From a virus (Duplodnaviria; Caudoviricetes): a DNA stretch of 64,000 nucleotides. Location: the IMG/VR virus record IMGVR_UViG_2882178878_000003, positions 1 to 64,000 of that record, one strand, 5' to 3'. The translations under genes were made by a program, and so were the position numbers. Position 1 is the first letter of the stretch. The number at the start of each line of letters is the position of its first letter. Of this stretch, positions 1 through 64,000 are shown piece by piece. The notes below the pieces were generated by a model. That model made no database searches and was not told the DNA's origin. It saw only the letters and a list, made by a program, of their open reading frames with translations.

Positions 1-267
1 GATAACTGTAATTTCTCAAACAATGAATTACGTGTGACTGGCACAGGTGGATTCCATGCTACGCATAAAGCTCCGATTACGATTCATGCTGACACAATGA
101 AGTTAGTAAGAGTTGATGATAATACCATCGCAAATACTTCTTCATCGACAAAAGCTGTGGAGATCGTTGCAAGAAATAGCTCAGAGAAGGGTTCGATGCG
201 AGGAAATATGGCTAATTACGGTACGTTTACGGCTCCTTCAACTTTTAGTGTCTCAGAAAATACTTAA
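1..267 (+). CDS. C-terminal fragment of a prophage tail/baseplate-region protein (starts left of window)
   Basis: Frame 1 is open from base 1 to TAA at 267 and lies just upstream of the tail fibre gene; no family motif recognised. Confidence 0.55.
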   Translation, partial: DNCNFSNNELRVTGTGGFHATHKAPITIHADTMKLVRVDDNTIANTSSSTKAVEIVARNSSEKGSMRGNMANYGTFTAPSTFSVSENT

Positions 268-299
268 TCAACTATTAGTATAAATAGGATGTCAGGATA

Positions 300-1709
300 A
301 TGGCTTTTAAAACAATCTACACTTCTATCGGATTATCACTTGTTGCTCAGGCAGTAAGCCAAAATAAGACTATTGAAATCACCCACTTTGCAGTGGGTGA
401 TGGCGGTGGAAATTCAATTGAACCGAATGAGTCTATGACTCAATTGGTGCGTGAACGATACCGTGCAACCATCAACCGCATTTATCAAGACCCAGAAAAC
501 GAAAACAAATACACTGCTGAAATGATCATTCCAGTGACTGTTGAAGGCTTTGTTGTTCGTGAAATTGCTTTATTTGATCGTAATGGCAATATGGTATTGG
601 TTGGTAATACACCTGAAGTTCACAAGCCGACACTGGCAGAAGGAGTCACACAAGATTCGGTTTATCGAATTCCATTTGTGATTTCAAACCCTGAAGTACT
701 TGAATTAAATTTTGACCCGAATGTGATTATCGCAACACATCAATGGATCCTGAATACACTGACCCCTGCTAATATGTTTCCAGGCGGTACCATTGGCCAA
801 GTACTCAAGAAAAAAACCAATGCCGATGGTGATACTGAATGGGCAGATGCCGGATCTGCAGAAGTGTTTGTCAACACGATTGAAGAAGAACAGTCTTTAG
901 TGGCCGACCAGACCATTGTTGATTTGACCACAGTCAGCACACATGGCGCGGCAGTCTATATCAATGGTGTACGCATTACCAATAAGGCCGGTGCAGATGG
1001 CTGGATCGCAACATCAGCCACACGTATTACTTTAGGCAAAGCCTATCCTGGTACAAAAATTCTAATTGTTCAAAATGAATCGCTTGGTGCCGCGCCTTAT
1101 CCCTTAGCTCAAAAAAATAATTTATCCGATGTAGCAAATAAACCATTGGCGCGCCAAAACTTAGGCGTCATGAGTGCCGACGAAGCCAAATACAGTGACT
1201 GTCCACCAGGCACAGTGATTATGCTGGCCACACCCAGTATACCTACAGGCTATCGCTTGCTTAAATGTAATGGTGCAGTTGTATCACGTACTGCATACCC
1301 TGAACTGTTTGCAGCGATCGGCACTTACTTTGGCGCTGGTGATGGTGTGAATACTTTTAAACTTCCTGATCTTCGTGGTGAATTCTTACGCGGGTGGGAT
1401 GATGGCCGCGGTGTGGATTTTGGGCGAACTTTTGGAAGTCAGCAACTTAGTGCTATGCAAGACCACTATCATGGAACTGGTGATTTTTTATCTGATGGTA
1501 ATGACGATTGGTATCCAATCTTGCGTGATAATTGGAGTGGAACATTTCCTGCACGATGGGTGCCAGGTGAAAGTCAGTATTATTCAGGTCAAACCATTCA
1601 AGGTGGTTCTGGTGGACGTAGATATACAGGGACATCAAATCAACAGGTCGTATCAGGCACTGAAACGAGACCTCGAAATTATGCCATGTTGACTTGTATT
1701 CGCTACTAA
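300..1709 (+). CDS. Phage tail fibre protein (P2 gpH-like): N-terminal baseplate-attachment domain, C-terminal tail-collar domain
   Basis: N-terminal FAVGDGGG...VVREIALFD motif; tail-collar motif CPPGTVIM...LKCNGAVVSRTAYPELFAAIG...FKLPDLRGEFLRGWDDGRGVD. Confidence 0.9.
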   Translation: MAFKTIYTSIGLSLVAQAVSQNKTIEITHFAVGDGGGNSIEPNESMTQLVRERYRATINRIYQDPENENKYTAEMIIPVTVEGFVVREIALFDRNGNMVLVGNTPEVHKPTLAEGVTQDSVYRIPFVISNPEVLELNFDPNVIIATHQWILNTLTPANMFPGGTIGQVLKKKTNADGDTEWADAGSAEVFVNTIEEEQSLVADQTIVDLTTVSTHGAAVYINGVRITNKAGADGWIATSATRITLGKAYPGTKILIVQNESLGAAPYPLAQKNNLSDVANKPLARQNLGVMSADEAKYSDCPPGTVIMLATPSIPTGYRLLKCNGAVVSRTAYPELFAAIGTYFGAGDGVNTFKLPDLRGEFLRGWDDGRGVDFGRTFGSQQLSAMQDHYHGTGDFLSDGNDDWYPILRDNWSGTFPARWVPGESQYYSGQTIQGGSGGRRYTGTSNQQVVSGTETRPRNYAMLTCIRY

Positions 1710-1724
1710 CAAAGGATATTTAAA

Positions 1725-2009
1725 GTGCCAAATAAAATCGTTTATCAATTAAATATTACTGGTTTATTTGTTGGTGAAACACTGGCTGATGAATCACCAA
1801 TGGAACCTGGTATTTTTCTTATTCCCGCCGGTTGTGTCGAACTGGCACCACCGGAAAGCTGGCCAGAAGATCAGTGGCCACGCTGGAATGGATTTGAATG
1901 GGAGCTGATCCAAAAGCCACGGGTTCCAGAAGCTGTTTCAGCTGAAGCAAAACTGGCAGAGTTTTTGTCACAAAATCCTGATGTACTGCAGCTGATCCAA
2001 AAAAATTAA
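1725..2009 (+). CDS. Tail fibre assembly/accessory protein
   Basis: Follows the fibre gene; VYQL...G...ADESPMEPGIFLIPAGC...PP...W.G..W pattern typical of fibre chaperones. Confidence 0.7.
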   Translation: MPNKIVYQLNITGLFVGETLADESPMEPGIFLIPAGCVELAPPESWPEDQWPRWNGFEWELIQKPRVPEAVSAEAKLAEFLSQNPDVLQLIQKN

Positions 2010-2013
2010 GTGT

Positions 2014-2064
2014 GTTGTACTGCACTTTTAAACAACTGCCACCGCTACCCATCAAACCCATGAT
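2014..2064 (+). promoter_or_regulatory. Putative Ogr-family-activated late promoter of the sheath-tube operon
   Basis: Inverted repeat GTTGT-N13-ACAAC (2014-2036), resembling phiCTX-type late activator boxes; CATGAT -10-like hexamer at 2059-2064. Confidence 0.5.
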
Positions 2065-2113
2065 TTGTAAGCCTGTCATCTGAATATAACACCAGATCAC
2101 AGGCTTAATTTTT

Positions 2114-3286
2114 ATGGCTCAAGATTCATACCATCATGGCGTTCGCGTCATTGAAATCAATGAGGGCACGCGGCCTATCCGCACCGTGTCCACTTCCGTC
2201 ATCGGCATCGTGGCCACAGCAAGTGATGCCGATGCCACCATCTTCCCTGAAGACACCGCAGTCTTAATTACCGACGTTCAGGCAGCTGTGAGTAAGGCAG
2301 GCGTGCAGGGCACACTGGCTCGCACACTGCAGGCCATTAGCGATCAGACCAATGCGCTAACTGTTGTGGTACGTGTACCAACCAAACAAACACCAGCAGA
2401 GCAGAAAACCGCTGTTATCGGTGGTGTAGTGAACGGCAAATATACCGGCATGAAGGCCTTGCTGGTGGCTGAAGCCCAGCTCAAGGTCAAACCACGTATT
2501 TTAGGTGCACCAGGACTGGATTCAGCAGAGGTCGCGCAAGCCCTGGTATCCATTGCTGACAAACTACGTGGCTTTGCCTATGTATCTGCATCAGGCTGTC
2601 AAAGCAAGGAAGAAGCCACTGCATACCGTGATACTTTCGGTGCACGTGAACTGATGGTCATCTGGCCAGATTTCCTGGGCTGGAATACCACCACAAATAC
2701 CACCACCACATTTGAAGCCACCGCACGTGCTTTAGGCCTGCGTGCCAAGATCGATAATGAAATCGGCTGGCATAAAACCTTGTCAAACGTGGCAGTCAAT
2801 GGTGTTACCGGTATTAGCAAGGACGTGTTCTGGCAGCTGCAAAGCTCTGATACTGATGCAGGCTACCTCAATGCCAATGAAGTCACCACGCTGATCCAGC
2901 GCGACGGTTTCCGTTTCTGGGGTTCACGCACCACTTCAGCTGATCCGCTATTCCAGTTTGAAAACTATACCCGTACTGCACAAATCCTGGCTGACACCAT
3001 GGCTGAAGGACATATGTGGGCCGTGGATAAACCAATGCACCCATCCCTGGCTCGAGACGTCGTGGAAGGCATTAATGCAAAATTCCGTGACTTAAAAAGT
3101 GCTGGTTACATCATTGATGGCCAATGCTGGTTTGATCCTGCGGCCAATCTTAAAGAGACCCTGAAGAATGGGATTTTACGCCTGGATTATGACTACACCC
3201 CAGTACCACCACTGGAAGATCTCACCTTGCGTCAGCGCATCACAGACAGCTACCTGTCTGACTTTGCTGCCCGCATGAGCCTATAA
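2114..3286 (+). CDS. FI: Tail sheath protein (P2 FI family)
   Basis: [22 protein letters not shown] start, PRILGAPG and GFRFWGSRT motifs. Confidence 0.97.
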
Positions 3287-3299
3287 GGAATTACAAAAT

Positions 3300-3815
3300 A
3301 TGGCACTCCCTAAAAAACTCAAATTGATGAACCTGTTTAACGAAGGTAATTCCTACCTTGGTGAAACAGGTGAAGTCACCCTGCCAAAGCTTGGCCGCAA
3401 GTTTGAAAAATGGCGTGGTGGCGGTATGAACGGCGCTGTCGATGTCGATTTTGGACTGGACGATGCAATTACTGAAATGTCCTGGAAGCTGGGCGGTATC
3501 GATCCACTAGTCATCCGCCAGTTTGGGGTTACATCAGTATCCGGTATTGGCTTGCGCTTTGCCGGTTCTTACCAGCGCGATGACACTGGCGAAACCTCGG
3601 CAGTTGAAGTTGTTGTGCGTGGTCGGCATCAGGAAATCGATTTTGGCAATGCCAAATCTGGTGATGATACCGAGATGACCATTAAAACCATCTGGAGCTA
3701 TTACAAGCTCACCATTGATGGAAATGTGGAAGTTGAAATTGACATTCCTAACCTGGTTGAAAAGGTCAATGGCGAGGATCTGCTTAAGGCCCATCGCAAA
3801 AACATTGGTTTATAA
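3300..3815 (+). CDS. FII: Major tail tube protein (P2 FII family)
   Basis: MALPKKLKLMNLF...RGGGMNG...EID signature directly after the sheath. Confidence 0.97.
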   Translation: MALPKKLKLMNLFNEGNSYLGETGEVTLPKLGRKFEKWRGGGMNGAVDVDFGLDDAITEMSWKLGGIDPLVIRQFGVTSVSGIGLRFAGSYQRDDTGETSAVEVVVRGRHQEIDFGNAKSGDDTEMTIKTIWSYYKLTIDGNVEVEIDIPNLVEKVNGEDLLKAHRKNIGL

Positions 3816-3825
3816 GTTTCCTCCC

Positions 3826-3859
3826 CCTTGTGTGGCCATGTGCTGCACAAGGTTTTTTT
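3826..3859 (+). terminator. Probable intrinsic terminator/attenuator after tail tube
   Basis: CCTTGTG...CACAAGG stem followed by a T run. Confidence 0.55.
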
Positions 3860-3894
3860 AAATAACGCTGTTTTAATTCTTTAAGGATATTTTT

Positions 3895-4194
3895 ATGTCA
3901 AACGCAAACACTCAACCAGTTCAGCTGGATCATGGCTTTCCTCGTGCTGGCGAACAGGTTAAGGAAATTAACCTGGTTAAACCTAATACCGGACATTGCC
4001 GTGGCCTAAGCTTAAAAGACGTATTGAGCTTTGAGGTAAATGCCCTGACGGTACTGCTACCGCGTATCACTGTACCTGCCATGACTGCACAGGATGTACT
4101 AGCTCTTGAGTTAATGGACACGCTCAAAATTGCAGAGGCTATTACCAATTTTTTAGCACCTACCGAACCATCCCAAGCAGCGTTGACGAAGTAA
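3895..4194 (+). CDS. E: Tail assembly chaperone gpE
   Basis: 99 aa between tube and tape measure; LVKPNTG..RGLSL...LLPRIT motif of P2 gpE. Confidence 0.9.
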   Translation: MSNANTQPVQLDHGFPRAGEQVKEINLVKPNTGHCRGLSLKDVLSFEVNALTVLLPRITVPAMTAQDVLALELMDTLKIAEAITNFLAPTEPSQAALTK

Positions 4195-4307
4195 TTGCAA
4201 ACATTGCTATAGCATTCGGCTGGACTCCAGCCGATTGTGCCGATTTTGATTTTGATGAGTTAATGGCATGGGAAGAGCGTGCCATTGCTCGCACACAACA
4301 AGAGTAA
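3895..4307 (+). CDS. E': gpE+E' produced by -1 programmed ribosomal frameshift
   Basis: Slippery T TTT TTA at 4149-4155; the -1 frame reads STYRTIPSSVDEVIANIAIAFGWTPADCADFDFDELMAWEERAIARTQQE to TAA 4307, matching the P2 gpE' pattern. Confidence 0.85.
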
Positions 4308-4311
4308 TAGC

Positions 4312-7179
4312 GTGAGTAAGCTAGATTTAAGTATTATTATTAAATTTGTTGATCGGGCGACACAACCTATTCGCCAGTTCCAGCAGAATGTCCAAAATAC
4401 CAATCAATCCATTGATCGACTTACTCATGCTGTTGATCGTCTGGAGCAGGGTTTAAACGGTACTTCATTAAGCCGTTATAGCCGTCAGCTTAATACGGGT
4501 TCTAGTAATATTAATAGGCAGAGTAATGCACTGCATGAGTTGCATCAAGGATATGACAAGGTAGCTCAAGCAATTGATAAGGTTCGTTTAAAATCAAAAT
4601 CATTATCTGAATCGCTTGCTAATAGTCGCGTAAAATTGCGTCAAGAGGCAAAAGGTTTAGGCGTTGGCTTATTAGGCGCAGGATTTGCTGCTTCTATTCC
4701 AATCAAGGCTTTTGCCGATGCAGAAGATGCCAGTACAAAATTAAAAATTTCTATGATGGATAGCTCTGGAAAAGTTGCATCAGAGTATGAGGCCATCAAT
4801 AAACTTGCCACCAGATTAGGCACTCAGTTACCCGGCACCAATGCAGATTTTCAGCTCATGATGACCAATCTGGTTCAGCAGGGCATATCCTTTAAATCTA
4901 TTTTAGGTGGCACTGGCGAAGCAGCAGGCAATCTGGCTGTTCTCTTAAAAATGCCATTTGACCAAGCAGCTGAATTTGCCGCAAAAATGCAGGATGCTAC
5001 AGGTACTGCTGAAAAAGATATGTTGAGCCTGATGGATACCATCCAGCGCACCTCATATTTAGGCGTTGATTCAACCAATATGCTTGGTGGCTTTGCCAAA
5101 CTGGGTGCAGGTATGCGTCTAATCAAGCAAATGGGGTTAGAGGGTTCTAAAGCAATGGCACCGCTATTGGTTATGGCGGATCAGAGTGGCATGACAGATT
5201 TATCCAGTGCTGGTAATGCTTACAGTAAGGTATTTAAAGCCATGCTGGATCAGGGCGAAATTAATAAAACCCTGAAAAAACAAAAATCATCATTTGCGCT
5301 GGATTTCAGTAATGGAAAAGGGGAGTTTGGTGGGCTGGACAAGATGTTCAAAGAGCTAACCAAACTTAAAAACCTGAATACCCAGCAGCGCATGAAAGTG
5401 ATTGAAGGCATTTTCGGTAACGATGCTGAAACCATGCAGGTACTTAACTTATTAATTGATAAGGGTAAGCAGGGTTATGAAGATACGATTGCTAAAATGC
5501 AGCGTCAGGCTGATTTGCAAACCCGTATCAAGGCATCGTTAAGCACCCTGACTAATTTGTGGGATCAGGCCAAAGGCTCAATGACTAATGCCCTTGTTGA
5601 TATTGTTTCTACTATCAGTCCTGAATTAAAAGAGTTTGTAAACCGTATTAGCAGTGTCGCTGAAAAAATTAGTATATGGGCTAAAGCTAACCCAGAGTTG
5701 ATCCGTACTATTGCAAACATTGCCTTAAAACTGCTGATGTTCAAAGTTGCCATGCTCGGCGTGCGTTATACGGGTAATTTATTGTTTGGCACGATTTTTA
5801 GCATGATTGCAGGTATTACCAAGCTGTCCCTCATGTTTTGGCTCTTAAGCAAAGCGGCTGATAAGTTTGGCATTAATCTACCTAACAGATTTACCCTGAT
5901 TACTCGGGGTCTGCGTTTGTTAATACAAAATTTTGGCTTTCTGGCACGAAATGCACTACCTCTGGTATTAGCTGGCTTACGCATGTTGGCTGTAGGTTTA
6001 TTAACTAATCCATTAACCCTGATTATTACGGGAATCGCAGTTGCAGCCTTACTTATTTATAAATATTGGGCACCTATCAAGGCCTTTTTCACTGGCTTCT
6101 GGGAAGGCTTAACCTCTGGTTTTTCAGCCACTAGATTAATCATTAGTGATTTTTTCGACAGTATTGCACCAGCAGTAGAGCCGATTAAACCAGTATGGAA
6201 TTGGCTGGTTGATAAATTCACGATATTTAAAGGTGTGCTTGGTGAAATCTTTACACCATTTGCCGCAACCAATGACCAACTCCAGACTGCTAATCAGGCA
6301 GGACAAACATTTGGGACATGGGTAGCCATTGTCACAAGCGCACTATTGGCCATGAAAGTAGCTCTGATTGCTGTGTCAGCTATTCAAGGTTTGGTTGCTT
6401 TCTTTAGTACCTTAACAGTTGGCTTATCTGGTGCAGCAGTGGCGGCATGGTCATTTATGGCACCTTTCTTACCAATTATTGCTTTAGTCGCCTTATTAGC
6501 AGGATTGGTTTATCTGGTTATCAAGAACTGGGAACCTATCGAAGAATTTTTTAGCGATTTAGGGACATCGATTACAGAAAAATTCACCTCTGTAAAACAA
6601 TCTATCACTGACAAATTTGCGCCGATCGGCAGCTGGTTTGGGGCACGTATGACAGAAGCAAAAACGGCTTTTGGTGGTGGCATTGGTGGCATGAGTAAGC
6701 TCATCACCAATTGGTCGCCGCTAGGCCTGTTTTATTCTGCCTTTGCCAAGGTATTAAGCTGGTTTGGTATTGATCTGCCTGCCAAGTTTACTGATTTTGG
6801 CAGCCTGATCATTAATGGCTTAATTAATGGGCTAACTTCTGGTTTTGAAAAATTAAAAGGGGTATGGGCCAATATCAAGGCGTCCATGTCTTCCTTCAGT
6901 TTTAGTACACCAGCTTATTCTGGTGCACCAGCCAACCCAGCCCTGGCAAAAATACCTATCGTCACACCACCCATGGTCAGCAAGATTAAGCCAGTCCAGC
7001 TGCAGACACGCCCAGCTGCTGCACCGGTACATGTTCAGGGCGACACCATTCATATGAATATTCACCCAACACCTGGCATGTCACCACAGCAGATCGCACA
7101 GCAGGTCAGAACCGAAATGGATCGGCGTGACCAGCAAAAGCAGGCGCGTGCACGTGCCAGCTATAATGACAATCGCTAG
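4312..7179 (+). CDS. T: Tail tape measure protein
   Basis: About 955 aa, helical/amphipathic, after the chaperone; GTG at 4312 preferred over 4279, which overlaps E'. Confidence 0.93.
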   Translation: MSKLDLSIIIKFVDRATQPIRQFQQNVQNTNQSIDRLTHAVDRLEQGLNGTSLSRYSRQLNTGSSNINRQSNALHELHQGYDKVAQAIDKVRLKSKSLSESLANSRVKLRQEAKGLGVGLLGAGFAASIPIKAFADAEDASTKLKISMMDSSGKVASEYEAINKLATRLGTQLPGTNADFQLMMTNLVQQGISFKSILGGTGEAAGNLAVLLKMPFDQAAEFAAKMQDATGTAEKDMLSLMDTIQRTSYLGVDSTNMLGGFAKLGAGMRLIKQMGLEGSKAMAPLLVMADQSGMTDLSSAGNAYSKVFKAMLDQGEINKTLKKQKSSFALDFSNGKGEFGGLDKMFKELTKLKNLNTQQRMKVIEGIFGNDAETMQVLNLLIDKGKQGYEDTIAKMQRQADLQTRIKASLSTLTNLWDQAKGSMTNALVDIVSTISPELKEFVNRISSVAEKISIWAKANPELIRTIANIALKLLMFKVAMLGVRYTGNLLFGTIFSMIAGITKLSLMFWLLSKAADKFGINLPNRFTLITRGLRLLIQNFGFLARNALPLVLAGLRMLAVGLLTNPLTLIITGIAVAALLIYKYWAPIKAFFTGFWEGLTSGFSATRLIISDFFDSIAPAVEPIKPVWNWLVDKFTIFKGVLGEIFTPFAATNDQLQTANQAGQTFGTWVAIVTSALLAMKVALIAVSAIQGLVAFFSTLTVGLSGAAVAAWSFMAPFLPIIALVALLAGLVYLVIKNWEPIEEFFSDLGTSITEKFTSVKQSITDKFAPIGSWFGARMTEAKTAFGGGIGGMSKLITNWSPLGLFYSAFAKVLSWFGIDLPAKFTDFGSLIINGLINGLTSGFEKLKGVWANIKASMSSFSFSTPAYSGAPANPALAKIPIVTPPMVSKIKPVQLQTRPAAAPVHVQGDTIHMNIHPTPGMSPQQIAQQVRTEMDRRDQQKQARARASYNDNR

Positions 7180-7191
7180 GAGCCAGTAGCT

Positions 7192-7659
7192 ATGATGATG
7201 ATTCTAGGCATGTTTGTATTTATGTTGCCGACTGCCACCTACCAGCAGCTGCAGCGCACTAACACCTGGCGGCATGCCAGTAATTCGCGGGTAGGCGATG
7301 CACCGGCGTACCAGTTTGTAGGGCGTGGGGAAGACACTATCACACTGGATGGTAGCATCATGCCAGGCTTTAAAGGTTCTGCCTTGTCACTCACTGCATT
7401 ACGGGTTATGGCAGATACGGGTAAAGCATGGCCACTTATTGGTGGCACTGGAGCTATTTATGGTTTATGGATCATTGAAAGCCTGTCTGAAACCCAAACC
7501 TATTTTTTCAAGGATGGGAAAGCCCAGAAAATTGAGTTTACCCTGACATTAAAGAAAACTCAGGCTACTGGTGCACTCATTAACAATGTTCTAGGCTCAC
7601 TAGGCGCCACAGGCGTTCTGGGCACAGTGGGTTCCATTGCCGAGAAGTTTTTAAAATGA
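7192..7659 (+). CDS. U: Phage tail protein gpU
   Basis: MMMILGMFVF...YQQLQR...WRH...RVG..PAYQFVG.GEDTITLDG motif. Confidence 0.93.
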   Translation: MMMILGMFVFMLPTATYQQLQRTNTWRHASNSRVGDAPAYQFVGRGEDTITLDGSIMPGFKGSALSLTALRVMADTGKAWPLIGGTGAIYGLWIIESLSETQTYFFKDGKAQKIEFTLTLKKTQATGALINNVLGSLGATGVLGTVGSIAEKFLK

Positions 7660-9314
7660 GCATTATCTCATCTGCCATATCAGTTGTATCTGGTATAAAA
7701 AACAAATTGGATAGTAGCTATCCTACTGCTATTTATAAACTGGTGGTGAATGGCAAGGATATTGGCGCAATGCTAGCACCACGCTTAATGCGCATGACCA
7801 TTACTGATAATCGTGGTCTGGAATCCGATACCATAGAAGTTGAGCTGTCCGATCATGACGGTCAGCTTGAACTGCCGCCCAAAGGGGCAGAAATTGAAGT
7901 ATCGATTGGATGGAGTGACACCGGACTGGTCTATAAAGGCAACTACACCATTGACGAACGCGAGCATAGCGGCGCACCTGATGTCCTCACCTTGCGCGGC
8001 TCATCAGCCGACCTAAAAGCCATCTTTAAACAAAAACGTGAGCGTAGTTTTGACGGCAAAACCATAGCCGATATCGTCACCATCATTGCTGAAGAACAGG
8101 GACTAATTCCCCAGATCAGTGACGAGCTGGCTGATATTGAACTGGCACACATCGATCAAAATGAATCTGATGCCAACCTCATTACCCGCATTGCCGATGA
8201 ATATGACGCCATTGTTACGGTTAAAAATGGCAGCATGCTATTTATGCCTAAAGGTGACGGAAAAAGCCTGACCGGTTTTGAATTTGCCATCCAGCCAATC
8301 TATCGCAACATGGGCGACAGCCACCGTTATTCTGATTCCAGCGGCAACGATGATGTTACTGGGGTGACCTGTTATTACTACGACAATGACAAAGCAGAAA
8401 AGCAGAAAGTCACGGTAGGACAGTCCAATGAAAACACCAAAGAACTACGTCACATCGAGCGCGATAAAAACAGTGCCACGCACAAAGCACAGGCTGAATT
8501 TAACCGTATTCAAAGTCGCGCCATGAGCTTCAGCTACAACTTGGCCAAAGGCATGCCTCAGCTATTTCCTGAAATACCCATGCAATTTTTTGGATTAAAG
8601 CCGGAAATTGACGACATTATCTGGCTGGGTACCCGCATCGTTCACACACTGGATGCCGACAATGGCTATACCACCGCGCTTGAGTTAGAAATCAACTTGC
8701 CAGATTCTGACGTCATCAGCCAAATCATTGATGATGCAGACGAACAGGAGTTCACTGGCGTTGTTGCATTTTATAAAATTGGTAAGGGGCAAACTGGCAA
8801 AGTCACCAAAGGCGATCAGACCAAACCAAAACGACTCGCTCGCCTTTTTATCAATGCCTTAACGGCTACCCATGCCGCCGAACGGGAATACAATATCATC
8901 AAGGGTATTGATGAATCAGAAATTAAATATACAGGCGTTATTGCAAGTTACGAAGAAAGGGGAATCTTAAAAACAGTGACAATAGGCAATCCAGCCACAC
9001 CTAAAAAGCTCACCTATCCCTATAAGACCCGCGAAACTGCCTTGCGTGGTGCCCAGCGTGAATGGGATGAAATTAGGGGAATTAAGCCCACCAAAACCAC
9101 AAAATCGACCTCTAGCAGCAAAATCCAGTTGTCTACCAGCTATACAGGCATTAATGCTAATTATGAAAGCGGCAAAGACAAACTGACCGTCAAACGGGGA
9201 GATCAGAGCCGGCCTTATACATTGCCAAAACTGTATAAAACCCAGCGTACTGCTGTAACAGCCGTTAACCGAGAATATCAACGGCTACTGGCGTTAAAAA
9301 AAGCTAAAAAATAG
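7656..9314 (+). CDS. D: Baseplate hub / late control protein gpD with repeated C-terminal extension
   Basis: ITDNRGLESD...GAPDVLTLRG...HIDQNESDANLITR motifs; about 200 extra C-terminal residues. Confidence 0.9.
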   Translation: MSIISSAISVVSGIKNKLDSSYPTAIYKLVVNGKDIGAMLAPRLMRMTITDNRGLESDTIEVELSDHDGQLELPPKGAEIEVSIGWSDTGLVYKGNYTIDEREHSGAPDVLTLRGSSADLKAIFKQKRERSFDGKTIADIVTIIAEEQGLIPQISDELADIELAHIDQNESDANLITRIADEYDAIVTVKNGSMLFMPKGDGKSLTGFEFAIQPIYRNMGDSHRYSDSSGNDDVTGVTCYYYDNDKAEKQKVTVGQSNENTKELRHIERDKNSATHKAQAEFNRIQSRAMSFSYNLAKGMPQLFPEIPMQFFGLKPEIDDIIWLGTRIVHTLDADNGYTTALELEINLPDSDVISQIIDDADEQEFTGVVAFYKIGKGQTGKVTKGDQTKPKRLARLFINALTATHAAEREYNIIKGIDESEIKYTGVIASYEERGILKTVTIGNPATPKKLTYPYKTRETALRGAQREWDEIRGIKPTKTTKSTSSSKIQLSTSYTGINANYESGKDKLTVKRGDQSRPYTLPKLYKTQRTAVTAVNREYQRLLALKKAKK

Positions 9315-9389
9315 TTACTTAAAGCACAAATATTTAACCGAATTTGCTATGATGGACATAAAATAATCAATGGAAGTTTACAGAAAATT

Positions 9390-9653
9390 ATGGCTCAACG
9401 TAGCAAATTCCAATGTCCACACTGCAAAGAATCAATGACGATTCGTTCAAGCCGGGAAGCGCATCCACTCTTGCGCCAGCTTTGGTTTCAGTGCAGTAAT
9501 TATTTATGTGGGTTTACCTGTGGCGGTAATCTGGAAATCACCCACCAGATTTCACCAAGCGCCTGTCCACGTCCTGGCATCCAGCTTAAAACCCATGATG
9601 AGATCACGGCCCAGCGGAAGGCCGCGAATGATGAATTGGCCAACTATACTTGA
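9390..9653 (+). CDS. ogr: Ogr/Delta-like zinc-finger late transcription activator
   Basis: CPHC...QCSNYLCGFT C4 zinc finger in the P2 position after gpD. Confidence 0.9.
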   Translation: MAQRSKFQCPHCKESMTIRSSREAHPLLRQLWFQCSNYLCGFTCGGNLEITHQISPSACPRPGIQLKTHDEITAQRKAANDELANYT

Positions 9654-9739
9654 ATTTACTGTAGACCAACTATTAGTTACTAAATTTTAGGGGCAATTAG
9701 CTGTTAAAATAATTCTTTAAATTAAAAAGATAATATCGA

Positions 9740-10525
9740 ATGTCTAAAAGATATCTTGTACTTGATAAAAGTTATTTAAGAAGTGTTAGTAAAGCAAAGG
9801 TTGAAGAATTAGAGGAAAAATTTATATTTTTACTACCTTTAGCTGCTGTATATGAAATTATTAAAGATGAAAAGTATAGAGCGCAGCTTTTAGCCAAATT
9901 TACAGATGAAAATTCTTATGAGATTTTACCTTCACCTAAAAAATTAATTGATTTTGAAGCAGAATTTTTAAAACCTGTAATTAAACCTTCTAAACTTATC
10001 CAACTTACAGATAAATCCAATCATAAATCTTTTATCAATAAAGAGTTTAAGCTAACCTCTAAGCAACAAAAAGCCATAGAGGAAGAGATGGATTTTTATC
10101 AGGATCTTACTACCCAGTTTATTGAAAATGAGCTAAAAGCCGGTTTCGATCTTAAAGAAAATAGACCTGATTTCTTTGCAAAGATCCAAGAGATACCAGA
10201 TTGGAATAGAGTATTGATAGATAGTATTAAAGAAGGAAAAAAAATTCCTTTTAAAAATATACCCGAAAGAATTGATGAAAATTGGTATATGTATAGATTT
10301 CATCAACTGAACCATCATCTGCGAATGGATATCTTAAATCGATATGAAAATATAGATACAATTTTAGAAAGTAAAAAAACAATAATGAAAATCAATCATG
10401 ATTTAATAGATTTACTTTATTTAGTAGAGGGTATACTCGAAGGTGCATTTGCGACAAAAGAAAAAAGACTCATTAATTTTTGGGAGAAATTTGCTCCTGA
10501 AAATGGAATTCTGATTAAAGACTAA
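9740..10525 (+). CDS. AT-rich cargo protein, possible PIN-fold ribonuclease
   Basis: YLVLDKSYL, AVYEI, HDLID and FATKEKRL fall in the order expected for PIN acidic motifs; visibly lower GC than flanking tail genes. Confidence 0.45.
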   Translation: MSKRYLVLDKSYLRSVSKAKVEELEEKFIFLLPLAAVYEIIKDEKYRAQLLAKFTDENSYEILPSPKKLIDFEAEFLKPVIKPSKLIQLTDKSNHKSFINKEFKLTSKQQKAIEEEMDFYQDLTTQFIENELKAGFDLKENRPDFFAKIQEIPDWNRVLIDSIKEGKKIPFKNIPERIDENWYMYRFHQLNHHLRMDILNRYENIDTILESKKTIMKINHDLIDLLYLVEGILEGAFATKEKRLINFWEKFAPENGILIKD

Positions 10526-10542
10526 AACACTTACTTGTATAG

Positions 10543-11280
10543 TTAATCACGCCGCTCATGTCTTAGATCTAAGGTAAAATGCCTCATATGATAAGGAAGT
10601 CCTGAACTGGGATGTTTATGGGAGCTATTAAAACGATTTCTTCTCAAACTTTTTTGATCAGAATACTTTTTTCTAGCCCAATCAGTAACATCACATATTG
10701 CACACGACACTGATAAGTCATCAATTGAATTAGAAACTTTTGGTGTCTTAATTTCTAAAAGCATTTCTGCCCAACTGCTTAAAATATCATTTGTTGCAAG
10801 CTGAGTATCTACGACATAAATAATGATACCACCACAGCATTCATCATCATCCCCTGTAGAGTAAGCATTATTTAATTGTTTAAACCCACCATCAATATCA
10901 CTGGCACCACCCCAAATTTTAGATTCACCAAACCAGATATAAGGATAGCCTTCTAACTCTACATATATATCGACATGACCATTGCTGAATTTATCATGCG
11001 AGGCTTCATACTCCTTACTTTCTAATGATCTGACAATCTGCATGTTGATATCATCTTCAAATATTTTAAATAAATCATTTTTATTCTTATCAACTGATTT
11101 GCTTGCATCAAAAGTAGCTTGATATTTTCGCAAATGAGCAGCACGATCTTTAGCAAGCCTTTTTAAAATGTCTTCAATGTCCTCATACAGGGTTTCAATA
11201 AACATATCATAAGACGTAGGATGTAAACGACTCATTAATCTTAATAATTTAGGATTATTATAATTAGGATTACTAAGCAT
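10543..11280 (-). CDS. PD-(D/E)xK-like nuclease, third gene of a cargo operon
   Basis: FEDDIN...GHVDIYVE...WFGESKIW...GFKQL motif order; overlaps upstream gene by 8 bp. Confidence 0.6.
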   Translation of the reverse strand: MLSNPNYNNPKLLRLMSRLHPTSYDMFIETLYEDIEDILKRLAKDRAAHLRKYQATFDASKSVDKNKNDLFKIFEDDINMQIVRSLESKEYEASHDKFSNGHVDIYVELEGYPYIWFGESKIWGGASDIDGGFKQLNNAYSTGDDDECCGGIIIYVVDTQLATNDILSSWAEMLLEIKTPKVSNSIDDLSVSCAICDVTDWARKKYSDQKSLRRNRFNSSHKHPSSGLPYHMRHFTLDLRHERRD

Positions 11281-11710
11281 TTACAGCTCTTATAAATGAT
11301 GTAGAAGGACTAAAATAGGGAAGTACTTGCTCGGAAAATTCTTCTAATGTAAGTGACTGGCCAGTAAAGGGATTAAAAAAATCTCTTTCACTAATAGCTT
11401 CAATAATTTCCTGTTCATCAGGTACACGCTCATAGCGTCCTAATTTAGGATTTAAAGCCTCATGCTTTTGTTCTAAAATCTGTAAACGCCGTATTAAGAA
11501 AAAAACTGCTTCATAGAAATCATCTTCATCAACACTCTCACGATTACTTACGGTTTGATATAAATCTTGAAAAGTTAAATGACTCTTTGATTCAGGAACT
11601 TTAGAAATATAAATAGTAATATCTACACAAATATGAGCCATATCAGGGTTGATATCGCTCAATTGTGTTTTGATATTATCTAAAAGTGCCTCAATATATT
11701 TATGAGCCAA
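11273..11710 (-). CDS. Hypothetical protein, second gene of cargo operon
   Basis: 145 aa, acidic, 12 bp downstream of the 371-aa gene; LTFQDLY...DDFYEAVFFL could be a winged helix. Confidence 0.7.
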   Translation of the reverse strand: MAHKYIEALLDNIKTQLSDINPDMAHICVDITIYISKVPESKSHLTFQDLYQTVSNRESVDEDDFYEAVFFLIRRLQILEQKHEALNPKLGRYERVPDEQEIIEAISERDFFNPFTGQSLTLEEFSEQVLPYFSPSTSFIRAVNA

Positions 11711-11722
11711 TTGATTTCACCA

Positions 11723-12838
11723 TTAGGTTAGTAATCTCTGAAGTGAAAAATTTAAATCATCATAAGAGCGCGTACCATAAAGATAAGCTTCATATAGATG
11801 CGCTCCATTCCTACTATTAATTGCAACATAAGAACTTTGCAGAGAAATTTCTATATGATTATCTCCATAAAATCTTTTACTAATTTTATAGAGTGTAATG
11901 TTTGCGTCTAGTTCAATGCCTTTAACGGTTTTAAGGCGTAATCCTCTAACACCAGCATCATGATAAGTGGTTCGACATAAATCTTTTGCTTCACCTCTTA
12001 GCTTTTCATGGTGTGCAGTACCATCTGGCGTTGTAAAGTTAAATTCAGTCACTCCACTAGTACAAGAATCAGGCTGGATTTTATTTAAAGCAACTTGCTC
12101 GTCATAAAACTTCTGTATGCAGGGAAATAAATCTAAAGGTTGAGAGAAGAAATCGTATTGAGTAATTATACCACTACCCAAAGTTTTCTTAATGAACTGA
12201 TTGAAGTTATTCTGGATTAAATTTAACTCATTGCGACGAATTACGACGGCCAAATCAATCATAAAGATAAGCATATTTTTAGTTAAATCAATAATTACAC
12301 TATCATAACAAGTTAAATTAACCTTTTTTATTCCATAAAGTTCTTGATAATCAGTTGTGATATCTTCTTTTAAATCATCTAAATTTAATGTTTCTCGTAT
12401 GCGTAATTCTCTTACTTGAGCAAATTGATACATTACGATATTATTATCATCCAAATTGATAATTTTAGATGGCTGATAAGTTTTATCAATATCGATAGTA
12501 TTATTAAGATTAGCAGTAAAATATGATTGAAGTGATAAATTAATATCATTGATATTAGAAACATCTTTATAAATTGTTATTAATTTATCATCGAATAAAA
12601 TATGCGAAGTCACTAAAGCTTCAATTTTATCTTTTAATTCTTGTACTTTACTTATATCGTATATACCGTTTAACTTTGCTTTAAGGCCATCCCAGTTTCT
12701 TGCTGACCAGCCGCGATTCATTGAACGATATACATACTGTACTTCTGCAAAGCTCATTTCACGTTCATTAGCGATATCAACTAATTCGGAAATTTCTTGT
12801 CTTAAAGTGGTGAGGGGATCTATAGGAAGTTGAGTCAT
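11723..12838 (-). CDS. Hypothetical protein, first gene of cargo operon
   Basis: 371-aa ORF in strongly AT-rich DNA; no family recognised. Confidence 0.75.
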   Translation of the reverse strand: MTQLPIDPLTTLRQEISELVDIANEREMSFAEVQYVYRSMNRGWSARNWDGLKAKLNGIYDISKVQELKDKIEALVTSHILFDDKLITIYKDVSNINDINLSLQSYFTANLNNTIDIDKTYQPSKIINLDDNNIVMYQFAQVRELRIRETLNLDDLKEDITTDYQELYGIKKVNLTCYDSVIIDLTKNMLIFMIDLAVVIRRNELNLIQNNFNQFIKKTLGSGIITQYDFFSQPLDLFPCIQKFYDEQVALNKIQPDSCTSGVTEFNFTTPDGTAHHEKLRGEAKDLCRTTYHDAGVRGLRLKTVKGIELDANITLYKISKRFYGDNHIEISLQSSYVAINSRNGAHLYEAYLYGTRSYDDLNFSLQRLLT

Positions 12839-12860
12839 TTTGGAGTGTTTCTTGAAATAT

Positions 12861-12900
12861 CTTATTCAGATATTGACATAGCAGCACACTATGACACAAG
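12861..12900. repeat. 40-bp direct repeat copy A (promoter-like)
   Basis: cttattcagatattgacatagcagcacactatgacacaag; 36/40 identical to 13701-13740. Confidence 0.9.
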
Positions 12901-12909
12901 CAGGATTTA

Positions 12910-13677
12910 TCAGTCCCCGCAAATACTCTCACACGGTATTCCATCACCATCCCGATCTAATCGATCATTCCCACATTTCAATGCCTGCCTTGCCTGTTGG
13001 CAACTGGTCATTGCACCGCAAGTTCTAGGATAAGACCTACACTTAATTTCTGATGTTTTTGGCACCAGAGTTTTACCCGAAGTAGATTTTGCAGAAAGTG
13101 TAGACGAATGTTTAGCTATCGCATTTGAAACCATAGAGGCTTCTTTGTAACTTGAAGTAGGGAATTTATCTTCCTTATCGGAGAAAGGATTATCTACAGC
13201 GTTTAATATTTCTTGGCTATCATTAGGGACTACACGCTCAAATTCTCGTTTATACTGGTCAGCTTGCTTTGCCGTTAAATCTTTATCCAAAACCATTAGA
13301 AACAAGCCCTGCTTATAAAGATAAAAGCTTGGCTTGCCTAAAAGGAGTAGATTATTGTTGAGTGAATTAAACCGTGCCTCTAAGTCAGGTTTATTTCTGA
13401 ATCCTTCAATAGTTCCACCTTTTAAAGCGGTTGGATCATATAGCGTTTTTGGATCTGAATAATCTTTTAAATCAATTCTGGCATCTTGCCAAACGACTTT
13501 TGATATGTACTGATTAGGACGACCAAATAAGTTATAAGGATCATAGTCAGCAGTAAAAATATGAATTGAACCGTGACTTTCAGTATCTAACTTCATATTC
13601 ACAAGTACATCAGATGCTTCCATTGCATAGCTAATAGCATTAATTAACAAACTAAAAATTAAAAGGAAATATTTCAT
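12910..13677 (-). CDS. Secreted protein with C-terminal Excalibur calcium-binding domain
   Basis: Signal-peptide-like MKYFLLIFSLLINAISYA; C-terminal CGAMTSCQQA...LDRDGDGIPCESIC. Confidence 0.85.
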   Translation of the reverse strand: MKYFLLIFSLLINAISYAMEASDVLVNMKLDTESHGSIHIFTADYDPYNLFGRPNQYISKVVWQDARIDLKDYSDPKTLYDPTALKGGTIEGFRNKPDLEARFNSLNNNLLLLGKPSFYLYKQGLFLMVLDKDLTAKQADQYKREFERVVPNDSQEILNAVDNPFSDKEDKFPTSSYKEASMVSNAIAKHSSTLSAKSTSGKTLVPKTSEIKCRSYPRTCGAMTSCQQARQALKCGNDRLDRDGDGIPCESICGD

Positions 13678-13700
13678 TTATTGGAATATATAAAAAATAC

Positions 13701-13740
13701 CTTATTCAAATCTTGACATAACGGCACACTATGACACAAG
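13701..13740. repeat. 40-bp direct repeat copy B (promoter-like)
   Basis: cttattcaaatcttgacataacggcacactatgacacaag; on + it gives TTGACA-N18-CAAGAT (13713-13742) facing the C4/Rha locus. Confidence 0.9.
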
Positions 13741-13857
13741 ATATATTTGCACTGAAAAGCACAGTGCCAGGCGTAGGAACCTGTTTTTTATACAAAGGCG
13801 CACAAAAAGTCGCTCATGCGGCTATTTTTTTGCGTAAAATCTGGCGTTGCCTTGTTA

Positions 13858-13933
13858 TGGCAGGCTGGATAGGGCAGTCGTAAGACTGGCCGCGTCCTTT
13901 GTAGCGGTATTCCTACCCCTGTTCAGTCTGCCA
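13858..13933 (+). ncRNA. C4/CI-type antisense RNA (P1 C4 / P4 CI family)
   Basis: Closing stem TGGCAGGCTGGATAGGG/CCCTGTTCAGTCTGCCA, inner hairpin CAGTC-GTAA-GACTG; CCTTTGTA and TTCCTAC are complementary to TACAAAGG (13791, 13975) and GTAGGAA (13773, 13942) on both sides. Confidence 0.8.
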
Positions 13934-13989
13934 CCCTTGCCGTAGGAAGCGAAGGTGTCAGGTTCTAAACTTGATACAAAGGAAATGCC

Positions 13990-14124
13990 ATGAATAACCG
14001 TCAGGCTCAAGCACGCCCAAATTTCGATACTCTCTGCTATAACCGCCTCACCTCTCCAAATTTTGCCCAGCCGCAAAACCGCCTTGTCAAACTGATTGCA
14101 AAAATCAAGGCAGGTGCCAAATGA
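13990..14124 (+). CDS. 44-aa leader ORF coupled to the antirepressor (icd/kil-like position)
   Basis: ATG 13990 after AAAGGA, which overlaps the downstream C4 target; stop overlaps the Rha ATG as ATGA. Read by hand, not in ORF track. Confidence 0.55.
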   Translation: MNNRQAQARPNFDTLCYNRLTSPNFAQPQNRLVKLIAKIKAGAK

Positions 14125-14948
14125 ATACTCCTATTGAACTAAACCAAGCTGTATTTATTGATAAGCAGGAAATCAAAACCGATAGCCTTAAAGTGGCTGA
14201 AGCATTTGGTAAGCTGCATAAAAATGTCATTCGTGATATTGAAAGCCTGAATTGTTCATCAGAATTTAACCAGCTCAATTTTGAGCGCGTTGATTATGTA
14301 GACGGCAAAGGCGAAAAGCGCCCCATGTACGAAATGACCAAGGATGGTTTTATATTTCTGGTCATGGGCTTTACCGGTGCCAAGGCCGCCCAGATCAAGG
14401 AAGCCTATATCAAGGTATTCAACCAAATGGCAGAACGGCTGCAACAGCAGCTAACCGTTACGCCATTTATTCAGGTGGGTTCACTGGTTCAACTGCGTTC
14501 CGGTAGCCCGGATTTTACCGTACAGCACATTGATGGGCAGCTGGCAACCGTCATATGGTTTGGCCGGGGCAAACTGCAAAAGGAAATCCTGCCATTAAGC
14601 TGTCTGGTACTGTCGGAAGCCGGGTTTGCGGGTTTAACCCATAACCAGCAGCTTGAAACCTTCTGGACAGCGGTCATGGCCTATGGCATTCATCACCTGA
14701 ATCACTCCAACCGCGCCGATCAGATTGCCCTCAATATCACACAGGTAACAGACACCCTGCCACAGACAGGCAAGCATCAGGACTTGCTCCAGCTTTTGCC
14801 GCATAGCAAACCACCATATCCACAGTATCTGGAGCGTAATATCGTGGTGGCCAGTCGCTTAGAGCGTAAATCCTGCCGTTGCTGGATATTCAGAAGCACC
14901 ACACCGTTGCTGGATGTTAGCGGTCAACATAAGGTAGTCGCGCCATGA
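14121..14948 (+). CDS. rha: Rha-family antirepressor with extra C-terminal domains
   Basis: TDSLKVAEAFGKLHKNVIRDIE...YEMTKDGFIFLVMGFTGAKAAQIKEAYIKVFNQM; then VGSLVQLRSGSP (DUF2158-like) and a domain like the primase C-terminus. Confidence 0.9.
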   Translation: MNTPIELNQAVFIDKQEIKTDSLKVAEAFGKLHKNVIRDIESLNCSSEFNQLNFERVDYVDGKGEKRPMYEMTKDGFIFLVMGFTGAKAAQIKEAYIKVFNQMAERLQQQLTVTPFIQVGSLVQLRSGSPDFTVQHIDGQLATVIWFGRGKLQKEILPLSCLVLSEAGFAGLTHNQQLETFWTAVMAYGIHHLNHSNRADQIALNITQVTDTLPQTGKHQDLLQLLPHSKPPYPQYLERNIVVASRLERKSCRCWIFRSTTPLLDVSGQHKVVAP

Positions 14949-15541
14949 ACGATATAATCCAGTATATCCCCATTGCCGATCGTGTCATGGCTACCCGCAA
15001 GAAAAGCCGCAAAGTGCTTAAACAACTGTTTGCTGCTATAGATTACCTGGTGCAGCATGGCCACCAAATTAACCACACGAACCAGCATGGTTTTTTGGTA
15101 ATTTCCTATGAACAGGTTAGGGCCTTATTACAGCAGGCAGGGCAAAAACCATTGCCGCCAGTGGATCAAATTACCGCGTCACTATTTGACGCAAAATATC
15201 CGGTTTTTCATGCCACAGGCATTATAAAAAGCTCAATATGGCATAATGAAGCTGTGGCAGGCTGGCGCTTTCAGCTAAACCGAATTGCAGACAGTGCTGC
15301 CAAAAACCAAACAATATCAACTGACAACAGGAGAACTATGCAAATCGATCAAGAGCGTGCGCAAGCACAAGACACGGACGTTTTATTGGATATGGCACTG
15401 GGTAACATCCGCATCTGGCGTAGCTCGTTAGAGAGCGCAACCAGTAACCCACAGGTCACTTATAACTTAAATGACCTGGTGTACAAGCTGCTGGACATCG
15501 AGCAAAAATTAGAAAAGGTTCAGCGCACACTGGATAGTTGA
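14945..15541 (+). CDS. Hypothetical phage protein, coupled to rha
   Basis: 198 aa with ATGA overlap; N-terminal half weakly resembles the Rha/primase C-terminal domain. Confidence 0.7.
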   Translation: MNDIIQYIPIADRVMATRKKSRKVLKQLFAAIDYLVQHGHQINHTNQHGFLVISYEQVRALLQQAGQKPLPPVDQITASLFDAKYPVFHATGIIKSSIWHNEAVAGWRFQLNRIADSAAKNQTISTDNRRTMQIDQERAQAQDTDVLLDMALGNIRIWRSSLESATSNPQVTYNLNDLVYKLLDIEQKLEKVQRTLDS

Positions 15542-15558
15542 ACTTAAGTAATATTCTT

Positions 15559-15591
15559 ACCAGCAACTGATTTTCAGTTGCTGGTTTTTTT
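15559..15591. terminator. Intrinsic terminator between convergent genes
   Basis: Perfect 12-bp stem ACCAGCAACTGA/TCAGTTGCTGGT followed by a T run. Confidence 0.85.
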
Positions 15592-15748
15592 ATTTGATAA
15601 CCCAGATTAAAAGACCAATTGAACTAACCAATCCTGCCAATGCAAAAATAATTAGAGCAATTGCTTGTAATAAACCAACACGATTTGCACCTTGTGGGGT
15701 CATTTTGCCGTCTACCCTTAATTGTGAATTTGAGGTATGATTTCTCAA
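15590..15748 (-). CDS. Small single-pass membrane peptide (52 aa from TTG 15748, or 37 aa from ATG 15703)
   Basis: ...MTPQGANRVGLLQAIALIIFALAGLVSSIGLLIWVIK; AGGAG 6 nt before the TTG. Read by hand. Confidence 0.6.
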   Translation of the reverse strand: MRNHTSNSQLRVDGKMTPQGANRVGLLQAIALIIFALAGLVSSIGLLIWVIK

Positions 15749-15907
15749 GGTTTGCTCCTACGTCCATAGGTGTAAACAAGAAACCTCAAAGATTCGCCGT
15801 CTTTGGGGTTTTGTTTTTGGGAAAATAAAAAAAGCTGACATAAGCCAGCTCTTTTAACTCCACAAATTATTCAAACCTATCGATCAGATATAAAGTTACC
15901 TTTATTG

Positions 15908-16345
15908 TTATTCACCATTAAACAATTCACCGTTATCCATATCCTGCATAAATGATGAATCCATAGTCATAGTTTGCACCATACGCGGCTCTATATCTTT
16001 TGCATAAGCCTTGGCCAAACCCAGTAACGCTTCCTGTCCTTCAGGACTAATCTGCCGATAGGCTTTTAATAACAGGCTTTCTTCACTGGTCAGGCCTGCA
16101 AAATCAGGGTCAATGCCCAGCAGCACATAACGAATATCAATGCCTTTTTCATGCAGCCTGGCTAAATATACCCACTGATCCGGCACCTTGCCCCGGACAT
16201 AATTGCCTAGCGTATTTTCGTGCGCGCCAATATCACGCGACAAACTTTTAGCCTTGAATTGTTTTTGTTCCAGTTCCTGCCGAAACCGATCAGATATTTC
16301 TAAAGTCATATCCGTTTCAGGCATACCTAAAGACATAAATTTCAC
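15908..16345 (-). CDS. Prophage 1 immunity repressor (XRE HTH)
   Basis: ISDRFRQELEQ...SLSRDIGAHENTLGNYVRG...IDIRYVLLG...EESLLLKAYRQ pattern; divergent from the early operon. Confidence 0.8.
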   Translation of the reverse strand: MKFMSLGMPETDMTLEISDRFRQELEQKQFKAKSLSRDIGAHENTLGNYVRGKVPDQWVYLARLHEKGIDIRYVLLGIDPDFAGLTSEESLLLKAYRQISPEGQEALLGLAKAYAKDIEPRMVQTMTMDSSFMQDMDNGELFNGE

Positions 16346-16354
16346 CTATTCCCA

Positions 16355-16393
16355 TTGAAAGGCCAAATATTTGTGCTATAGTGGGCTATAGCA
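16355..16393 (+). promoter_or_regulatory. Early promoter overlapped by palindromic operator
   Basis: TTGAAA (16355)-N16-TATAGT (16377) with extended TG; perfect inverted repeat TGCTATAG-TGGG-CTATAGCA at 16374-16393. Confidence 0.65.
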
Positions 16394-16417
16394 TATCACT
16401 ATAGCCGAGTTTACCCC

Positions 16418-16621
16418 ATGAGCACATCAAAATCACCTAAATCAACACGCGCCCGCAAAACCCCCGGCGGCCGTGAGCGTTGCGCCCTGTATCTGCCAAC
16501 AGAAGAACTTAAATTCCTGGACGAAATTGCAGCCCAGACAGATTCCAGCCGTTCCAGCGTTCTGGCCAAGTTTTACTATGCTGGCAAACTCGCCAGCCAA
16601 AATAACCAAAGTCAGAACTAG
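16418..16621 (+). CDS. Ribbon-helix-helix (CopG-like) regulator
   Basis: RCALYLPTEELKFLDEIAAQTDSSRSSVL strand-helix-helix pattern. Confidence 0.65.
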   Translation: MSTSKSPKSTRARKTPGGRERCALYLPTEELKFLDEIAAQTDSSRSSVLAKFYYAGKLASQNNQSQN

Positions 16622-16630
16622 GAGCGGGTC

Positions 16631-16894
16631 ATGTCATTGCGTATCAGAAAACAAAAGCGTGACAACCGCTTCAATATCAATCTGACCGATGATGAAGCAC
16701 AGATATTTGAAAGCGCAGCCAACATTACTGGCATCCAGGCTGGTGTCATCATGCGCCAAATGCTGCTTAAGCAGGCGTTGGCTATCCTGCTGGCTGATGA
16801 CATCGAGCCGGACTTTAGCCTTGATAATTTTTTAAACAAAGGCGCAACTGCTCACCTTTCGCGGAGCGACGAAGTATGCCAGCAAAACCAATAG
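16631..16894 (+). CDS. Small early protein, probable RHH-like DNA binder
   Basis: RFNINLTDDE...AGVIMRQML; operon context. Confidence 0.6.
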   Translation: MSLRIRKQKRDNRFNINLTDDEAQIFESAANITGIQAGVIMRQMLLKQALAILLADDIEPDFSLDNFLNKGATAHLSRSDEVCQQNQ

Positions 16895-17058
16895 AACTAA
16901 GCGATCAGGAATTAGAGGTTGTACAGGAAGTACAACTGTTTTTGGGACTTGCCAGTGTGGAACAAACCATTGAATTTTTGCTCAGGCAGCGGCTGCAGGA
17001 AAAACTGCTGCAGCTGGCAGGACGTGAAATTCAAACCAACCCCCGGCATTCGTTGTAA
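16876..17058 (+). CDS. Small hypothetical early protein
   Basis: 60 aa overlapping the previous gene, upstream of the primase. Confidence 0.55.
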   Translation: MPAKPIELSDQELEVVQEVQLFLGLASVEQTIEFLLRQRLQEKLLQLAGREIQTNPRHSL

Positions 17059-17078
17059 CTTTTTAATTGAAGTGGTTT

Positions 17079-19772
17079 ATGTACTCAGAAACATTAAATG
17101 ATGCACTCGTGCGGCTGGATCGTGACTTCCAGTTTAAAAGGAAAAGTGCCACTCATTTACGTGGTGGCATTTGCCCCAGCTGTCATAAAAAAGAATTATG
17201 GACCCATGCCCAGGCGCCGTGGGTGCTGTTCTGCCCACGGACTAACCATTGTGGTGAACAGTTTTACCTACGTGATTTATATCCCGATCTGTTTGAGAAT
17301 TGGGAAAAACGCTTTAAGCCATCTCAGGAAAATCCGACCGCAACGGTTGATGCTTACCTGTGCGAAGGTAGGGGATTTCCCCTTGATAAGCTAAAAGGCT
17401 TATATACCCAGGAATACTATAAAAACTCTGAACTAAACGTCGGTTCAGTCACTATCCGCTTTCCGATTACAGATGAAGCTGGCAATGAAGGCTGGTGGCA
17501 GCGCATTCTGGACGATAAAGGTGTACTGCAGAAAACCACATTCAAATGGCAGTGGTCATCTAGTGGCCACGCCTGGCTAACACCCAACACCAATTATTTA
17601 GACAGCAAGGAAATCTGGATCACCGAAGGGATTTTTGACACCATCGCCCTATGGCTGTCCGGCATTACCAGCTTTTCTGCACTATCCAGTAATAATTATC
17701 CCTCTATTTTCCTGGAACAGATTGTCACCAAATGCCGGGCAGCCAATAAGACCCTACCGACACTGGTATGGGCATTTGACGCAGATCCATCTGGCAAAGC
17801 CGGTATTGAAAAAAACATCAGGAAGGCCACTGAAGCTGGTTTTACCTGCGTGGCAGCCCAGCCCCCAGCTGGCCGGACTAAAACAGATTGGAATGATCTA
17901 TACAAAGCCGGAAAACTTGGCTTCCACGATCTGGAAAACTACCGTTATTACGGTGATTTACTCACTGCCCAAAAGCCGGTTGAAAAAGCCCTGCTGATCT
18001 ATAAACGGCATGGCAATAACAGTTTTCCCTTTGATTTTATGAACCAGCTTTACTGGTTCAAGCTGGACATGGATAAGTACAACGATGCTTTAAAACTGGC
18101 AGATCTGGACAATGAAGACTGGCTGGAAGCCGAGAAGGAAGAAGCAGAGCTGGAAGCGCGCGACAATGCGTTAAAAAATAGCAATACCGTGACCAAGATT
18201 GTCAACTGTAAGCCTACAGCCCTGTATTACCAGTACAGCGACGAAACCGACGAAGCATGGTATTTCTTTAATATTGATTTTCCACGTAATGCACCAGCTG
18301 TACAAAACACCTTTACCGGTTCCCAGCTGGCGGCCGCATCAGAGTTTAAAAAACGCCTGTTGGCCATCGCTCCTGGCGTGGTGTACACCGGGTCAGGTGG
18401 CCAGCTGGATAAATTGCTGGAACACTGGATTACCGATATTAAGCGCGTTCAGCTCATTAATTATGTGGGCTATCACAATGAGCTAAAAACCTATGTGCTG
18501 GGTGATATTGCATACCAGAATGGAAAACAGTTCAAAATCAATAATGAGCAATATTTTGAATTACCGCGCAAGATCAATTTAAAAAGCCGTGCACCATTCC
18601 AGTTAAGTATTAACACCCAGCTGGCAGATTATAAAAAAGCCTGGGTAAATGACTTTATTGGCGCATTCCAGGTAAAAGGCCTACTGGCATTGACTGCATT
18701 TTTTGGCAGCCTGTATGCCCAGCAGATCCGCCATATGCACAAGTCTTTTCCATTCGTTGAAATTGTCGGTGAACCTGGTACGGGTAAAACCACATTGATC
18801 CAGTTCCTATGGAAACTGTTTGGCCGGGCCAACTATGAAGGCCTGGATCCTAACAAAACCAGTAAGGCCGGTTTAACACGTACCTTTCGGCAAGTATCCA
18901 ATTTGCCAGTGTTACTAATTGAATCTGATCGCCAGGGCGAGAACGCTTCACGCCAGTTCAACTGGGACACCATTAAAACCCTCTATGACGGTGGTTCGCT
19001 TGGTGCACAGGGCGTAAAAAATGGCGGCAATGAAACCTATGAGCCACCCTTCATGGGCACAGTCATTATCAGCCAGAATGCTGAAGTATTGGCATCTGAA
19101 GCGGTGATGGGCCGTATCGTTCATGTTGGGTTTAAGAAGGATCAACTAACCAAGGAAACCCTGGTTGCTTCACGTCGCTTATCAAAATACGAGCTGGAAG
19201 ATGTGAGCCAGTTTATTCTGGAATGTCTGCAAAAAGAAAAGGAAGTGCTGCATACCTACAGCCTGCAGCTAAACCATTATGACAGCCAGCTGCACCAGGA
19301 AAGCTTAAATATTCAGTCTAGCCGGGTAGTGCATAACCATGCCCAGCTGATGGCCCTGTTTGATGCCATGTGCCAGCACCTTATCACTGTGCCTGCAGAG
19401 ATCCAGGATCAGGTTAGGGGCGAGCTGGTGAATATGGCCATTAGCCGTGACAAGGTGCTTAAGTCCGATTCCGTCATTGTTCAAAACTTCTGGGACACCT
19501 TCGAGCAAATCGAAGGGCATAAGTCACTTACTGAAGAATCAGTGGTGAATCATCATTCCAAATCCACCCTGATCGCCATCAACTTTCCCCAGTTGTACAA
19601 GGTCGCTTCAGATCTGCACTACCAGCTGCCGCCAATGCAGGAATTACAGGATGCCCTGCGGCACAGCCAGCATTACCGCTTTATTGAAACTAACCGGATG
19701 GTGTCAAGTCGCATCACTCGCAAATCAACCCGCTGCTGGATTTTTGAAAAGCCAGTGGCCAACAGGGATTAA
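17079..19772 (+). CDS. Zn-finger/TOPRIM primase fused to P-loop helicase-like ATPase (replication protein)
   Basis: CPSC...CPRTNHC zinc finger, WITEGIFD and FDAD TOPRIM motifs, Walker A GEPGTGKT; ATG 17079 preferred over TTG 17067. Confidence 0.92.
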   Translation: MYSETLNDALVRLDRDFQFKRKSATHLRGGICPSCHKKELWTHAQAPWVLFCPRTNHCGEQFYLRDLYPDLFENWEKRFKPSQENPTATVDAYLCEGRGFPLDKLKGLYTQEYYKNSELNVGSVTIRFPITDEAGNEGWWQRILDDKGVLQKTTFKWQWSSSGHAWLTPNTNYLDSKEIWITEGIFDTIALWLSGITSFSALSSNNYPSIFLEQIVTKCRAANKTLPTLVWAFDADPSGKAGIEKNIRKATEAGFTCVAAQPPAGRTKTDWNDLYKAGKLGFHDLENYRYYGDLLTAQKPVEKALLIYKRHGNNSFPFDFMNQLYWFKLDMDKYNDALKLADLDNEDWLEAEKEEAELEARDNALKNSNTVTKIVNCKPTALYYQYSDETDEAWYFFNIDFPRNAPAVQNTFTGSQLAAASEFKKRLLAIAPGVVYTGSGGQLDKLLEHWITDIKRVQLINYVGYHNELKTYVLGDIAYQNGKQFKINNEQYFELPRKINLKSRAPFQLSINTQLADYKKAWVNDFIGAFQVKGLLALTAFFGSLYAQQIRHMHKSFPFVEIVGEPGTGKTTLIQFLWKLFGRANYEGLDPNKTSKAGLTRTFRQVSNLPVLLIESDRQGENASRQFNWDTIKTLYDGGSLGAQGVKNGGNETYEPPFMGTVIISQNAEVLASEAVMGRIVHVGFKKDQLTKETLVASRRLSKYELEDVSQFILECLQKEKEVLHTYSLQLNHYDSQLHQESLNIQSSRVVHNHAQLMALFDAMCQHLITVPAEIQDQVRGELVNMAISRDKVLKSDSVIVQNFWDTFEQIEGHKSLTEESVVNHHSKSTLIAINFPQLYKVASDLHYQLPPMQELQDALRHSQHYRFIETNRMVSSRITRKSTRCWIFEKPVANRD

Positions 19773-19794
19773 TTCCCATTTTTAGGAGGGATAA

Positions 19795-20106
19795 ATGACT
19801 GAAATGAATTTGGATGATAGTCCTTACTTTACTCAGTTAAAGGCTGAAAAAGCCTTATTTACTATTCCAAAACTGGAAGGCAATCAGCTGTTCTATTGCA
19901 CCCAGTGTGGCAATTGCACGCAAGCCCATTTCTATAAGCACGTGTATTCACAGAGCATCAATATGGAAACAGGCGAGGGTTCAGAGCTATTTGAGCATTT
20001 TTATGTGTCCCAGTGCTGCCTTGCAGATCTGGCCATCATGGATAACGACACATTTAAAGATATTGAAATTGATCCGATTCACTACTTACCAGTGAAAGAC
20101 CGTTAA
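19795..20106 (+). CDS. Hypothetical Cys/His-rich protein
   Basis: CTQC.NC..AH...SQCC; AGGAGG upstream. Confidence 0.65.
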   Translation: MTEMNLDDSPYFTQLKAEKALFTIPKLEGNQLFYCTQCGNCTQAHFYKHVYSQSINMETGEGSELFEHFYVSQCCLADLAIMDNDTFKDIEIDPIHYLPVKDR

Positions 20107-20193
20107 ACCAGGCACACAGACAGAAGCGGCCACTTCTGCCTGTGTCACATTCACGTTGGAGACGCAAATGCAAAACGATTCTACAGGTGTACC

Positions 20194-20451
20194 ATGATTG
20201 AAGCTAGCACAGTTGAACTTCAGGCATACGCTAAAGCCATGCTGTATGAACTGGAAATGTCCGAGCAACAGCGACTGAAGCAAAAAGTCATACCACCCTG
20301 GATCAGCGTTAAGCGGCTATATGCCCGAATTGAACAGGGTTTGCAATGTAATAGGGACGAAGTAGCAAGCCTGCTTCTACCCTACTGGAATCAGGGATGT
20401 ATTGAACGGCGGCCAACCAATCGATATATCCGGCTAATCCGGTATCCCTAG
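20194..20451 (+). CDS. Hypothetical protein upstream of integrase (possible wHTH)
   Basis: 85 aa; position only. Confidence 0.5.
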   Translation: MIEASTVELQAYAKAMLYELEMSEQQRLKQKVIPPWISVKRLYARIEQGLQCNRDEVASLLLPYWNQGCIERRPTNRYIRLIRYP

Positions 20452-20538
20452 TAAAACACCCAAACACACCTTTTATGCGCCTCTAAGATGAGGCGTGTTT
20501 TTTTAAAATTAAGCAAATTAAACACATTCAGGAATATT

Positions 20539-21696
20539 ATGTCAGCAGGTTTAGAAGTTCGTGGTAATAGCATCCGTATCTGGATGAAGCCCGAAGGTTC
20601 CGAGCAAATTAAAGAAACCCTGGACTGGACGGCCACGCCAGAGAATATTGATAAGGCCCGGAAATTATCAGAACTCATTAAACTGGAAATTGAGCTTGGC
20701 CAATTCAGCCTGGCCAAGCATTTTCCCAACTCCAAGCATATCCAGAAAAACCAGATCAGCTATTTTGCAAAAATCTGGCAGGAAGCCATCATCAAGGAAG
20801 TTTCACCCAGTACCTTTGATGCCTATAAAAGCCAGTTGCACACGCACGTTATACCGCGTTGGGGTAAAATTCACCCCAAAGATATTGACACCAATAGTGT
20901 TAAAAAATGGGTTTTTGAATTAAAACAGACCCTTAATGCCAAAACAGTACGTGAGGTTGTTACACGCCTGGCATCAATTCATAGTATCTGGCGTAATGAA
21001 CAAAAAATTGCCTATAACCCTTTTGAAACCATCACTATCCAGCAGCTGGACACACCGGAGCCAGATCCGTTTACCAAGGCAGAAATTAATACAATCCTGG
21101 ATACACAGACGGATCTGGATATTGAAAACCTGTTGCCTTGCTTATTCTGGACAGGCCTATCGATCTCTGAACAAATTCCCATTGCCTGGGAAGATATTGA
21201 CCTGGATAAAGGTACTATCCAGATCAGCCGGTCATATGTCAAAGGAATTTTTCGTGTCACCAAAAACCGTCGCCGGAACCGTGAAATTAAGTTGCTGCAG
21301 CCAGCACTGGAAGCCTTAAAAAAACAGTACCAATTGACCGGCAACCGTAAAGGCCATACTGTCCGCATACTGCAGCGTGACAACCAGACCTATAAAACAG
21401 AAAGAATCCGGTTTGTCTGGCTCAACTTTGAACAGGCTACCAATTTTGAATATCACGAATTACGCTACCGCTGGAATAAGCACTTACGCAAGGCAAAAGT
21501 AAGAATGCGGGGAATTAACCAAGGCAGGCATACATTTGCCAGCCAACTGCTCACCAGTGGCCGTGTACCGCCAGAATGGATTGCTGACCAGCTTGGCCAT
21601 AGCGATACCAGCATGATCTATAAGCACTATGGCAAACTCATTGCTGAAGATGCACCAGACTACCTAAGCCAGATCAATAGCTATATCAGCACGTAA
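20539..21696 (+). CDS. int: Prophage 1 tyrosine integrase with N-terminal arm-binding domain
   Basis: MSAGLEVRGNSIRIW arm domain; GRHTFASQLL...IADQLGH...IYKHY; ATG 20539 preferred. Confidence 0.92.
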   Translation: MSAGLEVRGNSIRIWMKPEGSEQIKETLDWTATPENIDKARKLSELIKLEIELGQFSLAKHFPNSKHIQKNQISYFAKIWQEAIIKEVSPSTFDAYKSQLHTHVIPRWGKIHPKDIDTNSVKKWVFELKQTLNAKTVREVVTRLASIHSIWRNEQKIAYNPFETITIQQLDTPEPDPFTKAEINTILDTQTDLDIENLLPCLFWTGLSISEQIPIAWEDIDLDKGTIQISRSYVKGIFRVTKNRRRNREIKLLQPALEALKKQYQLTGNRKGHTVRILQRDNQTYKTERIRFVWLNFEQATNFEYHELRYRWNKHLRKAKVRMRGINQGRHTFASQLLTSGRVPPEWIADQLGHSDTSMIYKHYGKLIAEDAPDYLSQINSYIST

Positions 21697-21723
21697 AATT
21701 TTAGTTCTTACTCGCAGCGGATT

Positions 21724-21752
21724 AAATGCCTGATTTATTCAGGCATTTTTTT
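21724..21752 (+). terminator. Intrinsic terminator after integrase 1
   Basis: AAATGCCTGA/TCAGGCATTT stem plus T run. Confidence 0.8.
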
Positions 21753-21950
21753 GCTTATTTACTTTCTATCTGATTATGGCCATGCAGCCAATTTTATAAA
21801 AAACCATATCTGGCCACTTTATTCCGGTGCACAAATTTATCACCGGCCGCTTAAGCATCAACAATATCAAGTAAATTCCCATATTAAGGCAATAGCCTAC
21901 ATGCACATTACTTAAATCATTAAATCATATGTGGTTTTGGTCTTTGTTAT

Positions 21951-21979
21951 CATGGGTTCGAGTCCCATTAGCCACCCCA
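21951..21979 (+). tRNA. 3' fragment of tRNA-His (T arm, acceptor 3' strand, CCA); probable att core, not a complete gene
   Basis: ATGGGTTCGAGTCCCATTAGCCACCCCA matches the 3' end of gammaproteobacterial tRNA-His; no 5' half upstream. Confidence 0.8.
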
Positions 21980-21986
21980 TTTTATA

Positions 21987-22079
21987 TTCCGTAATAGTCC
22001 GCCAAAGTCCGTAAAAGCCTTGAAAATAAAGGCGTTCATAAAATTAATCTTCCGTTATCTTCCGTCGAAGTCCGCTGGC
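21987..22079. repeat. Two triplets of 10-bp-period TCCG repeats, probable integrase arm-type sites
   Basis: (T/G)TCCG at 21987, 21997, 22007 and at 22050, 22060, 22070. Confidence 0.6.
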
Positions 22080-22157
22080 TTCCATTGGTTTTTGTAGTAC
22101 CTGTTGTAGCATTTTATTCACCAAAATTTTGGTGCTAAATAAAAGGTGCTACATAAA

Positions 22158-23372
22158 ATGCCAAAGATCGTTAAACCCTTATCTGACGCGGAAATCAGGC
22201 GAGCCAAGCCTAAGGATAAAGACTATAAACTACCTGATGGCATGGGCTTATCTGTGCTGGTGGATACCAAGGGTAATAAATACTGGCGCTTTAACTATCC
22301 TAAACCTTATACCAAGAAACGCAGCACGTTAGGCTGGGGCAGCTATCCAGATGTCACTTTAGCCGATGCACGCGAAAAGCGCGAAATTGCCCTGAAGCTA
22401 TTAGAGCAAAATATTGATCCGGTGGACTATAAAAAAACTGAAGCTGATAGTAATTCAGAGCTGGCCAAAAATACATTTAAACATATTGCCCTGGAGTGGC
22501 TGGATCGGCAGGATAATTATGCAGATGCTACCCGTGCCAAAAGTATATATCTTCTTGAATGTGCTTTTGCGCTGATCGGTGATAAGCCTATAGCCAAAAT
22601 TACGCCTTTAGAAGTTCTAAGCGTATGCCGGGTTGAAGAACAAAAGGGCCTGCTAGAAAAAGCTTCAAAAATTAAATCAAAGTGCGCCCAGGTATTCCGG
22701 TATGCCGTGGCCACTGGCCGTTGTGAGCGAGATCCAACGGTAGACCTACGTGGTGCACTGAAAACACCTAAAACCAAGCATCACGCTGCTGTGATTGAGC
22801 CGGAACGGGTAGGTGAGCTGCTGAAGGATATTGACCAGTACAAAGGCCACATGATCACTCAGGCCGCCCTAAAAATCGCTCCATTAACATTTGTTCGCCC
22901 TGGTGAGCTTCGGTCAGCCAAATGGAGTGACATCGACCTTGATAAGAAACTGTGGACCTATACACCACGTAAAACGCAAAATTCCACCGCAGTAGATCAC
23001 ATTGTACCTTTGTCCACTCAGGCCGTGGCAGTGCTGTCTGATCTCAAAACACTAACTGGCCAAAGTGAGTATGTTTTCCCGTCCACCTTTTCCTTTCAAA
23101 AGTGTATGTCAGAGAACACAGTAAATCTGGCATTGCGCCGTATGGGTTGGTCTGGTGAGGAAATGTGTGGTCATGGATTCCGTGCAATGGCCCGGACAAT
23201 ACTGGAAGAAGTTTTGGAATACCCGATTGAAATTATTGAGCAGCAGCTGGCGCACCGGGTAAAGGATGTGCATGGCCGGGCATATAACCGAACCAAGCAC
23301 TTGGCCAAACGTACAGAAATGTTGCAGCGGTGGGCAGATTATTTAGATGAATTAAAGCAGAAATCAATTTGA
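22158..23372 (+). CDS. int: Prophage 2 tyrosine integrase (P4-like family)
   Basis: LSDAEIRRAKPKDKDYKLPDG arm domain; FVRPGELR, HGFR, QLAH, AYNR catalytic motifs intact. Confidence 0.95.
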   Translation: MPKIVKPLSDAEIRRAKPKDKDYKLPDGMGLSVLVDTKGNKYWRFNYPKPYTKKRSTLGWGSYPDVTLADAREKREIALKLLEQNIDPVDYKKTEADSNSELAKNTFKHIALEWLDRQDNYADATRAKSIYLLECAFALIGDKPIAKITPLEVLSVCRVEEQKGLLEKASKIKSKCAQVFRYAVATGRCERDPTVDLRGALKTPKTKHHAAVIEPERVGELLKDIDQYKGHMITQAALKIAPLTFVRPGELRSAKWSDIDLDKKLWTYTPRKTQNSTAVDHIVPLSTQAVAVLSDLKTLTGQSEYVFPSTFSFQKCMSENTVNLALRRMGWSGEEMCGHGFRAMARTILEEVLEYPIEIIEQQLAHRVKDVHGRAYNRTKHLAKRTEMLQRWADYLDELKQKSI

Positions 23373-23591
23373 TTTCTGCTTGATGTCAGGTTCTGGGTGT
23401 TCAGCATTTTTAATCTGCTTTTCCTGCCATGCAGTAATATCGGATTCTAGCCAGCCTACTGCACGGCCACCCAGCTGGTAATTTTTTGGAAAATCGCCAG
23501 TTTCCATATCATCATAAATTTTTGATTTCTTGATGCCACAGCGTTCAATGACATCAGGCAACCTCAGGTATTTAAGCGCTACCGCTCCCAT
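23364..23591 (-). CDS. alpA: AlpA-family excisionase/regulator
   Basis: YLRLPDVIERCGIKKSKIY...FPK..QLGGRAVGWLESDI. Confidence 0.92.
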   Translation of the reverse strand: MGAVALKYLRLPDVIERCGIKKSKIYDDMETGDFPKNYQLGGRAVGWLESDITAWQEKQIKNAEHPEPDIKQKSN

Positions 23592-23655
23592 ATTATTTAC
23601 CTCCTAATCACATCCTATTTTGGCAAAGGATGCCCCGCCGTAGCAGGGCGGGTTA

Positions 23656-24813
23656 TTAAGCATTTAATTCATTCAGGCGCTTGTCGTAAACATCCCACAT
23701 AGCCTGCTGGATGGCCGGGTCTAAAAACTCAATTTCAGTAGATAGTTCGCCCAGCACATCAGAGTCGTTACAAGCTTCCATACGAGCCTTTAACGATAGT
23801 TTTTCAGTAGTGGTAGGTTGTGCAGCAGCGTTCATCAGTTCGCTGGTGCGCTTTTCCCGTGCGCTCACGATAGTTTCAATGTCACTATCATTTAGTCCAT
23901 TCGTGTAACGCTGTATCATTCTGACATCAGCCGCACTATTTGCCCTGGCGATTGATTCCAGCAGTTTTGCTACGCGCTCAGGATCACCCGCCGCTTGCGC
24001 CTGTTCTGGTTCATCGTCAAACATTCCAGCAGGCTCTGGCTTGGGTTCTGGTGTGGCCTTGGCGGTTTTGGCAGGCTTAGTTTTTTCAGGTGCTGGTTCT
24101 GCAGCAGATTCCACAACAACGGTTTCAGGCTTTGCGGTACGTGCTGGGCGTGAGTTGCGGATGTTATCAACAGTTTTTTCTACTTTTTCCACAAGCTGCT
24201 CGGACTGTGGTGTCACATCAACCAGATGTGTGTCCTGCACTTCCTCGGCAGTATGCAAGCCCATAGCCAACTCAGGCGCATAGGCACGCACCAGCCAGCT
24301 TGCAGCGCGATACATCAGCATTTGCTGTGGCATAGTTTTCCACTTGCTACCGCCTTTGCCATACCAGCCTTCAGCCTTGGCTAATGCAATAGTAATGTCA
24401 CTGCCTGTAATTTTCTCACCCGTTGCAATCTCAGTAGCGTAGGCACGGCAGCCCCAAGTGTCGGTACCCTGTTCACCAAAAAATTCATAACGCAGGGCAG
24501 AGAAGCGGCCGCAGGCGTTAAAGGTGGCAATTAAGAACTGGCTGGACCAGGTAGGGCGATTATGCACAATCACAAGGTTTTGCATCACCATCAGCGGATC
24601 GGCGCCGATGCGGCAGGCCATGTTTAAAGCGACTACGCAATTGGCAACATTGCCCTGGTATTCTTTTGGCACCAGACCAGAGCTAGCCAGCAGTTTTCCG
24701 GCACGCTGGGCCAGATCAAAGCTGTCACTGTTGGTCATACCAACTTGAGTATTACGTGGAGCAACAGCACGATTGGCGCGGATTTCTTCGGTTGTCATTA
24801 CTTGTGCGGTCAT
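23656..24813 (-). CDS. RecT-like single-strand annealing protein with long C-terminal tail
   Basis: LVPKEYQGNVANCVVAL...DPLMVMQNL...W..MPQQMLMYRAASWLVRAYAPE; adjacent to exonuclease. Confidence 0.8.
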   Translation of the reverse strand: MTAQVMTTEEIRANRAVAPRNTQVGMTNSDSFDLAQRAGKLLASSGLVPKEYQGNVANCVVALNMACRIGADPLMVMQNLVIVHNRPTWSSQFLIATFNACGRFSALRYEFFGEQGTDTWGCRAYATEIATGEKITGSDITIALAKAEGWYGKGGSKWKTMPQQMLMYRAASWLVRAYAPELAMGLHTAEEVQDTHLVDVTPQSEQLVEKVEKTVDNIRNSRPARTAKPETVVVESAAEPAPEKTKPAKTAKATPEPKPEPAGMFDDEPEQAQAAGDPERVAKLLESIARANSAADVRMIQRYTNGLNDSDIETIVSAREKRTSELMNAAAQPTTTEKLSLKARMEACNDSDVLGELSTEIEFLDPAIQQAMWDVYDKRLNELNA

Positions 24814-24826
24814 GATTTCTTATTCC

Positions 24827-25627
24827 TTATTTGCGAAATGGGCAAGTTTGATGCGCAGGGCAAAACTTTGCACTGCACAGGGTTGATTTTGGGTTGCCGT
24901 AGAACAGGCCATTTTTGAGGATCTGGCCAGCGTGATGCAGTAGACCATGACGGTCATCAGAGCCTAGGAGCGCGTCCATCGGGTCGGGAATTTCACCCAC
25001 ACCTGCATGTTGTCCTTTGGCAGTTTTGCCTGTGGTTAGGCCATAGATACGGGCAGGGGCAAGCAATTGCTCATTTAAGGCATGTTCGGCGAGCAAGGTA
25101 TAAACACCCATTTGTACGCCATGGCCAGCCGTTTTAACCGTACCATCAGCAGAGCAAGCTGTTTTGCCTGTCTTAATGTCGCCAATACCCAGTTGCCCGT
25201 TGTCGTGCTGATAAATGCGGTCAATAGTTCCAGTTAAGGTAATACCAATATCAGCCAGCGTTAGCGCCTCGGCCCTCACCTCAACACCGATATAGTGCTG
25301 AGTGCCTGCAATATCGCTGATGTACTTGCGGATCAGGGCGCGGCCTGTGGTTTCTGCGGTTTGCTGGTCGGTGTCCGTCCAGTCCACATCCTCATTCGGG
25401 TTCCAGATGGCATCTACCAGCACGGTGTCACAGTCGTCCAGTGAAACTGTGGTTTCATTCATTACTGCATAGTCATGCAGCGTAGTGGCTTCGTGAATTG
25501 CAGTGCCCATACGGCCAGCACCACCAATGGGCAAACGGCGGCCCAGTACGTTTTTGGTTTCCCAGCGTGCCGGGCAGTCAAATAGCTCACTAAGGGAACT
25601 TGCGCGGATAGAAAATGGTGCGTTCAT
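24827..25627 (-). CDS. PD-(D/E)xK exonuclease of RecB/Cas4-like type
   Basis: FDCPARW, GTAIH, GTIDRI, GDIKTG, QMGVY and C-terminal C-x3-C-x5-C. Confidence 0.85.
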   Translation of the reverse strand: MNAPFSIRASSLSELFDCPARWETKNVLGRRLPIGGAGRMGTAIHEATTLHDYAVMNETTVSLDDCDTVLVDAIWNPNEDVDWTDTDQQTAETTGRALIRKYISDIAGTQHYIGVEVRAEALTLADIGITLTGTIDRIYQHDNGQLGIGDIKTGKTACSADGTVKTAGHGVQMGVYTLLAEHALNEQLLAPARIYGLTTGKTAKGQHAGVGEIPDPMDALLGSDDRHGLLHHAGQILKNGLFYGNPKSTLCSAKFCPAHQTCPFRK

Positions 25628-25944
25628 CAGTGTTCATCCTCCCACTGAAGAAATTCAGCCTCGCTAACTTCTTCACCATTAACGAAAAACTTGTCTGCTA
25701 GATGCGCGCCCTCGTTACTGCTTTCTAACGCATCAACCTCAGTAGCTGCCTCATCAGATAGTCGCTCAGTAACGTCAACCATCTGTTGCAGAGAGATAGT
25801 TTGAGGTTCTGGCTCATCTTTATCTGGTGATTGAAATTGCACTTTGATATCAGAAATATCAATGCCATTGCCTTCAAGGACTTTCGCTAGACTGCCAATG
25901 GTCATTTGTGAAAATGACAAATATGCTTTGATCTTTTCCATCAT
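25627..25944 (-). CDS. Hypothetical acidic protein
   Basis: ATG 25944 overlaps the upstream stop; inside the 25627-26034 ORF. Confidence 0.55.
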   Translation of the reverse strand: MMEKIKAYLSFSQMTIGSLAKVLEGNGIDISDIKVQFQSPDKDEPEPQTISLQQMVDVTERLSDEAATEVDALESSNEGAHLADKFFVNGEEVSEAEFLQWEDEH

Positions 25945-26165
25945 CACACCCCACTGGCCGAAGCAATCAGATATTGGAAAAAGCTGACGATGATAAAAAC
26001 CAACATCAGCAGACCGACAAAGCTTAAAGCCCAATCCGCAAATTTTTCACGGTGAGTTGAGTTGCCAAGCTGCGGTGTCATTTTGTCCAGCTCATTGAGG
26101 CTAGGCACTGGTGTCACAGCGGGCGCTTGCTCGCTCTTGGTGACAAATTCTTGCATTGCTGACAT
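25944..26165 (-). CDS. Small hypothetical protein with C-terminal transmembrane segment
   Basis: MSAMQEFV...WALSFVGLLMLVFIIVSFFQYLIA. Confidence 0.55.
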   Translation of the reverse strand: MSAMQEFVTKSEQAPAVTPVPSLNELDKMTPQLGNSTHREKFADWALSFVGLLMLVFIIVSFFQYLIASASGV

Positions 26166-26404
26166 AATGTTTTTACTCCAGCTGGTTGGGGTCTGGCCTC
26201 CGGTAGTTGCTGCTACGCGGGGGCTTCTTTTTGCCTTTATATTGGCTTGTTGAACTAATGTAAGATAACTTATTTTTACTGTCAAGAATATTTATAAGTT
26301 TTCTTATTTTTCTGCTATATTAAAAAAAGAAACCCAGCGCGTGGCTGGGTATAGGCAATAAAAAACCCGCACGGGGCGGGCTGGGGATGGCTTTGAGATC
26401 GCAA

Positions 26405-27334
26405 CTAACCAATGGGCGTTTCGTAAATGTCTTCTAAAGATATCAAGGTAAATTTGGGTCGACTATTACCCACGCGTGTTATAGTTAATTGAATAGTGAC
26501 TGGCTTTAATAACCATTCTTTATTAATTATTTCTGGATTTAAAATATCTCCGTCAATTTTACCTTTAATTAACTCGTTATCTATTGAAGTTCGAAATTCA
26601 AAAGTGCGACTTACGGGTAAGACGCCTTCAAATTTCCCAGTGAAAGGTACTCGTTCTTCATGGATATTATCGTCCTTTAAGCGGAAGACTGCCTTTTCCA
26701 GTTGTTGACGATCAGAAAATCTAAAAAAATGATTATTAAACTCAAGACCACACCAAGAATCCTGGTCATTAAGAAAACCAAGAAAATCGTGAACTTTTTT
26801 TATAGCTCTAGGGTTTACTTCATCTACGATATCGCTTAACTGGTCATCTGTGCCCGTAGCTGCTACCTCAAAGAGCTTTTGCGCTTCCTCAATAGCTTTC
26901 TCAACAATTGATGGGTTAGGACATAAGTCTGTCTCATCGGCCTTAGGAAGCTCGAATTCGAAACCGAAAGAACCTATAGCTGTATTGGTAATCATGAGCT
27001 GGTTGAATTGACTATCAGGTATCGGCCCCATGGAGTGCAGAACATTTTCAAAACTAGCAGATAGGGTGCTGATAGCTTCAGAGAATAGATAGGTGGCCTT
27101 GGCAGCAAAACGTGCAGAAATAGCTTCGCTTCCATGTACTGGGCTACCTCGGAAAGTTAATTTGGCCTTTTTGTTGATGTGATAGGGATTAACTGCATTA
27201 AGTTCTTCTTGAACTTTTCCCAATCTGTATTCCAGGCCAATCCGATCAATGACGTTTTCTTCAGGTATCTGACTTAAAAGCGTTTTTAGAGCATCTACTT
27301 CGGAAAATAGGCGGGTGTATTGATTAGCATTCAT
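26405..27334 (-). CDS. Hypothetical partner of the nucleotidyltransferase
   Basis: 309 aa, overlaps upstream gene by 11 bp; GSFGFEFEL core and beta-rich C-terminus. Confidence 0.8.
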   Translation of the reverse strand: MNANQYTRLFSEVDALKTLLSQIPEENVIDRIGLEYRLGKVQEELNAVNPYHINKKAKLTFRGSPVHGSEAISARFAAKATYLFSEAISTLSASFENVLHSMGPIPDSQFNQLMITNTAIGSFGFEFELPKADETDLCPNPSIVEKAIEEAQKLFEVAATGTDDQLSDIVDEVNPRAIKKVHDFLGFLNDQDSWCGLEFNNHFFRFSDRQQLEKAVFRLKDDNIHEERVPFTGKFEGVLPVSRTFEFRTSIDNELIKGKIDGDILNPEIINKEWLLKPVTIQLTITRVGNSRPKFTLISLEDIYETPIG

Positions 27335-27908
27335 TTACATCTCCTCCTATATCTGTAAGTAATTTTGAAGCTACGGCATCGTCACCAGGTGACAGTGGAA
27401 CATGAAAAAACCCTTTCCACATATTATCACTTTTGCGATGAGACCACATGCTATACCAGTAGGAAATAGTATTAACAGAGTACGCTGTCAAACCTTGGCC
27501 CAATACCATTTGATATCCATCTACACTATATTTCTTCTTGGCTTCATGAGGTAAGAATAAATCGCCTGCTTTTGGCATGAAACTTCTTTGAGTCTCACCG
27601 GGCGGCAATTCGAAGAATGTGACAGCATCAATGTCGTTAGGCGGCCTAGACTCTAAGGTTTCAATATCGGTCACGAAGCTTCCGTTAAGCCACTGAAAGC
27701 CTTCGATTACACCGGCTTTATAAAGCTCTTGCCTATAGTTTAGTAATCCCTTCAAGATATTGATGCGTGCATGCGTAGCCGCGAAAATATCTATAAAGGC
27801 TGGCATTGTGCAAACGTAAGGAGAACGTTGGAGACTAGATCCAGACTCTCCTGGAGCTATAGGGGGAATAACGCCCGCCATATCAAACAATTGAATTTTT
27901 TTAATCAT
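27324..27908 (-). CDS. Pol-beta-superfamily nucleotidyltransferase-like protein (DUF6932-like)
   Basis: QWLNGSFVT...PPNDIDAVTF gives GS plus DxD; later VDGY could supply the third Asp. Confidence 0.7.
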   Translation of the reverse strand: MIKKIQLFDMAGVIPPIAPGESGSSLQRSPYVCTMPAFIDIFAATHARINILKGLLNYRQELYKAGVIEGFQWLNGSFVTDIETLESRPPNDIDAVTFFELPPGETQRSFMPKAGDLFLPHEAKKKYSVDGYQMVLGQGLTAYSVNTISYWYSMWSHRKSDNMWKGFFHVPLSPGDDAVASKLLTDIGGDVNEC

Positions 27909-27924
27909 TTCTTACTACGCTTCT

Positions 27925-28632
27925 TCAAAAAATCGTATACCGCCCCACGACCTTACCCACCAGCCTGCAGTTATGATCCACTGGCATGATCTTTTCATGC
28001 CAGTTCGGATTTAACGCCCGTAAGTAATAACGACCACTTTCCACCACCAGTTCTTTAAACGTTGCCTCACAGTCACCGTCGCAGGCCATCACCACCAGAT
28101 CCCCAGTATTTAGCTCATCAATCTGGAAGGTAGGATTAACGTATATCCGATCATCAGGTTTAAACATCGGCTCCATGGACACGCCTTTAACGATCAAGCC
28201 AAAGCCGTTTTTACCGGCCCTAGGGTCATAAGGCAGCCATTCGATGATGTTGGATAAATCAGAGGCCATTACTGGTGTCCAGTCCCCAGCCTGCACCCAT
28301 GAGATTACCGGCATAGATGCGGGTGGCATATCAATAAGCTCGGTGCCAGTTGGTGGCAAAAAAGCTTTGCTGTTCCACTGATCTGGCGATTGTCCGGATT
28401 GAAATTGTTGTTGTGATTTAGGGCGAATTCCACCATAAAGAATATAATCAGTCGTAACACCAAAATGATCTGCTATTGCTTTTAAAGGTGCAGCTTTTGG
28501 TAAATAGCCATCCTTCTCCCATTCCGTTACGGCTGGAGCACTTACATCTGCAATTTTAGCTAACTGGGCTTGAGTTAGCTTTTTCTCTTTTCTTAGCGCA
28601 CGGATGCGCTGCCCCACAGTTTGATTTTCCAT
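27925..28632 (-). CDS. cI: CI-like repressor (HTH + S24 peptidase)
   Basis: N-terminal XRE HTH; PVISWVQAG cleavage site, VKGVSMEP and ATFKEL catalytic motifs. Confidence 0.95.
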   Translation of the reverse strand: MENQTVGQRIRALRKEKKLTQAQLAKIADVSAPAVTEWEKDGYLPKAAPLKAIADHFGVTTDYILYGGIRPKSQQQFQSGQSPDQWNSKAFLPPTGTELIDMPPASMPVISWVQAGDWTPVMASDLSNIIEWLPYDPRAGKNGFGLIVKGVSMEPMFKPDDRIYVNPTFQIDELNTGDLVVMACDGDCEATFKELVVESGRYYLRALNPNWHEKIMPVDHNCRLVGKVVGRYTIF

Positions 28633-28709
28633 ATAAGTTATCTTACATGTTGCAAAAATAAGTTTTCTTTGATTTAATTAATAAGAAATCTTATTTTTGA
28701 GTTATAGTT

Positions 28710-28892
28710 ATGACCAAGCAAGAAGCATTTGACTTACTTAGCTGCAATGGAAAGGAGCTGGCTGCAAAGCTCGGTATTGAACCATCCGCTGTTTATCAAT
28801 GGCCAGAAACCCAAATCCCTTTAGCGCGTGAATATCAAATTCGTGATTTGGCAGCCGGAAAGCAGCCAATTACAAAACCAGCCACCAACTAA
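28710..28892 (+). CDS. cro: Cro-like protein
   Basis: Divergent from cI; ELAAKLGIEPSAVYQWPE..IPLAR. Confidence 0.88.
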   Translation: MTKQEAFDLLSCNGKELAAKLGIEPSAVYQWPETQIPLAREYQIRDLAAGKQPITKPATN

Positions 28893-28934
28893 CCAACCAC
28901 CCAAAGGACTGGCCCAGATACCGGAATCACCACT

Positions 28935-29189
28935 ATGAGCCTTGAAAAGAAATCTACACATGTTCGCTTGTCCCCTGAAATTCATGAGCGTGCAAAAGTT
29001 TTAGCCAACATCAAGGGTAAGGACCTTGCCCAGTACCTTGCCTTTTTGCTTGAAAAAGAAATCGTGGGTGAGTGGCATGTTTTAAATTTACAGGCAAAGT
29101 CTTTTGAGCGCTTGGGAATAGGAGCTTTGGTGCGGGACTTGTCAACCGAGGTATGGGATGGCGAGGGATTGGCAGGGAATGAGCAATAA
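28935..29189 (+). CDS. Small regulator in the cII position
   Basis: HVRLSPEIHERAKVLA RHH-like start; follows cro. Confidence 0.6.
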   Translation: MSLEKKSTHVRLSPEIHERAKVLANIKGKDLAQYLAFLLEKEIVGEWHVLNLQAKSFERLGIGALVRDLSTEVWDGEGLAGNEQ

Positions 29190-29221
29190 AAAAACCCGAT
29201 TGCGCAAACAATCGGGTTTTA
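29188..29221. terminator. Bidirectional terminator-like hairpin
   Basis: AAAACCCGATTG-cgcaaa-CAATCGGGTTTT. Confidence 0.75.
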
Positions 29222-29430
29222 GGTGTTCGTAATGAATTACGAACTTAAATCAAGAAATAGGATTTAAACATCATGATTAAAAATAGTCAACCGCCAAAAA
29301 TTACTTATTCAAACAGTGATTTGGTTTTGCTTGAAGAAAATGAGCGCTTAAAAAGCTCACGTGACTTTTGGCGCTTTATGTTCTTTGCCGCCGTTTTTTG
29401 CTATGGCTTGGTTTTGTGGGGGCTGGGTGG

Positions 29431-29610
29431 ATGAGCATAAACACGCATAGATGCCAAGGCCATCACCACAGCGCCAAGTTCGACAATATCCCTTTTGTCT
29501 GCTGCCAGCGCTGCAAGCACTACAGCACGGGTAAAGATGCACAACGGGCGCCGAGCTTGCTTAAAGAGTGGGTGGGTGGCATTTGTCCGAATGAGGAGCG
29601 CAAGTCATGA
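29431..29610 (+). CDS. Small Cys-rich hypothetical protein
   Basis: MSINTHRCQG...CCQRC...CPN; stop overlaps next start. Confidence 0.45.
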   Translation: MSINTHRCQGHHHSAKFDNIPFVCCQRCKHYSTGKDAQRAPSLLKEWVGGICPNEERKS

Positions 29611-30116
29611 AAACCTACTACATGACATGGGACATTATTGACATTACCGACAAAGTTTTGGCTGGCGAAATTGCCAATAGTTTTGAATTTTTCAAAGACA
29701 ACTTTGGCGGTAATTGCTTAGAGCTGTTTTATGACCGCAATGGCAAAAAGAAGCCTGCCAAGCGTCGCGGCTGGTCAGCGACAATCACAGTTGTCGCGGT
29801 TGGTGAAGGCGGCATAAAGCATGAGCTGGTTTTGGATTACACCCCAGACCGCAAAATGTTTTTAAAAGAGTTTATGGATGGCATTACGGGCTACTGGCTT
29901 GCCGAATGCGATGCAACCTTGCCTGATACCGACTGCGAAAGTGCTACAGCTTATGCGAGCTGCAAAGCCCCAGATGCATCACCAAAAACCAAGATCAAAA
30001 AACACAAGCAACCGATGCGCAAGGTTAAGCGGCAGTCCGAAGATACGGCATTTAATGCCGTTGCTGATGCATCCGCCAATCAGCCGCGCATTCGTGTGTC
30101 GCTGGAGGATTTGTAG
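29607..30116 (+). CDS. Hypothetical protein
   Basis: 169-aa ORF in the early right operon. Confidence 0.6.
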   Translation: MKTYYMTWDIIDITDKVLAGEIANSFEFFKDNFGGNCLELFYDRNGKKKPAKRRGWSATITVVAVGEGGIKHELVLDYTPDRKMFLKEFMDGITGYWLAECDATLPDTDCESATAYASCKAPDASPKTKIKKHKQPMRKVKRQSEDTAFNAVADASANQPRIRVSLEDL

Positions 30117-30159
30117 CCATGATCCACTATCAGTCACACACCAATTATGCGAGGGCGAA

Positions 30160-31056
30160 ATGAATAGCGATGTAGGCATATGGATGCCTTTATATATTGG
30201 TGACATGCTCGCAAAAGTTACCCGCTTGACCACCGAGCAGGTAGGGGCTGCCAACCTATTGATGTGGGACTATTGGAGGAATGGCAGTATTCCGGATGAT
30301 AACCAGACCGTTGCCAATATCACGCGGCTATCAGTTGCAAAGGTAAAGGGGTTAAAGCAGGTGCTGGTTAATGCAGGCCTGTTTGTTATTGCAGACGGAA
30401 TGATCACCTCAACTTATTTGGACGATTTAAAAACTCAGGCAACCGATAATAAAGCTTCTAAGTCAGATAAAGCCAAGAAAGCTGCTGAAGTACGCTGGGA
30501 AAATGAGCGTAAAGCAAAGGAATTAGCAGAGCAACAAGCATTGCATGAGCATCATTCTAGCAATGCTAATGCAATGCCTGAGCATATGCAGAATGAATGC
30601 TTGGGCATTGCTCAGGACATGCTTGGCGGATGCCCGTCACCTTCACCTTCATCTAATAATAATAACCCCCCCCAAGGCGCAAGCGCGGACACACGCGAAA
30701 AGATCCTTGTCGATACGTTTGCACCCAATCTGGCTGATGTGAATGTTCGATTAAAGAGTTCGGGGCATAAAGAAATTGATGCAACGCTGATGCTCAAAGA
30801 GTTAGCCAGATTCAAGGATGAATATTCTAAAAACTCAATTGCTTACCCTGAAAACTGGTATCTGGGCAGGTTTAGCAGCTGGATCATGACAAACCATCCC
30901 TCACGACAGCCTAGTAGTAAACCCTCAAGAGCCATTCAGGCCAAAACCAGTGGTGCAGTAAATCAGAACTGGCCAGGTCACGATACCCCACAGCCAATAC
31001 AGGACTTTGACGAAGAAGCCTGGCAAGCAGGATTTGCGGAGGATGGATTGCTATGA
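30160..31056 (+). CDS. Replication initiator, DUF1376/YdaU-like
   Basis: WMPLYIGDML..TRLTTEQVGA..LL..YW.NG.IPDD motif; ATG 30160 preferred over 29878. Confidence 0.85.
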   Translation: MNSDVGIWMPLYIGDMLAKVTRLTTEQVGAANLLMWDYWRNGSIPDDNQTVANITRLSVAKVKGLKQVLVNAGLFVIADGMITSTYLDDLKTQATDNKASKSDKAKKAAEVRWENERKAKELAEQQALHEHHSSNANAMPEHMQNECLGIAQDMLGGCPSPSPSSNNNNPPQGASADTREKILVDTFAPNLADVNVRLKSSGHKEIDATLMLKELARFKDEYSKNSIAYPENWYLGRFSSWIMTNHPSRQPSSKPSRAIQAKTSGAVNQNWPGHDTPQPIQDFDEEAWQAGFAEDGLL

Positions 31057-31808
31057 ACACCATGATTGATTTAACAGAGCTTACCCAAAAGCAAACCCGC
31101 CCAATCAATTGCCATGAACACGGTCAGCAGCTTGAAACTGGTTACATGGGTAGATGGTTTGGTTGTCCCGTATGTGCAGACATTGCATCAAAAAAACAGC
31201 AGGAGGCTGAAAAACTGGAACAACAGCGTGAATTTTTTGCTGCCATGAATTTGCCAGAGTTATTTAAAAATTCAGGGCTTGCTGGCTACAAAATCACGGA
31301 TGCCCGACAGCAGCCTGTAATTGCCCGGTTGCGTGAGTATGTCGAAGAAATCAAAACAGGTAGTAGCAAAAACCTGATTCTGGCTGGTGCAACTGGTACC
31401 GGTAAAACGCATTTGGCTTGTGCGATTTTGCGCAACATTGCGCATTTTAATATTCGTTGCCGCTATGTGTTTAGTGCGGATTTTTCAGCGCAGATCCGTG
31501 CAAGTTGGGATGCTAAGACCCGCACTAAATTTGAATCAGAAGTGATTGATTATTTCGGTAGTGTGCCTGTGCTGCTGATTGATGATTTTGGTGTGAATGA
31601 TCTTCTGAAGTCTGATATTTGGTCGGCATTGTTTGATCAGCGTTACCGCGAGAATAAACCAACGATTATCACCACCAATCTGGATGAAGTAGAGCTGGTC
31701 AAAATGATTGGTGATCGTGCTGCTGATCGGGTGTTGCCAAAATCGTTATGGGCTAACTGTGTATGGGGTAGTTATCGCCGTGTGTCATCCAGCATGGAGC
31801 GAATCTAA
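31053..31808 (+). CDS. DnaC/IstB-like helicase loader ATPase
   Basis: Walker A GATGTGKT, LLIDDFG, TIITTNL, DRAADR; N-terminal C/H zinc motif. Confidence 0.92.
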   Translation: MNTMIDLTELTQKQTRPINCHEHGQQLETGYMGRWFGCPVCADIASKKQQEAEKLEQQREFFAAMNLPELFKNSGLAGYKITDARQQPVIARLREYVEEIKTGSSKNLILAGATGTGKTHLACAILRNIAHFNIRCRYVFSADFSAQIRASWDAKTRTKFESEVIDYFGSVPVLLIDDFGVNDLLKSDIWSALFDQRYRENKPTIITTNLDEVELVKMIGDRAADRVLPKSLWANCVWGSYRRVSSSMERI

Positions 31809-31810
31809 TC

Positions 31811-32233
31811 ATGCGAATGATGAGCGAAGCACAGGCCATGGTCCTACTGGGTAAGCACTACAAGAAACCACGGGATACCAAGCCTAAGGCATCCAAGTAT
31901 AAAAATACTAAGGTGAAGCTGGATGGTAAGACGTTCGACAGTCAGAAAGAGGCCAGCCGGTACCAGGCTTTAAAACTCAAAATGCAGTCTGGCCAGATCA
32001 CGGATCTAAAACATCATGTGTCTTTTGAATTGCAGCCCGCGGTGAAATTTGAGAACGAAAAGCGCAAGAAGCCAGCCCTGCGATACATCGCTGATTTTGT
32101 CTATGTGGACGTTAAAACAGGCTTGCAGGTCGTTGAGGATGTTAAGAGTGCTATGACGCGGAAGCTGGCCGCATATCGCCAGAAAAAGCATTTGATGATG
32201 TCAGTGCATGGCATCGAAATTCAGGAGGTTTAA
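31811..32233 (+). CDS. DUF1064-like phage endonuclease
   Basis: SKYKNTKV..DG.TFDSQKEA.RY...YIADFVY...VVEDVKS. Confidence 0.85.
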   Translation: MRMMSEAQAMVLLGKHYKKPRDTKPKASKYKNTKVKLDGKTFDSQKEASRYQALKLKMQSGQITDLKHHVSFELQPAVKFENEKRKKPALRYIADFVYVDVKTGLQVVEDVKSAMTRKLAAYRQKKHLMMSVHGIEIQEV

Positions 32234-32298
32234 GAAATTCAGGGAAATACAACAAATCGGGATGTCAAACAGAGCAGTCAGCAAATAGGGTGGTTAGT

Positions 32299-32790
32299 AT
32301 GAAAAAATCTCATGTAGAAATTGTGCTTGAAGCCATCGAGGATTTACATGCACAAGAACAGATTGTCACACGGGAAACATTGGCTGAGCTTACTCAGTTG
32401 AAATTAACAGTTATTGATGATCGTTTGGCGTATCTGGTGGATTCTGGACAGATTCATCGGGTGCAGCGCGGTGTATTTGTGCCGGCACCAGTGCATAAGC
32501 CAGCCCGTATCATCAGCAAGATTGTTTTGCCAGGTGGCATTGTTAAGCTGGAAATCGGTGATGACTATGTGCTGACACTCACACCACGTGAGGCACGCAC
32601 ACTGGGTAACCTGATGATGGCTGATAGTTTGCAATATGCCAATATTGAGTTGGGCCATCATACTGCAGTGATGTCGAGTGAGTTTGGTGCGCAATTACGG
32701 GAAGTACAACGTACACTGGCCAAGCTAAATGGCGACTTTAAGAAATCCCAGCAGATTGAAAACGCTGAGGCTGCTACAGAACATCTGTAA
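32299..32790 (+). CDS. Winged-helix protein, last early gene; candidate late activator
   Basis: VTRETLAELTQLKLTVIDDRLAYLVDSGQIHRVQRGVF wHTH pattern. Confidence 0.65.
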   Translation: MKKSHVEIVLEAIEDLHAQEQIVTRETLAELTQLKLTVIDDRLAYLVDSGQIHRVQRGVFVPAPVHKPARIISKIVLPGGIVKLEIGDDYVLTLTPREARTLGNLMMADSLQYANIELGHHTAVMSSEFGAQLREVQRTLAKLNGDFKKSQQIENAEAATEHL

Positions 32791-32908
32791 TCCTAATAAA
32801 TCATGCAGGATTGTGTTGGAAAGTGGGAGGCGCTGATTGATGAAACAATCGGCACTGAATTCTTAAGGCTCACTACAGTGGGCTTTTTGTTGCAGTAAAA
32901 AGCCTGAA

Positions 32909-33553
32909 TTAATCAGGCTGATTGTAGTTACTTGTTGATGGCTTTAATGTCCATCGCTTCCATGCTTTTGCTTTGCCTGCCTTGACATTAAGCAACCCGG
33001 CTGTAGCGTTGCAGTATTCTCCGCCCGTACCGCGCTTGCCGCCTGTGCGCTTAAATACGGTGTCAGCAGGGGCAAATAAATGTGGGTTTTGGCGTACAAA
33101 CTCATATAGATTTTTAAACTTGTACTCGGTGCCATCTGGTGAGATAAGCCACCAGTCTACTGCCTGCACATTAGACGCAAACTTGCCAGCAAGTGGACTA
33201 AGTTTAGCGGCCTCAGTTGCCATAATCTGGCCTGCATTGCTGTGTGGTGCACACTGCGGCTTTTTGGTGCCGATGTCCTTGCGTTTTGCCTTGCTGGCTG
33301 CTGCTGGTGCGCCAAGCTCCCAGCGTTTTTTGGCTACTGTGTCGTAAGCCAGTCCAAGATCACGGGCCAGCTCAGTATTGTTTTTTGACCAGTCTGCCTG
33401 TGACCAATCCACTTTGCGCGGCTTTGGTTTAACTGTCTTGCCAAGCTTGGCGCGGTAGGTGTAGATCGTATGCAGCTTAACGCCCATCTTTGCTGCTATT
33501 ACATCGTTGGGCTGGCTCCAGTCAATCGCCAGCCAGTCAGATTTACTTGCCAT
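32909..33553 (-). CDS. Basic protein with two short HTH-like repeats
   Basis: DWSQPNDVIAAKMGV and DWSKNNTELARDLGL; Lys-rich C-terminus. Confidence 0.7.
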   Translation of the reverse strand: MASKSDWLAIDWSQPNDVIAAKMGVKLHTIYTYRAKLGKTVKPKPRKVDWSQADWSKNNTELARDLGLAYDTVAKKRWELGAPAAASKAKRKDIGTKKPQCAPHSNAGQIMATEAAKLSPLAGKFASNVQAVDWWLISPDGTEYKFKNLYEFVRQNPHLFAPADTVFKRTGGKRGTGGEYCNATAGLLNVKAGKAKAWKRWTLKPSTSNYNQPD

Positions 33554-33566
33554 AAATACCGTCAAC

Positions 33567-34067
33567 TTAAATGTTTTTTAGTGCATAGCGCGGATGCTGA
33601 CCACAGGACAATAAAAACATGCCCCAGGTGGTCGGGTGTGGTCGTTGCTCCCCCTTTTCCCAGCGCTGCCAGTTTGAGATATTAACGCCTGCTAACTTGG
33701 CGCATTTAGCCTGAGTGCCGACTTGTTTGCGCAAGTCTTTTATTTGCTCGGGTGTGGGTGGCTCAACGGGCACGTTATCCCATATTTGCACAGGCTGGTT
33801 GTACTCAGCTGCGACTGCATTAAACATGCGCTCGGCGGCCATATCTTTGTCACCACCATTGGTCAGGTGCGCTTGATACCATGTAGCGATTAACGCGCCC
33901 ACATTGTCGGGGTTGGCAAAAATAGCGCGGTCAAGCTGGTTGTGGTCTGCCAGCTCATGGATTGCTGACCAGTTAAATTGCACGTGGCCGGTGTCCTGAT
34001 CGTGCCATAAGCCTAAATCAGCAAAATCCAGATTGTCCGGCACGCTAATTTGTTTTTGTTGTTGCAT
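33567..34067 (-). CDS. Two-domain protein with C-terminal XRE HTH (Aca-like)
   Basis: PTPEQIKDLRKQVGTQAKCAKLAGVNISNWQRWEKGEQRPH; GGAG before ATG 34067. Confidence 0.75.
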   Translation of the reverse strand: MQQQKQISVPDNLDFADLGLWHDQDTGHVQFNWSAIHELADHNQLDRAIFANPDNVGALIATWYQAHLTNGGDKDMAAERMFNAVAAEYNQPVQIWDNVPVEPPTPEQIKDLRKQVGTQAKCAKLAGVNISNWQRWEKGEQRPHPTTWGMFLLSCGQHPRYALKNI

Positions 34068-34111
34068 AGGTTGCTCCAAAAGATAAGCCCCATTGCTGGG
34101 GCCTTGTTGGT

Positions 34112-34378
34112 TTATAGGACTTCGATTGATTCAGGGTTGTCCCAGTCCAGGTTGTCGTCTTCCAGGCGGCCATCTTTGTAATTTTTAAATAACCAGGTTA
34201 CGCGGTATTCATTGCCATCTTTGTCGGTTGCTAGGGCGCTAAACTCATCCCAGTACATTTCACATTCTTCACCGTCTACTTCTTCAGTCCAGCTATCGTT
34301 AAACCAGCCTGCAAATACGCGGTTGGTGCGCTCAGCTTGGTCGGTAAAGGTTAGGTCATTGATAGTAATTGCGTTCAT
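34112..34378 (-). CDS. Small highly acidic protein, candidate anti-CRISPR/DNA mimic
   Basis: 88 aa with 23 D/E, 7 K/R, 5 W; first gene behind a strong promoter; GGAG RBS. Confidence 0.7.
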   Translation of the reverse strand: MNAITINDLTFTDQAERTNRVFAGWFNDSWTEEVDGEECEMYWDEFSALATDKDGNEYRVTWLFKNYKDGRLEDDNLDWDNPESIEVL

Positions 34379-34443
34379 TTTGATTCTCCGCCCGTGTAAT
34401 GCGCTGGGCTTGCGCCGACTGCGTTATCGCTGTCTATGTAGCT

Positions 34444-34472
34444 ATATTACCGCGAATTGCGGTAAGCGTCAA
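34444..34472 (-). promoter_or_regulatory. Sigma70 promoter with overlapping palindromic operator
   Basis: Minus strand TTGACG-N17-TAATAT; palindrome TTACCGC-N5-GCGGTAA at 34447-34465. Confidence 0.8.
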
Positions 34473-34563
34473 CACCTATATTTAATTATTTACTACCGTT
34501 CGTCGGATTTGATCTGATGGGCTTTTTTGTCGCACTTGCATGAGTGTGTGGATTGGAAGAACA

Positions 34564-34605
34564 CCCCTGTAAGGTTCGACACCTCCATTCCTATTGCCTG
34601 ATTAT
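34564..34605 (+). promoter_or_regulatory. Putative late promoter, motif copy 1 (before terS)
   Basis: CCCCTGTAAGG-N25-GATTAT. Confidence 0.6.
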
Positions 34606-34628
34606 TACCTTGTACAGAGGTAGTATCT

Positions 34629-35327
34629 ATGGCAGACGACAAAACCACAGACTGGAAAAAGATTGAGCTGGATTATCGCGCTGGCGTTAAAAGCTTGCGT
34701 CAGATTGCCAGTGAAAATGGTATTTCGGATACCGCCATTCGGAAGCGAGCCAAAAAGGATGAATGGACTCGTGATTTATCAGCACGTATTCAAGCTAAAG
34801 CAGATGATCTGGTTCGCAAGGATCAAGTTCGCGCTGAGGTTCGCACAAGAACCACTGTTTCAGAGCGTGAGATTGTTGAATCAAATGCTCAGGCTATTGC
34901 TACTATCCAGCTTAACCACAGGAAAGACATTCAACGTTCCAGAAACATAGCCATGAATCTTATGGCTGAACTTGAGCAGCAATCTGGCCTTGATAACGCT
35001 GATTTGCTTGAGCAGCTTGGCGACTTGATGCGCAATGAGGATGACAAAGGGCAGGATAAATTAAACGATTTGTACTGCAAGATTATTTCTCTACCTGGTC
35101 GCGCTAAAACCATGAAGGATCTGGGCGAATCATTACGGGTTCTGATTGGCCTTGAGCGCCAGGCATTTAATATGGATTCTGCCAATATCAATGATTCAGT
35201 TGCTGGTGGTACTGGCAAGCAAATGTCAGATGCTGAAAGGGCTGTTCGCCTATCACGCTTACTTCAATCCAATCCGGATGCATACCAAGCATTATTGGCG
35301 TTAAGAAATGGTGGCAGTAATGGCTAA
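34629..35327 (+). CDS. terS: Terminase small subunit
   Basis: DWKKIELDYRAGVKSLRQIASENGISDTAIRKRAKKDEW HTH; precedes terL. Confidence 0.85.
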   Translation: MADDKTTDWKKIELDYRAGVKSLRQIASENGISDTAIRKRAKKDEWTRDLSARIQAKADDLVRKDQVRAEVRTRTTVSEREIVESNAQAIATIQLNHRKDIQRSRNIAMNLMAELEQQSGLDNADLLEQLGDLMRNEDDKGQDKLNDLYCKIISLPGRAKTMKDLGESLRVLIGLERQAFNMDSANINDSVAGGTGKQMSDAERAVRLSRLLQSNPDAYQALLALRNGGSNG

Positions 35328-36870
35328 TGAAATAGAGCTAACGACTGCTTCATTGATGGAACTGCTTCAACATTTTGATCCTAAGGCACGCCAAGAACTC
35401 GACCAGCTATTACTTGCTGGTGATGCGCCATTATGGGTACCACAAGAAGGCCCACAACAAACGGCTTATGACTCACAGGCCGATATTGTGTTTTATGGTG
35501 GTGCTGCTGGTGGTGGTAAGACTGATTTACTGCTGGGACTGGCTTTAACATCTCAACAGCATTCTATTATTTTCCGGCGTGAAGCAGTGCAGTTGGTTGG
35601 TATTGAAGAACGCATGACGTCGATTCTTGGTACACGTAAAGGCTATAACAGTCAGTCTGGTGTTTGGCGCTTGCCCGGTAACCGGGTAATGGAATTGGGC
35701 AGCGTAAAAGAGCCGGGTGACTGGATTAAATATCAAGGCCGCGCCCATGACGCCAAGCTATTTGATGAGATATGCCACTTTGCCGAATTGCAATTTAGAA
35801 CATTGATTGGCTGGTTGCGTACCGATCAACCCGATATACGGCAGCGTGTCGTTTGTGCAGGCAATCCACCCACCACTGCAGAAGGTGAGTGGGTAAAGCG
35901 TTTCTGGGCTGCATGGCTAGATCCACAACATCCAAACCCGGCAAAGCCTGGTGAATTGCGTTGGTATGTCACCAATGAGAAAGGCGAGGACGAAGAAGTC
36001 CCCGGGCCTGACATGGTGAAAGTTGGCGACGACATGATGAAGCCAAAAAGCCGGACATTTATTCCATCTTCAGTCAATGACAACCTATTTTTACTTTCCA
36101 CTGGCTATAAGGCTACCTTGCAAGCCCTGCCTGAGCCACTGCGTTCACAAATGCTACGTGGTGATTTTAATGCTGGTGCAGCAGACCCGGCATGGCAGGT
36201 TATTCCCACAGAATGGGTGAAAGCTGCCCAGGCACGCTGGAAACCACGTGAAGTAAAAGGCCCTATGACAGCTTTGGGTTTTGATCCGGCGCGTGGCGGT
36301 ATTGATAAGTCATCACTGGCCAGACGCCATGACAACTGGTTCGATGAAATGATTTCTGCACCTGGTGCAGTCACGAAAGATGGCCCTACTGCTGCTGCAT
36401 TTGTTGTGCCTTACATTCGTGATGGTGCATGTGTTTGTGTCGATAGCATTGGGATTGGTTCAAGTGCACTGGATTTCCTCGTAGGCCTTAATCTCAATGT
36501 GCTGGCTGTGGTTGGTAGTGAAGCTTCGCATGTTCAAACCAAGGCTGGAAACATCCGCATGCGCAATAAACGGGCTGAAATGTACTGGCGTTTGCGTGAG
36601 GCATTAGATCCTACAGCACCTGAACCAATCGCGCTCCCACCAGATTCCGAGTTACTGGCTGATCTTACTGCTGTCCGTTACAAGGTGGTCACTATGGGCA
36701 AAGTGGCTGCCATTCAAATGCGCGATAAAGATGAGATTCGTGAAATGTTAGGCCGTAGCCCGGATAAAGGTGACGCTGTGGCAATGACTTTTGTGGAAGG
36801 CATACCAGATTCCAATTCAACACGTGACACTTATGAGGAAGCAGAAGCCACAGACTGGCGCTATGCCTAG
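35308..36870 (+). CDS. terL: Terminase large subunit
   Basis: YGGAAGGGKT, LFDEI, CAGNP, nuclease LGFDPARGG.D; start may be 35320. Confidence 0.95.
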   Translation: MVAVMANEIELTTASLMELLQHFDPKARQELDQLLLAGDAPLWVPQEGPQQTAYDSQADIVFYGGAAGGGKTDLLLGLALTSQQHSIIFRREAVQLVGIEERMTSILGTRKGYNSQSGVWRLPGNRVMELGSVKEPGDWIKYQGRAHDAKLFDEICHFAELQFRTLIGWLRTDQPDIRQRVVCAGNPPTTAEGEWVKRFWAAWLDPQHPNPAKPGELRWYVTNEKGEDEEVPGPDMVKVGDDMMKPKSRTFIPSSVNDNLFLLSTGYKATLQALPEPLRSQMLRGDFNAGAADPAWQVIPTEWVKAAQARWKPREVKGPMTALGFDPARGGIDKSSLARRHDNWFDEMISAPGAVTKDGPTAAAFVVPYIRDGACVCVDSIGIGSSALDFLVGLNLNVLAVVGSEASHVQTKAGNIRMRNKRAEMYWRLREALDPTAPEPIALPPDSELLADLTAVRYKVVTMGKVAAIQMRDKDEIREMLGRSPDKGDAVAMTFVEGIPDSNSTRDTYEEAEATDWRYA

Positions 36871-36881
36871 GAGAAAATAAC

Positions 36882-39134
36882 ATGCAGACCGTCGAAGAAA
36901 GCACTGCACCCGTAATGCCGCAGTCAGATGATGTGCTAAGCCAGTATGAATATGCTGAAATCATTGGTGAGATTGAAGAACAGCCAGCCTGGCGCCGTGT
37001 GGCTGATAAGGAAATGGATTATGCCGATGGTAACCAGCTCAATGGTGAACTGCTGAGCCGCATGGCTGAATTGGGCATTCCGCCTGCGGTTGAGGATCTG
37101 ATTGGTCCGGCACTGTTATCAATTCAGGGTTATGAATCCAAAACCCGGACAGACTGGCGTGTGACCCCTAACAATGGAAGCGACGGTCAGGACGTCGCAG
37201 ACGCTTTAAACTTTAAGCTCAATCAGGCTGAGCGTGAATCTAAAGCAGATATGGCCTGTGGCAAAGCATTTAGGCCACAGATTGGTTGTGGCGTTGGCTT
37301 TGTAGAAGTATCAAAGGATTCTGACCCGTTTAAGTTTCCATACCGCTGTATGGCTGTGCATCGCAACGAGATCCACTGGGATATGAAAGCGATTGAGCCA
37401 GATTTATCTGATGCGCGCTGGTTGCGTCGTCGTCGCTGGTTGCATCCAAATCGGGTGAAGCTGGTATTCCCACAGCATGCTGAGCTGATTGATAACTGTG
37501 GTAAGCATGGCGGTTCATGGTGGAGTGATGAAACCATCAATGAAGGTGGTGTCAGTACTGGCTTGCAGAACGCATGGAATGAAGCACGTGCATGGACACA
37601 GCAGGAAGATTACTGGTACAACCCGGCTACCAAGGAAGTCTGCTTATCTGAACTCTGGTACCGTCGGTGGGTTCAGGTGCACGTCTTAAAAACATCAGAT
37701 GGCCGTGTGGTTGAATATGATGAGGATAATGTGGCGCATAATCTGGCCATTGCCAGTGGTAAGGCCGAAGTACAGCTGGCGACTGTGACCCGTGTGCGTC
37801 GTGCTTACTGGCTTGGCGGTCATTGCCTGTTTGATGGTCCAAGCCCATACACGCACCGGCATTTTCCCTATGTGCCGTTTTGGGGATTCCGTGAGGATAA
37901 TACCGGCGTGCCATATGGCTATGTGCGCGGCATGAAATATGCGCAAGATAGTTTGAACAGCAGTATCAGTAAGTTGCGCTGGGGCATGAGTGTGACCCGG
38001 ATTGAGCGCACCAAGGGCGCAGTTGATATGACTGACGCCCAGTTGCGTCGTCAGGTTGCAAGGCCTGATGCAGATATTGTACTGAACGCCAGCAAGATGG
38101 CTGAGCCTGGTGCACGCTTTGACGTCAAGCGCGACTACAACCTCACCGACCAGCATTACCAGATGCTCAATGACAACCGCAGTACCATTCAGCGCGTGAG
38201 CGCAGTCACCAGCGGCTTTATGGGTAAGGAAGGCACTGCACGCTCAGGATTGCAGGAACAAACGCAGGTTGAACAGTCGAATCAGTCACTGGCCAGCGTC
38301 ATGGACAATTTCCGCTTTGGCCGTAGCCTGGTGGGTGAATTACTGCTGGCCATGATCATTGCAGACATGGGCAATAAAACACAAAGTATCGTAATTACTG
38401 GTGATGCGATCCGGCCAGAACGCACCGTAGTGATCAATAAGCCGGAAGTTGATGAGCAGGGTTATCCATATCTATCCAATGACCTGCAGCGTACACGCCT
38501 GAAAGTTGCCCTTGAAGATGTACCAAGCACCAACAGCTATCGTGGCCAGCAGCTTAATGCCATGTCCGAAGCGGTTAAATCCATGCCGCCACAATACCAG
38601 GCTGCTGTTCTGCCATTCCTTGTATCACTTATGGACGTTCCATTTAAACAGGAAGTGGTTGAAGCAATTCGTGCCGTGGATCAACAACAGACACCAGAAG
38701 CCTTCAATGAAGCGGTACAAAAAGGCATTGAGGAAGCGATGGTTAAGGCTGCCCATGATCTTAAACTGCGTGAGCTTGAGCTTAAAGAGCGTGTGGCGGA
38801 AAGCGAAATTAAAGGTTTGGATGCCAAGGCAGTACAGATTGGTGTGCAGGCTGCGTTCTCTGCCATGCAAGGCGGTGCTCAGGTTGCGCAGATGCCGATG
38901 ATTGCACCGATTGCTGATGAGATTATGAAAGGTGCAGGCTATAAAAAGCCTAACCCAATGGGTGATGATCCGAGTTTCCCAATGCCGCAGAATGTACCTG
39001 TGCCTACTGGCCAGCCCGCATTAACTGATGTGCATAAAAATACCAGCCCTACCTTTCCACCAGTGCCAAGTGATGGTGTATCATCTATGAGTGGGATTGA
39101 AACAGCCAGTGCCGCTGATAATTTACCAGCCTAA
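36882..39134 (+). CDS. Portal protein (large podovirus type)
   Basis: 750 aa after terL; DYADGNQ, HRHFPYVPFWG, YGYVRGMKYAQD.LN pattern. Confidence 0.9.
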   Translation: MQTVEESTAPVMPQSDDVLSQYEYAEIIGEIEEQPAWRRVADKEMDYADGNQLNGELLSRMAELGIPPAVEDLIGPALLSIQGYESKTRTDWRVTPNNGSDGQDVADALNFKLNQAERESKADMACGKAFRPQIGCGVGFVEVSKDSDPFKFPYRCMAVHRNEIHWDMKAIEPDLSDARWLRRRRWLHPNRVKLVFPQHAELIDNCGKHGGSWWSDETINEGGVSTGLQNAWNEARAWTQQEDYWYNPATKEVCLSELWYRRWVQVHVLKTSDGRVVEYDEDNVAHNLAIASGKAEVQLATVTRVRRAYWLGGHCLFDGPSPYTHRHFPYVPFWGFREDNTGVPYGYVRGMKYAQDSLNSSISKLRWGMSVTRIERTKGAVDMTDAQLRRQVARPDADIVLNASKMAEPGARFDVKRDYNLTDQHYQMLNDNRSTIQRVSAVTSGFMGKEGTARSGLQEQTQVEQSNQSLASVMDNFRFGRSLVGELLLAMIIADMGNKTQSIVITGDAIRPERTVVINKPEVDEQGYPYLSNDLQRTRLKVALEDVPSTNSYRGQQLNAMSEAVKSMPPQYQAAVLPFLVSLMDVPFKQEVVEAIRAVDQQQTPEAFNEAVQKGIEEAMVKAAHDLKLRELELKERVAESEIKGLDAKAVQIGVQAAFSAMQGGAQVAQMPMIAPIADEIMKGAGYKKPNPMGDDPSFPMPQNVPVPTGQPALTDVHKNTSPTFPPVPSDGVSSMSGIETASAADNLPA

Positions 39135-39142
39135 TGCAGTTA

Positions 39143-39183
39143 CCCCTGTAAGGCATGATTAATAAATACCACTTCTCAATAAT
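39143..39183 (+). promoter_or_regulatory. Putative late promoter, motif copy 2
   Basis: CCCCTGTAAGG-N24-AATAAT. Confidence 0.6.
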
Positions 39184-39224
39184 TAAGGTAAGCACTAACG
39201 CTTGCCTTTTTTATTGAGTGAAAC

Positions 39225-39641
39225 ATGAGCCAGTCTGAACAACAGATCGAGCAGGAAATCCAAGCCAAAGGCTTAAATGCACCACGTTTAACGCCTGCTG
39301 ATATTGACCGCGTGATTATTGGTGAACACTACTTCACTGCGGCACAAGGCACCGCAAAAGCCATGGAAGATGCTGCTTTTGTTAATGGGTCACTAAATGG
39401 CGCAGCAATTTTACCAATACCTGCCACTTTGAATCTGCTCACATTCTGCGTACTAACTCTTGAAAACGGCTTTACCGTTACTGGTGAATCGGCATGTGCC
39501 AGTCCTGAAAACTTCAATGAAGAAATTGGCAAAAAGATTGCCTATGACAATGCCCGCGAAAAAATCTGGGTATTGGAAGGCTATTTGCTGAAACAGCGAC
39601 TTTATGATCAGGAACTTTGGCCTGCTTCATATCAGTATTGA
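39225..39641 (+). CDS. N4 Gp49 / Sf6 gp66 family protein
   Basis: APRLTPADID...LTFCVLTLENGFTVTGESACASPENFNEEIGKKIAYDNAREKIWVLEGYLLKQ. Confidence 0.85.
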   Translation: MSQSEQQIEQEIQAKGLNAPRLTPADIDRVIIGEHYFTAAQGTAKAMEDAAFVNGSLNGAAILPIPATLNLLTFCVLTLENGFTVTGESACASPENFNEEIGKKIAYDNAREKIWVLEGYLLKQRLYDQELWPASYQY

Positions 39642-39651
39642 GTAATACATA

Positions 39652-39834
39652 ATGGCCTGCCGTCCTGAGTGTTGCGCATGTCTGGAAGGGCTGACCCAAG
39701 ACGGGTTGGCCCTGACCAATGCTGACTATGACAAGGCTATGGCCATTATTGAACAGCGCACGGATCTCACTGAAACCCAGCGGGAACAAATGCGCATTTA
39801 TGTCTGGCATTTATTTGATGCCCATAATATTTAA
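39652..39834 (+). CDS. Small hypothetical protein
   Basis: 60 aa, N-terminal Cys cluster; in operon spacing. Confidence 0.55.
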   Translation: MACRPECCACLEGLTQDGLALTNADYDKAMAIIEQRTDLTETQREQMRIYVWHLFDAHNI

Positions 39835-39850
39835 ATGAGAGTACGGTTAT

Positions 39851-40087
39851 ATGTTTAATCCACCTCATGTTGGTGAAGTGCTGCGGGAATATATTGATCA
39901 AACGCCGATTGAGATTGTTGCCAAAGAATCTGGCTTATCTATAGCGCGTCTTTCTGATGTACTGGCTGGAAATACTGCTATTACGCCAGATGATGCTAAT
40001 GGGCTGGCAAAAGCACTTAATACATCGTCACAGTTCTGGTTAGACCTGCAAGCACAATATGAAAGCAAGCAAAGTGCAGATCTGTAG
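39851..40087 (+). CDS. higA: HigA-family antitoxin-like HTH protein
   Basis: PPHVGEVLRE...AITPDDA..LAKALNTSSQFWLDLQAQYE. Confidence 0.85.
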   Translation: MFNPPHVGEVLREYIDQTPIEIVAKESGLSIARLSDVLAGNTAITPDDANGLAKALNTSSQFWLDLQAQYESKQSADL

Positions 40088-40361
40088 ATCAGCCAAGCGA
40101 TTGCAGGCCATTCGTACTTTACCTTGCGTACGTTGTGGCAATCCGGATAGTCAGGCAGCCCATAGTAATTTTGCGGAGCATGGTAAGGGCAAAGGTATAA
40201 AAGCCAGCGATGAGTTCACCATTCCCTTATGTATTACCTGTCACCAATGGTTTGACCAGTATCAGGGCATGACTGTGGATCAGAGCAGGACATGGTTTGT
40301 GGAAATGCTGGATAAGACCAATCGTATGTTGAGTGTTGGCGATGGCCACGAAGTATTCTAA
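40059..40361 (+). CDS. Zn-binding HNH-like phage protein (DUF968/NinG-like)
   Basis: LPCVRCG...QAAH...GKGIKASDEFTIPLCITCH. Confidence 0.7.
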   Translation: MKASKVQICRSAKRLQAIRTLPCVRCGNPDSQAAHSNFAEHGKGKGIKASDEFTIPLCITCHQWFDQYQGMTVDQSRTWFVEMLDKTNRMLSVGDGHEVF

Positions 40362-40839
40362 AAAAACATTTATTGTCAGGTCAGAGCAGCACTTAACCAG
40401 TGCTGTTGGCCATTTGCTGCAAAACTATCAGGCTGCTATTAATGATGATAAGCCGTTGCATGTGCATGTGACCACCAAGCAGGACAGTCGCAGTGTGGCA
40501 CAGAACCGCTTGTACTGGATGTGGCTTGGCCAGATTGAAAAGGAAACCGGCAATGATAAAGATGATTTGCACTTTGAGTTTAAAAAGAAATTTCTGATTG
40601 CCATTTATGAGCGAGATGACCAGCAGTATGCAGAGATGTGCCACGCCATCAAGGCACTCAGGCAAAGTCATTCAGAACAATATGCGGCGGTGGCAGCTGG
40701 TGTAATCCGGGAAACATCAACAACCCGGATGACGCCCAAGCAGTTCACAGAATATTTAAATTCCATCCATGACTATACGCTGGTGAGGTTAGGTATTCTG
40801 CTGGCCATACCGGATGAGTTACGGTTTGCTTTTGAATAA
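40342..40839 (+). CDS. ninB: NinB-like recombination protein
   Basis: RSVAQNRLYWMWL...LHFEFKKKFL...STTRMTPKQFTEYL. Confidence 0.8.
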   Translation: MATKYSKKTFIVRSEQHLTSAVGHLLQNYQAAINDDKPLHVHVTTKQDSRSVAQNRLYWMWLGQIEKETGNDKDDLHFEFKKKFLIAIYERDDQQYAEMCHAIKALRQSHSEQYAAVAAGVIRETSTTRMTPKQFTEYLNSIHDYTLVRLGILLAIPDELRFAFE

Positions 40840-40957
40840 AATATTTAAAATTCATATGATTGTATATACAGCAAGGCTTTGAAAGCACTGCTGGTGGCTG
40901 TAGAATTATTGATGCAACATATGATTTGATAAATAATTAAACAGGAATCTAATAATC

Positions 40958-41368
40958 ATGCCACCAGAATCAATCCTCATAACAGTCGCTCCAGAAAATG
41001 ACACCAAAATTTTTAAATGGGAAATTACAGTATCGGAACTTGAGCATAAGTACGAGATTGCTCTATTTGGATTTTTCCCCAACACCCCATTACAGCCAGA
41101 TCCAATCAACCTTAATAAATTTATTACCTCAAGAATTGAGCATGACTATAAGGAGGCTAGTTATCCAGAGTACAGAGGTACTATTCATGAGTGTCACACA
41201 ATTATCTGCCGGAAAAATGCCAAGCTTTTACACCAGTTGGTTCTTGAAATTGTTGATTATATTCACTCAAAAGTTGGTGACTTCAAATCCATAGCTTATC
41301 AAGGCACTAATCATTACTTGAATTTTGATACGCTCAAGGTCAAGTTTCCTGATATTGAACGCAAATAA
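40958..41368 (+). CDS. AT-rich hypothetical moron
   Basis: 136 aa with an AT-rich upstream gap and a terminator-like GCGGCC-TTCG-GGCTGC-T run right after it. Confidence 0.6.
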   Translation: MPPESILITVAPENDTKIFKWEITVSELEHKYEIALFGFFPNTPLQPDPINLNKFITSRIEHDYKEASYPEYRGTIHECHTIICRKNAKLLHQLVLEIVDYIHSKVGDFKSIAYQGTNHYLNFDTLKVKFPDIERK

Positions 41369-41397
41369 TCGGCGGCCTTCGGGCTGCTTTTTTATTA

Positions 41398-41438
41398 CCC
41401 CTGTAGGGTTTTACTATAAATGACGAATGACTAATTAT
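41398..41438 (+). promoter_or_regulatory. Putative late promoter, motif copy 3
   Basis: CCCCTGTAGGG-N24-AATTAT. Confidence 0.6.
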
Positions 41439-41466
41439 CAGCTTTTATCAATTTAGGTATAAAGCT

Positions 41467-41991
41467 ATGGTGGACAGTCTGGTTGCAATGAAATCGTGTG
41501 CCTCATGCAAGACACAGAAGCCATTAAGCGACTTTAGAGTGGTATCAAGTGACTATAAGCATAAATCAGGTGAAGTTGCATACTATAAAAATGCATACTC
41601 TTATTGCTCGGTATGCCACAGAGCGATAGCAAACAAGCTATACAGTGAGGCTGCTGAGCGTCTTATACAATACAGAGGTATTGACCGTTTTTTAGTGGAT
41701 ATGCAGCAGGCATTAAAGTCCAGAAACATGAGCCTGTATAAGTTTACCGAAATAATGGGCTTCAATAAAAAAGTAATTTATGCATGGGTTAGGGGTGAAA
41801 AAACACCATCAAAGCCATTGCAGCGCAAAGTCTGCGATTATCTTGACCTATCATATAATGCATTGGCTTTATCCCCTAACGATGATGGTGTATACCCACG
41901 TGGCATCCGAGTTTGCAAAGCTTGCAATAATGAGTTTGCGGTATTCAAGAATCAAAATGAATGCAAAAGCTTCTGCAATGATTGCACTTAA
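41467..41991 (+). CDS. Zn finger - XRE HTH - Zn finger protein
   Basis: CASC..YCSVC, central MSLYKFTEIMGFNKKVIYAWVRGEKTP, C-terminal CKAC..FCNDC. Confidence 0.7.
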   Translation: MVDSLVAMKSCASCKTQKPLSDFRVVSSDYKHKSGEVAYYKNAYSYCSVCHRAIANKLYSEAAERLIQYRGIDRFLVDMQQALKSRNMSLYKFTEIMGFNKKVIYAWVRGEKTPSKPLQRKVCDYLDLSYNALALSPNDDGVYPRGIRVCKACNNEFAVFKNQNECKSFCNDCT

Positions 41992-42002
41992 TTCTATCGC
42001 TC

Positions 42003-42043
42003 CCCCTGTAGGGTTTCTCCAGAGTTGAATTGCCCGACAAACT
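42003..42043 (+). promoter_or_regulatory. Putative late promoter, motif copy 4
   Basis: CCCCTGTAGGG-N24-CAAACT. Confidence 0.6.
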
Positions 42044-42081
42044 CGCTTCACTTTAAACCTTCCATTTATCTGGAGCGAGTG

Positions 42082-42627
42082 ATGTCCGTTATTAAACCAA
42101 CCGTTGGCCGTGTAGTCCTACTTACGATTTCAGCAGGGTATGCAATTAAAAACCATCTTGCCTGTTCTGACCCCAGTCAGCCATTAGCAGCGCAAATTGC
42201 CTATGTTCATAATGACCGCTTGGTTAATTTGACCGCATGGGATCACAATGGTAAGCAGTTTGGTGTTACCAGTGTTCGTTTACTGCAAGATGATGAGGTT
42301 GCTCCAGAATTGACTGGTTCCTCATTTTATTGTGAGTGGATGCCATACCAGAAAGGGCAGGCTGCCAAGACTGAAGCCGCTGAAGAACTATTGAAAACTA
42401 ATCAAGCTGCAACAGTGACTCCCGATCCATCTGTTCGTCTGGTATTGCCTTATGGCACGCCTATAAAAATTAATGGCATTCCACTAGCGCTTGATCATGA
42501 GGTGATGGTTACGACCCATCCAGCTAATGTGCCGTTAATTTTTCAAAAGGGTGATGAGCCAGTAGTTGGCAGTAGCGACTTGGTCGGTGCTTCAAGTGCA
42601 AGCGCAGAATCCTACTACACCAAATAA
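42082..42627 (+). CDS. Conserved-looking phage hypothetical protein
   Basis: IKPTVGRVV...QPLAAQIAYVHNDRLVNL...TSVRLLQD...CEWMPYQKGQA; GGAG before ATG 42082. Confidence 0.7.
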   Translation: MSVIKPTVGRVVLLTISAGYAIKNHLACSDPSQPLAAQIAYVHNDRLVNLTAWDHNGKQFGVTSVRLLQDDEVAPELTGSSFYCEWMPYQKGQAAKTEAAEELLKTNQAATVTPDPSVRLVLPYGTPIKINGIPLALDHEVMVTTHPANVPLIFQKGDEPVVGSSDLVGASSASAESYYTK

Positions 42628-42693
42628 AAGATCATGCCTTGTTCTCAAAAGCCTGCCATTCGGTGGGCTTTTTTGTACCCAAAATTCCTATAC

Positions 42694-42735
42694 CCCCTGT
42701 AGGGCATGACTCACCTTGCACATCCTTGACAAACT
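42694..42735 (+). promoter_or_regulatory. Putative late promoter, motif copy 5 (before scaffold/capsid)
   Basis: CCCCTGTAGGG-N25-CAAACT. Confidence 0.65.
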
Positions 42736-42808
42736 CAGCAGCACATGGCGCGGAGTAATCCGCATTGCAAACCCTATGGCGGCTACGGCGATATGTAGCA
42801 AGGTAAGC

Positions 42809-43789
42809 ATGACTATCACAGATCAACAATCCGAGTTTATCCAGTCGCACGATGGCGATTTAACACCTGAACAGGCAGCCGCATTATTAGATATGGCTGA
42901 CGGCGATACCGCAACTGCGGAAACTGGTAGCACGCCGGACGCTACCCCTGAACCAGACGTTACGCCACAACCCAAGCCAGCAGAACAAGTAGCTGAGCCT
43001 GATCCAGACAACTCGGTCATTTTGGCAAAGGATGGCAAACACACCATTCCTTTTGAAAAATTGACGGAAGCGCGAAATGCTGAAAAGCACTGGAAGCAGC
43101 AGTATGAAGCCATGCAACAACAAATGGCCGACTTACAAGCGCAGGCACAGTTACGTGCTGATGCAGGTATTGCTCCAACGGTTACGGATAACCAGGTGGC
43201 AGCAGCAGAAGCGGCGATTGCAAACGGCGTAGATCCACAAATCTTTGGTGATTTTTCCGAAGAAGCGCTGGCCAAAGGCATTCAGCAGTTGATTGATCAG
43301 CAAGTCAAGGCACAGGTGGAAGCGCATTTAAGCAGTGCGTTAAAGCCCATACAGGACAAGCAGGCCCTTGATGCAGTGCAGGCACACTATCAGGCAATTT
43401 ATGAAAAGCATCCCGATGCTGATTCAATTGCTGAATCTAGTGAGCTGGACAACTGGATTAAATCCCAGCCGTCCTTTGTGCAAGCTGCAACGGTGGATGT
43501 ACTGCAAAACGGTTCAGCTCAGCAGATCGTTGAGTTATTTGACCGATTCAAGCAGGACACTGGAAAAACTCAGGTTGCTGATAGTGATATTAAAGCCAAA
43601 GCACAAGCGGCCATTGCAAATACTGCCCCACAGCCACCTGCCAGCCTGTCCGACTTTCCGGCAGGTCGCCCCGGTGCTGCCGCAACCCAGCAGGAAGCAA
43701 TGGCCGCAATGGATTCTCAATCCCTACTGGATCACATGCAAGGCATGAGTCCAGAACAGATTGAGCAGTTTTTGAATCGGCGCATCTAA
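42809..43789 (+). CDS. Capsid scaffolding protein
   Basis: Acidic, helical, HTIPFEKLTEAR motif; directly before the capsid gene. Confidence 0.8.
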   Translation: MTITDQQSEFIQSHDGDLTPEQAAALLDMADGDTATAETGSTPDATPEPDVTPQPKPAEQVAEPDPDNSVILAKDGKHTIPFEKLTEARNAEKHWKQQYEAMQQQMADLQAQAQLRADAGIAPTVTDNQVAAAEAAIANGVDPQIFGDFSEEALAKGIQQLIDQQVKAQVEAHLSSALKPIQDKQALDAVQAHYQAIYEKHPDADSIAESSELDNWIKSQPSFVQAATVDVLQNGSAQQIVELFDRFKQDTGKTQVADSDIKAKAQAAIANTAPQPPASLSDFPAGRPGAAATQQEAMAAMDSQSLLDHMQGMSPEQIEQFLNRRI

Positions 43790-43816
43790 TAACGCCATAA
43801 GGATTTGAGGTTTACC

Positions 43817-45103
43817 ATGACAACCAAAACCAATTCCTCTTACGGGGATAAAACCAATATGACGCAACAGGCAGTTGGCCTGTTTGCAACTCACATGCAA
43901 CGCAACAGCACCATGAACCGTCTGGTCGGCAAGATGCCCAAAGGCGAAGCTGGCGCTGAAGCAACCCTGCGCAAGCAAACCACCCAGCACATGCCAATTG
44001 TGCGCTGTCAGGATCTGGGCAAGAAAATGGGCGATGAGGTGACGTTTCACCTGCTAAACCCTGTGAACGCCAAACCCATCATGGGCAGCCACAATGCTGA
44101 AGGCCGTGGCGTTGGCATGAACCTGTCCGAAGACCGTCTGCGTGTAGATCAGGCGCGTTTCCCGGTTGACCTCGGCAATGCCATGACTGACGTGCGTTCG
44201 CCCGTGGATTTCCGCCGTCTGGGTCGCCCGGTTGCGCAAAATCTGATGGACCGCTATTGCGACCAGTCCATGCTGGTGCATATGTGCGGTGCACGTGGCT
44301 TCCAGAACAATATTGAATGGGTCGTGCCAACCGAAAATGATGCTGATTTCTCAGAAATCATGGTCAACCCGGTTAAGGCGCCAACCAAGAACCGTCACTA
44401 TCTGGCCGATGGCACAGGTGTCCAGTTGTTTAAGGAAAATGCGGGTGAAGTGGATATTACCTCTACTGACCTGTTCAAGATGGACACCGTGGATTCCATG
44501 CGCTCCGTGCTTGACCAGATTGCATTGCCACCACCAGTGATCAAGCTGGAAGGCGATGCGGCAGCTGACGATGATCCGCTGCGGGTCTGGATGGTATCAC
44601 CAGCCCAGTACAACAAGTTTGCTGCCGATCCGTCTTTCCGTACCTTGCAGGCCTCTGCACTGGCACGTGCCAATCAGGCGAAAGGACATCCATTATTCTT
44701 AGGTAGCGTAGGCCTGTGGAATGGCTTCCTGATTATGAAGATGCCACGCCCAATCCGCTTTTATGCTGGCAATACCATGAAGTACTGCGCTTCATACAGC
44801 AGCGAAGCTGAATCATCCGTGCTGGTTCCAGCAAGCTTTGGCACTCAGTTTGCCATTGACCGCTCAGTGATTCTGGGTGGACAGGCACTGGCCGAAGCCT
44901 TCGCGTCAGCACGTCAGTCCGGCATTCCATTCTTCTGGTCTGAAAAAGAGCTGGATCATGGTGATAAAGCCGAGCTGCTGATCGGTGCTATTCGCGGTGT
45001 TTCCAAAATCCGCTTTGAAGTGGATGGCGGCAATGGCAAGGAATTCACCGATTATGGCGTGACAGTGGTTGATACCGTGGTTGATAACCTGGCTGGAACT
45101 TAA
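43817..45103 (+). CDS. Major capsid protein (N4-gp56/DUF4043-like)
   Basis: DLGKKMGDEVTFHL...G.G..M.....L.VDQARFPV...GSVGLWNGFLIMK. Confidence 0.9.
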   Translation: MTTKTNSSYGDKTNMTQQAVGLFATHMQRNSTMNRLVGKMPKGEAGAEATLRKQTTQHMPIVRCQDLGKKMGDEVTFHLLNPVNAKPIMGSHNAEGRGVGMNLSEDRLRVDQARFPVDLGNAMTDVRSPVDFRRLGRPVAQNLMDRYCDQSMLVHMCGARGFQNNIEWVVPTENDADFSEIMVNPVKAPTKNRHYLADGTGVQLFKENAGEVDITSTDLFKMDTVDSMRSVLDQIALPPPVIKLEGDAAADDDPLRVWMVSPAQYNKFAADPSFRTLQASALARANQAKGHPLFLGSVGLWNGFLIMKMPRPIRFYAGNTMKYCASYSSEAESSVLVPASFGTQFAIDRSVILGGQALAEAFASARQSGIPFFWSEKELDHGDKAELLIGAIRGVSKIRFEVDGGNGKEFTDYGVTVVDTVVDNLAGT

Positions 45104-45165
45104 TTGTTCGTTCGGGCTGCTAACCCCGGCCCGTTCCATTCATTTGTAATTAAGGAGGCCATGAG

Positions 45166-45639
45166 ATGGCTACAGTAACTAAAAACCAGTTTCGCGCCCA
45201 TCAATATGGTGCGACTCCCTACGGCAATATGTCCTCACTGGCATATTCATTAAAAACCGATGCCACTGGCAAGCCACTTGAAAGTGATGCCACTGCGGCA
45301 TTAGCAGTTGGTGATGTGGTGGATTTGGGTCTACTGCAAGAAGGCTGGCGCCTGGAAGATGCCAGTATTTTCATTACCACGGCAATGACTGCCTCGGTGA
45401 CCGGTTCACTGGGCTTTAAGTATGAAGATGGCGTGGATGATACCAAGGTTCCTCAGGATGCTGCCTATTTCATTTCAGGTGGAAGTCTGGCTGCCGCTGG
45501 GCGCTTGCGTGCCAATACCGGCAAGCTGGTAACCCTGCCTAAGCCTGCGCGCCTGATCCTGACCATTGCTGGTGCCACAAATGCCAAAGCCAGTGACATC
45601 AAGGTGGTGGTACAGGGCGAGATGAAAGGGCCGCGCTAA
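45166..45639 (+). CDS. Capsid-associated/decoration protein
   Basis: 157 aa, beta-rich, directly after the capsid gene. Confidence 0.65.
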   Translation: MATVTKNQFRAHQYGATPYGNMSSLAYSLKTDATGKPLESDATAALAVGDVVDLGLLQEGWRLEDASIFITTAMTASVTGSLGFKYEDGVDDTKVPQDAAYFISGGSLAAAGRLRANTGKLVTLPKPARLILTIAGATNAKASDIKVVVQGEMKGPR

Positions 45640-45712
45640 TTTGGTTTGTGCGTTCGGGCAGGCGGGCTATCTCGGCCTGCCCATTTTTTTAAGTATTTGG
45701 AGAACAGAACAA

Positions 45713-46588
45713 ATGAAACGCGGATTAATTGCAGCAGTTGCCTATGGGATTTTAGGGGCTTACAGCTTCTCTGTAAGTGCAGTAACAGAACCAGCGTGGG
45801 ATAGTTTAACGGATCAGGAAAAACAGCCCACTCTAGCGCGGGTCGATATGCTGCTGGCCAATCCGGATAGCACACCCGAGCAACTGCATACCTCATGGCT
45901 GGAGAAAAAGCTGGCGGATGGCTGGACTACAGGCAGCCCGTTTGATGCTCAAAAAAAGCAGCATCCATTGTGTGTGCCTTATAGTGATTTACCTCAGGAA
46001 GAAAAAACCAAGGATTACTTGCTCTACGCTGTGGTGCAATCCTTAAAAGATTTGCCGGATGCGGAAGAAGCTGCGCTGGAAGCCGTCACCACTTATCAAA
46101 AACAGCTTGCAAGTGTGGCACAGGAAAAGGGCGCAGGTGCCAAGCAAGATCCTGCGATGGCCAGTGCCATTGCGGTTAAATATATTGGCCGCCGCCCGGA
46201 CTGGCGCGACTCCCTGTATAACACTGGCCTGTATTTCACCAGCGGTCAAACCCGTCAACTTCCAGCGGCCATTGCCCGCAAGTTGCTCAAGCATGCTGAC
46301 CTGTTTACTGAAGGTGAGCAGGACGAAGGCATTGTGATTGCTGATACCACAACGAGCACGGATGATACCGGCAAGCTGCTCGATGAGGCGGCCAAACAGT
46401 TGCAGGAAAAAACCCGCCAGCAAGAACAGATACAGGACGTGATTGACCGGCTGGGCCAAATGGATAAGGACCAGCTGGCTGATTATGCCTATGTCAACTA
46501 TCAGCAAAAAGTACCCAAAACCTTGAGTGTTGAAAACATGAAAGAACGGGTCATTCAACTTGTGAATCAGTTTGGTATCGTCCCATGA
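45713..46588 (+). CDS. Virion-module protein with N-terminal RyR-like domain
   Basis: PEQLHTSWLEKKLADGW...FDAQKKQHPLCVPYSDLPQEEKTKD; ATG 45713 preferred. Confidence 0.7.
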   Translation: MKRGLIAAVAYGILGAYSFSVSAVTEPAWDSLTDQEKQPTLARVDMLLANPDSTPEQLHTSWLEKKLADGWTTGSPFDAQKKQHPLCVPYSDLPQEEKTKDYLLYAVVQSLKDLPDAEEAALEAVTTYQKQLASVAQEKGAGAKQDPAMASAIAVKYIGRRPDWRDSLYNTGLYFTSGQTRQLPAAIARKLLKHADLFTEGEQDEGIVIADTTTSTDDTGKLLDEAAKQLQEKTRQQEQIQDVIDRLGQMDKDQLADYAYVNYQQKVPKTLSVENMKERVIQLVNQFGIVP

Positions 46589-47253
46589 ACCTTAAAGATT
46601 TAATCAGCAGTTTCCGCGTGGATGCGGACGACAAAGTAGAGCCCTACTTTTGGACGGATGAGGATGTCACGCGCTGGTTAAATGAGGCCGTGGCAGAGGC
46701 GGCCATTCGTGGTCGCCTGATCCATGAAAGCAGCAATGCCGTTATGTGCTGCATTGCTGTTATCGCTGGCCAGTCGGTTTATCCGATCCATAGCGCCATG
46801 ATTGAGCTGGACTATGTGGCATTTATGCCAACTGGTGTAAACCATGGCAATCCGATTTACCTGACCTCTCAGGAAAACCTGAACGAGGTGATGCCACGCT
46901 GGCGCACCGAAACTGGTGATCCCCGCTTTGCCATCCAGTCTGATAAAACCTTGCGTCTGGCGCCAACACCGGTACGCACTGGGGTAATAGCACTGGAAGG
47001 TTATCGCTTGCCGAAATCTGATATGGCAGACCCGGAAGATTCACCGGAAATTAACGCAGCGCATCATCGCCATCTGGTGCAATGGGCATTGGCTCGCGCA
47101 TTCAAGGTGCCAGATACCGAGGTCTTTGATCCCAATCGGGCAGCAATCGCTGAGTCTGAATTTACTAAATATTTTGGTGAGCGCCCAGACGCAGATTTAA
47201 GGCGGCAAACACGGGAAGATTTTCCCCACCACGTACTACCGTTTTGGCCATAG
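46585..47253 (+). CDS. Head-tail adaptor protein
   Basis: PYFWTDEDVTRWLNEA...PEINAAHHRHLVQWAL.RAF..PD. Confidence 0.75.
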   Translation: MNLKDLISSFRVDADDKVEPYFWTDEDVTRWLNEAVAEAAIRGRLIHESSNAVMCCIAVIAGQSVYPIHSAMIELDYVAFMPTGVNHGNPIYLTSQENLNEVMPRWRTETGDPRFAIQSDKTLRLAPTPVRTGVIALEGYRLPKSDMADPEDSPEINAAHHRHLVQWALARAFKVPDTEVFDPNRAAIAESEFTKYFGERPDADLRRQTREDFPHHVLPFWP

Positions 47254-47299
47254 GTGAATCATGCCTGCAAAAATTAAATTGAATATAGCTATTGTGCTC

Positions 47300-47341
47300 C
47301 CCCTGTAGGGTATGACTCTGCAATCCCATAGCCAGCATAAT
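47300..47341 (+). promoter_or_regulatory. Putative late promoter, motif copy 6
   Basis: CCCCTGTAGGG-N25-CATAAT. Confidence 0.65.
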
Positions 47342-47371
47342 TTTTCAATCAATTGCTTTATAGACTGCAAC

Positions 47372-47566
47372 ATGAGCAAGTCAATTCACGACCTTAAACT
47401 TGGGCAGGTACTCACCATTGGTGATGTTACTGTTCGGCTTGAGAAAAAATCAGGACAACTGGCAAGGTTGGCTATAGAAGCGCCATCAACCACACCAGTC
47501 AAACTATCCAAAGAAACCAATGCGCATGAGTGCATTCCGATAAAAGAGGAATTAACTCATGGCTAA
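47372..47566 (+). CDS. Small CsrA-fold-like protein
   Basis: DLKLGQVLTIGDVTVRLEKKSGQLARLAIEAP parallels the CsrA beta-strand pattern. Confidence 0.5.
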   Translation: MSKSIHDLKLGQVLTIGDVTVRLEKKSGQLARLAIEAPSTTPVKLSKETNAHECIPIKEELTHG

Positions 47567-47966
47567 TACGCTTTTCGACTTTGCCCGTCAACGCTTCCTA
47601 GAGGCACAGATCAATTGGCAAACCGATACGATCAAGGTAATTTTGGTTGATACTGGTGCGTATACGCCACAAACAGGCGTGCATCAGTATTTATCTGATA
47701 TTTCAGCATCAGCACGTATTGCAGGACCAGTAACCTTGACCGCCAAGGCAACTACTGGCGGCGCGGCAGATGCGGCAGACGTTACTTTTGCTGCGGTAAG
47801 TGGTGCGAGTATTGAGGCTATCGTAATCTATAAAGATACTGGTAGTGAAGCGACCAGCCCATTGATTGCTTTTATTGATACTGCTACTGGATTACCAATT
47901 ACTCCTAATGGTGGTGATATTATTGTGACGTGGGATAACGGCACTAACAAAATCTTCAAGGTTTGA
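47559..47966 (+). CDS. Virion structural protein
   Basis: 135 aa, beta-rich, ends GLPITPNGGDIIVTWDNGTNKIF. Confidence 0.7.
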   Translation: MANTLFDFARQRFLEAQINWQTDTIKVILVDTGAYTPQTGVHQYLSDISASARIAGPVTLTAKATTGGAADAADVTFAAVSGASIEAIVIYKDTGSEATSPLIAFIDTATGLPITPNGGDIIVTWDNGTNKIFKV

Positions 47967-48044
47967 GTATATAAATCAATAACTTGTGGATAGTGAAAAT
48001 CCATTATCCCAAGTAACAATGGTCTTACGCATGAGTGCAAAACT

Positions 48045-48368
48045 ATGAATAAACCAAAGAAACCGCCCACACAAGGTATCGGCGTACAAGGCTTTAAAGC
48101 TGATCTGTATGCCTCCGATATTCCACGCATTGACTGGCACAGACTAACCAATATTCCTAAGTTTCAAATGTATGCCACAGAGCATGCAGGCAAAACCTAT
48201 GGCGATGTGTCTAACGTCATGGAGTGGATAGTAGGTTACGTGCAAGACCAGATTCATGCTGGCAATGAGCAACAGTTATTTGATGCTTATAGCAAATGGC
48301 ATGATGAAAAGGGTTATTGGAAACAAGAAGATTATTACGGTGTATTGCTAGAGAGTCGAGGACAATAA
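48045..48368 (+). CDS. Hypothetical protein
   Basis: 107-aa ORF within the tail module. Confidence 0.65.
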   Translation: MNKPKKPPTQGIGVQGFKADLYASDIPRIDWHRLTNIPKFQMYATEHAGKTYGDVSNVMEWIVGYVQDQIHAGNEQQLFDAYSKWHDEKGYWKQEDYYGVLLESRGQ

Positions 48369-48370
48369 AA

Positions 48371-49021
48371 ATGGAAATACTACCTTATAAATATTACAGG
48401 CTTTACATAACCAAATCTGCTGCAGGTGGTAATGGCTATTTTTCCATGAATACTTTCAGCATGTTTGAAACAAATGAAAGCACCACTGATCTTTGTATAG
48501 GTGCAACAGCAACAGCAAGTTCAAACTATAATGCTTCTACTGATGCACCAAAGGCAATTGACAATAATGCATCGACGTACTGGGAAACAGCATCAACTTC
48601 GGGTGATAAATGGTTCAAAGTTGAGCTACCTACTGCGAGAAAAGTCCGGAAATTAATAATAACTGCAACCAATTATCAAGATGAGATGCCAAGTGCTTTC
48701 ATTTTTCAGGGATCGAATGACAATATTAATTGGACTAATCTTAAAACAGTTAACAGGGGAACTTTTAATTCACCTACTTCTTACACCGAGTTATTAAGCA
48801 CAGTTGTAGGTGGTAAAAGTGTGTTGGATAGTGGTGATCCAAGTTTAAAAGTGATTCTTTTCAATTGGCAGACCATGCAATACATCATTCATACAACACC
48901 TAATGCATCGGGTGACTGGTTTATATATTTGAATGATACAAGTGATGTATTAATTACACACATAGGGCCAGCTGGATATCAGCCAATAAGTGATGGACCT
49001 ATAACTCCTATGGTGTATTAA
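48371..49021 (+). CDS. Discoidin/F5-8 type C (galactose-binding-like) domain protein
   Basis: ATASSNY...PKAIDNN..TYW...WFKVEL...F..QGSND..NWT. Confidence 0.8.
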   Translation: MEILPYKYYRLYITKSAAGGNGYFSMNTFSMFETNESTTDLCIGATATASSNYNASTDAPKAIDNNASTYWETASTSGDKWFKVELPTARKVRKLIITATNYQDEMPSAFIFQGSNDNINWTNLKTVNRGTFNSPTSYTELLSTVVGGKSVLDSGDPSLKVILFNWQTMQYIIHTTPNASGDWFIYLNDTSDVLITHIGPAGYQPISDGPITPMVY

Positions 49022-52000
49022 TGCCATTTTATGCACCACCGTTATATCGTAACGTAAATGTCCGTTTAGAGGGAGGTTATATACCTCCGAACGCTGTTGG
49101 TGGGGTAAAAAATCTTTCCTCCGCAGGGAGATATGACTATAAGCCTTCACATTATAATAATGTTAATGCTCGTTTATTATCAGGATATATTTTACCCAAT
49201 CCAGTTGAACAGTCTAAAATACTGACTCGCACAGAGTACAGTGGTGCATTACCTCAAACAATTTCTGTAAGTGGTGAAGATTATTTAGAAATTGGTAACA
49301 GTCGTGCGGATCTAAAAATATTATATCTTGTGCCAATTGGAGTGGAATACCCTTCAATTGGTAGTGCGCATATTAGAAATAGATCAGAAAAAGTATATGT
49401 AAATCATAATTACGCTCCCCCAACATCTACCCAGGTAACGCTTTCTGCTAACCACCAAACAAGCACGTCGGCCTATTTAACTCGCCCTGGCAATTATAAT
49501 GTTTTCGGCTTTTTATCAATTAGTAATAAAAATAGGGTGGTTGCAACTGAGGGTAAAGACTTATCGGATTTTGGTTCACCCAAGCTCATTCTAGCTGAAA
49601 GAAAAATCGTTGCATCGGGATTTGTAGCATCAGGGATTGGTACACCTTTTGTTCAAGATACAGCGGTTAAACCATCGGGTATAGATTCTTTAATATTCAG
49701 CAAACCCACTATTTATAATTTACGCCAATATGTAAAAAATAGAGGGATACCACCCTTTGAGCTTGGCATAGCTTATTTACAAGGTGGCGTTAAATACATT
49801 ACAGCTAGTGGCTTTAGCTCTAATGTATTTGGCGCTACGACTGTTATCAACACTAGAGCAGACCAATACTTACAGCTAAGTGGCGAAGGCATCACGCCGC
49901 CATTACTAGCAAGCCCTAATGTATCACCACGGATATTGTATCCATCAGGCATTAAAGCGGATGCTTACGGCCAGCCGCTAGTGCAGCGCAACCCCAGCCC
50001 CTTGGGATTTGTAGATACCAGTTATGGTGATGCTTGGGTTTCACATAGTCCACGTTATCTATTAGCAGGCATTGGCGATAGCTTTGTTAGTGGCTATCCA
50101 CAAGTATTCGACCCAACGCGCACGATTTACTTAGCAGACAAGGGTATCGAGGGCGGTATCTTTGGCGATACTGCTGCCAAGAATACACGTAGAATAATAA
50201 CGGTAGATGGATTCCAAGACAGTCAGTTTAGTAGTTTTGCCACAATCTACAGCACACGCAGATACATTAATACCATTGGGTTTGATGCGCAAAATTTTGG
50301 CAATAGTGAGATTTACAATAAAACGCCATCACTTGCGCCTAATGGCTTTGATTCGCTGCAAGGACTTAACCCTAGTATTGGTTATGCCATACGCCATATT
50401 TACCCGTCAGGCTTTGATTTACTAAAAACTGGTAATGCAGTAGTCATAAAGACACCAGAAATTAAGCCTGGTGGCTTTAATGCTCAGGCGTTTGGTGCGC
50501 TATTCATATCCAACTACACCAGATTGATTGAAGTTGCGGGTAAGTATTCGCAAGAGTTTGGCGAACCAGCAGCGTGGCATCGGCTACGCAAACTGCAACA
50601 CGAAGGATTCACAACAGATTCTTATGGCAAGCCGCGCATTGAGCATGGTCGCAGAACGCTACTTGCATTAGGTAGTAATCATTCACTGTATGGCCAACCA
50701 TGGCTATCTTATGCGATACGCAGCATAGCCGTTAGATCAATCTATACTGAGTTTGCCAGTAACCACAATGTTGGTGGTTTGCAGTTTATTGATGCACAAG
50801 GTTTTATTGCTACTGAGTTCGGCACGCGAATCATTCCAGAAGTCCAGTCACTAGCGCCATTTGGGTTTAGCAATAGCTATGGCCTTGCTACCATTGACTT
50901 AAAGACCAAGTACATCGCACCACAAGGCTTTAAAACCAGTATTCAGGAATCCTTGCGCTTTGGTACGCCGAAGTTTTACAACCTCGTTCAATACATCACA
51001 CAAAATTATGACGCTGGTAGTGGCTTGGTTCCACCACAATGGCCGCAGTGGACTGCCATTGAAAATAGAAACAAGATCATTGGTGCGATTGGCAGTAACT
51101 TTACCAAGGTCGGAGAGCCAAACCTTTATAATAATGCGCGACTGATTGAGCCAAGCGGCATTGACAGCTTCAAGCATAGTGGCTTGCTGATAGCGGATCG
51201 TATTCGCTACTTGCGCCTAGAGGGTATGGAACCACCGTATATTAGTGGTTGGTCAAACGTCCATAATGATGCGCGAGTAATACAGGTTGGTGGATTTAGT
51301 ACGCAAGTATTTGGCAGTGCAACTATAGAGAATACAAGGCGCTACTACCCAAGAGTGGGTAATTGGGAAAGCCTAGAATTTGGCACACCGATGGTTGCAG
51401 ATGCAATCCGAACCATTGATATTGAATCGCGCTATGGCATTAACCCGCCGTACATACCAGTGCCAGATATTCAACTACGGCGCAGATACCTTGATGAAGT
51501 TGGCAAGGATGATCATTTACGCATGGGTGAGCCGTCACTAATCATTCACTTTAATATCATTGCGCCACGATGGTCACAGGTTGACCGCTTTGGTGAGCCG
51601 CGCCTAGTAAATGTCACGCCAGAAGTGCATACCTACGGCCATAACAGCGAACTATTTGGCAATGCCAGTGCGCGCACTTCATTTAGAGTGGTTGAGCCAG
51701 ACGGCAGCCTAATGGAATTGTTTGGCTTGACTGGTATTGCTGATCGGAATCGCGCAGTTATCGTAAGTAGTTTTAATGCTGGCGCGATTGGCAGTGCTAT
51801 AAAAGTTATTAAGACTGGACAGCCGCCTTATACGCCGCAATACATTTGGCTTGATGAGGCTGAGATTGATGGGGTTTCTAGTGGTGGGTATGGCATTGAC
51901 GTGCCAAAGACACAGGTTTCCAATCCTTTCGTGCGTAGTAATGTAATTAGTCCTGAAGGCTTTGTTGCTACAAGATCGGGCAGTCATCACTTGCAGTCAA

Positions 52001-52947
52001 ACGGAATTATTGTGGATATTGGTGTTCCGTCAGCGCCATTCGGCAGCGCAAACGTAGGATTAAAAAACAGGCCATTTTCTATAGGAACAATAGGCGATTC
52101 AATGTTATTTGGTTTCCCATCGCTATCTCCGCACACAATATACGCAACAAAGGATGTTACACAGCAGGCAATCACAAACCACCCTTTAAGTAGTATATTT
52201 TACGATGTTGGCTCAAGCCCAGGTATTTCGCCAGCAGGAGAGAGGTTTGGAAATATCACTCTTACGCTTCAGCACCGCACTATTTTAAGGTGTGGCGCAG
52301 GCAGTCAATTAAGTATTGGCAGTGCTAACATTAGACTAACAAAGCGATTAATTGACCTAAATAACAATGGCTTTAGGTCGTACCGAACTGGATTCCATTC
52401 AGTTGGACCATTTGAGCTAACTTTAATCCAATACGACTCTATAGATTCGGCAGCGTTTGGCGCGACAAGCATTATTCAGCCGACAGCCACGAAAACAGTA
52501 AGAGCAATTGGCGGCTATTCTCAGCTATTTGGGATATGTTCGCTTCAGTCAACAAGGATGGAATTGAAGCCACAAGGATTTGATGCGCAAGGCTTTGGTA
52601 AAAATGCACCACCTAATAATCCGTTTATGTGGCAAGGCATGCGCATTGGCGAGCGCGTACTAGGCAACTATGGCGGATTTGATGCGCTCGGTATTGGCGA
52701 TATATTTATTTCAAACAGAGTGCGTGGCATAGACCCAGCAGGGTTTGATGCGTTCATTTGTGACTATGACTACACTAACTTCAACAAGCGCATGCGTGTA
52801 ACAAAATCAGTGATTGAAAAGCCAAAACAATACGTCAGTGCTGTAGGGTTTGTGACTGATGATATGGGAGTGCCTAATATCAGGCCAGCAGCGCATTACA
52901 TCAGACCGGATGGTAATGCTGATCAATATCGCAAGGGGGCATGGTGA
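49021..52947 (+). CDS. Large virion/tail fibre-like protein
   Basis: 1308 aa with recurring I.P.GF....FG...I units. Confidence 0.75.
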   Translation: MPFYAPPLYRNVNVRLEGGYIPPNAVGGVKNLSSAGRYDYKPSHYNNVNARLLSGYILPNPVEQSKILTRTEYSGALPQTISVSGEDYLEIGNSRADLKILYLVPIGVEYPSIGSAHIRNRSEKVYVNHNYAPPTSTQVTLSANHQTSTSAYLTRPGNYNVFGFLSISNKNRVVATEGKDLSDFGSPKLILAERKIVASGFVASGIGTPFVQDTAVKPSGIDSLIFSKPTIYNLRQYVKNRGIPPFELGIAYLQGGVKYITASGFSSNVFGATTVINTRADQYLQLSGEGITPPLLASPNVSPRILYPSGIKADAYGQPLVQRNPSPLGFVDTSYGDAWVSHSPRYLLAGIGDSFVSGYPQVFDPTRTIYLADKGIEGGIFGDTAAKNTRRIITVDGFQDSQFSSFATIYSTRRYINTIGFDAQNFGNSEIYNKTPSLAPNGFDSLQGLNPSIGYAIRHIYPSGFDLLKTGNAVVIKTPEIKPGGFNAQAFGALFISNYTRLIEVAGKYSQEFGEPAAWHRLRKLQHEGFTTDSYGKPRIEHGRRTLLALGSNHSLYGQPWLSYAIRSIAVRSIYTEFASNHNVGGLQFIDAQGFIATEFGTRIIPEVQSLAPFGFSNSYGLATIDLKTKYIAPQGFKTSIQESLRFGTPKFYNLVQYITQNYDAGSGLVPPQWPQWTAIENRNKIIGAIGSNFTKVGEPNLYNNARLIEPSGIDSFKHSGLLIADRIRYLRLEGMEPPYISGWSNVHNDARVIQVGGFSTQVFGSATIENTRRYYPRVGNWESLEFGTPMVADAIRTIDIESRYGINPPYIPVPDIQLRRRYLDEVGKDDHLRMGEPSLIIHFNIIAPRWSQVDRFGEPRLVNVTPEVHTYGHNSELFGNASARTSFRVVEPDGSLMELFGLTGIADRNRAVIVSSFNAGAIGSAIKVIKTGQPPYTPQYIWLDEAEIDGVSSGGYGIDVPKTQVSNPFVRSNVISPEGFVATRSGSHHLQSNGIIVDIGVPSAPFGSANVGLKNRPFSIGTIGDSMLFGFPSLSPHTIYATKDVTQQAITNHPLSSIFYDVGSSPGISPAGERFGNITLTLQHRTILRCGAGSQLSIGSANIRLTKRLIDLNNNGFRSYRTGFHSVGPFELTLIQYDSIDSAAFGATSIIQPTATKTVRAIGGYSQLFGICSLQSTRMELKPQGFDAQGFGKNAPPNNPFMWQGMRIGERVLGNYGGFDALGIGDIFISNRVRGIDPAGFDAFICDYDYTNFNKRMRVTKSVIEKPKQYVSAVGFVTDDMGVPNIRPAAHYIRPDGNADQYRKGAW

Positions 52948-54173
52948 TGGCAACACGCTTATTTCCATTGGCAGGCATAAATAATGTGGTGCATGACGAT
53001 CAGTTGCAGCAGGGCGGCGATAATCCAAAGCTGTTTGTGCGTGATGCAGTCAATGTCGATATCAGCGTAACCGGACGGCCATCCCTGCGCAAAAGTGGCG
53101 AGCAGGTGACTACCCTTAATTATAAAAACCTATGGCAAAGCTCACTGCATCGGGACGTATTTGCTAGCCTCAATAATCAGGTTGTGAAAGTGAATCCCGA
53201 TACATGGGATTATGAGGTGATCCTGGACAATGTAGATACAGTCATTGTCTGTTTTGAGCTGGTCAATAATGCAGTATTTATCTCAACATCAGATGGTATT
53301 TTTATTTATACCGGTGGTGAGAAGGCTCAAGCTTTAGTAATTGATACGCCAGCTCAGCCACAAGCTGGGTTCACAACAGGTGGAATGCTCTACGGCGGCA
53401 CCTACGTGATTGCAATTTCATGGCTGCGTGGTCAGATAGAATCAGGGCTGTCAGAAAGCACAAAAGTTATGATTGCAAACGCAATTGGAAGTGACCAATT
53501 TGATGGTAGCTATGCTGCTATCCATGTGAACTTGCCCTATTGCCTTGATGGCACAGTAACAGGTGTCCGGGTATACATCACTACAAGAAACGGTGCTGCG
53601 TTGCTCCATTTTGCTGACTATCCCATTACAGATACCACTATTGTGATTAATGATGTAGACCAGCTTGGCATGACTGCCAAGTTCGAATATTTGTCACCCA
53701 TGCCGTCAGGGAAAATAATGCGCTATTGGCAGGGTCGTTTACTGTGTGCTGATAAAAATATAATCCGCTTTTCCCAGCCAATGGCTTATCACCTGCATGA
53801 TGAGCGTCATGATTTTGTGATGATGCCGCAACGTATTACTTTTTTAGTGCCGGTTGATGGGGGCTTATGGGTTGGCCAAGTGGATCATGTTGTATTTTTA
53901 AGTGGCAGTCAGCCAAGCGACATGCGTTTTGTTAAAAAAACCAGTCGGCCGCCAGTACCCAATAGCGCAATTTCCCTTGATGCCCAGCAGGTGGGTAGTG
54001 AGATTTCGCAAGGTGGCGGAAAAACGGCATTATGGCTGGCCGAAAATGGCTATGTACTGGGAACGTCAAGCGGGCAAGTCATTGAGTTGCACGCTGGCAT
54101 CATGAAGGGAATTAGCGCAAAATCTGGCACCTCTGTAGTGCTTGATCGGCGCATACAAACTGCCGTAATTTAA
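52941..54173 (+). CDS. Tail structural protein
   Basis: 410 aa, beta-propeller-like strands; position in virion module. Confidence 0.65.
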   Translation: MVMATRLFPLAGINNVVHDDQLQQGGDNPKLFVRDAVNVDISVTGRPSLRKSGEQVTTLNYKNLWQSSLHRDVFASLNNQVVKVNPDTWDYEVILDNVDTVIVCFELVNNAVFISTSDGIFIYTGGEKAQALVIDTPAQPQAGFTTGGMLYGGTYVIAISWLRGQIESGLSESTKVMIANAIGSDQFDGSYAAIHVNLPYCLDGTVTGVRVYITTRNGAALLHFADYPITDTTIVINDVDQLGMTAKFEYLSPMPSGKIMRYWQGRLLCADKNIIRFSQPMAYHLHDERHDFVMMPQRITFLVPVDGGLWVGQVDHVVFLSGSQPSDMRFVKKTSRPPVPNSAISLDAQQVGSEISQGGGKTALWLAENGYVLGTSSGQVIELHAGIMKGISAKSGTSVVLDRRIQTAVI

Positions 54174-54231
54174 ATTTTTATTTCGTAACACGGTGCGCAT
54201 GAGTGCGCCATAGGATTAAGAGGATATTCCT

Positions 54232-54813
54232 ATGTCTGCACAATTGCGTAAAGAGCTGGCGCAAGCCTTAAATAAAGACCAATATGACATGACCGGGCAG
54301 GGACTTTATTTCCCGCGTCAGGGCATTATGGCGATGGGTCAATATTTTGACCGAATCAATGGCGGGGAATGGCAGGAAACCCCAAATCTGGTGGTCACTG
54401 AAGGGTTGGCGCACATCCTGAACGTGGCTCTCGGTAGCAAAGTTAAATCAAGCGGCTATTATCTGGCGCTGTTTAGTGGTGCAACTGCCCCTGCTGCTAA
54501 CTGGACAGCAGCAAACTTTGCATCAGTGGCATCAGAAGTGATTAGCTTAACCGAAGGTTATTCAGGTGCGACCCGTCCGCAATGGAATCCAGTAGATACC
54601 GCAACGAACTCCATTGACAACATGACTGCCACCGCATCAGTCACCATTGCAACATCGTCTACCTTGAATGTGACAGGTGCGGCGTTACTCACCAACAGCA
54701 CGCGCGGCGGCACGACTGGCACGTTGATTTCAGCGACCAAGTACGCAGCAGCACGCACGTTCCAAAATGGTGACGTATACGATATTGGTTATCGCTTAAG
54801 CCTCACGGTTTAA
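54232..54813 (+). CDS. Tail structural protein
   Basis: NLVVTEGLAHILNVAL motif; beta-rich. Confidence 0.7.
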   Translation: MSAQLRKELAQALNKDQYDMTGQGLYFPRQGIMAMGQYFDRINGGEWQETPNLVVTEGLAHILNVALGSKVKSSGYYLALFSGATAPAANWTAANFASVASEVISLTEGYSGATRPQWNPVDTATNSIDNMTATASVTIATSSTLNVTGAALLTNSTRGGTTGTLISATKYAAARTFQNGDVYDIGYRLSLTV

Positions 54814-54814
54814 G

Positions 54815-57412
54815 ATGTACGCACCGCGCCCATACGGACTGTTTGTAGATGGTGGCGAACTCACTGAGCGAGATAAAACCTTTATCTCGCATCAGATGCG
54901 CAAGCTCACCAATACCATTCAGACTGAGGAAGTAACCAGTTACCGCCACGAGTACGAGTTGCCCGATGGCGGTTACGTTATTGTTCAGGATATGGGCGGC
55001 ATTTTTAAGGCCATTGCCCGCAAAAAAGAGAAGTTTGAGAGTTTTGAGCCTGATGGGTTTGCAAGGTTGTACGTGCCAATGCTGTTTAGTGGCGTGATAA
55101 CTAATGCCAGGCCGCGAAAGCCAGATCAGGAGAAGTATGGGCAGGGCGTTGGCTTTAAAATCACTGAGCAATGCCGCAACAGATTAAGAAACTACAATCC
55201 AAAAATCGAAAGACCAGCAAAACAATTAGAGTTGCAGCGATTTATCATTAAGCCAAACCAGATCACGGTGCCTGAGTTTGAGCCAAAAGATGATAATAGC
55301 AATTTCATCACTACGCAATACGTGCAGCAGCGACCTACATGGTATAGCGGCGCAATGGTTGAGGTGATGCAGATTGTTGGTGGGTATGGCAGGCAAGATT
55401 TTAATGAGCTACCCAATAATGATATAGAGCGCGTGCGGTTTTTAATTCCAGATAAATATATCGTTGATATAGCCGACAAACTAAAAGGCTATCGCTTGCC
55501 TGCTTACACGGGTATCCCGCCGATTGACGGCAAGTATCAGTATGACTATAAATTTAATAGCACCAATAGTATTAGCTTTGATTCAAGTGGTAAGCCGTGG
55601 TTGTTACGCATTAGACCAACAGGCATTTATGCCATGCCGCTACCCATTGTACCAGCGACCACAACGCCTGAGTTCAAGCAGTACGTGGAAGAAATTGGCG
55701 ATGATGAATTGCTTAAGATACTAGAGCGATTTGGTGGTATGCCAAGTGGTGAAGGCATGCCAGTAGGGAATGATTTTGAAGCATGGCGCAGAGCTGGTGT
55801 AATTATTAAAGTATGTGATACTTCTGATTTTTATAGTGGCATTGCGTATACCAGTGCTTGTGGATGGAGCTTCAACCTAAATGGTAGTGAGGGTTTTAAT
55901 ACATGCTACACATTTGATAATGACGGCATTATTGTGGGTAATGCTTACGCAGCAAAACTGGAGCTTGCAGCCGCAGCCAACCATGGCTGGTTAAAAACAG
56001 AGTGGGTATTTAAGAATCAAACAGAAACAACAATAGTAAATAATTATCTGCAATCCTTATTTGGCCTAATGGATGTGCCAAGACAAAGGGAACTTGCTAT
56101 ACGGTATAAGATTGGCAGGCAGAATACAGAGCAGATACTAAATCGCGCATTAGCAAATCCCACAATGGACAGAAAAGAGATTTTATACTGGGATAATCTG
56201 GAGTTAGAGCCTATTGCTGCGCACAAAGGCTCAGTTAAAAAAGTAAGTAGTGGGTTTTTATACCATCACGGCAATCCAAAATTTCACCCACAAATTAAGT
56301 TCCCATCGGTTGAGGCATCAGCCTGTATATCTTTTGATTTTTCCCCGCAAGGGCTTTACTTGTCCTCAAGTTACATCATTAGATGCGATACTATTATGTA
56401 CGGATATTATGCGGGAAATACACTTAAGGTTGTAAAATACTTCCTCGATACAAGATGGCACTATGCCGAGGTTGATAGCAATTTCGAGGAGATGATGACG
56501 GTTGGGCAGTGGCAGGAGGTGCGGCAGTCAGGACAATCGTCATTGTGGGGGAATTTTTATACAACTGATTTAGACTTTAGGGATTCGTTTGCCCCAACCA
56601 TCACAACAACAACAATTAAAGGCGAAGATAAGGGGTTCGATAGCAAGCCAAGATTTGCACAGGATTTTATTTTTTTCAGAGCGGGGACGGTATTTAGATA
56701 TAGGTACTACACACATCAAACCAGCATAACCAAAACAGAAGGAAGGAACCTATCAATAACGGCATGTATTCCATATATGATGCGTGACGCATTGATACTA
56801 GGTGAGGCAAGAGGTACATCGGGAACAGAAAAAACAGAAGGTATCGCCTTGCGTGCTATGCGCGACCCAACATCATACCGCTATTGGACAAATGATTTTC
56901 TTTTTGCTTTTATAGGAGGTTTGGAGAAAATGACTGGATTGCCAACGCCAAAAAATGGCGATCCTGTTTGGGTTGAAATTGAGAATTATGAGCCATCTGA
57001 ATATTCTGATTTTGCAGACCAAGGATCGTGGTTGCCTGATCTTCCTTATGATATTACGTGGCTAATTCACCCCGTAAGGAATGAATGGCTTGGCGGTGGT
57101 GGTGCCCCAAAAATACAGGAATACTCACATACAACAAAGACTGATGGTGAAAAATATGGTTCTCTCTACTTTAGTGTGAGCGAAAACCCATACAAGATAA
57201 ACTCCAAGCCTCCCGATAATGCGTATTTTCTATCGTCACCCTCGCAGTACGGCGACCTGTTTTATCGGGATGGCTGTAGGGTTGGTTTTGGTGACTCTGA
57301 GTATGTCAATATTTCAGAATCGGGAAATAATAACTTGCGCAAGTCATGGGGCTATAGCGCATTAGTGGACCATAAATCAGCGCATCATTTTATTGGGGTA
57401 ATCAATGAGTAG
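54815..57412 (+). CDS. Large virion protein
   Basis: 865-aa ORF coupled to both neighbours. Confidence 0.7.
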   Translation: MYAPRPYGLFVDGGELTERDKTFISHQMRKLTNTIQTEEVTSYRHEYELPDGGYVIVQDMGGIFKAIARKKEKFESFEPDGFARLYVPMLFSGVITNARPRKPDQEKYGQGVGFKITEQCRNRLRNYNPKIERPAKQLELQRFIIKPNQITVPEFEPKDDNSNFITTQYVQQRPTWYSGAMVEVMQIVGGYGRQDFNELPNNDIERVRFLIPDKYIVDIADKLKGYRLPAYTGIPPIDGKYQYDYKFNSTNSISFDSSGKPWLLRIRPTGIYAMPLPIVPATTTPEFKQYVEEIGDDELLKILERFGGMPSGEGMPVGNDFEAWRRAGVIIKVCDTSDFYSGIAYTSACGWSFNLNGSEGFNTCYTFDNDGIIVGNAYAAKLELAAAANHGWLKTEWVFKNQTETTIVNNYLQSLFGLMDVPRQRELAIRYKIGRQNTEQILNRALANPTMDRKEILYWDNLELEPIAAHKGSVKKVSSGFLYHHGNPKFHPQIKFPSVEASACISFDFSPQGLYLSSSYIIRCDTIMYGYYAGNTLKVVKYFLDTRWHYAEVDSNFEEMMTVGQWQEVRQSGQSSLWGNFYTTDLDFRDSFAPTITTTTIKGEDKGFDSKPRFAQDFIFFRAGTVFRYRYYTHQTSITKTEGRNLSITACIPYMMRDALILGEARGTSGTEKTEGIALRAMRDPTSYRYWTNDFLFAFIGGLEKMTGLPTPKNGDPVWVEIENYEPSEYSDFADQGSWLPDLPYDITWLIHPVRNEWLGGGGAPKIQEYSHTTKTDGEKYGSLYFSVSENPYKINSKPPDNAYFLSSPSQYGDLFYRDGCRVGFGDSEYVNISESGNNNLRKSWGYSALVDHKSAHHFIGVINE

Positions 57413-59090
57413 TTATCGGGACGATACCCAAGAAACAGCAACAGCCAGCGATGATACTTATGGTCGCATGCGAACCATTGCAGAAGAAGTCGTAACAGCC
57501 ACCACCGCGCTACTGTTTGGTTTAACGGTGCTTACTACTGATACTGCTATTGCATCAGATAGCGTGACCGATAGCCGCTATCAGCTTATCCATGAATCCG
57601 CGCAGATCAGCGATAGCCTACTTGGTGGCAATAGTACACAAGCAACAATCAATGAATCAGCGCGTATTCGTGATACAGCCATTGCCAAACTACATGCGCG
57701 AACTGATGTGGTTGAGCAGGCGGCGGCTAGTGATATTGTCTTTGATAAGCAGATTCTATTTATATCTGATGCCGCCACGATTAGTGATAGCGTAGTTGCA
57801 AATAATCGCACTACAAATAATATTGTAGAAAAAATTAAGCTAAAAGATAGTTTATTTGGCTTTGCTAGAAAGCTAACCAGCATCACTGATACCGCAGCAG
57901 TTAGCGACTATCTAAGTGGTCGCATCACGATCACATCACAAGATAACGCTACTGCGGCTGATTTTACAAGCAGCATTAATCACGCATCAGTATTAATCAG
58001 GGAATCAGCAAAAGCAGCAGATGTAGTAATTGGCGGCACGCATAAAAGAACATTGGTGGAAGACAGCTTATCTATCAGTGATACTACTACCTATGCACTA
58101 ACCACACTAACAAATGAAAGTGTGGCTATATCAGACTACCAAACTTCAAAATTAAGCGCATCGGTATTAATCAAGGAATCCGCAAAAGCAGTAGATAGTA
58201 CGACTGGCACCATACACAAAGTATCGAACATTGATGAATCTTTTACGATTGGTGAAACCTTAACGCATCGCTTGCGTGGGCTAATAATTGATACTGCCGT
58301 TGCATCGGACGCATGGACTAACCAACGGACTAGCACTGTACTCATTACTGAGCAAGCGCGTATTCGTGACCGCCTTGTCGGTGTAGCCAGTGAATTAATC
58401 CAAGACAGCTTAAGCATTAGTGATGGCACCACAGGCAAACTACGCGCCACAACTAAAATTATTGATAGCCTTGTCATTAGTGACTTACTACAACAACAAG
58501 TCACATACAGGCAGACATTAAGCGACAGCCTGGTTATTAGCGATACCGTTACAGACCATCTATTTGCTAAGACCTTATTCAGTGATTTGTTATTCATTGA
58601 AGATAGCGTGATTGATAATGCTGCCACTGGTTTTGCATGGACAGCCAATAGTGATACCTGGGCAATGAGCCGCTACCAGGATTATCAGTATGACCAAATT
58701 AGTGTGATTAATGGTGTCCTGTATGGCGTTAACGATAAAGGGGTTTATCGCATCGATAGTCAAAAGCCTGTAGCTGGGCATATCAAAACTGGCAAGCTGG
58801 ATCTAGGGCAGGGCAATTTAACCCATCCATTGGCAGCTTACCTTGAATACGAATTTTCTGGGGAAAGTAAATCCATGCAGATTGGAGTTACTACCACACA
58901 AACCGGAAGCAGGCAGACTTTTTATTACCCCCTATCCGTTAAGTCAAATGGTGAGACTGTCAATGGCCGAGTGCTATTTGGGCGCGGCTTGCGCGGACGG
59001 CACTTTGCTTTTGAAGTGAACATGACTGCGGCCTATTGCTATATAAATGATTTAAGTATTGAGCTGGCGGCCAGCAAGCGGAGAGTATGA
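57405..59090 (+). CDS. Repeat-rich virion protein (fibre/shaft-like)
   Basis: Many degenerate I.ESA...D units; distinct C-terminal domain. Confidence 0.7.
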   Translation: MSSYRDDTQETATASDDTYGRMRTIAEEVVTATTALLFGLTVLTTDTAIASDSVTDSRYQLIHESAQISDSLLGGNSTQATINESARIRDTAIAKLHARTDVVEQAAASDIVFDKQILFISDAATISDSVVANNRTTNNIVEKIKLKDSLFGFARKLTSITDTAAVSDYLSGRITITSQDNATAADFTSSINHASVLIRESAKAADVVIGGTHKRTLVEDSLSISDTTTYALTTLTNESVAISDYQTSKLSASVLIKESAKAVDSTTGTIHKVSNIDESFTIGETLTHRLRGLIIDTAVASDAWTNQRTSTVLITEQARIRDRLVGVASELIQDSLSISDGTTGKLRATTKIIDSLVISDLLQQQVTYRQTLSDSLVISDTVTDHLFAKTLFSDLLFIEDSVIDNAATGFAWTANSDTWAMSRYQDYQYDQISVINGVLYGVNDKGVYRIDSQKPVAGHIKTGKLDLGQGNLTHPLAAYLEYEFSGESKSMQIGVTTTQTGSRQTFYYPLSVKSNGETVNGRVLFGRGLRGRHFAFEVNMTAAYCYINDLSIELAASKRRV

Positions 59091-62000
59091 ACATGACATT
59101 GTTTATTCCAAACATGAAAGCCATGGATGAGTCGATTGATCAAGTTAACGACAAAATGAAATATTTTGAGGGGAAGGCAAATAGCTTTTCGGCCGCCCTT
59201 GCCAAAGAACTAAGTAATATTTCAAATATCCAGTTTGATGAGATTGGCGATGCACCTTCGCTCACTCCAAATAATGGCCTTGATTCCCTGAGTCCAGTGG
59301 TTCTCCCGGAGCTTTCTGCGCCCGACATTGCACCCCCTGTGCTTGACCGACAGGATGTGGTTGCATTATCAACACCCGCGCCGCTTGATATTGCGCCACT
59401 AAATCTAACTATTGAGCAGCCCGTATTGCCCAATCTGGATAATACATTTAATCCGGTAAGTTACACGCCGATTGATGACATTAATCGGATTCAGGCACCT
59501 GAAATAATTGGCGACATCAAAGCTCCAGTAATGGAGTTGCCAGACTTAAAATCCCCACAAGCACCCGCTCTTGTCAATAAGCCAACTATTAATCTAGATA
59601 TCGCTGCACCCGTATTGCCCAATCTGGATAATGCATTTAATCCTGTTGGCTACACAGCCATTAGTGATATCGCTGGCCTGGAAGCGCCAAGAATTGACAC
59701 GGAAATTAAGGGAAGTCATCTAGAGTTGCCGGAATTCAAGACGACACAAGCACCTGCACCACTACAAAGACCAAATGTTAATCTGGATATTGATATCCCA
59801 GTGTTACCTGATCTTCCTAGTCAATTTGCAGAAGTAGCTGAGGATTTTAGCTATGATGCACCATCCATTGAATTTGACACTATTCCTGCCCCACTTAATG
59901 ACGATGTGAATTTTACCAGTAAGTTGCCCACACTGGATATTTCAAATTTGATGGGTGCACTGGATTTTACCCTGCCTGACATGCCGGACGTGCCAGTTGG
60001 TTTTGATATTGCGATGCCAGCTGTGCCAGATATTAATACAGGATCTGCGCCTTTAGCTCCGGCCATTGATACAACCATTAATCTGCCCAGCGCACCTGAA
60101 CTCAACCTACCTGAAATGGAGGCACTTGAGGCAATTGAGTTACCCTCTTTTGAGTTTGAGGGAGTGCCTGAGTTTGATGAGGAAGCACCTGTCTTTGAGA
60201 TTGATGCATCTGTATTTAGTGATATTGACCAGGCGCTGACTGATGCGGTTGAGGTACTATCCAAAGACTACTTTGAGCACAATAAAGATTCAGTCATTAG
60301 TCCGTTGATGACTGAGATTAAAAATTGGCTTGAAGGTGGTCACCCGGGAACAGGATTGCCTGCATCTGTGGAATCCGCATTATTCAACCGGGCTGTTGAC
60401 CGCGAAAGCCAGCAAACCAGACGTGCAGTAAGTGAAGCTGTTAATGAGTGGGCAGCACGTGGTTTCTCTATGCCGCAGGGAATGTTGCAAAAGCAGATTA
60501 GCGCTATCCGTGATGACGCCAGATTAAAATCGGCTGACTTAAACCGTGAAATTATGGTGCAGTCGTTTGACAAGCAGCTTGAACATATTCGCTTCTTAAC
60601 CACCCAAGGTATGGCGCTGGAAAAAATGCGTATTGATTTGTGGACTGCCTACACAGCCAACATGATGCAAGTGGTGCAGCTTCAAGTAGAAAGCAAGATA
60701 AATATGTTAAATGCACAAATCAGTTTATTCAATGCTCAAGCCAGTGCATTTGAAACACTGGTGACGATATATAAAACCAAAATCGAAGGAGCAATTGCCA
60801 AAATTACAGCGTATAAAGCGCAGGTTGATGCACAAATGGCAATTGGGCAAATCAACCAGCAAAAAATAGAGATATTCAAAGGCAAAATCGAAGTGGTATT
60901 GGCCAATGTGGACGTTTACAAAGCTTTGATCCAGGGTGAAAGCGCTCGGTCTGATGCGATTAGGAATCAGATTGATGTTTATAAAACTGAAGTATCTGCA
61001 TATGCCGAGGAGATGTCCGCCCAAAAGGCCAGAATTGATATTTTTAATGCTCAGGTCAATGCAGAAACTGCCAGAGTGGGCATGTTTGAATCAATATCAA
61101 GAAACTATGCCACAACTATCCAGGGAATTGGTGTGCAAGCTGATGTCAAGAATAAGCAGCAGGGGCTAATTATGGAGGAGGCGCGGCTAAAATTACAGGA
61201 ATTTAGCGCACTCATGGATCTTGAAAAGTCGGAAATATCAACCCGACTGGCGATTGCCCAGAACAATACCAATAATTTTGTCAGGCAGGTCGAGTGGGTT
61301 AAGGCGGTTAGCGATCAAAAGTCAAGGAAGGCCGATCTTGAAATGAAGTCACTGGATGCCAAGCAGCGTACAGTCATTGCCAATGCTGATTTACGCGGCA
61401 AGTACGCGGATATCAATTCTAGAATTATTCTTGCCAATGCAGACATGCAGGGCAAGTACATGGATATTAAGTCGCGTTCTGCAATGGCCAAGCTTGATAG
61501 TGAAATGAAGTACGTCGATATCCAGTCACGTATTGATCTGAGTAACGCTGAAATTGAGGCGAAATATGCAGGCATGGATGTACAGGTCAAGACAGCCAAG
61601 CTGGATGCAGACAGTAAAGCACTGGATGCACAAATCAGGGTGGCTACGGCTAATGCTGATTTACAATCTCGTCACTTGGATAATCTGACTAAAGTTGGGA
61701 TTGCCAATGCCGATGCAAACATCAAAGTCAGTATGGCCAACGCAGAAATGCAGGGTAAATATGCAGATATCAATTCCAGAATGGTGATTTCAGGGGCAGA
61801 GTTGCAGGGCAGGTTTGCCGAGATTCAATCAAGAGTAGCAATGGCCAAGCTTGATAGTGAAATGAAGTACGTCGATATCCAGTCACGTATTGATCTGAGT
61901 AACGCCGAGATTGCAGCCAAGTATGCCGATATGGATATCAAGGCTAAAACTGCCAAGCTGGATGCTGATGGCAAGGTATTGGAGGCCAATGTACGCATTG

Positions 62001-62701
62001 CAACTGCCAATGCTGATGTGCAGGCACGCCATCTGGACAATATCACCAAGGTAGGCATTGCTAATGCCGATGCAGCAGTGAAGGTTGGGGTTGCCAATAC
62101 TGAGTTGCAGGGCAAATACGCTGATATTAATGCAAAAATGGCAATGGCTAATATGGACGCACAAAGCCGGTTTGCTGACACCCAATTACGTGCTGCCACA
62201 GCACAACTTGATGCTGATGTTAAATATGCCGATATGGTTAGTCGCGCCAATATTAGTAACGTAGAGGTATCGGCACGGGTGGCAGAAGCCAATTCACGGA
62301 TTAGTATTGCCCATACTGATGTGCAGGCTCGTTTTGCTGACATGAAAGCACGTACGAATATTGCTCAGGCTGATACACAGGCCCGGTATGCCGATATGAC
62401 GACTCGTACCGCTATTGCCAATGCAGATATGCAGGCACGTCATAGCGAGGCTAACGCACGTATTAATATTGCCAATGCCGAGATGGCGCTTAAGCAGTGG
62501 GATATCAAGTCACAGCGTTCATTCCAGAAAACCCAGTTGGCTATTGAAGCAGCCAAGGCCATGGGGCAGTATACGGCACAGCTTGCCGCAGGTGCTATGT
62601 CTGCTATGCATGTATCAGCCAGCATTAGTAGTAGTGCCTCACAATCACAAAGCTTAAGCAGCAGCTCATCCGAAAGCGAAAGCCATAACTATAATTACTA
62701 A
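59087..62701 (+). CDS. Large virion protein with Pro/Asp-rich repeats and 18-residue helical repeats
   Basis: 1204 aa; internal DNA duplications at 59420/59609 and 61481/61838. Confidence 0.75.
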   Translation: MNMTLFIPNMKAMDESIDQVNDKMKYFEGKANSFSAALAKELSNISNIQFDEIGDAPSLTPNNGLDSLSPVVLPELSAPDIAPPVLDRQDVVALSTPAPLDIAPLNLTIEQPVLPNLDNTFNPVSYTPIDDINRIQAPEIIGDIKAPVMELPDLKSPQAPALVNKPTINLDIAAPVLPNLDNAFNPVGYTAISDIAGLEAPRIDTEIKGSHLELPEFKTTQAPAPLQRPNVNLDIDIPVLPDLPSQFAEVAEDFSYDAPSIEFDTIPAPLNDDVNFTSKLPTLDISNLMGALDFTLPDMPDVPVGFDIAMPAVPDINTGSAPLAPAIDTTINLPSAPELNLPEMEALEAIELPSFEFEGVPEFDEEAPVFEIDASVFSDIDQALTDAVEVLSKDYFEHNKDSVISPLMTEIKNWLEGGHPGTGLPASVESALFNRAVDRESQQTRRAVSEAVNEWAARGFSMPQGMLQKQISAIRDDARLKSADLNREIMVQSFDKQLEHIRFLTTQGMALEKMRIDLWTAYTANMMQVVQLQVESKINMLNAQISLFNAQASAFETLVTIYKTKIEGAIAKITAYKAQVDAQMAIGQINQQKIEIFKGKIEVVLANVDVYKALIQGESARSDAIRNQIDVYKTEVSAYAEEMSAQKARIDIFNAQVNAETARVGMFESISRNYATTIQGIGVQADVKNKQQGLIMEEARLKLQEFSALMDLEKSEISTRLAIAQNNTNNFVRQVEWVKAVSDQKSRKADLEMKSLDAKQRTVIANADLRGKYADINSRIILANADMQGKYMDIKSRSAMAKLDSEMKYVDIQSRIDLSNAEIEAKYAGMDVQVKTAKLDADSKALDAQIRVATANADLQSRHLDNLTKVGIANADANIKVSMANAEMQGKYADINSRMVISGAELQGRFAEIQSRVAMAKLDSEMKYVDIQSRIDLSNAEIAAKYADMDIKAKTAKLDADGKVLEANVRIATANADVQARHLDNITKVGIANADAAVKVGVANTELQGKYADINAKMAMANMDAQSRFADTQLRAATAQLDADVKYADMVSRANISNVEVSARVAEANSRISIAHTDVQARFADMKARTNIAQADTQARYADMTTRTAIANADMQARHSEANARINIANAEMALKQWDIKSQRSFQKTQLAIEAAKAMGQYTAQLAAGAMSAMHVSASISSSASQSQSLSSSSSESESHNYNY

Positions 62702-62743
62702 CCCCTGTAAGGCTGGTCACGGATCAGCCTTCTGCGCAAGCAT
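62702..62743 (+). promoter_or_regulatory. Putative late promoter, motif copy 7
   Basis: CCCCTGTAAGG-N25-AAGCAT. Confidence 0.55.
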
Positions 62744-62776
62744 ACGGCATTGTAATTATCAACAGAGTCGTATGCC

Positions 62777-64000
62777 ATGCGTGGATTTCAGCCTAAAAAC
62801 AAGCGCAATCAGGAAGCGGAGCAACCACAACCCGGGCTGGGTATGATCCGTGGTAAAGGTACGGGTACTTCCGATAGTATTAAAGCGCAGGTACCAACAG
62901 GCAGCTATATTATGCCTGCCGATTCCACGGAACAGATTGGTGGTGAGAATCTGGCAGGCCTCGGATTTAAGCCACGTAATGTGCCGGTCAATGTCAGTAA
63001 TGGTGAGTTTGGCCTATCGCCTGAGCAGGTACATGCGGTAGGTGTGCAGGCACTGGATCAAATGAAAGATGCCACGCACACGCCAGTTGCTAAAGGGTTC
63101 AGCCCACAACGGGAAGATGCGTTATTTTTTGCTGATGGTGGGTTGGTTGATCCGAATGACCCAAGATATAAGCAACAAATGACGTTGCGAAATAATCAGC
63201 AAATGACGTTGCGAAATAATCAGCAAATGGCGTTGCGAAATAATCAGCAAATGGCGACACGACAAGCACTCGCAACAACCAACCCTGTCCAGCCAAATAC
63301 CATGCGAACTGTGACACCACTTCCCAATCCGCCAACCCCCAGCTTACCGCCACCTCAGGCGCAAGTAGCGGCACAAACTGCAACCCAAGGTTCAAATGCG
63401 GCCACAGCAAGTGGTGGATTTGGAACCAGAACACTAGGACGCATTGCAAGTGGTGCAAAAGGCCTAGGCGCCTTTCATTTAGCAGCATCCGGACTGGGTG
63501 GGGCGATTGCAGGCTTTGATACCCCAACTTCACAATATGCTGAGCGTATGGGGCTAGATCCCAATAAAGACTATGGCACAGCGGCAGAGCTTGGAATCCG
63601 GGCTGCAGGCGTGATGTCAGATGTGGGCAATGCAGCATCTTTTGGCATATTGGGACGCAGGTTCCCTGATAAACAGCGCATTGAAGCCCAGAATGAAGGC
63701 TTGGCACAGCAACAACGCTATGCTGCATGGAACGCCGCCAAAACCAATGCAGGTGGATCAGATAAAACCACTTCAAATCCTTTTGATCAGCCAGCTACAG
63801 GGCAGCCAGCAACCCAGTCCGTTCAAGCGCCTACTGGTACACCACAGGCGCGCGACAATAATGTCACGAAAGTGGGTAATAGCTATTCTGGCAATAATAT
63901 TAGCAATGGCTTTACGGTGAATGGCCAGGTATTTGATCCTGCTAAGGGTAGTTTAAATCCACAAGCCAACAGTCCGCAAAATCAGCAGGCCGTAAAAAAC
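62777..64000 (+). CDS. N-terminal part of a probable internal virion/ejection protein (truncated by window end)
   Basis: Hand translation from ATG 62777 is open for 408 codons to the end (MRGFQPKNKR...GKGTGTSDSI...FADGGLV); absent from the ORF track because it has no stop. Confidence 0.75.
   Translation, partial: MRGFQPKNKRNQEAEQPQPGLGMIRGKGTGTSDSIKAQVPTGSYIMPADSTEQIGGENLAGLGFKPRNVPVNVSNGEFGLSPEQVHAVGVQALDQMKDATHTPVAKGFSPQREDALFFADGGLVDPNDPRYKQQMTLRNNQQMTLRNNQQMALRNNQQMATRQALATTNPVQPNTMRTVTPLPNPPTPSLPPPQAQVAAQTATQGSNAATASGGFGTRTLGRIASGAKGLGAFHLAASGLGGAIAGFDTPTSQYAERMGLDPNKDYGTAAELGIRAAGVMSDVGNAASFGILGRRFPDKQRIEAQNEGLAQQQRYAAWNAAKTNAGGSDKTTSNPFDQPATGQPATQSVQAPTGTPQARDNNVTKVGNSYSGNNISNGFTVNGQVFDPAKGSLNPQANSPQNQQAVKN
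63176..63256 (+). repeat. 24-bp tandem repeat, three full copies plus a partial one, in frame
   Basis: CAAATG(A/G)CGTTGCGAAATAATCAG encoding QM(T/A)LRNNQ. Confidence 0.95.

Follow-up and report, generated by a model that had tools for sequence, protein, structure and literature searches.

The locus examined here occupies positions 32909-34472 of a 64-kb stretch of viral DNA (the window) and forms a three-gene operon with the extent that the original prediction gave it, all of its elements lying on the minus strand. Genes on both sides of the operon are encoded on the plus strand, so that it is inverted relative to its neighbors, and it stands, as first described, just before terS (34629-35327; phrog_1206, E 1.7e-70), which is followed by terL and portal. 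Gene 1 (34112-34378) encodes an acidic, Trp-rich, and beta-rich protein of 88 aa, a candidate anti-CRISPR belonging to a new family; gene 2 (34067-33567) encodes a 166-aa protein; and gene 3 (32909-33553) encodes a 214-aa basic protein that is probably DNA-binding. Between genes 1 and 2, a GC-rich hairpin with a T-rich tail (34085-34104, minus strand) may serve as an attenuator, and a comparable hairpin follows the gene 1 homolog of another locus, L016. The end of the operon carries a hairpin that is terminator-like in both directions (32901-32919). No DNA relatives of the block were found in the phage collection.

The operon is preceded by a sigma-70-type promoter (34444-34472, minus strand) composed of TTGACG (34472-34467), a 17-nt spacer, and TAATAT (34449-34444). 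The promoter agrees with the consensus at 9 of 12 positions, and sites of this grade are about equally common in shuffled sequence (4 found, 2.8 expected); its presence was correctly predicted, and calling it strong is justified by its conservation in other loci rather than by its resemblance to the consensus. The palindrome TTACCGC-N5-GCGGTAA lies within it at the positions anticipated. This putative operator (34447-34465), which we predict to be the binding site of the helix-turn-helix (HTH) domain of gene 2, has the 19-bp sequence TTACCGC-AATTC-GCGGTAA, and both arms (TTACCGC, 34465-34459; GCGGTAA, 34453-34447) fall inside the promoter. TACCGC-N5-GCGGTA occurs once in the 64-kb window, where 0.03 occurrences are expected. 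The -35 element, operator arms, and -10 element are conserved in L008, L009, L010, L017, and L031, and wTACCGC-N5-GCGGTAA is present between -35 and -10 in the window, L008, L009, L010-15, L017, and L031; across six loci only the 5-bp spacer varies, the arms being invariant. Compared with the mapped Aca10 site, ATACGCTCATTGAGCGTAT, the operator of the window has the same 19-bp length, the same position, and the same TAC...GTA positions.

The 5' untranslated region (UTR; 34379-34443, minus strand) contains a pair of small hairpins and, as ribosome-binding site, GGAG, a layout that agrees with the one described for acr-aca10 operons (PMC13551039). Six loci share this UTR in front of unrelated first genes, with one base pair that covaries (CG in three, GC in two, and GU in one). 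At least five other loci that encode an HTH of the gene 2 type retain both the operator and the 5' UTR, and the genes placed first, before the conserved HTH gene, encode proteins of 88, 104, 102, 81, and 63 aa and a DUF3560 protein.

As the original prediction held, gene 2 ends in an XRE-type HTH (residues ~98-160, encoded at 33588-33776, minus strand; Pfam HTH_31, E 1.1e-4), and HTH_31 is the family listed for Aca10. The best match of this HTH among solved structures, ahead of MqsA, is PDB 7XI5 (phmmer E 4.5e-8, 36.6 bits, residues 103-155 versus 5-58; profile E 2.6e-11), which is Aca10 itself (PMC9410881). Close relatives of the HTH occur as stand-alone proteins of 77-78 aa in L017 and L031. 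The DNA-contacting glutamines Q22 and Q37 of Aca10 align with Q119 and Q134 of gene 2, both of which are invariant in the family; R44, the Aca10 residue most critical for DNA binding (PMC9410881), aligns with Gln141, and Arg142 stands next to it. Aca10 is a small stand-alone protein of about 65 aa, a form that gene 2 at 166 aa does not share. Because gene 2 has this length and an additional N-terminal domain, described below, we class its HTH by sequence as an Aca10-family domain and not as an Aca10 ortholog. We infer that the HTH, as a predicted dimer, binds the operator and represses its own promoter.

The additional domain of gene 2 (residues 1-88; 33804-34067, minus strand) is AcrIC6-like: BLASTP aligns it with L053:2193-2627 at 38% identity over 88 residues (E 9e-19). 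The matched gene is the middle gene, directly upstream of aca10, of the Pseudomonas citronellolis acrIC7-acrIC6-aca10 operon; L053 was recognized as this operon by its 100%-identical Aca10 and the published Aca10 operator. The N-terminal domain of the HTH protein was originally put forward as new, a claim that does not survive its homology to AcrIC6. Since this domain matches AcrIC6 and the C-terminal HTH belongs to the Aca10 family, gene 2 is, by sequence, a fusion of two genes that are neighbors elsewhere. The AcrIC6-like and Aca10-like genes are present unfused in L111, and the AcrIC6-like domain is found in stand-alone and N-terminally extended forms both on conjugative plasmids and in genomes from the same order; no protein relative of it is present in the phage collection. 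We had considered by eye that the N-terminal extension of Pseudomonas AcrIC6 is a ribbon-helix-helix, which Pfam does not confirm. Pseudomonas AcrIC6 is reported to inhibit type I-C (and I-E) weakly, with an efficiency of plating (EOP) of about 0.01 (PMC7913775), and the domain in gene 2 could serve the regulator instead of inhibiting. No report of an AcrIC6-Aca10 fusion was found in the literature searched.

The composition of the gene 1 protein is as originally described, with 23 D/E (26%) and 5 Trp among its 88 residues; it has 7 K/R and a pI of 4.05. Gene 1 has the best ribosome-binding site of the operon and is followed by the attenuator-like hairpin. Whereas a word-based homolog search returned 2 matches, an exhaustive search returned 44, and the protein founds a small uncharacterized family of acidic, beta-rich proteins. 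No family in Pfam, PHROGs, or NCBIfam and no PDB sequence matches it, in keeping with the original view that it is not a named Acr. The sole family hit, to DUF6006 (E 0.088), is at chance level, and gene 1 shows no similarity to AcrIC7 (E 0.69). Weak matches link three family members to the Listeria-Bacteroides repeat (Flg_new; best E 4.1e-5) and the family profile to one PDB lectin (E 1.8e-5), the latter with no stretch that passes alone; we read both as a shared beta-hairpin motif that gives no functional clue. At the level of predicted fold, Foldseek against the PDB found nothing at E 0.001 or better, a wide VIA-align comparison gave no significant match to any solved Acr (best Z 4.7), and an Atlas search yielded only unnamed clusters. 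The anti-CRISPR entries 7ENI and 7JTA were among the top rows of VIA-align, tied with kinases and WD40 proteins, and these matches are accordingly noise.

Several family members are surrounded by small anonymous genes, which are uninformative, and the family is absent from 73 Aca10-bearing viral loci. Two loci are more informative with respect to guilt by association, a check that the original prediction proposed. The closest homolog (68% identical, in L016) lies two genes upstream of an AcrIF11-family gene (NCBIfam NF052490, E 3.6e-7, 31.2 bits with a cut-off of 50), the product of which has AcrF11 as its only PDB match; the promoter of this homolog, TTTACA-N17-TACAAT containing GGTATA-N4-TATACC, is built like that of gene 1. 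In L017, the same homolog adjoins two Aca10-like genes. Genes of 64-75 aa that follow gene 1 homologs appeared by eye to encode ribbon-helix-helix proteins, an assignment that Pfam does not confirm.

Gene 3 was described as basic, which it is (pI 9.9), and as having HTH-like repeats; its HTH matches are all weak (HTH_29, E 0.006; HTH_36; HTH_23). It also matches phrog_323 (E 2.5e-4), an Atlas search points to NUMOD/I-HmuI/I-TevI DNA-binding clusters (scores 0.81-0.84, to be taken as leads only), and a 47%-identical protein is present in record OR148981.1. These matches suggest that gene 3 is probably DNA-binding. No homolog was found in any related locus, and gene 3 is by this comparison no conserved part of the module.

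The host encodes a type I-C system, and examining it for self-targeting spacers, another check that accompanied the original prediction, gave a strongly positive result. The cas3-cas5c-cas8c-cas7-cas4-cas1-cas2 genes are all full-length and score above curated cut-offs, and the I-C array has 61 repeats. Eleven of its 60 spacers match the prophage, five perfectly and six imperfectly; all 11 protospacers have a 5'-TTC PAM and lie on one strand, and the leader-proximal spacer is among the perfect matches. Within the window, on the minus strand and each with the TTC PAM, are the protospacers of spacer 11 in terS (35201-35234, 1 mismatch), of spacers 29 and 13 (39719-39886, 1 mismatch each), and of spacers 14 (2 mismatches), 33 (perfect), and 15 (perfect) (60066-61863). 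Three more perfect protospacers lie past the window on contig C77 (67386-67418, 69117-69149, and 71049-71083). Both contigs are chromosomal and resemble other genomes from the genus to a comparable degree.

Beside the promoter, about 57 bp from the -35 element, is a solitary type I-C repeat-like unit (34529-34562, plus strand), a candidate RNA anti-CRISPR. It agrees with the host repeat at 24 of 31 positions with one gap, a score that about 33 of 244,000 genome windows reach, and it is predicted to fold like the host repeat, with a 7-bp stem from base 3. No CRISPR-repeat match was found for it in Rfam and no clear promoter on the plus strand, and a terminator-like hairpin lies just upstream of it on the same strand.

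What can be read directly from the sequence, namely the homologies, a conserved operator, spacers directed against the prophage, and an intact set of cas genes, makes it likely in our view that the locus is a prophage acr-aca10-type anti-CRISPR operon aimed at the type I-C system of its host. The Aca10-family HTH, the conserved promoter palindrome, and the self-targeting spacers uphold the acr-aca-like character first attributed to it; for anti-restriction or anti-RecBCD activity, which had also been suggested, we found no pointer. Given an intact host I-C system and five perfect spacers directed against the prophage, the operon very probably keeps the lysogen alive. Tolerance of self-targeting could also have other causes: the cas genes may be silent, the repeat-like unit may protect, or the prophage may encode an undetected Acr at another site. 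The 88-aa protein is a small product of the first gene behind an Aca10-type operator in a prophage, and we put the chances that it is an I-C inhibitor at about even; within the locus it is the best candidate for a new AcrIC.

Binding of DNA, repression, and attenuation are inferences, as is any inhibition, most of all by the 88-aa protein, and we propose that they would combine as follows. A portable cassette composed of the promoter, the 19-bp operator, and the conserved 5' UTR would drive the three genes. Upon phage entry the promoter would fire and the 88-aa acidic protein would be produced as the candidate for the chief inhibitor of I-C Cascade or Cas3, together with gene 2, the N-terminal domain of which is homologous to a weak inhibitor. 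As the gene 2 product builds up, its Aca10-type HTH, presumably as a dimer, would bind the operator and turn the promoter down, and the hairpin 3' of gene 1 would probably ensure that more inhibitor than repressor is made. In the lysogen, residual expression would stop I-C from cutting the prophage despite the five perfect spacers. Gene 3 would be a co-transcribed DNA-binding protein. We can also envisage, more tentatively, a three-part anti-I-C unit under one operator that comprises a new beta-rich AcrIC family as the strong inhibitor (the 88-aa protein), an AcrIC6-Aca10 fusion that both inhibits and represses itself, and a divergent repeat-mimic RNA.

A different reading, which we judge unlikely, accepts an Aca10-controlled anti-defense locus in which the 88-aa protein is not an I-C inhibitor and may have another defense target or an unrelated role; what protects the lysogen would then be the AcrIC6-like part of gene 2, the nearby repeat-like RNA, or an Acr encoded at another site in the prophage. 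It draws on the lack of a match between the 88-aa protein and any named Acr, on the absence of its family from the 73 Aca10 loci, on a best guilt-by-association partner from AcrIF11, a family of type I-F inhibitors, and on the presence of both AcrIC6 homology in gene 2 and an I-C repeat-like unit close to the -35 element, for which RacrIC1/AcrIC5 offers a precedent (PMC10651486). Against this reading, AcrIC6 alone is weak, yet the lysogen tolerates five perfect spacers, and the repeat-like unit shows no evident promoter, with a terminator-like hairpin preceding it on the same strand. Moreover, the inhibitor is usually the first gene of an aca operon, and gene 1 occupies that place with the best ribosome-binding site and the hairpin.

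Less probable still is that the host I-C system is inactive in practice, silenced or subtly defective, and that the spacers are tolerated regardless of the operon, which would be a leftover or would be of use only when other hosts are infected. There are precedents for silent type I systems on chromosomes, such as the I-E system of E. coli K12 (10.1101/2025.05.07.652737), but here all seven cas genes are full-length and above their cut-offs, the TTC PAM is kept at 11 of 11 protospacers, and the long array with a leader-proximal spacer that matches the prophage perfectly points to recent adaptation activity. We give very little credence to a module of toxin-antitoxin-like or general regulatory type that is unrelated to CRISPR, in which gene 2 would be MqsA/HigA-like and gene 1 its partner, since, although the gene 2 HTH also matches MqsA (TIGR03830, E 1.8e-6; PDB 3FMY, E 1e-4) and Aca10 resembles HigA2 antitoxins (PMC9410906), the TIGR03830 match covers the HTH only (profile positions 66-121) at 27.7 bits versus a cut-off of 61.8, Aca10 is a far better match, residues 1-95 contain no Cys and hence the N-terminal domain lacks the MqsA CxxC zinc site, gene 1 is strongly acidic and matches no toxin family, gene 2 has no toxin-like neighbor, and the HTH is conserved between loci while the first genes differ.

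Type I-C is a common CRISPR subtype that is used for large-deletion genome editing. The locus contributes a strongly indicated AcrIC candidate, supported mainly by the tolerance of a lysogen for five perfect spacers with TTC PAMs beside an intact cas operon. The AcrIC6-Aca10 fusion indicates that neighboring genes of a known operon can merge and leads one to ask whether AcrIC6, a weak inhibitor, is chiefly a regulator domain. The promoter-operator-leader cassette, placed before unrelated first genes, offers a handle for finding new cargo genes, and the 63-, 81-, 102-, and 104-aa proteins and the DUF3560 protein linked to it are anti-defense candidates.

With respect to known systems, the resemblance to MqsA/HigA-type antitoxins consists of an XRE-type HTH followed by a conserved P-x-P, in an autorepressor with a second domain; gene 2 differs from them in having neither a zinc-binding CxxC domain nor a toxin partner and in scoring well below the family cut-offs. 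RacrIC1 adjoins an AcrIC5 homolog in a Bifidobacterium prophage (PMC10651486), and the window likewise has a solitary I-C repeat-like unit <1 kb from an AcrIC-type gene in a prophage; RacrIC1 is co-transcribed downstream of its acr, whereas the unit in the window is upstream, on the opposite strand, and without a clear promoter. Acr-Aca fusion proteins have been described in AcrIIA1, AcrIIA13, AcrIIA15, and AcrIF24 (PMC9410881). In these, as predicted for gene 2, one protein combines an inhibitor domain with an HTH that represses its own promoter, but unlike gene 2 they act on type II-A or I-F and have HTHs of other families. The HTH of AcrIIA1 is N-terminal and that of gene 2 C-terminal. The P. 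citronellolis acrIC7-acrIC6-aca10 operon (PMC7913775, PMC9410881) is comparable in its gene order. In the window, by contrast, the AcrIC6-like and Aca10-like parts form one polypeptide, the ~45-aa N-terminal extension of Pseudomonas AcrIC6 is missing from gene 2, the first gene bears no relation to AcrIC7, the operator has arms of a different sequence, and a third gene is appended. Both have an acidic first gene product of ~90 aa, an AcrIC6-type domain, and an Aca10-type HTH. In both, too, a palindrome of 19-21 bp with TAC...GTA at matching positions lies between -35 and -10, the context is that of a phage, and the host carries a type I-C system.

The 3.06 Mb host genome (88 contigs) contains a single CRISPR-Cas locus, on contig C12. 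Each of its genes (cas3, cas5c, cas8c, cas7, cas4, cas1c, and cas2) is full-length, and each but cas5c covers nearly its whole profile; its array has 61 copies of a typical I-C repeat with the end ATTGAAAC. Our search for self-targeting spacers was positive: of 60 spacers, 11 have a match on the prophage contig. Five are perfect, including the leader-proximal one, three carry a single mismatch, two carry two mismatches, and one carries six. All 11 protospacers lie on one strand with 5'-TTC in front. Both the prophage contig's right end and the cas-locus flank are chromosomal, and the order of similarity to five genomes from the genus is equal for the two, which speaks against a binning artefact. 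Given five perfect self-targeting spacers and intact cas genes, this lysogen would be expected to die if nothing blocked the I-C system. Beyond the window, prophage contig C77 encodes one 4979-aa ORF (65250-80189; L126:1248-16187, +) at the distal end of the region that the spacers target; it is hit by perfect host spacers 16, 55, and 60. The right end of C77 and the left end of C12 have in common a ~123-nt repeat, found at other contig ends too, that probably represents an insertion sequence at which the assembly broke.

The operon is composed of three - strand genes flanked by + strand genes: on one side a DUF1064-type resolvase and a phrog_8117 protein (32290-32790, 166 aa, E 9e-54, weak AbiEi-like winged-helix match), whose gene adjoins the operon and is convergent on its terminator, and on the other terS (phrog_1206, E 1.7e-70), terL, and portal. 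The promoter consists of a -35 TTGACG (34472-34467), 17 nt, and a -10 TAATAT (34449-34444), and encloses the inverted repeat TTACCGC/GCGGTAA (34465-34447), whose core occurs once in 64 kb versus 0.03 expected. It is followed by gene 1 (34378-34112; 88 aa, 23 D/E, 7 K/R, 5 Trp, pI 4.05), gene 2 (34067-33567; 166 aa, ribosome-binding site GGAG), and gene 3 (33553-32909; 214 aa, pI 9.9). Terminator-like hairpins lie directly 3' of gene 1 (34104-34085, GC-rich with an ATCT-type tail) and at the end of the operon (32919-32901). The promoter, palindrome, and genes of the original prediction are all present at these - strand positions. Taken alone the promoter is unremarkable, agreeing with the consensus at 9 of 12 positions, and shuffled sequences contain such sites equally often; its description as strong is supported instead by conservation in other loci.

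The C-terminal HTH of gene 2, predicted to be Aca-type, can be assigned by homology to the Aca10 family: its closest solved relative is PDB 7XI5 (E 4.5e-8 with the single sequence, 2.6e-11 with a profile of 13 relatives), which is Aca10 of Pseudomonas citronellolis, a dimeric repressor that targets, in the acrIC7-acrIC6-aca10 promoter, a 19-21-bp palindrome over the -35 and -10 (PMC9410881). The 19-bp operator in the window resembles that site in its equal placement and in TAC...GTA at matching positions. Five other locus groups encoding this HTH (L008, L009, L010-15, L017, and L031) have wTACCGC-N5-GCGGTAA flanked by a TTG-type -35 and a TAAnAn -10, with invariant arms and a variable 5-bp spacer; the 5' UTR downstream is also conserved and contains two small hairpins, in which one pair covaries. 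The first genes behind this cassette vary by locus (products of 63, 88, 102, and 104 aa, plus a DUF3560 protein of 215 aa), and the HTH exists either by itself (77-78 aa) or as a fusion with one of two N-terminal domains that are unrelated to each other. A conserved small repressor with changing cargo genes is the expected aca pattern. In locus L005, the gene 2 homologue comes after an unrelated 81-aa gene, between both terminase genes, and no operator copy was found there. We also observed the operator-bearing promoter in two copies ~880 bp apart in L012 (1055-1073 and 1934-1952), and likewise in L013 and L015; one Aca10-like fusion may therefore control two operons, one with a 133-aa gene and an HTH_17 gene and the other with a 63-aa gene. 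No second Aca10-like locus was found in the host genome.

The N-terminal domain of gene 2 had been proposed as a new candidate but proves to be an AcrIC6 homologue by sequence. Using Aca10 residues as the query against viral contigs, we retrieved L053, which we identify as the P. citronellolis locus because it encodes a 100%-identical Aca10 and has the published operator; the gene between its acidic first gene and aca10 is acrIC6, given the published operon order. Residues 1-88 of gene 2 share 38% identity with it (E 9e-19). In locus L111, the AcrIC6-like gene is unfused and immediately upstream of an Aca10 homologue; the two genes thus adjoin elsewhere, and gene 2 represents their fusion. The AcrIC6-like domain, alone or N-terminally extended, is also present in genomes belonging to the host's order and on conjugative plasmids from Nitrosomonas, Delftia, Cronobacter (IncN), and Marinobacter. 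On the Cronobacter plasmid (L036, CP078109.1, 2492-2793) the gene is directly 3' of korA and apparently split across two frames, and L035 and L037 are further conjugative-plasmid examples. The ~45-aa N-terminal extension of the P. citronellolis AcrIC6 (L053:2193-2320) looks by eye like a ribbon-helix-helix, which a Pfam search did not confirm; if real, it would make a DNA-binding domain a frequent fusion partner of AcrIC6-type domains.

Exhaustive searching recovered 44 relatives of gene 1, most of them acidic, 84-100 aa long, and sharing the core TNR-x-F-x-GW...Y-x-DEW...DG-x-x-Y-x-x-x-W-x-F. AlphaFold models it confidently (pLDDT 88) as a mainly beta protein, and structure comparisons gave no significant match. 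A 68%-identical homologue in locus L016 is the first gene behind TTTACA-N17-TACAAT enclosing GGTATA-N4-TATACC, a promoter alike in design but with a different operator. Two genes 3' of it is an AcrIF11-family protein (NCBIfam NF052490, E 3.6e-7, below the curated cut-off; profile positions 4-134 of 142) whose sole PDB match is AcrF11. In L017, the same homologue adjoins two Aca10-like genes, and downstream of a more distant relative come two small genes and then a KorA-like HTH. None of 73 Aca10 viral loci contains the family. In both L016 (6273-6302) and the window, the 88-aa gene has 3' of it a GC-rich hairpin whose tail is ATCT-type, with different downstream genes. Comparison with AcrIC7 revealed no similarity to gene 1.

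Gene 3 has weak HTH matches, a phrog_323 match, and protein-language-model leads (0.81-0.84; leads only) to NUMOD/I-HmuI/I-TevI DNA-binding modules; no homologue was found in the related loci, and one phage record has a 47%-identical relative. We predict a DNA-binding passenger gene. Beside the promoter, 34529-34562 (+) agrees with the host I-C repeat in 24 of 31 positions when one gap is allowed, and folds into a 7-bp stem positioned as in the host repeat with one compensatory change. A score this high is reached by about 33 of 244,000 windows of the genome, which for the intergenic region here amounts to ~1 in 1,000. The unit lies between a + strand terminator-like hairpin just upstream (34498-34522) and a CCCCTGTAAGG motif at 34564, and inspection revealed no clear + strand promoter for it.

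The homologies, conserved operator, self-targeting spacers, and intact cas genes are best read as an autorepressed acr-aca10 operon shielding the prophage from type I-C interference, in which we infer binding, repression, attenuation, and inhibition by the operon products. We give an even chance to the 88-aa protein being the product doing the inhibiting. Inhibition might instead be exerted by the AcrIC6-like domain, AcrIC6 being reported as a weak inhibitor of I-C and I-E (PMC7913775), by the repeat-like unit, given that Racr genes are known to occur in clusters with acr genes, including RacrIC1 beside an AcrIC5 homologue (PMC10651486), or by an undetected Acr. The host type I-C system, with its full set of intact genes, could also be silent. 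A toxin-antitoxin reading, suggested by MqsA as the next match of the gene 2 HTH after 7XI5 (~1e-4), fails because gene 2 falls outside MqsA: its residues 1-95 have no Cys for a CxxC zinc domain, the TIGR03830 match reaches 27.7 bits, below the 61.8 cut-off, and no neighbor is toxin-like.

The literature searched contained no report of an AcrIC6-Aca10 fusion. The operator and 5' UTR arrangement fits the layout described for acr-aca10 operons (PMC13551039), a kind of operon already known; new here are the AcrIC6-Aca10 fusion, the 88-aa candidate family, and possibly the pairing with a repeat-like unit.
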